Shown here one piece after another: positions 1 to 31,364 of a DNA stretch of 31,364 nt; position 1 is the first letter of the stretch, and every line of letters begins with the position of its first letter. The position numbers and the translations under genes were made by a program. Source of the DNA: Candidatus Hodarchaeota archaeon (GTDB taxonomy: Archaea > Asgardarchaeota > Heimdallarchaeia > Hodarchaeales > Hodarchaeaceae). The stretch is taken from contig JAEOTQ010000106.1 in assembly GCA_016839785.1 (NCBI GenBank), positions 1 through 31,364 of the forward strand, in the 5' to 3' direction. The notes under the pieces were generated by a model. That model was not told the DNA's origin. It worked only from the letters and a program-made list of their open reading frames with translations, and searched no databases.

Positions 1-285
1 GCTTCAGGATTTCAAGGATTCTTACTCTTGACTAGTATATCCAGTTTTGTACTGATATACCGTAAAAAACGCTAGGGCTCTCTTTCCCATTTTCCCTTTC
101 ATTTTTTAATTATTAATTTGATGAATCAGGATCCGATATGTGGATCAGGCTTATTATCATGAGAAATTTCTTCAACTATAGTAAAATGAATTATGAGAGA
201 AAATAAGGAAGGATGAAGGTATTCTTCTTATGCCCCTGTAATTAAATTTATAAAGGAAGAGGGTATAAGTACACGTGAAGGAAAA

Positions 286-471
286 ATGTCTGCTGAATCT
301 AAAGAACCTGATTCTGAAGTTGAAATCAAAAATATCATCAAAATTCTGGAGTATCTGAACTATGATGCTACCATTAACCTGAATGGAGTAGATCCAGCCT
401 TAGTGTTTCAGTGATTTGTTAAAACACTAATGAGAACTGCTATGGGGTTAGGGAAAAGAAATCTTTTATAA
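286..471 (+). other. Possible small ORF or gene remnant (42 codons to an in-frame TGA at 412-414, open again to TAG at 469-471)
   Basis: ATG at 286 after a purine-rich GAAGGA stretch; translates MSAESKEPDSEVEIKNIIKILEYLNYDATINLNGVDPALVFQ*FVKTLMRTAMGLGKRNLL; no family recognised. Confidence 0.25.
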
Positions 472-538
472 GAATGTATCTAAAAATTGCTATTAAGTAG
501 AGAACAATCTATATCTGATATAGGGGTGATTTTTGAGA

Positions 539-1159
539 TTAGGAGATAAAAAAACGCTTAAAATTGTTCTCATGATGGAATAGTGTCAAACTAATAAGAA
601 ACCACCAAGGAATAAATAATAAATACCCTGTGCTCATAATCATTGCCATTAATTTTGAATAGACGAACATAAAACTAATATCGGGGATTAGGATCAAACT
701 TGCTGATAAAACTCCTAAAAGTGCAACCTTGTCAGATCGACAATTCCATAATAGTATAGCTGAAATTGTTAAAGCAGTAGAAAATGTTGCTGTTCGACCG
801 ATCTCTTGAGTAACAAGGAAAAGTATTATTCCGAGAAAAGGTTGAGCGACTGCAATAATAGCTACAGATTTATTTATATCTTTAAGAACAGGGTAAAGAG
901 TAAGTGCAGTGATACTAACCAAAACTAAAATACTCATATCTAGAAGATTTATCACTGATAATAGTTCCTCTTTACTTTCACTATATTCAGCGTGCTGTTT
1001 AATCAATCTAATTACAAAGTTCTGCTGAAATAACTCGAAAGTATTTGTCATTAATTCGATTAATGCAAAAAAGAAAATGACTGCGATACTTAAAGATGCG
1101 ATTCCCCCTAATACATATGTTAAGTTCTCCAGTGAGTTTTCATTATTTAACTCCGTCAT
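539..1159 (-). CDS. Hypothetical multi-pass membrane protein
   Basis: 206-aa ORF with about 6 hydrophobic segments; AGGAGA upstream of the ATG on the minus strand. Confidence 0.7.
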   Translation of the reverse strand: MTELNNENSLENLTYVLGGIASLSIAVIFFFALIELMTNTFELFQQNFVIRLIKQHAEYSESKEELLSVINLLDMSILVLVSITALTLYPVLKDINKSVAIIAVAQPFLGIILFLVTQEIGRTATFSTALTISAILLWNCRSDKVALLGVLSASLILIPDISFMFVYSKLMAMIMSTGYLLFIPWWFLISLTLFHHENNFKRFFIS

Positions 1160-1472
1160 TTAAAATTCTCCTGATTTTTTAAACCATTCAAACAATTATA
1201 TCACGAATTTTTCCCTATATTCATATCATATCTTAAACCAGTTTTAAGGAGTGAATATCTCGGAATTGAAATGGAATTCTATGGCTTAGGAATTAAAATT
1301 AGATTCCGAAAAACAGGTTAATATCAAAAAAAGGGAACTGAGAATTTTTTTTTGCTCATAAAGCAAGACTTTTATTTTAAGCAGACAATTTCATATAAAT
1401 TGATGAGATTATAGAATTAATAATTTGCTACGAGCTTATCGTAACACATTATGGACAATAAGGGATATTTTC

Positions 1473-2423
1473 ATGGAAAAAATCGTCGTTTCAGCGCCAG
1501 CAACAATTGCTAATATTGGCCCAGGATTTGATGTTTATGGATTGGCTGTTGACTCCCCTGTAGATATCATTAAAGCTAAAAAATTAGAACATCGGCCGAA
1601 AGAGGTAATTATTAGTAGAGCGAATCTCCCCGAACTACCATTAGAAGCAGATCGGAATACAGCCGGGATCGCAGCTCAATTCGTTCTGAATAAAATTAAT
1701 GCTGACTTCGGAGTCGAGTTTAAGATTGAAAAAGGGATGGGAATTGGAACTGGACTGGGAAGTAGTGCTGCAAGTGCAGCAGCTGGAGTTAAAGCCGTGG
1801 CCCATTTCCTAAACAATGAGGTCAAAAATTTAGAATCAATCTTACTAGAAGCATGTATTGTAGCAGAAGAAGCTATTGACGGGGGAATTCATGGAGATAA
1901 CGTAGCTCCATCTCTATTTGGAGGATTTATTGTAATTCCTTCATCTAGAAGTCCACTTCTCTTTTCAAAATTTCTATTACCAAAGGAGCTACGAGTTATT
2001 CTTGCCACACCACCCATCTCCATTTTAACCGCAGACGCTCGACGGATTATTCCCAAAAAAATTGCTTTAAAACATTCAATTCAAAGTACTGGTTATGCGG
2101 GGCTAGTTATGGCGGGAATTATTAAAAAAGATCTTAAATTAATGGGGAAAGGGATTGTAGATACAATAATTGAACCTGTCAGAGCAGGTCTCATCCCCCA
2201 CTTTTATGATGTCAAACAAGCAGCTTTAGATGCGGGGGCATATGGCTGTTCAATATCTGGGGCTGGACCAACAGTTTTTGCGATTGCAGATGAAAATTCT
2301 GATTTAAAAAACATAGGAAAAGCAATGGCAGAAGCGTTTGAGATGCATAAACAAGTAACAGTTAGAATAGGTTTACCGAATAATGATGGAGCAAAAGTGC
2401 TTGCCAGAAGTTTCCATTTTTAA
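1473..2423 (+). CDS. thrB: Homoserine kinase (GHMP family)
   Basis: N-terminal APATIANIGPGFDVYG, GLGSSAASA ATP loop, HGDNVAP, ISGAGPT; ATG 1473 preferred over TTG 1425; overlaps thrC. Confidence 0.95.
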   Translation: MEKIVVSAPATIANIGPGFDVYGLAVDSPVDIIKAKKLEHRPKEVIISRANLPELPLEADRNTAGIAAQFVLNKINADFGVEFKIEKGMGIGTGLGSSAASAAAGVKAVAHFLNNEVKNLESILLEACIVAEEAIDGGIHGDNVAPSLFGGFIVIPSSRSPLLFSKFLLPKELRVILATPPISILTADARRIIPKKIALKHSIQSTGYAGLVMAGIIKKDLKLMGKGIVDTIIEPVRAGLIPHFYDVKQAALDAGAYGCSISGAGPTVFAIADENSDLKNIGKAMAEAFEMHKQVTVRIGLPNNDGAKVLARSFHF

Positions 2424-3627
2424 ATGTGTAAAATGCACAAAAACTTATTCCATCACATCAGGACACCTTGGTTGTCTCTGTGGAGGATTACTCGAAGTAA
2501 ACCACGACTGGACACTCTTCTCTCTGGCCGAAAAACTTGAACATTACAAACTCCATCCCTCTGGAGTGTGGCGATTTAAACCTCTTATTCATCCTGAAAT
2601 GCCTGATAAAGACATAGTAACGAGAGGTGAAGGATATACGAGATTGTATAGTGCTTCACGTCGTATTCTTGAGTTTGCGGGATGTAATAATCTCCAATTT
2701 AAACATGAAGGAGAAAATCCGACGGGCTCTTTCAAGGATCGGGGAATGACTGTAGGGATCTCTGAAGCAAAAAGACTTGGTATACATACGGTAGTCTGTG
2801 CCTCAACTGGGAATACCTCAGCATCATTAGCAGCATATGCCTCATATGCAGGTATTAATGCTACGGTTATTCTACCTAAAGGAAAGATTGCATTTGGAAA
2901 ATTAGCTCAAGCCTTAGCATATGGGGCGAATGTCTATACTGTAGAGGGAATATTTGATGACGCAATGCAACAGGTGATAGATCTCGCCGTAAAAGATGGA
3001 AGTTATTTATTGAATAGCGTTAATCCCTGGCGAATAGAAGGCCAGAAGACAATTATTTTTGAGCTCCTGGAGAAGCTTAACTGGGAGTCACCTGATTGGA
3101 TCGTAGTTCCAGCGGGAAATCTAGGGAATACCTCTGCATTTGGAAAAGCGTTGAACGAGGCTTACAAATTAGAACTCATTACTGAAATCCCAAGGCTTGC
3201 AGCTGTTCAAGCAAAAGGAGCAAATCCTTTTGTGAAATTGTGGAAGGGTGGAATTTTCACTCCTGAACCTAATCCACAGACATTAGCAACAGCGATTAAT
3301 ATTGGTAATCCAGTAAGTCATTCCAAAGCTCTTGAAGCATTAAGATTTACCAAAGGAGTGGCAACAAGCGTTACTGATCAATTAATCCTTGATTCAAAAG
3401 CCATGATTGATAGGTCAGGGATAGGTTGTGAACCAGCTTCTGCTGCAACCTTAGCTGGGATTAAAAAGTTAGTGGAAGAAGGGATAATCCTACCCTCAGA
3501 GAAGGTCGTAGCAATTTTAACTGGACATTTATTGAAAGATCCTCAAATTGTAGTTGATTACCACCAAAATCAACTGGAAAATATCGAAGCCAAATATGCT
3601 AATAGGGTAAAGAGCTATAATAACTGA
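2383..3627 (+). CDS. thrC: Threonine synthase (PLP fold type II) with N-terminal CxxC...CxCGG zinc ribbon
   Basis: NPTGSFKDRG PLP-lysine motif, CASTGNTSAS, PAGNLGN, CEPASAA, LTGHLLKDP; adjacent to thrB. Confidence 0.95.
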   Translation: MMEQKCLPEVSIFKCVKCTKTYSITSGHLGCLCGGLLEVNHDWTLFSLAEKLEHYKLHPSGVWRFKPLIHPEMPDKDIVTRGEGYTRLYSASRRILEFAGCNNLQFKHEGENPTGSFKDRGMTVGISEAKRLGIHTVVCASTGNTSASLAAYASYAGINATVILPKGKIAFGKLAQALAYGANVYTVEGIFDDAMQQVIDLAVKDGSYLLNSVNPWRIEGQKTIIFELLEKLNWESPDWIVVPAGNLGNTSAFGKALNEAYKLELITEIPRLAAVQAKGANPFVKLWKGGIFTPEPNPQTLATAINIGNPVSHSKALEALRFTKGVATSVTDQLILDSKAMIDRSGIGCEPASAATLAGIKKLVEEGIILPSEKVVAILTGHLLKDPQIVVDYHQNQLENIEAKYANRVKSYNN

Positions 3628-3834
3628 TATCACCTAACCATTATTTTTAAAACATTATTAGGCAAGGTTGTCCAATGATTTCTATTCGCTTTTGCTAGAT
3701 ACAACGAGATAAAGTGGGATCACACAAATATTTGAGAGAACTCATTATTTTCATCAATGAAAGCATTATTCTTTACCACTTCCTATACTGATTTATACTT
3801 CTGAACTGATCTTGAGATTTGTGGTAGAATTTGA

Positions 3835-4266
3835 ATGGATCACGTAGTATATGTTGATGCAAAAGCGAAAGCAAAAGATCTAGAGGAAATTCTCACAGGG
3901 AAGCGAACGATGATTATTCGTGGAGCTACGGGTAGGAAGCTCCCCTATGGAAGAGTTCATGCGAATGATGTTCTCTATCTCATTCGAAATAATGGTGAGG
4001 GATTGATTCGAGGAAAATGCACTGTAACCCAAGTGATAAACAGTGAAAAAATGACCAAAGAGATATCTGAGCAGTTAGTATTAGAAAATCAGACCAAACT
4101 GAATTTAACAGAAAAACAGTTCAAAAGATGGGCAGGAAAACGATATTTGGTATTAATTACAGTTAAAGACGTTCAAGAGGTGGATCCATTTTCAATTGAC
4201 AGATCTGCTTATGGAAATATGGACGACTGGCTTCCAGTGGAGAATATTGAACAATTTAAGCATTAA
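3835..4266 (+). CDS. Conserved hypothetical protein, probable ASCH/PUA-like fold
   Basis: ILTGKRTMIIRG...PYGRV..NDVLYL pattern resembles the ASCH GxKxxExR...GD motif; clean 143-aa ORF. Confidence 0.65.
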   Translation: MDHVVYVDAKAKAKDLEEILTGKRTMIIRGATGRKLPYGRVHANDVLYLIRNNGEGLIRGKCTVTQVINSEKMTKEISEQLVLENQTKLNLTEKQFKRWAGKRYLVLITVKDVQEVDPFSIDRSAYGNMDDWLPVENIEQFKH

Positions 4267-4317
4267 AATATTAAATTAGGAGCGGTAGAATTAACATATG
4301 AGTCAGGAGTTACAAGA

Positions 4318-5230
4318 ATGACAAATTTTGAGTATAGGAACTGAGAACCCAATCAAGGACTGGAAGAACAGCAAGCAGACGTGTTTAATGAAGCAAATAT
4401 GTATAAGCTTCAACCAACCACCGCTGAACACATCAAAAAACTTTATACAAAATATAATATTAAATCAGAGAACGTAAGATACGCTTTTACTGGAAAAAAA
4501 ATGGTGGGATACATACACGCAAGAGTTCAAGAACAAGTGAAGGAGATTGTCTTAAGTTTTCCGTGGACAATCCCTAGTACACCAACAAAGGTTCGAGACA
4601 CACTTTATAATAACATCATCCAATATTTTAGGGATCAAAGTAAATTTACTAATTTTCAACTTCGGGTTAATCCCATGTGTGAACCTAAAACGAATATTAC
4701 GTTCCTCCTTAAACACGGATTTGCGATCAAAAATACTTGGAAAGAACTCTTGCTTTCATTGTCGTCGGTTGCTAATGCAAAATATAGTCCCAAATTTACT
4801 TCTCGTCTTGGATCAGAAGATGATATTGAGGATCTGATAGAATTAACTAAGAAAGACGGAAGCTATGCAAAACAATTAGATACAGACGGAAAGATTAGAG
4901 ATTATCTTGCGAATGAAATCATACCAACTGATCATTTAACTCTGGTCTATGAAAAATAATGTACTTAGTGCTGCTTGTGCACCCAAAGTTGGAGAGGATC
5001 GTCTTATTATGGATTTTGCCGTATTTGACGATATCAAGAACCAAGAACCTTTTGTTCCACTCTTTGTTGAACTTGCTAAAGCATGCTTTAACTCAGGATA
5101 TGGAAAGAACAAACCCATTTTAGTCTATACGGATAATATGGATACATCTGTGGAAGAACAAGAATTTCTGCAACAATTCACTCCAATTCAGACAAAAACC
5201 TTAATGCATTATTGTTACAAGAACCTCTGA
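4318..5230 (+). pseudogene. Disrupted ~300-aa hypothetical protein (possibly tandem GNAT-like fold)
   Basis: ATG 4318 after AGGAG; in-frame TGA at 4342-4344; ORFs 4381-4959 and 4949-5230 join if one A is removed from the A5 run at 4952-4956 (giving ...LVYENNVLSAAC). Confidence 0.7.
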
Positions 5231-5388
5231 TCAATAAGTAGTCTAATCTCAATCAGTCTCTTGATTTTTTCGTTCTCTCAAAACTTGGACAACCTTGTTG
5301 TTCTTGCTAAAATTATTCACAAAAATATCACTGTACAAGAAAATCAGGGTAGTTCGATAGTTGGATGGTGAATTGAAAAAATGAATTA

Positions 5389-5916
5389 TTATTTGTCAGA
5401 TGGGAACAATGGTTTCTTCATCCGTTCATAACTCGGACATCCAAGCTCACCTTGCATGCATTTATCGCAAAAATCCCCCCGTACAAGAAAATTAGGGGCA
5501 ATACCAATCAGAAAATATCCAATTAACAGTCCAAGATTCCCTAAAGTGATTTCTGTTACAAGTAACAATAACCCAATTGCTACTGGAATGAGCATGGTTC
5601 CAAAACTCAAGAAACCAGTGAAACCTACCTTTTTTGGATCTCGAAATTTACTTGGATCCCCTTTACTGAATATTAATTCAGCTAATTTTCCTAAACCGAA
5701 ATTACAATATCTACCCAGATAGTAACAATGCGTGCAGCGGAGCTTCATACTCACCATAAGCGTAGTTGCTGCAAGTATAAGATATAAAGCACTCAACATG
5801 GGATGGAAGAAGTACAAGACAAAAGCACCAGCTAAGTAACTTATAATTGTTAATGATGCTGATAAACACACAATCTTGAACGGATAAGATTCCAATTTAG
5901 ATACTGAACTTGCCAA
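5389..5916 (-). CDS. 4-TM membrane protein with two Cys clusters (CTHCYYLGRYC; CDKC...GCP)
   Basis: Hydrophobic helices and paired CxxC motifs; GGTGA precedes TTG at 5916, so start placed there rather than 5967. Confidence 0.75.
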   Translation of the reverse strand: MASSVSKLESYPFKIVCLSASLTIISYLAGAFVLYFFHPMLSALYLILAATTLMVSMKLRCTHCYYLGRYCNFGLGKLAELIFSKGDPSKFRDPKKVGFTGFLSFGTMLIPVAIGLLLLVTEITLGNLGLLIGYFLIGIAPNFLVRGDFCDKCMQGELGCPSYERMKKPLFPSDK

Positions 5917-6003
5917 AATATCACCAGGAATAAACTCGATACAATATTGAAGTTCTTCTTTCAGCAAACTTAAAAGAGTTTATCCTATTCCCATTAATTG
6001 AAA

Positions 6004-7716
6004 ATGTCCGCTAGTAAAATCAAGTGTTTAACCCTAACTTTTCTGTTAATTTTATCAATTAATAGCTTCATACACTCAATCGGACACCTTTCAATAACAA
6101 GAGTAGGTGATGTTTACAAGTTTCAGAGCATTCATGCTTCTTTTGAAAGAGAGTTATCAGAAATAAACTCGACAGCAATAGAAGAATTTGTAGATGCGTT
6201 TTTTGATGAGGAATTACTTAACTCATTCCTAGTTCCTGGAGTTGCTATAACTTTTGTCCAGAATAATGAAACCATATTTACTAAAGGGTTTGGATGGGCA
6301 AATGTATCCTCCTCCGTACCTGTTGATGCGAATGAAACGATATTTCGTGCTGGATCCATTTCTAAATCATTTGTAGCCACTGCAGTAATGCAACTCTATG
6401 AAAAGGGACTTCTTGAGTTAACTACAGATATTAATATGTATTCACCTACTTTTAACATTTCTGATTCCTATCCCAACCATCCCATAACATTACATCATCT
6501 TTTAACCCATACAGCAGGATTTGATGAGGTGTGGAATGTCACAACCTCCCCTACTAATATAAGTATCCTACCTGAATTTTTAGAAACTAATTTACCTAAA
6601 CGAATCTATGCTCCAGGAGAGGTATTTTGCTACTCCAATTATGGATACGCTCTGGCGGGATATCTTGTAGAAGTGATTTCAGGAATAAATTTTGATCAAT
6701 ATGTGAAGATAAACATTTTTGATCCGTTAGGAATGAATTCTTCAGGTTTTGAACAACCATTCAGTTCTTCACATCTTGAGGATTTCGCTCAAGGGTATTA
6801 CTTTGAAGATGAAGAACCTATACCTCTGGAACTCTATTACTTTATGGCTTATCCAGCAGGTTCCCTCTATACAACTGCTTCCGACATGTCAAAATTCATT
6901 GTTGCCCATCTCAATGGAGGTGTATACAATAATTCGAGAATCCTCAATACATCCACTATTCAATTAATGCAGAGTAGGCAATTCACTCATCATCCACAGC
7001 TGGGAGGATATTGTTATGGATTCTATGAGTATATAGATCATATCAATCAAAATATTAGCATTATCCACCATGCGGGAGATCTCTACGGATTCGCAAGCGA
7101 TTTAGTACTCTTCCCAGAATTAAATTTCGGTTTTTTCCTTTCTCATAACAGTGTTGGTACTGGATTTCGGGAAGTTTTTCTTGCAGCATTGTTCGATACT
7201 TTTTTTCCGACCCCATCCACTGTTCCGATACCCACCGACGATTTTATGGATCGTAAACAGCTTTATCAAGGTATTTATTGGTATAACCGATATCCTCATG
7301 AGAAATATGAACAAGGTGAGTATTCCGATGTTATCCCCTATTCCACCATAGAACTATCTGTAAATGAGTCGGCAGCGACATTAATTACTGTTATTAATGA
7401 ACAAGGGGAAACTATTAGTGTAGATTGGATTGAAATCGAACCCTTTCTCTTTCAATTACCTGAAACAGATACTAAACTGCTGTTGGTTCCTATTGATGAC
7501 AAGATCCAATATATTATTTTAGGACTGGCTGTATATGAACGACAGGATACGGACGATTCTTCTTTAACCACAACTAGTTTCCAATCAACTACAACAGAAA
7601 CTACACATTCTAAAGCAAATTTCACCAACATAGGAATAATTTTTTATGCGGTAATTATTTTAGTATTTCTCTCCAAAAGAAGGAAAAGAAAAAAGATAGA
7701 CGGTACTCAAAAGTGA
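6004..7716 (+). CDS. Membrane-anchored serine hydrolase, beta-lactamase class C/PBP-like family
   Basis: SISK (SxxK), YSN (YxN), HAG, LLTHTAG motifs; N-terminal signal, Thr-rich linker, C-terminal TM and basic tail KRRKRKK. Confidence 0.9.
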   Translation: MSASKIKCLTLTFLLILSINSFIHSIGHLSITRVGDVYKFQSIHASFERELSEINSTAIEEFVDAFFDEELLNSFLVPGVAITFVQNNETIFTKGFGWANVSSSVPVDANETIFRAGSISKSFVATAVMQLYEKGLLELTTDINMYSPTFNISDSYPNHPITLHHLLTHTAGFDEVWNVTTSPTNISILPEFLETNLPKRIYAPGEVFCYSNYGYALAGYLVEVISGINFDQYVKINIFDPLGMNSSGFEQPFSSSHLEDFAQGYYFEDEEPIPLELYYFMAYPAGSLYTTASDMSKFIVAHLNGGVYNNSRILNTSTIQLMQSRQFTHHPQLGGYCYGFYEYIDHINQNISIIHHAGDLYGFASDLVLFPELNFGFFLSHNSVGTGFREVFLAALFDTFFPTPSTVPIPTDDFMDRKQLYQGIYWYNRYPHEKYEQGEYSDVIPYSTIELSVNESAATLITVINEQGETISVDWIEIEPFLFQLPETDTKLLLVPIDDKIQYIILGLAVYERQDTDDSSLTTTSFQSTTTETTHSKANFTNIGIIFYAVIILVFLSKRRKRKKIDGTQK

Positions 7717-7770
7717 AAGACGGAGTACTCTATCAGAGTCCATAACACACCTTAACTAGTAGAACACTTT

Positions 7771-10700
7771 TTACACTTGTTTTTTTCGTATAATAGCAAA
7801 GATAATACCCAGAACAAGTAAGGAAAAACTTCCAAATCCAATTGAAACTTTGGGTTTGGAGGTGGAACTTGTGGTAGGTGGGACCTCAGTAGTGGGTGTA
7901 GGAGTACTAGTAGAACTAGATGAACTAGTAGAAGTCGATGAGGCGCTTGTGATGGTGGTAGTGGTAATTTCAACCATTTTTACTAAAAGAATTACAGTAT
8001 CAATTGCTTGATTTCCATTAAAATCAGTAACCACAAGTGAAAAGGTATATGTGCCTGCAGGAAGATTTCCTACATCAATTGAAACTGAACTGTTCTGATT
8101 CCATACACCAGAGGTCAACATCTCTCCATCTTGGTATATAATATAAGTACCATTATATCTGTCTGATATATTCCAATTTAGAAAGTAGCTAGTTGTGCCT
8201 TCCATGTACTCTTCATCATCGTGTGGATTAATTGTCGGAGGAGTGAGATCTATTACTTCAATAGTGACAACTGACTGCGATTCTTGGCCAAATAAATCCG
8301 AGAATGTCATGGTATATGTATAATTACCTAGATCCAACTCTGGGATTGTTATATTAATCCAGGTATTATTTCCCCAAATACCAGTGATAATAGTCCCGTT
8401 TGCTAAAATAAGAGTGTAATTAAAAGGGTAATAATCAATTGCTCTCCATGTTAACTCAGAACCAGCTGTCTCCTCTATGGTTTGGTTCAGAGGAGAGTTC
8501 ACAATAATTGGAGGTGTTACATCTATTACCAGCACAAAAACTGTATCTGCAGATGATAATCCCCTAGCATCATAGACTATTATTGTGTAGTTCCATACGC
8601 CAGGATGTAAACCATCAATTCTTATTGAAAGTGACTCATTTCCAACCCATGAACTAGTTAACGCTAATGAATCATTTTTATATATGAAGAAGACATCAGG
8701 ATTTAAGTCAGCTACTGTCCAAGTTAATGTATTATTGATACTCATTTCCAAGATGAATATATCTGATTCTTCACTAACAAGAGGAGGATTTGAGTCAATT
8801 AGTACGAAAACAAATACTGTATCATTTACTGTCAGATTATCTGTTGTTTTAACGAATATAGAGAAATTATATATTCCTGGGTCAAGATTGTCAACTAGGT
8901 AATTTACTAGCGTGCTATTGGTCCAATCATCAGTCTCAAGGGGGAGATCATCCTGATAAATTGTGTAATTGCCCGTTTTATTACTAATTATGGTCCAACT
9001 AATCCAATTATTCATCATCCCTTCAGTATATGTGATATTTTCTGGTTGATTGATGGCTAGTCCCTTAACTGGCTCAACTATGACAAACACTGAGTCTTTC
9101 AGTGATAGATTACTATGATCGAACACTACTAGTGTATAATTGTAGATTCCGATACTTGCATTGGCTATTATGAATTGTATTGGAAAGCTACTATTCCAAG
9201 AATCCGATTGAACTACTATACCATCTTCATAGAGTGTATAGTGAGATGGATTATAATCGGTAACTAACCAAGTAATGACGGTACCAGTAGTTTCAACAAT
9301 AGTTTTGTTCCCTGGACTTGTGATAAGAGGAGGGGTAGAATCAGGAAGAACAGTAAGGAATAAAGTACTTGTAGCATTCAAAGCTGAAGTATCATGGATC
9401 AGAAGAGTAATATTATAGATTCCAGACAAGAAATCAGAATAATCTAGAGAAATATTGGTATCAGAGGTCCAATTACCGTCCAAATATACCTGGTCGTCTA
9501 CAAAAATTGTGAAATTATAAGGATGTATATCATTCGCAATCCAAGTAATAGGGATAGTCGGGTACCCGTATTCATGGGTGAAGTTCGTAGGGTGACTGAC
9601 AACAGGAGCAGTTCCATCGTATATTACTACATAATGGGTAGAAGAATTGATGTTCGATGAAGAATCATTTACATAAATAATGAATTCAAATACACCCAAC
9701 GGTAGGTTGGTTACATTCAGAGTAATTGTCTGCCCAGAAGTCCAAGAACCATTAGCATAAAGAACGCTATCCATGAATATAGAATAGTTCCAAGGATGTA
9801 AATCAGTAAGCGTCCAATTGATAGATTTATCAGGCAATACCTCCATAAAAACAAATATTTTACCAGAATTTAAATTCGGAGGAGTTGTATCTATCACCGT
9901 AACAAAGACGGTATCACTACGTTCATTACTATCGGTATCAATAAACTTGATTGTAATATTATGAACACCTAATCCTAATCCATCAACTGAATAGTTAATA
10001 ATTTCTCTCGATGTCCAAAGATTAGAGAAAACTGGTATATCATCAACAAGAATACTGAACATAAATGGACTTTCATCCAAGGCTACCCACGTTAAATTAT
10101 GCCCAATTGTTGCTTCTTCATAGGTCAGATTCGAAGGTGGATCAATGATCTCGGGTGGTAATTCTATAGAATACCAAATCATTAACGGGAAGTTGTCACT
10201 TGAACTCACAGAACCAGAGATAAGGTATGGGGAGTCTCCAATACCATCAGAATTATTATCAATACCTCGATAATCCAACCAAAAATTACCATGCGTACCA
10301 TTATCCCAATTTTGATTATTCCACGTGGAATAACCCTGGTTAATCGCTCCTCCGCGATTGTGGAGAAAATTATTCAGATAAATATGGTTTGCGGGTTCAC
10401 TACTTCCGACATAGATCCCATAATCAGTGCATCCAATTACGGTATTGTTACGAACAGTAACGTTTCCCGAATCATAGAAATCAATTCCATAATCGCCGCA
10501 ATTTCGAATCAAGTTGTTTTCTACAGTGGAATTAAATGACCAAGTAATCGATATCCCATTATAGATCACATTTTCTATATAGTTATTCGCGATATAGGTA
10601 TCTTCAAAAAAGCCATAAATTCCATATCTTCCATCTTTAATAATATTATTGGTTACCGTGGAATTAATAATCGTGGAACTTAATCTAATACCTTCATCAG

Positions 10701-11757
10701 TGTTGTTTATAATGATGTTGTCAGAAATTATAGTATAATGAGCATAGGAACTTAACCAAATCCCTGAACCATCATTATTGACAATCGTATTGTTTTTAAT
10801 TATACTATAATAGCCAAAAGAACTGATCCATACAGCGGCATCGAAATTTCCGTCGAAAGTATTATTGGTTATCCAATTATTCTCCGCATTTGCCACCCAG
10901 ATGGCTTGATCAAGATTTTGTGTGAAAAAATTGAACTGAATATTGAACCAATCTGAATTAGATAATTCAATACATTGTCCAATATTGGATACAAAGAAAT
11001 TATGCTCTATCGTAGCGTTGTCAGAACTGGTGGAATATATCCCATGGTAATTAAATGAGAAATTATTATTCTTGATGTGACTAAATCTCGTACCTTGAAG
11101 ATAAATGCCTCCATAGTTAGTTCCAGAAGTCTGATGAGAAGAAATTTCGTTGTATTGTATAAGAGAGGAATCACCACTAATAACCATACCAAAATTGCCA
11201 TTATTAGAAATGGTATTATTCTGGGTAATAACGTCATCACTGTAAAGGATTTCCAGGCCTGCATAGTTGTTGTTCACTAATGTATTATTTTCTATAAGGA
11301 CCTGATCAGCAGCGACGAAATAAAGGTAGATTCCACTTGAAGAGGATCCATTTACAGAAATGTAATTATTTCGAAGAATAAAATTATAACCAGTGGAACG
11401 AATCTCAATACCGTGAGTACTTGCCGTTGAGTTAGTAATGTAATAATTTTCAATAATAAAAGGTGCACTCACCGATCCATTACCCAACCATCCTTCAGAA
11501 GCAGCTTGAGTAGCAAAATCAGAGTTTCCACTAATGTAGATGGGATTCCGAGAGGTATAGGACTGAGCTTTAAACTGTGGTAGCTTTGGAGAATCTTTTT
11601 CTATTTGTCTGAGTGGATATGCAGCGTTACTTACTCGGATGGGTTCTAATCCAGAGTCATTTACTCTTATTTCATGAAAATTATGAATAGAACTCAAAAT
11701 GATCGCTAACAAAAGTATAAAGGGTACGTAGTATTTTTTGGAATCAACGCGGGACAT
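7771..11757 (-). CDS. Large cell-surface glycoprotein: NosD/pectin-lyase-like right-handed beta-helix + 8 Ig-like repeats + Ser/Thr linker + C-terminal anchor
   Basis: Many NNxIxxN...GI beta-helix coils ending GNFWLDY.G.D...DGIGD.PY; many NxS/T sequons; C-terminus GFGSFSLLVLGIIFAIIRKKQV; ATG 11757 preferred. Confidence 0.9.
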   Translation of the reverse strand: MSRVDSKKYYVPFILLLAIILSSIHNFHEIRVNDSGLEPIRVSNAAYPLRQIEKDSPKLPQFKAQSYTSRNPIYISGNSDFATQAASEGWLGNGSVSAPFIIENYYITNSTASTHGIEIRSTGYNFILRNNYISVNGSSSSGIYLYFVAADQVLIENNTLVNNNYAGLEILYSDDVITQNNTISNNGNFGMVISGDSSLIQYNEISSHQTSGTNYGGIYLQGTRFSHIKNNNFSFNYHGIYSTSSDNATIEHNFFVSNIGQCIELSNSDWFNIQFNFFTQNLDQAIWVANAENNWITNNTFDGNFDAAVWISSFGYYSIIKNNTIVNNDGSGIWLSSYAHYTIISDNIIINNTDEGIRLSSTIINSTVTNNIIKDGRYGIYGFFEDTYIANNYIENVIYNGISITWSFNSTVENNLIRNCGDYGIDFYDSGNVTVRNNTVIGCTDYGIYVGSSEPANHIYLNNFLHNRGGAINQGYSTWNNQNWDNGTHGNFWLDYRGIDNNSDGIGDSPYLISGSVSSSDNFPLMIWYSIELPPEIIDPPSNLTYEEATIGHNLTWVALDESPFMFSILVDDIPVFSNLWTSREIINYSVDGLGLGVHNITIKFIDTDSNERSDTVFVTVIDTTPPNLNSGKIFVFMEVLPDKSINWTLTDLHPWNYSIFMDSVLYANGSWTSGQTITLNVTNLPLGVFEFIIYVNDSSSNINSSTHYVVIYDGTAPVVSHPTNFTHEYGYPTIPITWIANDIHPYNFTIFVDDQVYLDGNWTSDTNISLDYSDFLSGIYNITLLIHDTSALNATSTLFLTVLPDSTPPLITSPGNKTIVETTGTVITWLVTDYNPSHYTLYEDGIVVQSDSWNSSFPIQFIIANASIGIYNYTLVVFDHSNLSLKDSVFVIVEPVKGLAINQPENITYTEGMMNNWISWTIISNKTGNYTIYQDDLPLETDDWTNSTLVNYLVDNLDPGIYNFSIFVKTTDNLTVNDTVFVFVLIDSNPPLVSEESDIFILEMSINNTLTWTVADLNPDVFFIYKNDSLALTSSWVGNESLSIRIDGLHPGVWNYTIIVYDARGLSSADTVFVLVIDVTPPIIVNSPLNQTIEETAGSELTWRAIDYYPFNYTLILANGTIITGIWGNNTWINITIPELDLGNYTYTMTFSDLFGQESQSVVTIEVIDLTPPTINPHDDEEYMEGTTSYFLNWNISDRYNGTYIIYQDGEMLTSGVWNQNSSVSIDVGNLPAGTYTFSLVVTDFNGNQAIDTVILLVKMVEITTTTITSASSTSTSSSSSTSTPTPTTEVPPTTSSTSKPKVSIGFGSFSLLVLGIIFAIIRKKQV
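7975..10158 (-). repeat. Eight tandem ~90-aa Ig-like protein repeats
   Basis: Each unit reads PP.I.....YEE.....(I/L)xW...D..P..Y.I..D......W.....I......L..G.YNYT....D.......DTV.V.V.D. Confidence 0.85.
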
Positions 11758-11954
11758 TGGGGGACTTCCTAACGAAAAACAATTTAATAGACACAAAAGA
11801 TAGTGTAATTACATCTTTTCTTCTTAATAAGAAGCACTAGATAATTTCTCCGAACGTTACCTTATTTCCACAATATTTAATTATTCGAGCAAATACTTAA
11901 TTGGAAACAAGAAAATTGCCTTCAGTATTCAAGTTAACAAAAGAGTTGAGCAGT

Positions 11955-12788
11955 ATGGAGCATGAAGAAAGTAAATATGTCACTCGGGATGGAATAGACA
12001 TTTTTTATCAGGTGTGGAAACCTGAAGGGACACCTAAGGGAATTGTACAAATAGTTCACGGATTAGCAGAACATGCAGGGCGGTATATGCATGTCGTTAA
12101 CAAACTTGTACCACAAGGATATTTAATCTATGGTGATGACCATCGAGGACATGGACGATCAGGTGGACATAAAGGATTTGTTAAGTCAATTAATGATTTT
12201 GTACAGGATCAAAAGGAATTTACAAAGATAATAAAGGATAAAGAAGGCGCAAATTTACCTCTTTTCTTACTTGGTCATTCTATGGGATCTTTGATATCAA
12301 TTCTTTACATATCTGATTCTCCTGATGACTTCAAAGGGCTTATTCTTTCTGGTACTGGATCAGCTGTAGGAGAAGGAGTGAATTGGTTTACAATAATATT
12401 AGCAAAAACAATGTCAAAAATATTACCAAAAATGACGTTAAAAAATGAATTATCGGATGGAGTATCACGAGATCCCGCAGTAAAAGAAGCTTATAATAAT
12501 GATCCATATGTATTAGACAAGATAACCACTAGACTCGGAGCTGAAATTTTTACTGGACTTAAAGCAGCTAAAAGCAGTATTGGAAATATCAAGATCCCTA
12601 TTTTAGTGCAAAAAGGTGGAGAAGATCCTTTAATAATAAAAACAGAGGAATTGATGAAGAACGTGACTACTGAGGATTCCACCTTAAAGATGTATGAGGG
12701 ATTATTTCACGAAGTGTATAATGAGCTAGAAGAGGATCGAGAAGTTGTCCTTAATGATCTAAACGAGTGGTTAAATTCTCATCTCTAA
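11955..12788 (+). CDS. Alpha/beta hydrolase, lysophospholipase/monoacylglycerol lipase type
   Basis: VHGLAEHAGRY, DHRGHGRS, GHSMG nucleophile elbow, HEVYNE; ATG 11955 preferred. Confidence 0.92.
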   Translation: MEHEESKYVTRDGIDIFYQVWKPEGTPKGIVQIVHGLAEHAGRYMHVVNKLVPQGYLIYGDDHRGHGRSGGHKGFVKSINDFVQDQKEFTKIIKDKEGANLPLFLLGHSMGSLISILYISDSPDDFKGLILSGTGSAVGEGVNWFTIILAKTMSKILPKMTLKNELSDGVSRDPAVKEAYNNDPYVLDKITTRLGAEIFTGLKAAKSSIGNIKIPILVQKGGEDPLIIKTEELMKNVTTEDSTLKMYEGLFHEVYNELEEDREVVLNDLNEWLNSHL

Positions 12789-12993
12789 TTTAGTGGATCT
12801 ACATTAGAATCACTTCAAAAAAAATCGATATTCACAAACCTAGCTTCTTCGCTCTCATTCTTTCTCTTTATAGAAGTATTGAGACTTAATCCAGCATTGA
12901 ACTAAATTTGATAAGCACTAGAAAAGAAATTAAAATCTAGAAAGTTAAAAAAGGTTCGTCAGAAGTATATGATTCTACTGAACAAATTGACCA

Positions 12994-13995
12994 TTGGTGA
13001 GAAAATTGGCGATTGAACCACAATATGCTATTGAAGTGAAGGGTCTTAGGAAAACCTTCGGTAAAGGGGAGAATAAAGTCGAAGCTGTACGGGGAGTCTC
13101 ACTCCAAGTCAGAAAAGGTGAAATTTTTGGATTTTTAGGTCCAAACGGTGCTGGAAAAACCACAAGTTTACGAATGATGGTAGGACTACTTAATCCTAGT
13201 GCAGGAAATGTGATAATTTTAGGAAAGGATCCTAAAGAGAAACAAAATCAAGATTTTATCAAGGAAAAAATTGGGATCATCCCTCAAGAAGTCTCTCTAT
13301 ATTTGGAATTAACAGTGGAAGAGAATCTATGGTTTATCGCGAATGCTTATCGGGTTCCTTCAGCAGATGCAAAAGTGACGATTGATAAACTAATCAGTGA
13401 TATGGGGTTAGAAGAGAAACGAAAAGCATTGGCGAAGAACCTTTCGGGAGGAATGAAGCGACGATTAAATTTAATAATGGGATTAGTGCATAATCCCGAA
13501 CTAGTCCTTTGTGATGAACCAACACCTGGACTTGATCCTCAATCACGAGTGGTTGTTTGGGAATATATCCAGGACTTACCCAAGCAAGGAAAAACGGTCA
13601 TTTTAACAACCCATTTTATGGAAGAGGCTGATCGTCTTTCAGATCGGGTCGCTATAATCGACAATGGTGAAGTGCTTGTGCTCGACTCTCCTAAAGCTCT
13701 AAAAAAATCCGTTGGCGAAGGCGATCTTGTTGAGTTTATGCTTGAAAATACCGAAAAAGATCATTTGGAACAGATTGCCTCTGCTTTGAGAGAATTTAAT
13801 GGAGGAAAAGCTATACAAGAAGTATACATTTCTTCTAATCGTGTGATCATGCGATCTAAGGATGTTATATCGAATCTTTCACGGATTCTGAACCATATTG
13901 AGGATCAGGGAGCAGAAGTAGAAAACATGGCTATTCGGAATACTACACTTGAGGATGTATTTATTTCCCTCACTGGAAGAGCTTTACGTAATTAA
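12994..13995 (+). CDS. ABC-2 (DrrA-like) exporter ATP-binding protein
   Basis: Walker A GPNGAGKTT, signature LSGGMKRR, DEPTPGLD, TTHFMEEA, C-terminal TLEDVFISLTGR. Confidence 0.95.
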   Translation: MVRKLAIEPQYAIEVKGLRKTFGKGENKVEAVRGVSLQVRKGEIFGFLGPNGAGKTTSLRMMVGLLNPSAGNVIILGKDPKEKQNQDFIKEKIGIIPQEVSLYLELTVEENLWFIANAYRVPSADAKVTIDKLISDMGLEEKRKALAKNLSGGMKRRLNLIMGLVHNPELVLCDEPTPGLDPQSRVVVWEYIQDLPKQGKTVILTTHFMEEADRLSDRVAIIDNGEVLVLDSPKALKKSVGEGDLVEFMLENTEKDHLEQIASALREFNGGKAIQEVYISSNRVIMRSKDVISNLSRILNHIEDQGAEVENMAIRNTTLEDVFISLTGRALRN

Positions 13996-14009
13996 GGGAG
14001 ATATTTTTA

Positions 14010-15380
14010 ATGTTACCCTTGGAAATTGCTAAACGGTTTGGAAAAGAGCTCATCCGAATGCGAATTTCGCTTGTTGTCTTACTGGCTTTACCAGCATTTA
14101 TGGCATTCATGTTTTGGTTCGCCTTTAATAGCGCAGGTCTTGGTTCAACAGAAACATATATCCTAGGAGTTGTAAATGAAGATGAGGGGGTTGCTGATGA
14201 ATTAGCTGCATATTTTCAAGTAGTCAACAGTGTCTATGATACAGGTATCTCCAATACAACATTGACACATGGATTTGCACATGATTTCATCCAATCTTTA
14301 AAGTCAATTAATTATACAAATGAGCAGAATACGGCTGATAACATCCCAATTTTTACTATAGAAGAGTATGATACATCAGAAATAGCATTAAATAACTCTA
14401 ATCCTAATGAAGATGTTGAATCTAGAGACATTGACGCATTACTTTATTTTCCTAGAAATTATTCCAATACAACCCTTTCAGCAGTCAATAATGCGAATTT
14501 CATCCAATCAGGGCTCTATCTCGACGAAAATCCTTTTTGGGTTGGTCCCCCAATTCCAAAATCGGATAATAGTGAACTCAAAATTGTCGGAGACGAAGGT
14601 TATACTCGGTATTTAATTGTTAAAGTGATCCTGAGTAAAATCTTAACTGCATTTATGGAGAATATTCATAATTTCCAATATTCTGGCGGTAATGTTGATT
14701 ATGAAATTAATTCGGTCGCACTTAAAGAATACAGCATATTTGATACAATAATGCCCGGAATCCTTGTATTTGGAATCCTTACACAGTCAGGAATGTTAGC
14801 TGCGTTTCTTGTAAGCGAGTTCGCAGAAACACAAACCATGACTCGTGTCAGATTATCTCTCATAAAACCTTGGGAATATATTATGGGAGTTTCAATCTAT
14901 CAGTTTATTGTCTCATTTTTCCAAATGGGAATTCTTTTCGTTCTGCCCATTTTATTATTAGGTTTTCGTCCTGCAGGAAGTTTAATTGAAGGATTTCTAG
15001 TACTCTTAGTAACTACCGTATTTACGACTGGTTTAGGTTTTGTATTAGCAGGGATATTCACTTCTTCTGATACTGCAGGTCAATCTTCTGGTTTTCTAAT
15101 GACCCCTATTGCTTTCATGTCTGGGGCATTTATGGAGGTTCCTACAATTACTCTATTTCCCAGCGTTATCCCTACAGCTTCAGGAATTCCTCGTGATTTC
15201 ATTTTATGGGATATAATACCAACAACCCATACTGTAAATGCTCTTCGGTCAATTTTATTATATGAATTTTCAGTAACTGATGTTTGGGGTGAACTCATGC
15301 TATTAATAATTCCCTCTATACTTCTTCTAGTATTTGGGATGATTTTCTATAGTAAACGACGATTTGCAGGAGATATCTAG
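14010..15380 (+). CDS. ABC-2 type permease with large extracellular loop
   Basis: One N-terminal TM, soluble domain, then five TMs; MPGILVF and PIAFMSGAF motifs; follows the ATPase. Confidence 0.9.
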   Translation: MLPLEIAKRFGKELIRMRISLVVLLALPAFMAFMFWFAFNSAGLGSTETYILGVVNEDEGVADELAAYFQVVNSVYDTGISNTTLTHGFAHDFIQSLKSINYTNEQNTADNIPIFTIEEYDTSEIALNNSNPNEDVESRDIDALLYFPRNYSNTTLSAVNNANFIQSGLYLDENPFWVGPPIPKSDNSELKIVGDEGYTRYLIVKVILSKILTAFMENIHNFQYSGGNVDYEINSVALKEYSIFDTIMPGILVFGILTQSGMLAAFLVSEFAETQTMTRVRLSLIKPWEYIMGVSIYQFIVSFFQMGILFVLPILLLGFRPAGSLIEGFLVLLVTTVFTTGLGFVLAGIFTSSDTAGQSSGFLMTPIAFMSGAFMEVPTITLFPSVIPTASGIPRDFILWDIIPTTHTVNALRSILLYEFSVTDVWGELMLLIIPSILLLVFGMIFYSKRRFAGDI

Positions 15381-16697
15381 ATGAACTTGACCATTAGAAT
15401 TTTCATTCGGTCATTCAAACAGGTCATTCGATCTCCAGCACGGCTTTCCCTCATCATAGGCTTCCCAATCTTTTTTATTATGATTTTTGCATTTATTTTT
15501 GGAGGAGGCGTTGATGAAACAACGGTATCTCTAGGATTCCTTAACCTTGATGATTCAGGACTGCTGGAATCTGATTGGGAAGAGGATTTTACTAACTTCA
15601 CAGACGCGTGGGGAGATAATGATTCAATAAATCCATTTACAGTAGGATTTGGAGAATACTTTGTTAGGAGTCTAGAAGGTCAAGCGAATTTAGACATATC
15701 TAATAGCACGTTTCGAATAGTGGAGTTCAATTCTATAGATGAAATGCTTGTTTCTGTGCAAAGTAGGGCTGTTTCAATCGGGATTGTAATACCCAGTGAT
15801 TTTTCACTCGCAGTTTTATCTGGACTTAATTCACGTGAAACTATTCTTACTGGACAACCAATTGTGGATAATTCTTTGATCTTAAGACAAAACCTAACCA
15901 TCAATATTCTTGGTGATCCAAGCTTTTTAGCGTTTCAAACTGGCCTTACAGAAGTTGAAAATGCGCTAGATAGTTTTCAATCTCAAGTCTATGGAATACA
16001 GGTTCCAGCAGGTAACTTTCAATCGGTTTTTGAAAATGTTGTAAGCTATGAATTAACCCAGTTCGACTATTTCATCTCTGGATTCTTTACGTTTGGGCTA
16101 ATCCTAACTTCAAGCGGTATTGCTGGTATCATTGGTGAAGAACGGGACTATCGGACACTGGAAAGACTCAAATTAAGCCAGGTAAAACCTGCTGAATATC
16201 TCCTTGGTATCTCTCTTAATCAAATAGTCCTTGCTATTATTCAGGTTGTCATAATGTTTGGTGCAGCCTATCTTTTTGGGTTTAGAGGTCAAGGAAATCC
16301 AATTTTTGCAGCATTAATAGCAATTATTACTCTTCTTCCAGTTTTAGGATTGGCTGTATTTGTAAGTGCATTTGTACCTAATGGCCGTGATGCTAATGGA
16401 GTGATTGCAATGCTCAGTGCCCCTATAGGATTTGTATCAGGTGCATTCCTTCCTGTTCCAGAAATTCCACTAATTCAAAATCTCGTCCCTGATGGATCGG
16501 GTTCACTTCGAGCATTGCAATTATGGGATTTCTTCCCGTTTCATGCATCTACAAAAGCCATAAGGAATATCTTACTATTTGATCACTCCTTTGCCCAAAT
16601 TCTGCCAGATTTATTCTTTTTGATTATTGGTGGTCTACTGTTCTTCGGTTTTGGTATGTTCTTCTTTGTTAAAAGGATATTCACCCCAGAAAATTAG
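15381..16697 (+). CDS. ABC-2 type permease (paralog of the preceding gene)
   Basis: EERDYRTLERL and PIGFVSGAF motifs; start abuts the previous stop. Confidence 0.9.
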   Translation: MNLTIRIFIRSFKQVIRSPARLSLIIGFPIFFIMIFAFIFGGGVDETTVSLGFLNLDDSGLLESDWEEDFTNFTDAWGDNDSINPFTVGFGEYFVRSLEGQANLDISNSTFRIVEFNSIDEMLVSVQSRAVSIGIVIPSDFSLAVLSGLNSRETILTGQPIVDNSLILRQNLTINILGDPSFLAFQTGLTEVENALDSFQSQVYGIQVPAGNFQSVFENVVSYELTQFDYFISGFFTFGLILTSSGIAGIIGEERDYRTLERLKLSQVKPAEYLLGISLNQIVLAIIQVVIMFGAAYLFGFRGQGNPIFAALIAIITLLPVLGLAVFVSAFVPNGRDANGVIAMLSAPIGFVSGAFLPVPEIPLIQNLVPDGSGSLRALQLWDFFPFHASTKAIRNILLFDHSFAQILPDLFFLIIGGLLFFGFGMFFFVKRIFTPEN

Positions 16698-16803
16698 GAA
16701 GATCATGAAACACTTAAAGGAATATTACTACTTAAATCCACTGAGGCTAAGAAAGCACTTGATGAAACAAAAACAGATGATAATTTGACAATAGGTTTTC
16801 ATA

Positions 16804-17718
16804 ATGCGCCTAAGACCACCAGAAGAAACCCTACACTCCTGGTCCTTTCCCCATCGAATGTTTTATCAACTAATTAAACTAGTTCTCCCCAGATTTATCC
16901 GCCTCTATTTTCAGTTTGAAGTAAAAAATGTTGAATTCCTAGAGAAGTTACCTGAAGGAGTACCAGTGATATATTGCTTTAATCATCGATCGCATTTGGA
17001 TACCTTCCTTTTTGCTAGTGCGTTGGTGTATCCTTTTGGAAATAGGACCGCATGCGGATTAATGACAAATGGCAATGTAATGGAAGAAAATAAATTTTTC
17101 TATCTACTCAAGCACTTGGGAGCGTATCCTGTTTATCCCCAGAACTCCACACCAGCTCTGGATCATACGATAAAACTCCTTGACGATAATTTAGCCGTTC
17201 TGATTGCTCCTCAGGGTAAACGAATTCCAACTACACCTTTAGATGATTATCACAATTTAGTCGAACAGGGAAAATCAGGAGTAGGAAGACTGGTATTAAG
17301 AAGTAAGGGTAAAATTCCAGTAGTACCTATGTATATTCATGGCTCTTATGAAGCACTTGCTTTTGGAAAAATGATTCCAAAAATTAAATCTTATATTTCA
17401 GTGTCAATCTGCAAACCAATTATTTTTGCTGAAGAGAGACGAGAAGATGAATGGACTGAATCTGACCTAGTATTTCATTCTAGAGCGAGGGCGATAAGCA
17501 AGGTAATTATGGCATCGATTCGAAAACAAATGCAATTTGAGGAACAGTACTTCTTCCAAATCCTATCCCGAAAGGTACAGCTCCCCCTAGATAGAGTACA
17601 TATTTCTTATCAAACTCACCCCATTGCTTATCGATTTTTCCGAAACCTATTGCGATATTCTCCTGACCAGTTGAAAAAATGGCTCGAATGCAACCCTCAG
17701 ATCAGTGAACACACATAA
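16804..17718 (+). CDS. Lysophospholipid/1-acyl-glycerol-phosphate acyltransferase (PlsC-like)
   Basis: NHRSHLD (HX4D), GAYPV, APQGKR (variant of FPEGTR), PVVPMYI blocks. Confidence 0.85.
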   Translation: MRLRPPEETLHSWSFPHRMFYQLIKLVLPRFIRLYFQFEVKNVEFLEKLPEGVPVIYCFNHRSHLDTFLFASALVYPFGNRTACGLMTNGNVMEENKFFYLLKHLGAYPVYPQNSTPALDHTIKLLDDNLAVLIAPQGKRIPTTPLDDYHNLVEQGKSGVGRLVLRSKGKIPVVPMYIHGSYEALAFGKMIPKIKSYISVSICKPIIFAEERREDEWTESDLVFHSRARAISKVIMASIRKQMQFEEQYFFQILSRKVQLPLDRVHISYQTHPIAYRFFRNLLRYSPDQLKKWLECNPQISEHT

Positions 17719-17835
17719 ATTACCTGTTTTGGTACGAAAAATATCACTCATACTATAGGCAATGATATCAAAATAAATTTCCCCAAATGACTCAAGTGAA
17801 TACTATGGTAAACGATTTCTTAGAACCTTAGGGGA

Positions 17836-20800
17836 TCATTGGTTATCTTTCTGACTCTTTTTAATACCAAGGGCTTCACGTACATATTCCTCAACTCTTT
17901 TATGTTGATCTTGAGGGGAAAGTTGAGTATCAAGCTTAAGAATTGAAGTGATGTTAGTTCGAAGTCTTTCAAACTTAACTGATTCTTTCATTGCGATATC
18001 ATAATAAAGCTTCATATTTTCTTGCTGTGCAATTCTTAGACATTTATTAATCCAATGTTCCACTTGATTAAACTGAAATGATGCAAGGTCTATTCTTGCT
18101 CTCAACAGGTACACTTGACAGAGTTCAGAGTAGTATTGATTGTTCTCACAGTCATCTTGCCATTTATTTAGCATGGTGAGCATTTTCTTCTTAGCTACCG
18201 GTGAAGGATTACTCAACCAGGTTTTAAATTCGGATGCCACAAGAGCACCTTGACAGATGACTTGAAATTCCACATCTAAATTCTCATTATCTAGGGCTGT
18301 GATCCATTCTTTTTCTGCTGATCCCCAATTTTTCTCCGTTTCAGCAAGTAAGGCTTGGATCATGTGATGGAATGCAACAACAGCGGGATGCTTATACGGT
18401 GGGGTGGGAAAACGTTGAAGGATGTGGCTTTCAGGGGTCAGAATTTGTGTTTCTTTCTGCAGAAGAACTATTCTGAGAGATGTTTCAGCGACCATTCTAT
18501 CGTTTTCTAATAGCTCAAAAACATCCAGAGCGGATTCATACTGCTGGATGGATTTTAAAAATTCACATTGAAGGTAAAGGGCATTAGCTTTTGCTAGTAA
18601 TGTCTTGGCATCTGTTTCAGTTTGCACTAATGCGACATAATCAGTAAATCCTAGTTTTTGAATTTTTAACGCAGTAGGATAATCAGGAGCTTTTAATTTC
18701 GTAATCCAATTTCTTTTTTCAGTTTCTCGTCTGATTCTGACAATAAAGGCTGCTAAGGCAATGTTGGTAATAATAATTAATAATCCTACATGAAATATAC
18801 TGAAACTGATAAGCGGAAAACTCCAAAATTCACGGGGATTAGTCCCCCCTCTATATTCGTCTACATTATGAACCCAATCCCCATCTAAATCGAGTTTCGC
18901 GTCACTTGGATCTTGTGCATTAAGCCCCATTCTAAATTCCCAAACATCAGGCATACCATCAATGTCTCGATCATAAAAAGCGTAGATTTTGTCAATGTAT
19001 TGAAATTCAGGACCAAAATTCATTGGATTTAGAGAACCACTCTCATTATAGTTTTGTATCCAATCACGGAAAGCCACTAATTTCAACTTTTGATTGAGAT
19101 AAATATACAGAGAATCATTAGCTGCTATTTCCTCAATATTTTGGTACATCTCTCGACGAACGTCAATATCCTGTTCAATCGCTGCATCTTCTATCAGAGT
19201 GTTCAAAGATGGATTTTCATATGAGAGCATTGTCGCAAAAACACCATATTGTCCATGTAAATACGGAGCAATAAAATTGTCTGGATCTGCATAATCTGCA
19301 GCCCATCCACAATAATTAAGAGGGATTTTTTGATGCCAAGAGACCTCATCATACTGATCCTGTTCCATGGGTTGTAGAATTGCCCTTATCCCCACATCAC
19401 ACATCACCAGGGAGTTAGCTAGGGATAAGTAGATGTACGAAAGTATTTCGTTATTAACAGGATACACTAATTTAATAGTTCCTTGCCAACCAACTTGCTC
19501 AAATAGTATTCTAGCTGTTTCTAAATCGTAGGAGGGAAGAAGACCCTTTTCTGTTAGATTTTCATTATGACCAAGAATTCCCTCAGGAATGATTCCTTCC
19601 ATCTGTTTCCCAATTCCATTGAGAATATTATCGATATAAAACGAGTAATCAAAAGCACTAGCCATGGCTTTACGGAATATAACCGAAGTAAATGGATTGT
19701 TTTGACTTGCTTTTACTTCACCTTTGGCAAATCGTGATAGGAGACTCGCGTTGTAAATAGAATTTTCTGATTCATTCAGATAGATTTGGGATAGGGATTC
19801 TTTCATATTCATCCCTAGAAAGAATGTGGTAGATGTTGGGGCGGTAAAAGTAGTTATTCCTTCATAAAGCGACTCACCTGCAGGAGTGATGATTTTATAC
19901 GCATCTGGTTTTTCTACATAAACCATATCAGAATCACCATTGATTAAATTTTGAATGCGGGTGTCATCATCTATTTCCGATCTAATTTCGATCTCCTCGA
20001 CAGAATGTAAACTAAATGATCCCCACCAATTGTCATTTTTCTGAAGAAGAATAGAATTTTCAGTTAGCGACTGTAATTTATATGCTCCAGTGCCAATTGC
20101 GTGGTTTTTCATCCATGAATGATAAGAATCACTAAAGCGATGCGATCCAGGGACTACACCAGATATTTTTGGATTATGATCACTCGTCAATCCCAATTTG
20201 GTATAATCCGAGAGGGTGGAAAACCATTTATCCAGAGGAACCATACCATACACTTTATCCCCAATAAACAATGTGTATTCCGTTGGTCGATTATCTATAA
20301 CAGCTTTTGGGGAAACAGCACTTCCTACATCGAACGCGAGAGAATTAATAAATGGTGAATATGCAGACTCAAGGTTGATTTCTAAAGTATAATCATCTAC
20401 AACCACAACTCCTCCTGCATCAAGATAAGCTTGTGCTTCTGTATAATTGGGATTAAAATATTGCATATAGGTTGATCCACCCTTGATAACTTGAGCTATC
20501 ATCCAAGAGGGCCCCCATGGATCGTTCATGAGTATAGATCTATCAATAGAATATTTCATTACGTAGGCGTTAAAAACGACACCATCGTGGAATACAACGT
20601 TCTTACGAAGGTTAAAGGTATATACTCGTCCATTTGGTGAGACAGTCCATCCCGTGGCTAGTCTACCTTCAAGTTCATCGACTGAATTCCCTTTATATCC
20701 AACTAAGGATTCATATATCAATTCAATAATAGTACTCCCAGTGGTCTCATAATTGATCCCTGGATCTAAGGATTTAATGGCATTTGGTATACTCAGTGTT

Positions 20801-20946
20801 TCCCAGATAAATTTATCGGGATTCTTTAGTTCCCCATTTGCCCTAGAAGCGTGTATTACTGCTGTGGAAGGTTGTATGGCAATTAAAATACTCAGAATCA
20901 AAATTGGGAGAATAAATCTAAGATATAGGCCATTCCTAGCAGTCAT
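17836..20946 (-). CDS. Family-5 (peptide/nickel) solute-binding protein fused to DxDGxPD acidic motifs, a TM helix and a cytoplasmic TPR-like domain
   Basis: LDPG..YE, YESLV, LAT.W.VS..G..YTF.LR..V.FHDG, GTGAYKL, GWAADYADPDNF; TM FSIFHVGLLIIITNIALAAFIV followed by RIRRE; GAGGTGA precedes ATG 20946. Confidence 0.88.
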   Translation of the reverse strand: MTARNGLYLRFILPILILSILIAIQPSTAVIHASRANGELKNPDKFIWETLSIPNAIKSLDPGINYETTGSTIIELIYESLVGYKGNSVDELEGRLATGWTVSPNGRVYTFNLRKNVVFHDGVVFNAYVMKYSIDRSILMNDPWGPSWMIAQVIKGGSTYMQYFNPNYTEAQAYLDAGGVVVVDDYTLEINLESAYSPFINSLAFDVGSAVSPKAVIDNRPTEYTLFIGDKVYGMVPLDKWFSTLSDYTKLGLTSDHNPKISGVVPGSHRFSDSYHSWMKNHAIGTGAYKLQSLTENSILLQKNDNWWGSFSLHSVEEIEIRSEIDDDTRIQNLINGDSDMVYVEKPDAYKIITPAGESLYEGITTFTAPTSTTFFLGMNMKESLSQIYLNESENSIYNASLLSRFAKGEVKASQNNPFTSVIFRKAMASAFDYSFYIDNILNGIGKQMEGIIPEGILGHNENLTEKGLLPSYDLETARILFEQVGWQGTIKLVYPVNNEILSYIYLSLANSLVMCDVGIRAILQPMEQDQYDEVSWHQKIPLNYCGWAADYADPDNFIAPYLHGQYGVFATMLSYENPSLNTLIEDAAIEQDIDVRREMYQNIEEIAANDSLYIYLNQKLKLVAFRDWIQNYNESGSLNPMNFGPEFQYIDKIYAFYDRDIDGMPDVWEFRMGLNAQDPSDAKLDLDGDWVHNVDEYRGGTNPREFWSFPLISFSIFHVGLLIIITNIALAAFIVRIRRETEKRNWITKLKAPDYPTALKIQKLGFTDYVALVQTETDAKTLLAKANALYLQCEFLKSIQQYESALDVFELLENDRMVAETSLRIVLLQKETQILTPESHILQRFPTPPYKHPAVVAFHHMIQALLAETEKNWGSAEKEWITALDNENLDVEFQVICQGALVASEFKTWLSNPSPVAKKKMLTMLNKWQDDCENNQYYSELCQVYLLRARIDLASFQFNQVEHWINKCLRIAQQENMKLYYDIAMKESVKFERLRTNITSILKLDTQLSPQDQHKRVEEYVREALGIKKSQKDNQ

Positions 20947-21282
20947 TTGGTTCACCTCAAACCAGTTCGACCATATGAGTCAGTTCTTATTGTAGGGTAT
21001 TGTATTAAATAGTTGGTTTTTGAGGCAACTTGGGAATGGAAAGAAGGGCTGAGGGGATATTAATGCAATTTCTATCAATTTTTCGATATGACAACCCCAA
21101 AAGGATAAATTTGTGAGGGTATCCAAGAATTAATTAATTGAGACTGTCCTTCTCTTTTCCTTTGATCATGGCAAAAATGTACGATTTTAAAAGAAGCGAA
21201 AATAAAGCATTAATTCGAAAGAAAACATCTGGTATTCTATAAGTTTAGATTCTGATGAAGTAAACTAGAAAAAGAGGATGGA

Positions 21283-21844
21283 ATGATGACAAACAAAGTG
21301 TTGATTGCATATGGAACTCGATTCGGAAGTACAGAAGAAATTTCGAGTAAATTTGCAGAGATCATGAGGGACAAGGGATTAGATACAACTGTCATAGACA
21401 TTAAAAAAGATAAATGGCCTTTATTGGATCAATTTGATGCGGTACTAATTGGTAGTAGCATAAAAATGGGAAGATGGACAAAAGAAGCAAAAAACTTCCT
21501 CCAAAAAAAATACCTCAGTTTTGAAGAAGAAATCATTCTTAGCAGTATTTGTAAGCTCAGGGGAAGCTGGAGATCCAGAAAAATATCAGGAAGCGAAAAC
21601 CAAGTACGTGCAGACTGTACTCACAGAAGCAGGTTTCGATTTGAATAAAGTGATGCATGAAGCGTTTGGGGGAGTATTCGATCTGACAAGTGCGTCAAGA
21701 ATGGGTTGGTTAGATAAGAAATTTGCTAATATGGGAGCAAAGGAAGAGGCTAATTTAACTGAAAATGCATATAATGATCTTCGTGATTGGGATCAAATCC
21801 ATGCATTTGCTACTGAGGCTACCACTAGAATTCTTAATCTTTAG
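21283..21844 (+). pseudogene. Flavodoxin-domain protein (HemG-like), frameshifted in an A8 run
   Basis: IAYGTRFGSTEEI, AVLIGSSI, AFGG and DLRDWDQI motifs are split over ORFs 21283-21648 and 21521-21844; A7 instead of A8 at 21503-21510 restores one ORF; may be an assembly error. Confidence 0.85.
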
Positions 21845-21897
21845 CAGATTATCCTAAAGTTATTGAATCAGGTTACCAGGAGAAATATCAGACAAGA

Positions 21898-22287
21898 TTA
21901 TAAGAGAGTACGGGCCTTTTTTAAATCATCTACTCCAATGATTAACCTGTTATTTTCAGCTAAGTAAATCAAATCAATATTTATCTCTTCCTGAGCCAAT
22001 TTACGAAATATGCTTCCCCCAGAACCAGGTTTTGTGACTATATTTTTGATTTCGATAACTAGGACCTCTCGCTGATCCTTAATCGTAAAACCAGCTCGTT
22101 CCAGAATATTATATGCTTTACCCGCTTCTTCAACCAGAATATGAACTATATCTTCTGCTTCACATAAGGCCCCGGAAAGACCTTCTATATTAATATTTTC
22201 TTTACCTAGTGTTTCTCCTAAAGCAGCGAGAGCACCAGGCTTATTTTCTAATACAATAGCAATATCCTTCAATTTAAAACTCCTCAC
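21898..22287 (-). CDS. Tandem ACT-domain protein
   Basis: LENKPGALA...ENINI and TKPG...EEINIDLIY repeats. Confidence 0.88.
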   Translation of the reverse strand: MRSFKLKDIAIVLENKPGALAALGETLGKENINIEGLSGALCEAEDIVHILVEEAGKAYNILERAGFTIKDQREVLVIEIKNIVTKPGSGGSIFRKLAQEEINIDLIYLAENNRLIIGVDDLKKARTLL

Positions 22288-22422
22288 ATTTAATTTTCCT
22301 TTTTAAAGAGACGTTATGATATATATAGTTTCCTGTCGCTACATCCTTCCAATATGAAAATTCATCTATATCCAAATAAAAAAACCATCAAGAATTTACT
22401 TGTGAGTTCCTAGATGAGCTAA

Positions 22423-22944
22423 TTAAAGGTTCTTTTCCATGTATAGCCAAAAGGGTTTCATTTTATCAAGTATTTCAGATCCAGGATATTCTTCTCTTTC
22501 AATGAACCCTAAAGATTGATACATACGACGTGCACTTTCCATAAAAGGTCCAGTATTAAGATAAATTTTTGTAAAACCTAATTTTTTCGCTTTTTTCAGT
22601 AATTGTTGTAGCATCTCTTTTCCTAATCCTTTTCCACGATATTTTTGCCTTATATACATCCGTTTAATCTCTCCAACATCTTTATTGATATTTCGAAGAG
22701 CACCCATACCTGCGACTTCCTCATCTACATACAATAGATAAGCAATTCCCTCTGGAGGGGTAAAAAATGCAAATTCGTCAACAATAACATCAGCAAAATC
22801 ACGGTAGCTTAAATCATTCGTAGGAAGAATTTGAATATCATATTTCTCCCTAATTTCAGTATATACCCAAGTAAAAAACTCTTCGTTTAAATCAACCAGT
22901 ATCGATCGATGACTTTCTAGATCAATTATAACAAAATTTGACAT
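22423..22944 (-). CDS. GNAT family N-acetyltransferase
   Basis: EIKRMYI..KYRGKGLG acetyl-CoA motif; A..MYQSLGF. Confidence 0.92.
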   Translation of the reverse strand: MSNFVIIDLESHRSILVDLNEEFFTWVYTEIREKYDIQILPTNDLSYRDFADVIVDEFAFFTPPEGIAYLLYVDEEVAGMGALRNINKDVGEIKRMYIRQKYRGKGLGKEMLQQLLKKAKKLGFTKIYLNTGPFMESARRMYQSLGFIEREEYPGSEILDKMKPFWLYMEKNL

Positions 22945-23080
22945 TACTTACCATCTTCTAAAACCATTTTAGATTTTTTTCCAAACCAAACAAATGGAAT
23001 TCTAATTTCAAAGGATAAGAGTAGGTAATTAGTAACTTAGGAGATTTGGGATGAATTTCCTGGTGTTTCTCTTGGTAAAA

Positions 23081-23620
23081 TCATTTATATAGCTGTAAGA
23101 ACTGGTATTTTTCAGGATCAACTTCTTTAATAGCTTCAGCAGCACGATTAATATCAATTTGGACTATTGGTTCGAATTTTTCACTCAATTTTTGGGGATC
23201 CTGGATTTTCTTTGTCACAGAATAAAGAGTTGCCCACAGGTGGTCTTTAAATAAATCAACTGCTTTTTTCGAATCAATCTTGAATAAGGGTTCAAAATTT
23301 TCCCGAAAAGATTGCACATCACGAGTATCTGTCCCCGAGAAAATCAAAATGTCCCAGATATGTTCTTTGACTTTCCCTGTGTCAATTTTGACAATTGCTT
23401 CAAATTCTGTCTTCAATTCGTTCGGATTCTTTATCTCTTTTGTCAAAGAATATAATTTAGACCACAACGGAGCTTCAACTAGTTTGATCGCTTTTTTTGA
23501 TTTAATTTTAAATACTGGTTCGAGTTTTTTCCTATAAGCCTCCTTGTTTCCAATGTCACTAATGGAGGAACATAGCATTATCCAGAATTGGTTTTCGATC
23601 TTTTCTTTGTACTCTCCCAT
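23081..23620 (-). CDS. Hypothetical four-repeat helical protein, copy 1
   Basis: GGTGATG upstream; about 68% identical without gaps (hand alignment) to 29652-30194. Confidence 0.85.
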   Translation of the reverse strand: MGEYKEKIENQFWIMLCSSISDIGNKEAYRKKLEPVFKIKSKKAIKLVEAPLWSKLYSLTKEIKNPNELKTEFEAIVKIDTGKVKEHIWDILIFSGTDTRDVQSFRENFEPLFKIDSKKAVDLFKDHLWATLYSVTKKIQDPQKLSEKFEPIVQIDINRAAEAIKEVDPEKYQFLQLYK

Positions 23621-23680
23621 AACATCACCATTTTGAATCTCTTCTATTTTTTCTTTTAAAAACCTATATGTCAGAAATAC
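23621..23680 (-). promoter_or_regulatory. Putative promoter and RBS shared with paralog copy 2
   Basis: Minus strand ...TTTAAAAGAAA...AGATTCAAAATGGTGATG-tt-ATG matches ...CTTAAAAGAAA...AGATTCAAATTGGTGATG-aa-ATG at 30195-30250. Confidence 0.6.
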
Positions 23681-23749
23681 CCGTGAACTTAGCTATGGTA
23701 GCAAATACTATAGTGTCTCTAGTTTGGGTAACCAAATCTTGAGAGAGAT

Positions 23750-23900
23750 AAATTCGATTATTCAATACTTTGATTTTTTCTATTTAGTACCATCAGTATA
23801 AGAATTGGTAGAATAAAAACAAAGGCAGTTACTGAATTCTCAGTTGATGTCGTTGGTTCTTCATAATTTTCATGGTCAAAAATTGCTGGAAGAACTAGTT
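23750..23900 (-). pseudogene. Start-less 3' remnant of a surface-anchored protein
   Basis: Minus frame LVLPAIFDHENYEEPTTSTENSVTAFVFILPILILMVLNREKIK reads as Thr-rich linker + TM + basic tail, preceded by an in-frame stop. Confidence 0.35.
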
Positions 23901-24092
23901 AGTAAAAGTAAAAACCGAATCCCTTGTGAAGTAGATCTTTTTTCAACTTCCTTCAATCCATTCTAGAGGCATATCTGCCTGACTAATTACCTTCATTCTC
24001 GGAGGTTTATGTAGGTTAAGGTACTGATAATCACGTTCGAATAAAACTTAAACTAATGTTTATTACAAATGTTCTTTTATTGGGTAAAGAAA

Positions 24093-25204
24093 ATGCAGTC
24101 ACAAGACATTTTTAAAATTATTAATAATAGACGATCGATAAGGAAATTTACTGAAAAACCAATTTCGAAGGAAATCTTGGAAAAAATACTAATCGCTGGA
24201 CAAAGAGCACCTTTTGCGTTTCAAGGATGGAGTGTAGTATATACAAGAAAGCCAGAAAAAATGAAATTGAAAATAGGGGTGTATCCCATGACTAAAGTAT
24301 TGATGTTCTTCTTACTTGATTTAAATATTATTGAGAAAATCATTAATCAGCGGGGGTATGACTATGATGCCGAAGATGCCAATACCATGTGGTTGGCAAT
24401 TCAAGATGCTACTCTTGCATCGGAAAACGTAATTTTAGCAGCTGAGGCAATGGGTTTAGGCTCTGTATTATTGGGTGCAACACCAAAACGATATGAAGAA
24501 ATCAGAGAGGTTTTTAATCTTCCGACCAGGGTTTTTCCTATTGTAGGATTATGCTTAGGGTATCCTGATCCTGAAGCATTAATGGAGGTAAGGCCAAGGT
24601 ATCCTCTGAAGTATATGGCGTTTGAGGATGAATATAAGGACCCTAATGAGGAAGAAATTAAGGAATGCATGAAAGCTATGGATGAAGGCTACAAAACACA
24701 GGGATACTATATCAAAAATCAGGCCAAGATTCCGTTAGACGAGAAATTTGGTGAAGATAAATATGATTATGATAAATATTCCTGGTCAGAGCATGACTGT
24801 ATTTGTCAGATAACTAGTTAGAAACTAATCCTGGACAGGATGAGTCACACATCCACTATCCGCAGGGTAGCAACAAGAGAAGGTATGCCGTCCATTGGGA
24901 CTACTTGAATCAGATCTTCTGGCAACATCCCAAAAATCACGAATTTTGTTTCAATTTTGGCCATTTTTCTCTTGCCTTTGACGGGTAACTCGTCTAACGT
25001 AGTTACAAGAGAAGGGGGCTTAAAAGTTAGGGAAAATTTTTTGTCATCACCTCGGATTGAGGAAGTAAGGGACGGAGGCCTTTTAAGGTTGAGAGAGAGA
25101 GGTCACCGAATACGAGATATCATACATTGTCGGACAAAAATGATCATGGAATTCGAGGTCCGCTAATTATTGAACAACTGAAAAAAGCAGGCTTTAAGCT
25201 ATAA
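24093..25204 (+). pseudogene. NfsA/FRP-type nitroreductase interrupted by an insertion just before its C-terminal helix
   Basis: RRSIRKF, QRAP, QDA.LA.ENV.LAAE.MGLGS, LCLGYP, RPRYP, YSWSEH; missing tail ...GIRGPLIIEQLKKAGFKL* lies at 25127/25145-25204, followed by a T-rich tract. Confidence 0.85.
24796..25144. mobile_element. Small non-autonomous insertion (~330-350 bp; boundaries uncertain), no transposase
   Basis: Flanked by CATG at 24792-24795 and 25145-25148; imperfect terminal inverted repeat TTTGTC(A/C)GA(T/C)AA at equal distance from each CATG; about 42% GC by hand count versus lower-GC flanks. Confidence 0.6.
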
Positions 25205-25230
25205 ATTTACTTATCGGACTAAACTATATT

Positions 25231-25244
25231 ATTTTCTTTTTTTT
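25231..25244 (+). terminator. Archaeal-type oligo-T terminator candidate
   Basis: ATTTTCTTTTTTTT about 27 nt after the TAA at 25204. Confidence 0.4.
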
Positions 25245-25486
25245 CCGACAACAAGTAATTCATATTGTTGGCTTGTACCTTAGAAACAGGTCATGAAGTG
25301 GTTTTGGAATCCAAAAATAACCCATTGGCTCTTCTATATCCACTTCTAAGGAGTAATTCCACCGACATTATACTAGAGAATCTGATAATATTCCGCTTTC
25401 TAGAACACCTGTTCTAATCAGTAGTATCTTAAGATATGATAGATTAATTTAGTTGAAGTCTTGCTTTAAACAACTCATAGCAGTTC

Positions 25487-25944
25487 ATGGAGAAAAGTGA
25501 ATTGATTTCAAAAGGAGTTGTGTTTACCCTCATCTCTATATTCCCTCTAATCGTTGGAACAACGGTTGCTTACGTCATATTTCAACAACAACAGAAGAGA
25601 ATCTTGTCACAATCAATACTGAAATATCCCTTTACATTGGGGAATCAGTAATTATCAAAGAACATGAGATTAAACTGAAGTTTGTGGATGTAATAGATGA
25701 TTCCAGGTGTCCAAGCGATGTAGAATGCGTATGGGAAGGAACAGTGTCATTAGTGATTAATATACGCTACAATAGTCAGGATCTAGGCAATTTTATTTTA
25801 AACTCAAGTAATTTACACAAAGCTTCCTTTATGGGATATTATGTGAAGTTAAAGGTGCTGGAACCCTATCCTATCTCAACAGAGATCATTCCTAAGTCAT
25901 CGTATCATGCCACCTTTCGGATTGCTGAATACGGACCAGATTAG
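25487..25944 (+). pseudogene. Membrane-anchored small extracellular protein with DSRCPxDVxCVWEG motif, frameshifted
   Basis: ATG 25487 and a TM helix in one frame; the frame of ORF 25684-25944 is open back to about 25582; one extra T in TTT 25580-25582 joins them (IFSTTTEENLVT). Confidence 0.75.
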
Positions 25945-26285
25945 GTTGAATCTTCAGGTTTAGGCTATTTAGGAAGATATTCCTCGACTGTTTTTTTTAA
26001 TCCAATAACTTTAGGGATTACAGGTATTAATTCGAACCGATTTTCCCTTAATTTTACAGTTATGCTTCTTTAACTAAACTGAGTATTAAAATCCCTTCTC
26101 TCTTACATTAGAAAAGTTATAATTCCATATATAGAGTTAACCGAGCGTTTAAGTGTGTTTAAAATTGGAAAATCTAATTTGATCAATAGAATTACAAAAT
26201 AAAATTGATTTACGAAGAGTGAATCAATCCTCCTATAAAGGAATCAATTTCCTGAGAATATAGTGTGTATGGAGATGTTATTTGA

Positions 26286-27314
26286 TTGAAGGTATCTAAC
26301 CAGGTTTTCGTCATCACCCTTATTTTGAGCACGATACCCTTAGGCTTAGTTATTCTTCAACTTCAAAATGATGAAACAATTACTCCCAATGATGATTTTT
26401 TTGAATTATCGATCGGCAATATACCGACAATAAATGTATCTACTTGGTTAATGCCAATAGAGGGTGAAATTGAAAATCCTGTTGTCTTTTCCTATGAAAA
26501 TTTAACCTCCTTACCAACTCTAACGATTAATGCCACTTTAAGAAGTGTAAGTGGAAATTCAGGAAGAGCAGAATGGCGTGGAGTTCCATTAAAAAATATA
26601 TTAGATACAGTTCGACCTACTGAAAATGCTTATGATGTGGTTTTTTATGCCGCTGATGGATACACTTCTTCATTAACAATAGAAGAAATTAACACCTCGG
26701 AAATTCTTCTGGTATTTGAAATGAACAAAGAAACCTTACCAGCAGGTCAGGGTTTTCCGCTAAGAGTTATTGCACCCGGGTACTATGGCTACAAGTGGGT
26801 AAAATGGTTGATAAAAATCGATATTGTAGAAACTGATTATATTGGGTTTTGGGAATCTAGAGGATGGAATGATAATGCTCGATTTTCTATTGAACGTGAT
26901 TGGTCAGTACATGCCCTTCTATTTTCAATTTCATTTATGTTCGGCGTAGCATCAATGATGACGGGATTAAAATTTTCTAGAACCTCAATATTATTTAAGG
27001 ATCTACCACGATTTATGAATCGGAGATTTCACCACTTTTTATCATTAACATACGTGATTTCAGCTTTCATCGTGTTTATTTATTGGATCATTCAGACGTT
27101 AATCGATCGGGGGAGGATTTTTTATACACCACATGGAATTGTTGGATTTATTTCTATATTGTTGCTGTTAGTAACTGCAATAACTGGGATGAAGAGAGTT
27201 ATTAGAAATCCTGAATATAAAGGGGTTCATCGTGGATTATACTTTTGGGCAGTCTTCGTTTTCTTAGTTTCCATTGTATTAGGGTTGTTGCTTTCCATAG
27301 TTTTTTTCTATTAA
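26286..27314 (+). CDS. Sulfite oxidase/MsrP-like molybdopterin-binding domain fused to a C-terminal 4-TM His-containing (cytochrome b-like) domain
   Basis: W.GV.L, ADGY..SL, MN...LP..QGFPLR...PG.YGYKWVKW, GFWE.RGW; TM His in WSVH, RFHH, TPHG, GVHR. Confidence 0.88.
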   Translation: MKVSNQVFVITLILSTIPLGLVILQLQNDETITPNDDFFELSIGNIPTINVSTWLMPIEGEIENPVVFSYENLTSLPTLTINATLRSVSGNSGRAEWRGVPLKNILDTVRPTENAYDVVFYAADGYTSSLTIEEINTSEILLVFEMNKETLPAGQGFPLRVIAPGYYGYKWVKWLIKIDIVETDYIGFWESRGWNDNARFSIERDWSVHALLFSISFMFGVASMMTGLKFSRTSILFKDLPRFMNRRFHHFLSLTYVISAFIVFIYWIIQTLIDRGRIFYTPHGIVGFISILLLLVTAITGMKRVIRNPEYKGVHRGLYFWAVFVFLVSIVLGLLLSIVFFY

Positions 27315-27408
27315 TCCTATCATTTTCCTAATTCATAGTCATTGTCTTTTTGTATTTCCAAAACGCTAGACGTTGGTTAAGGTATGAAGAATCTGGACTA
27401 GCGTATAA

Positions 27409-29445
27409 CTAATTTTCAATGACGAAAAAAATCCGAAATTTATCGCTGAGAGGAACATTCTTGAGATATAGCAAGTAGCTAACAAGGAAGCTCGAGAGAG
27501 CACCGTTTACTGAATTATCATTTACAACAGAAAATAATTCGTCTTTGTTTGAATAATGTTTAAAAATTTTCACCGCAACCTTATAGGGGGATAGATTCAG
27601 AGTAGCTTTTAAGGGAGGCAAATCGATACGTTTCATGATGGGTCCAAGGTTCTTTTCTTGGGAAAATAAAACAAACTGGATGGCGAAATTGGTTGAAAAA
27701 TTTATTAAGCGTTTTCTACCTGGTGTTGGATTGAAAAGTAGTTTGATATTGTCGATTGAAGGACTATTCCGCAGGAATACAAGGAATTTCACAACCTCAG
27801 GTATTGTAGTGAAGCTTTGGAAGTCTAGTTCAGATTTAATAGCAGAAAGCCACCAAGACAAGAAAGTATCTTGATTAAGATTGGAAGCGACAAACCAATT
27901 CCAGTCTTTCTTGAAGAGATGTTTTTGTGAGAGGTAAGTATCGCCAATTAAACCAAAGAATTCATCTAGAATGTTTGCACTCCCAAAGTGACGTAAGAGA
28001 GCGGGAGGATATGTAAACGAGGGCCAGAGTTCGTTGTATGAATATTTAATTTTCCCATTGACTGATGACCACGTATGGTTTAACGTGTCCTTCGAGGGGT
28101 GTATATAATCGTAAATTCTTGTTGCTTTGATAATAAGACAAGAATCGAAGAGGCTACTAAGCCCAGCATCATCAGCTCGCTTTAATGTGATACGGATAGT
28201 TTCAGGAGTCGTTTCAGGGTGTCCTAAAAAGATGTTCCAAGATTTCAGGAAATCTCCAGGATTTAATGATTGGGGAGCTCTGAATATTCGTTCCTCCAAG
28301 GAAAAATACTTTTTCCCGCTGTGCCTGAACTCTTCTTTAATCACCTCTTTTGTTTGAGTGAAAAATTTGATAATCTCATCACTCTTTAGAGGGGGATTAA
28401 TCGTTGCAAGATTGTGATCATCAAGAGAAACGACATCAGTAGATCCTCCACAAAAACCTGCTTTTCTGATGTGTTTGACTTCATCCACAGAGAAAGTCAT
28501 CAGGTGCAAGGTGTACCACGATATTTTCTCGTAATCCTCCCTCTCTTTATTAATTTCCAGTATACGATCTGCAAGATTCATAACAAACTCATTGCTCTCA
28601 GTATTAATTTCAGAGCAAATGAAAAACAGTTTATTCAGTTGATACTTTCTAAGAAAGTTGATTTCATCTACTATAACATCTAAATCGCGGTATTGTACCT
28701 TTTTCCCTACAACCAAAGGTTCAGAGCAAAAGGAACAAAGCTTTGGACAACCCCGAGACACTTCTATGGGAACACTAAGCTCCACATCCTCCCCTACAAA
28801 CCGAGAATAGAATGCCTGTCGATTCTCAATAATCTCTGCAGTATATTCTTGACGTGAAGCAGGAGGGAAAAACTTGGAAGGACCTCTCTGAAGAGTCTCT
28901 GCTTGATAATAAATGAGATTAGCAATCTGATCTAAACTTTCTTGCACTAAAACGTCTTCAAAGTGTTCAAAAAAGGCATCAGGACCTCCAATAACACCAT
29001 AATCGGGTTTAAGATATTTCATTAATTTTTCGGGCATAACAGAAAAACCATATCCCCCAATAACAATCGGTATATGTATCAATTTTCGAAGTGTTTGAAT
29101 TAGATGTTTTGTTGCTTCGATTGGATAATATGATAATGGTTCTTGCGATCGAGAAACGATAGGTTGGTGATAATTATAATTAGTAGGTAGTTTACTATAC
29201 CTATCTACCTCCACTGTGTCTGTGTTTCTCAAGGTAATTAATATCATATCAAAAGAGGTTTTCTGCAGTAATTTCTGGAGATAAACTTCCCATTGATCTT
29301 CCGGAATCCCATACATATCGTTAGGGACAGTATGAACCCCATATCTATCTGCAATCTCTGAAACTTGCACGAACGCATAAGGATATAGCAACGCAGTTTT
29401 GAGATTGCTTGCATTAAGTAAAAGGATAGCTCTTTGAGGGCCCAT
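27409..29445 (-). CDS. Cobalamin-binding radical SAM protein (class B-like) with long C-terminal extension
   Basis: EVSRGCPKLCSFC (CX3CX2C); N-terminal LITLRNTD and IVIGGYGFSVMPE...DYGVIG B12-domain pattern. Confidence 0.85.
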   Translation of the reverse strand: MGPQRAILLLNASNLKTALLYPYAFVQVSEIADRYGVHTVPNDMYGIPEDQWEVYLQKLLQKTSFDMILITLRNTDTVEVDRYSKLPTNYNYHQPIVSRSQEPLSYYPIEATKHLIQTLRKLIHIPIVIGGYGFSVMPEKLMKYLKPDYGVIGGPDAFFEHFEDVLVQESLDQIANLIYYQAETLQRGPSKFFPPASRQEYTAEIIENRQAFYSRFVGEDVELSVPIEVSRGCPKLCSFCSEPLVVGKKVQYRDLDVIVDEINFLRKYQLNKLFFICSEINTESNEFVMNLADRILEINKEREDYEKISWYTLHLMTFSVDEVKHIRKAGFCGGSTDVVSLDDHNLATINPPLKSDEIIKFFTQTKEVIKEEFRHSGKKYFSLEERIFRAPQSLNPGDFLKSWNIFLGHPETTPETIRITLKRADDAGLSSLFDSCLIIKATRIYDYIHPSKDTLNHTWSSVNGKIKYSYNELWPSFTYPPALLRHFGSANILDEFFGLIGDTYLSQKHLFKKDWNWFVASNLNQDTFLSWWLSAIKSELDFQSFTTIPEVVKFLVFLRNSPSIDNIKLLFNPTPGRKRLINFSTNFAIQFVLFSQEKNLGPIMKRIDLPPLKATLNLSPYKVAVKIFKHYSNKDELFSVVNDNSVNGALSSFLVSYLLYLKNVPLSDKFRIFFVIEN

Positions 29446-29651
29446 GCGTTTTACCCCGAAATAGATTATTTTGATCCGAAGAAGGGGATGCCTCTTGATA
29501 AAGGTATCCTATCAATTCTTTTCCTCAATAAAACGTTAAGGAAGAATCCATAGAAGAGTCTCCTCCTAAATACAAGTTCCTAAGAAAATGGCATCTCGAA
29601 TTAACAATCAAACTCGTTCCCAAATCATCACAATCTTAGTAAATCGTGTTA

Positions 29652-30194
29652 TTATTTTCTGTAATACTGTAAAAACTGGTATTTTTCAGGATCAACCTCT
29701 TTTATTGCTTCAGCAGCACGTTTAACATCAATTTGAACAAATGGTTTGAATTGTTCACCTAATTCTTTCGGATCCTGGATTTTTTTTGTTTTAGAGTAAA
29801 AAGCTGTCCAGAGGTGGTCAGCGAATACTATGACTGCTTTTTTAGAATTAATCTTGAACAGAGGTTCATAATATTCTCTAAAGGTTCGTTCATTACAGGT
29901 ATCGGTAACAGAGAGAAGCATGATTTTCCAGATATGTTCCTTGACTTGACCCGTGTCAATGTTGGTTAAAGCGCCAAATTGTGCCCTCAATTCCTTCGGA
30001 TTTCTTATTTCTCTAGTAATAGAATATAATTTTGCCCACAAGGGAGCAGCGATTAATTTAACTGCATTTTTTGATTTAATCTTGAATATTGGTTCCAACC
30101 TCCTCCTGTATGCCTCCTTAGTTCCAACGTCAATTTTGGAGGAACAAAGCATGATCCAGAGTTGTTTTTCCACCTTTTCCTGATATTCTCCCAT
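29652..30194 (-). CDS. Hypothetical four-repeat helical protein, copy 2
   Basis: Paralog of 23081-23620; GGTGATG RBS. Confidence 0.85.
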   Translation of the reverse strand: MGEYQEKVEKQLWIMLCSSKIDVGTKEAYRRRLEPIFKIKSKNAVKLIAAPLWAKLYSITREIRNPKELRAQFGALTNIDTGQVKEHIWKIMLLSVTDTCNERTFREYYEPLFKINSKKAVIVFADHLWTAFYSKTKKIQDPKELGEQFKPFVQIDVKRAAEAIKEVDPEKYQFLQYYRK

Positions 30195-30254
30195 TTCATC
30201 ACCAATTTGAATCTATTACAATTTCTTTTAAGAAACTATTCACAGAATTCTCTA

Positions 30255-30434
30255 GAAAAGCCAGTAGTGATCTTAAGTTTCTTTACTCCAAATATCAAAA
30301 CTATCCGAATTGTTGAAGAACAGCTAAAACAGACCTTTTCTGATATTATTTCTACCGATACGATTACGGGGGGTGAAGCCTTTCATTTTCATGATTGGCG
30401 AGTGGATCATATCTTAGAAATGGCAAAGAGATAA
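30255..30434 (+). pseudogene. Probable 3' remnant of a gene lacking its 5' part
   Basis: KPVVILSFFTPNIKTIRIVEEQLKQTFSDIISTDTITGGEAFHFHDWRVDHILEMAKR* looks like globular protein sequence, while the upstream part of ORF 30162-30434 is merely antisense to copy 2 and its promoter. Confidence 0.4.
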
Positions 30435-30610
30435 AGTCAGGGGTTTCACATCTGATGCATTCAATACTTGTCCTCGATTTGTCAATGACCTAAAGTAACA
30501 TTAGGCTCATTGTGAAGGTACCCCAGATAGAATAATATTTTTCAATCCTTTTAATAAGGGATTCATTAGTAAGATGAAAGATCGCCTATAATTTTAAAAG
30601 ATGAGAAAAG

Positions 30611-31108
30611 ATGGTATTTGAGAAAATTGTGTTAAATGGTCTATTTTACACAACATTTGGTACTCTCTATCTATTGATTTTTATGGTTACTTTCGACCCT
30701 CGAATATGGGGATATCAGGATTATCCAAAGAAAATAAAGGAAAAAGTTCCCCCACAAACTCGAAGAGAAAGGGCTATCGCGGGTTTCGTTGGTATGCCCT
30801 GGTTTGTTTTCATTTTCGCTTATCCTTTGATTTCTACTGCTTACATGGAAACAGAGCTTGGTGGTGAGATTCCGTTCGAAATAGCGTTCTTTAACATGTT
30901 TTTCATGGTTTTTTTGTTTTTTCTGGTTGATTTAGTGATTCTAGATTGGTTAATCATCAGTAAAATTACGCCTAAGTTTGTAATCATTGACGGTACAGCT
31001 CCAGAAGATTATAAGGATTTTTCTCATCATTATAAAGGTCATCTTCTTGCCTCTATTCCGCTAATCTTGATTAGTGTAGTATTTTCTGCAATTATTGTAT
31101 TTCTTTAA
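30611..31108 (+). CDS. Hypothetical 4-TM membrane protein (PRIW..DYP motif)
   Basis: Four hydrophobic helices; DLVILDWL and DF.HH.KG segments. Confidence 0.8.
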   Translation: MVFEKIVLNGLFYTTFGTLYLLIFMVTFDPRIWGYQDYPKKIKEKVPPQTRRERAIAGFVGMPWFVFIFAYPLISTAYMETELGGEIPFEIAFFNMFFMVFLFFLVDLVILDWLIISKITPKFVIIDGTAPEDYKDFSHHYKGHLLASIPLILISVVFSAIIVFL

Positions 31109-31364
31109 TGACGCGACTTCTGACGTGAACGTTGTCTACTTTTGTCATAACATTCTTCAATCCTTTTATGACGTAACCAACATTGATTCCTTGAGGACAG
31201 CGCGTACTACAAAGAGAACAGGTTCTGCAGTACCAAATCTGCTGTTCAACAAGAGTCTGTCTATTAAATTCACCAAGAAGAAGTTTTTTCATTATTCTTC
31301 TAGGATTAAAGTTCGAAGAATGTCTAAAGATAGGACACTTACCCGCACAGGCACCACATTGATA
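31092..31364 (-). CDS. hdrC: Heterodisulfide reductase subunit C-like 2x[4Fe-4S] protein (5' end outside the window)
   Basis: Frame open to the window edge: YQCGACAGKCPIFRHSSNFNPRRIMKKLLLG...IWYCRTCSLCSTRCPQGIN. Confidence 0.8.
   Translation of the reverse strand, partial: YQCGACAGKCPIFRHSSNFNPRRIMKKLLLGEFNRQTLVEQQIWYCRTCSLCSTRCPQGINVGYVIKGLKNVMTKVDNVHVRSRVIKEIQ

Follow-up and report, generated by a model that had tools for sequence, protein, structure and literature searches.

A gene of the window (the whole stretch of 31,364 nucleotides analysed here) encodes what appears to be a binding protein of a peptide transporter, and its product continues beyond the membrane helix for about 300 residues. 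The question raised by this locus is whether the protein serves transport, or whether a transporter module has been reused as the ectodomain of a single-pass receptor, as the original prediction proposed. The reading frame is stop-free throughout 17836-20955 on the minus strand, and the fused orthologues are of similar size (1028-1049 amino acids). The features are located as follows.

17836..20955, minus strand: whole coding sequence, 1039 amino acids plus stop; GTG start at 20955, alternative ATG at 20946.
20845..20955, minus strand: N-terminal signal-like segment, residues 1-37, with a basic n-region, a hydrophobic core at 9-35 and AVIHA/S (Kyte-Doolittle).
19006..20838, minus strand: predicted extracellular family-5 (cluster C, Dpp/Opp/Nik-type) solute-binding domain, residues ~40-650 (Pfam PF00496, AF2, Foldseek).
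18829..18993, minus strand: acidic stalk, residues ~655-709, two TSP3-like (DxDxDGxxDxxE) repeats followed by an NPxxFWSxP juxtamembrane motif (sequence).
18733..18828, minus strand: single transmembrane (TM) helix, residues 710-741, with conserved S..S..H positions, then RIRRETEKR (hydropathy, family alignment).
17839..18732, minus strand: predicted cytoplasmic TPR-superhelix tail, residues 742-1039 (298 amino acids; alignment A1, AF2, profile, Foldseek/VIA-align).
18670-18690, minus strand: membrane-proximal APDYxTA motif within the tail.

According to a Kyte-Doolittle scan of the whole protein, hydrophobic stretches are present only at residues ~9-35 and 710-741. The former agrees with the signal peptide that had been proposed, and an N-terminal hydrophobic stretch is found in 45 of 53 family members. 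The latter is followed directly by RIRRE, as had been described. Six K/R residues are located after the TM helix versus two before it, and the C-terminal side of the helix is the richer in K/R in 48 of the 53 members. In the AF2 model of the full-length protein, the helix 721-753 runs from the membrane on into the cytoplasm. The protein is thus a predicted type-I single-pass membrane protein, and from hydropathy and the positive-inside rule the binding domain is predicted outside and the TPR tail inside, not extracellular. The gene is flanked by a convergent acyltransferase gene (16804-17718, plus strand) and a divergent flavodoxin gene (21283, plus strand), the arrangement originally noted. 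The homologues come from sources named Heimdallarchaeota and Hodarchaeales, in agreement with the putative Asgard lineage.

The family-5 assignment of the ectodomain is confirmed by Pfam SBP_bac_5 (PF00496), which matches residues 94-569 with an E value of 1.4e-58 and 199.3 bits (cut-off 32.4) over profile positions 1-364 of 368. The AF2 model shows pLDDT >90 over residues ~45-650, and Foldseek aligns the domain over its whole length with DppA, YliB, NikA and OppA (TM-score by target 0.71-0.86, E values 1.3e-29 to 1e-24). Both results show the complete two-lobe fold of a binding protein. The sequence matches in the PDB are 5u4o, HbpA and DppA (1e-24 to 1e-11). Unfused relatives of the domain in the same genus show 33-46% identity. 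The closest of them, an anchored SBP5 protein encoded directly upstream of a gene for a WD40 protein with the same tail, is 45% identical over 631 amino acids, and the similarity stops at residue 656.

The stalk, originally placed at ~18820-18975, is located at 18829-18993, and its sequence runs DRDIDGMPDVWE...DLDGDWVHNVDE (residues ~655-709). It contains one exact DxDxDGxxDxxE motif and one variant. NCBIfam throspo3_MtsD gives a partial match at 653-708 (5.5e-05), far below its cut-off, and no match to PF18884 (bacterial TSP3 repeat) appears at E <= 1. PF18884 is carried by the paralogs, in which arrays of 3-13 repeats are present versus two here, and the last repeats of the paralogs align with the stalk. 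The pLDDT of the stalk is low in the full-length model. From its sequence, the stalk is predicted to be of a calcium-binding (TSP3-like) type. The cassette of stalk, TM and tail is conserved across the family, TM included.

The source is a fragmented metagenome-assembled genome (MAG; 248 contigs, 84.5% complete), and in such a genome the fusion could result from chimeric assembly, or the extension could be meaningless sequence on a decaying gene. However, the same architecture is found in eight genomes and in further metagenome proteins, and contigs from other runs (X2, 18672-19650; X4, 18808-19401) span the junction of tail, TM, stalk and SBP5 domain. The dN/dS values against the two closest orthologues are 0.11-0.12 for the SBP5 domain, 0.11-0.14 for the stalk and TM, and 0.08 for the tail. 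Contigs of an RNA-library run cover the binding-domain part and the tail part, which is no proof of transcription. Misassembly and pseudogene formation are ruled out by the occurrence in eight genomes, the junction-spanning contigs and the low dN/dS in the stop-free frame, and the chance of an artefact is practically negligible. The fusion is genuine and all its parts are under purifying selection, and it is neither absent from relatives nor misassembled.

The AF2 model of the tail consists of 14 helices (pLDDT 90.4, pTM 0.84). According to this model and the structure searches, the tail is a superhelix of stacked helix-turn-helix hairpins. The TPR-like pattern seen earlier is borne out at the levels of profile and fold. 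The profile of the tail family matches consensus TPR proteins at 1.5e-33, and also LGN/Pins and Rap. In Pfam, no TPR family is found for the tail itself at E <= 0.01 (TPR_12, 12.1 bits against a cut-off of 30.1); among the family tails, TPR_2 is found at this level in 18 of 31 and TPR_12 in 17 of 31. The top matches from Foldseek and VIA-align are all TPR-type or related helical-repeat proteins (Rap, LGN/Pins, PlcR, NprR, KLC, TOM70; Z 11-15, up to 14.9), and Z values of 12-15 can be reached by helical repeats from shape alone. The transmembrane anti-sigma factor DdvA (8rot) is one of these many matches (Z 12.4). Foldseek against the PDB gives no match at E <= 0.001 (best 7.9e-3), and, given this value and the shape-only range of Z, no specific structural relative is assigned to the tail. 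From the ESM Atlas, only generic bacterial TPR clusters were obtained (score 0.96).

Tail positions ~50-270 are homologous to soluble TPR_12/TPR_MalT proteins (E values down to 1e-28). These relatives are MalT-type TPR proteins, some of which are fused to HisKA/HATPase_c or winged-helix domains. In the protein of the window, no HisKA/HATPase_c, MCP-signal, protein-kinase, other output-enzyme or DNA-binding domain is found by Pfam and NCBIfam at E <= 1. The conserved motifs of the tail are APDYxTA, NWGxAE..W and three near-invariant Cys residues (tail C161, C206 and C232). A homodimer of the tail is predicted with a median ipSAE of 0.47, versus 0.02 for the best control, values that express model confidence from our own alignment. 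Of 30 proteins solved as one-chain pairs, 20 passed the mark for a dimer, as did one of 23 solved as single chains. The prediction runs have at least 88% of contacts in common, with a partner pLDDT of at least 84. The predicted interface is centred on the near-invariant NWG motif, where tail W137 contacts W137. These models suggest that the tail pairs with itself via its most conserved motif.

When only the tail was used as query, 1.84 billion representatives yielded 156 matches at E <= 1e-3, 52 of them at E <= 1e-30. The 72 TM-bearing members carry WD40 (45), SBP5 (13), NosD/beta-helix (three) or unknown (four) N-terminal domains, or are cut N-terminally (seven), classes that are Pfam-confirmed for a subset. 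Different ectodomains on the same tail are what a modular receptor family was expected to show. Among 400 Asgard genomes of 85 genera, a full-length tail match is found only in one genus of Heimdall/Hodarchaeales type. The tail is present in 16 of the 83 genomes of the class, and the fused SBP5 form in eight of the 22 genomes of that one genus; since the genomes are related MAGs, these counts are not independent. In a tail tree calculated without rows P0028, P0062 and P0069, and from an alignment (A1) that never contained the orthologue of genome G049, the seven fused tails form one clade (99/99 support). These results show that stalk, TM and TPR tail form a cassette that is reused within one Hodarchaeales-type genus, usually under WD40 propellers.

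The WD40 proteins of this genus are the nearest system for comparison. They share with the protein of the window homologous last TSP3 repeats, the juxtamembrane motif, the TM helix, the tail of ~300 residues (32-47% identity) and the predicted topology, whereas they carry ~600 residues of WD40 propellers in place of one family-5 domain. Their database names are only 'WD40 repeat protein' or 'hypothetical protein'. Of 18 WD40-tail genes, ten have a same-strand SBP5 gene 8-145 nucleotides upstream, one has a divergent SBP5 neighbour, five have none and two lie at contig ends. The paired SBP5 partners finish at a TM anchor and a short K/R tail, and no permease is nearby. Since an SBP5 gene stands upstream of ten of the 18 WD40-type paralogs, the gene of the window appears to have arisen when two such genes fused. 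By its sequence relationships it would have a single origin, the binding domain having been joined straight to the last two stalk repeats, the TM and the tail. The gene has no SBP5 partner upstream because its partner is built in. No sister of the fused clade emerges clearly among the paralog tails in the tree, and the donor pair is therefore deduced from the binding-domain side only.

Two neighbours of the gene were considered as functional partners and rejected. A PlsC-like acyltransferase gene adjoins the fused gene in the own genome, G054, G049 and G053, and is one gene away in G052. It is convergent with the fused gene in some genomes and divergent in others, and G061, G055 and G066 lack it. 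This proximity is read as inherited synteny, not as an operon. Genes for one ABC ATPase and a pair of ABC-2 permeases (12994-16697, plus strand) also lie in the window. The earlier statement that no Dpp/Opp permease or ATPase is present holds, as BPD_transp_1 is absent from the window and its contig, with the qualification that this ATPase and these permeases are present as an exporter-type system, which is not Dpp/Opp. The exporter is not kept beside the orthologues, save one permease fragment in G052.

Could the protein be an ordinary substrate-binding subunit for an ABC importer encoded elsewhere, its TPR tail an accessory, e.g. for transporter clustering or regulation? The SBP5 fold is intact under purifying selection, the partner binding proteins are TM-anchored as archaeal ones normally are, and public records call the orthologues 'ABC transporter substrate-binding protein'. 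BPD_transp_1 is matched 13 times elsewhere in the own genome, on six contigs, and the genome encodes several Dpp/Opp-type permease sets. Service to an unlinked transporter is conceivable because the transporter-type fold is intact and such sets are encoded elsewhere in the genome. However, none of the eight fused orthologues adjoins a Dpp/Opp permease, and co-transcription with dppBCDF as ordinary transporter subunits is not what the homologues show, whereas more distant relatives of the domain (33-42% identity) adjoin permeases in the same genomes. One of these is on the own contig C52 (13703-15961); it shares the signal peptide, the complete SBP_bac_5 fold and the C-terminal TM anchor with the protein of the window. 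Such anchored proteins end a few K/R residues past the anchor, whereas the protein of the window continues into the conserved 298-residue TPR domain. BPD_transp_1 is absent from the orthologue contigs of G054, G049, G052, G053 and G066, and no permease is found in the seven neighbouring ORFs scanned in G055. On the contigs of fused or paired genes in 11 genomes, it is found only in G061 (C5, ~6 kb away) and G062 (C7, ~37 kb away). In G061 the hit belongs to an ABC importer with a PhoU-like neighbour, separated from the fused gene by an opposite-strand gene. Furthermore, all 13 listed NCBIfam equivalogs for transporter binding proteins (NikA, DppA, OppA, GsiB, SapA, Opp4A and others) are far below their cut-offs (best nickel_nikA, 99.3 bits against 393), and the same tail is carried by WD40 and beta-helix ectodomains without a transport role. 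We consider a transport subunit improbable.

A further explanation is a surface scaffold or adhesin, in which the cassette anchors assorted ectodomains on a calcium-stiffened stalk and connects them through its TPR tail with the cytoskeleton, a lattice in the cytoplasm or a positioning ATPase, no information being relayed. The very different ectodomains on one cassette (SBP5, WD40, beta-helix), the absence of an enzymatic domain from the tail and the paralogs' TSP3 arrays, which have up to 13 repeats and suggest a spacer role, are in favour of this explanation. In addition, four loci have a gene for a ParA/MinD-like ATPase after the WD40-tail gene, and weaker ParA-like matches lie 3-4 kb downstream in two more. 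On the other hand, no ParA-like neighbour is found at the gene of the window or its orthologues, and sensing is favoured by the tight pairing with SBP5 genes and by the histidine-kinase or HTH modules found fused to related TPR proteins. A mere scaffold seems rather unlikely to us.

The reading that we prefer, with a probability of roughly one half, is that the protein acts in the membrane as a sensor or adaptor without an enzyme domain, rather than as a transport subunit, as its sequence and models suggest. The receptor interpretation of the original prediction is supported, as no finding that had been named as its refutation was obtained. Points counting against a sensor are the lack of an output enzyme, the five of 18 WD40-tail genes without an SBP5 neighbour, the Pfam scores of the tail below the TPR cut-offs, and the importer at ~6 kb in G061. 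In the proposed mechanism, the protein would be exported and its signal peptide cleaved, and the family-5 'Venus-flytrap' domain would stand outside on the short TSP3-type stalk. One TM helix would cross the membrane, and the ~300-residue TPR superhelix would lie in the cytoplasm. A peptide-like or other small ligand may close the binding domain, and closure may alter the geometry or association of a receptor dimerised through its tail. The changed state of the receptor would thereby alter the choice of cytoplasmic partner on the TPR platform. That a ligand is sensed, that a signal is relayed and that a cytoplasmic partner exists are inferences.

Sensors with a binding-protein fold include BvgS-type Venus-flytrap histidine kinases, LuxP/LuxQ, TorT/TorS, DppA/MBP-chemoreceptor pairs and animal natriuretic-peptide receptors. 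In these receptors, an external binding-protein fold is coupled, fused or as a co-receptor, to a membrane-spanning protein, and the single-pass type-I layout of the natriuretic-peptide receptors resembles the protein described here. The differences are the family-5 (cluster C) sensor, the bare TPR platform in place of a kinase, cyclase or methyl-accepting domain, and the Asgard host. The tail is also like the RNPP-type TPR sensors at the level of fold (PlcR, Z 13.6; NprR, 13.2; Rap, 13.0). MalT- and RNPP-type (Rap, NprR, PlcR) regulators are soluble with HTH, phosphatase, NTPase or kinase modules, whereas the tail is membrane-tethered and lacks such a module. This likeness is of fold and of homology within the TPR region only; APDYxTA, NWGxAE..W and the three Cys residues are the family's own.

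Hodarchaeales-type Asgard archaea are held to be the closest lineage to eukaryotes. As a tentative idea, for which the odds seem to us somewhat against, these archaea may have arrived at a modular receptor family of their own, whose type-I members dimerise and contain no enzyme, with interchangeable ectodomains, a calcium-binding stalk, a TM helix and a TPR tail for docking of adaptors. Orphan binding proteins of transporter type would be co-receptors that capture the ligand, fused in here. The logic of adaptor recruitment would be like that of eukaryotic single-pass receptors and unlike the usual prokaryotic kinase or methyl-accepting outputs.

By full-text search, no description of the family was found in the literature on Heimdallarchaeia, Hodarchaeales or Asgard extracellular, receptor or membrane proteins. 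New here are the cassette common to proteins with other ectodomains, the pairing of SBP5 and WD40-tail genes, the fused orthologues that adjoin no Dpp/Opp permease and the predicted pairing of the tail. Even if the cassette is only an anchor, it is a lineage-specific surface-protein cassette hidden by annotation as 'ABC transporter substrate-binding protein' and 'WD40 repeat protein'. As unfused pairs and the fused gene occur in one genus, the fusion predicts that binding protein and receptor interact. If the sensor reading is true, the family would be a class of prokaryotic transmembrane sensors without enzymatic output, derived from transporters, in the archaeal lineage nearest to eukaryotes, and it would show the recruitment of binding proteins from transport to sensing. 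It would also give Asgard cell biology a concrete link from surface to cytoplasm, with a soluble ectodomain suited to ligand screens and a small tail that folds well and has a predicted dimer interface.

The window protein is encoded by an uninterrupted frame starting at GTG 20955; the ATG at 20946 noted originally is the fourth codon. The features are as follows.

17836-20955, minus strand: window protein, 1039 aa, uninterrupted frame
Residues ~9-35: first hydrophobic stretch (Kyte-Doolittle scan)
Residues 94-569: SBP_bac_5 domain (Pfam, 1.4e-58, 199 bits versus a cut-off of 32.4)
nt 18829-18993, minus strand: acidic stalk, DRDIDGMPDVWE...DLDGDWVHNVDE (sequence)
Residues 710-741: second hydrophobic stretch (TM), then RIRRETEKR (Kyte-Doolittle scan)
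Window 12994-16697: ABC-2 exporter

The Kyte-Doolittle scan detected no further hydrophobic stretch in the protein. Residues 653-708 give a partial thrombospondin-type-3 (TSP3) match in NCBIfam, and the last 300 residues match no Pfam family significantly (TPR_12, E 0.24). The ORF, the Pfam match, the hydropathy scan and the stalk coordinates confirm in every particular the original observation of a family-5 binding domain (SBP5), stalk, TM and tail in one frame, with the acidic repeats located as described. The gene lies between a convergent PlsC-like acyltransferase gene and a divergent, apparently frameshifted flavodoxin gene, and no binding-protein-dependent permease was found in the window. 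The noted neighbour orientations and lack of a Dpp/Opp permease are thus borne out; the window does hold the ABC-2 exporter. The flavodoxin gene (21283-21844, +) consists of two overlapping ORFs (121 and 107 aa). Flavodoxin_5 matches the first alone, and there just the N-terminal half of the profile is covered; the split reads as a frameshift, pseudogene or sequencing error. In the five closest genomes, the acyltransferase gene (16804-17718, +; loci L030-L033) adjoins the fused gene, and its orientation relative to the fused gene switches between convergent and divergent, which implies local inversions.

The full-length AlphaFold2 model, calculated from an alignment of 25 sequences (the window protein, orthologues and unfused relatives), has a mean pLDDT of 83.7. 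The values are above 90 for residues ~45-650, low in the stalk and near 90 in the tail, and a long helix at residues 721-753 spans the membrane region. According to Foldseek, the ectodomain matches the structures of DppA, YliB, NikA, MppA and OppA along the full length of these targets, at E 1e-29 to 1e-24 and a TM-score by target of 0.71-0.86. Sequence similarity to solved proteins is remote even for the best match (5u4o, 2.7e-24). The tail alone, modelled with the family alignment of 31 tails, shows 14 helices (pLDDT 90.4, pTM 0.84). With the profile of this alignment, consensus TPR proteins score 1.5e-33, and LGN/Pins and Rap proteins give weaker matches. No Foldseek match to the tail was obtained at E<=0.001, and the top rows are all TPR-type or related helical-repeat proteins. 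VIA-align Z values of 11-15 to TSK, APPBP2, PlcR, LGN, NprR, Rap and TOM70 lie in a range reachable by helical repeats through shape. Pfam TPR_2 is matched at E<=0.01 by 18 of the 31 tails, the window's own not among them. The tail is a divergent TPR superhelix; the predicted helices, the profile and the TPR-type structural matches uphold the earlier description of it as TPR-like. Three cysteines at residues 901, 946 and 972 (tail C161, C206 and C232) are kept in 90% or more of the 31 tails. Such conservation is uncommon in a cytoplasmic TPR and may mark a metal or redox site.

Six K/R residues are present in the 15 residues after the TM and two in the 15 before it (alignment row P0001). Among 53 full-length family members, the K/R excess is C-terminal of the TM in 48, and a hydrophobic signal-like stretch is present at the N-terminus of 45. 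Because of the K/R bias, and because the binding-protein fold and calcium-binding-type repeats are N-terminal of the TM, an outside-in type-I topology is predicted as the consistent reading.

The tail is present in 16 of the 83 genomes of the class, all in the Hodarchaeales-type genus g1 (15 of 21, and the window's own genome). Tail and binding domain share one open frame of 1039-1074 aa in eight genomes (G049, G052, G053, G054, G055, G061, G066 and the window's own). Further orthologues of 1028-1049 aa, from Heimdallarchaeota or Hodarchaeales, are named 'hypothetical protein' or 'ABC transporter substrate-binding protein' in protein databases. The tail/TM/stalk/SBP5 junction is spanned by Logan contigs of other sequencing runs (X2, 18672-19650; X4, 18808-19401). 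Contigs of one RNA-library run, 95-99% alike on the binding-domain part and on the tail part, are compatible with, and no proof of, expression of the fused gene. Nei-Gojobori dN/dS values against the two closest orthologues, more distant pairs being saturated at synonymous sites, are 0.11-0.12 for the binding domain, 0.11-0.14 for the stalk and TM, and 0.08 for the tail. Its occurrence in eight genomes and the bridging contigs show the fusion to be genuine, and the dN/dS values show it to be under selection.

Using the tail alone against 1.84 billion cluster representatives, 156 proteins were detected at E<=1e-3 (120 at <=1e-10, 52 at <=1e-30), which split into two groups. Group A has TSP3-type repeats, a single TM and the full-length tail at the C-terminus. 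The ectodomains of the 72 such proteins that were classified by local phmmer are WD40 propellers (45), SBP5 (13), NosD/beta-helix (3) and a ~350-aa N-domain of no known class (4), and seven proteins are N-terminally cut; the same tail does carry different ectodomains. Pfam scans confirmed WD40 or NosD in all eight classified proteins scanned and gave no family for three further N-terminally cut ones, and precomputed Pfam lists agree for nine more. According to the alignment of 33 group A proteins around the membrane, the common cassette starts with the last two TSP3 repeats and keeps the pattern NPxxFWSxP...S..S..H at the juxtamembrane/TM region and APDYxTA ~13 residues past the TM. Group B consists of soluble proteins of 330-850 aa matching tail positions ~50-270 only; 55 of the 56 scanned are canonical TPR_12/TPR_MalT proteins, and some bear HisKA/HATPase_c or winged-helix domains, one of them in g1. 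Across 400 genomes from 85 genera in the phylum, the family profile found full-length tails in g1 only, with one weak partial match elsewhere. Genomes hold at least 1-5 tail genes, possibly undercounted as only six candidates per genome were scored; the window's own genome has two. Soluble MalT-type TPR proteins lie near tail genes or elsewhere in g1 (L034:3872-7855 in G061, L045:2140-4554 in G067, L053:4444-6942 in G059), one bearing HisKA/HATPase_c. A prolyl oligopeptidase gene adjoins the fused orthologue in G061.

The second tail gene of the window's genome, of the WD40 type (contig C170, 3703-7221), begins 8 nt past the gene for a 645-aa family-5 binding protein, whose C-terminus is a TM anchor with a short K/R tail. 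In eight genomes, 18 WD40-type tail genes were found, and the neighbourhood of each was surveyed. An SBP5 gene (confirmed by Pfam PF00496 for six neighbours and otherwise by phmmer with the C170 protein) is directly upstream on the same strand in 10 of the 18, with gaps of 8-145 nt; one has a divergent SBP5 neighbour, five have none and two are cut by contig ends. The partners belong to at least three subfamilies, tracking the tail clades. All show a signal, SBP5, Ser/Thr linker, TM anchor and few K/R residues, the ordinary archaeal layout. Partners of one subfamily (C170:1757-3694, +; also L041:9910-11838, -) match SBP_bac_5 in swapped order, profile 143-365 and then 15-141, which looks like a circular permutation of the fold. 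On contig C173 of the window's own genome (333-6077), the gene for an SBP5-like protein (1002 aa, poly-Thr linker, TM anchor) is divergent from that for a 914-aa protein. The latter has propeller repeats of the FG-GAP/PQQ-like type, many TSP3 repeats, a single TM and a ~55-aa tail only; thus SBP5 also adjoins a propeller-TSP3-TM protein with no TPR tail. A ParA/MinD-like ATPase gene (AAA_31, ParA; 257 aa) is directly downstream of the WD40-tail gene at four loci of one clade (L002:2418-3736, equal to C170:7245-8563, -; L037; L040; L044), beside a conserved 181-aa ORF in at least two (C170, L037). In L042 and L048, the ParA-like matches are weaker and 3-4 kb downstream.

In the 11 genomes searched (G055 and G064 were outside this set), no BPD_transp_1 permease is on a contig with a pair or fused gene, except G061:C5 (~6 kb off, next to a PhoU-like gene and separated by a pyruvate kinase gene on the opposite strand) and G062:C7 (~37 kb off). 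Relatives of the window binding domain with 33-42% identity serve as an internal control: in the same genomes they adjoin permeases (own genome C52:13703-15961, permease at 16146-17234; G049:C47; G053:C227; G052:C162). The window protein matches the NikA, Opp, Dpp and GsiB equivalogs of NCBIfam at sub-threshold level only. These scores and the operon context speak against a transporter subunit, and the lack of kinase or chemoreceptor domains against a sensor of those types. The protein may serve an unlinked transporter.

Among unfused relatives, an anchored SBP5 of 796 aa in G066 is closest to the window binding domain (631 aa aligned at 45% identity); its gene is 59 nt upstream of a WD40-tail gene. 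The pairwise alignment stops at window residue 656, just past the common ...ESGSLNPM.F.P...IDK; beyond it the window protein continues into the TSP3 cassette, and the relative into its own linker and anchor. In the maximum-likelihood tree of 28 tails (P0028, P0062 and P0069 dropped; the G049 orthologue outside the alignment), the seven fused tails included form one clade with support 99/99. The backbone lacks resolution, so the donor paralog is not nameable from the tail side. We infer that a single event probably joined an SBP5 gene to the 3' part of a neighbouring tail gene.

Using two copies of the tail with the family alignment, the complex predictor gave a median ipSAE of 0.47 (0.47, 0.35, 0.52) versus 0.02 for the best control. 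This mark was attained by 20 of 30 proteins solved as one-chain pairs and 1 of 23 solved as single chains, counts that apply only roughly with a user alignment. At least 88% of the contacts are common to the runs, with partner pLDDT of at least 84. The predicted symmetric interface is centred on tail residues 134-141, W137 against W137, and also takes in 168-175, 220-223 and 258-266. Most of the invariant or near-invariant residues of the family (E132, W137, A140, W144) are in the centre block, with W173 nearby. A tail homodimer is predicted.

Binding-protein folds serve as sensors in BvgS, LuxPQ, TorTS and natriuretic-peptide receptors. These seem closest in working to the window protein, an SBP_bac_5 member with a TPR-fold tail; unlike theirs, its output is a bare TPR. 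No published description of the family or fusion was found in the full-text literature search, and public records give generic names only. The protein may be a scaffold or anchor. The analysis shows the architecture, modularity, pairing and selection, and the best reading of the window protein is a tail-dimerised, enzyme-free type-I receptor. Ligand would close the outside binding domain, closure would alter the tail dimer, and the altered dimer would change what docks on the cytoplasmic TPR platform; sensing, relay and the cytoplasmic partner are proposed. If the fusion was a single event, the window protein would be a Rosetta stone for the partnership of binding protein and receptor.
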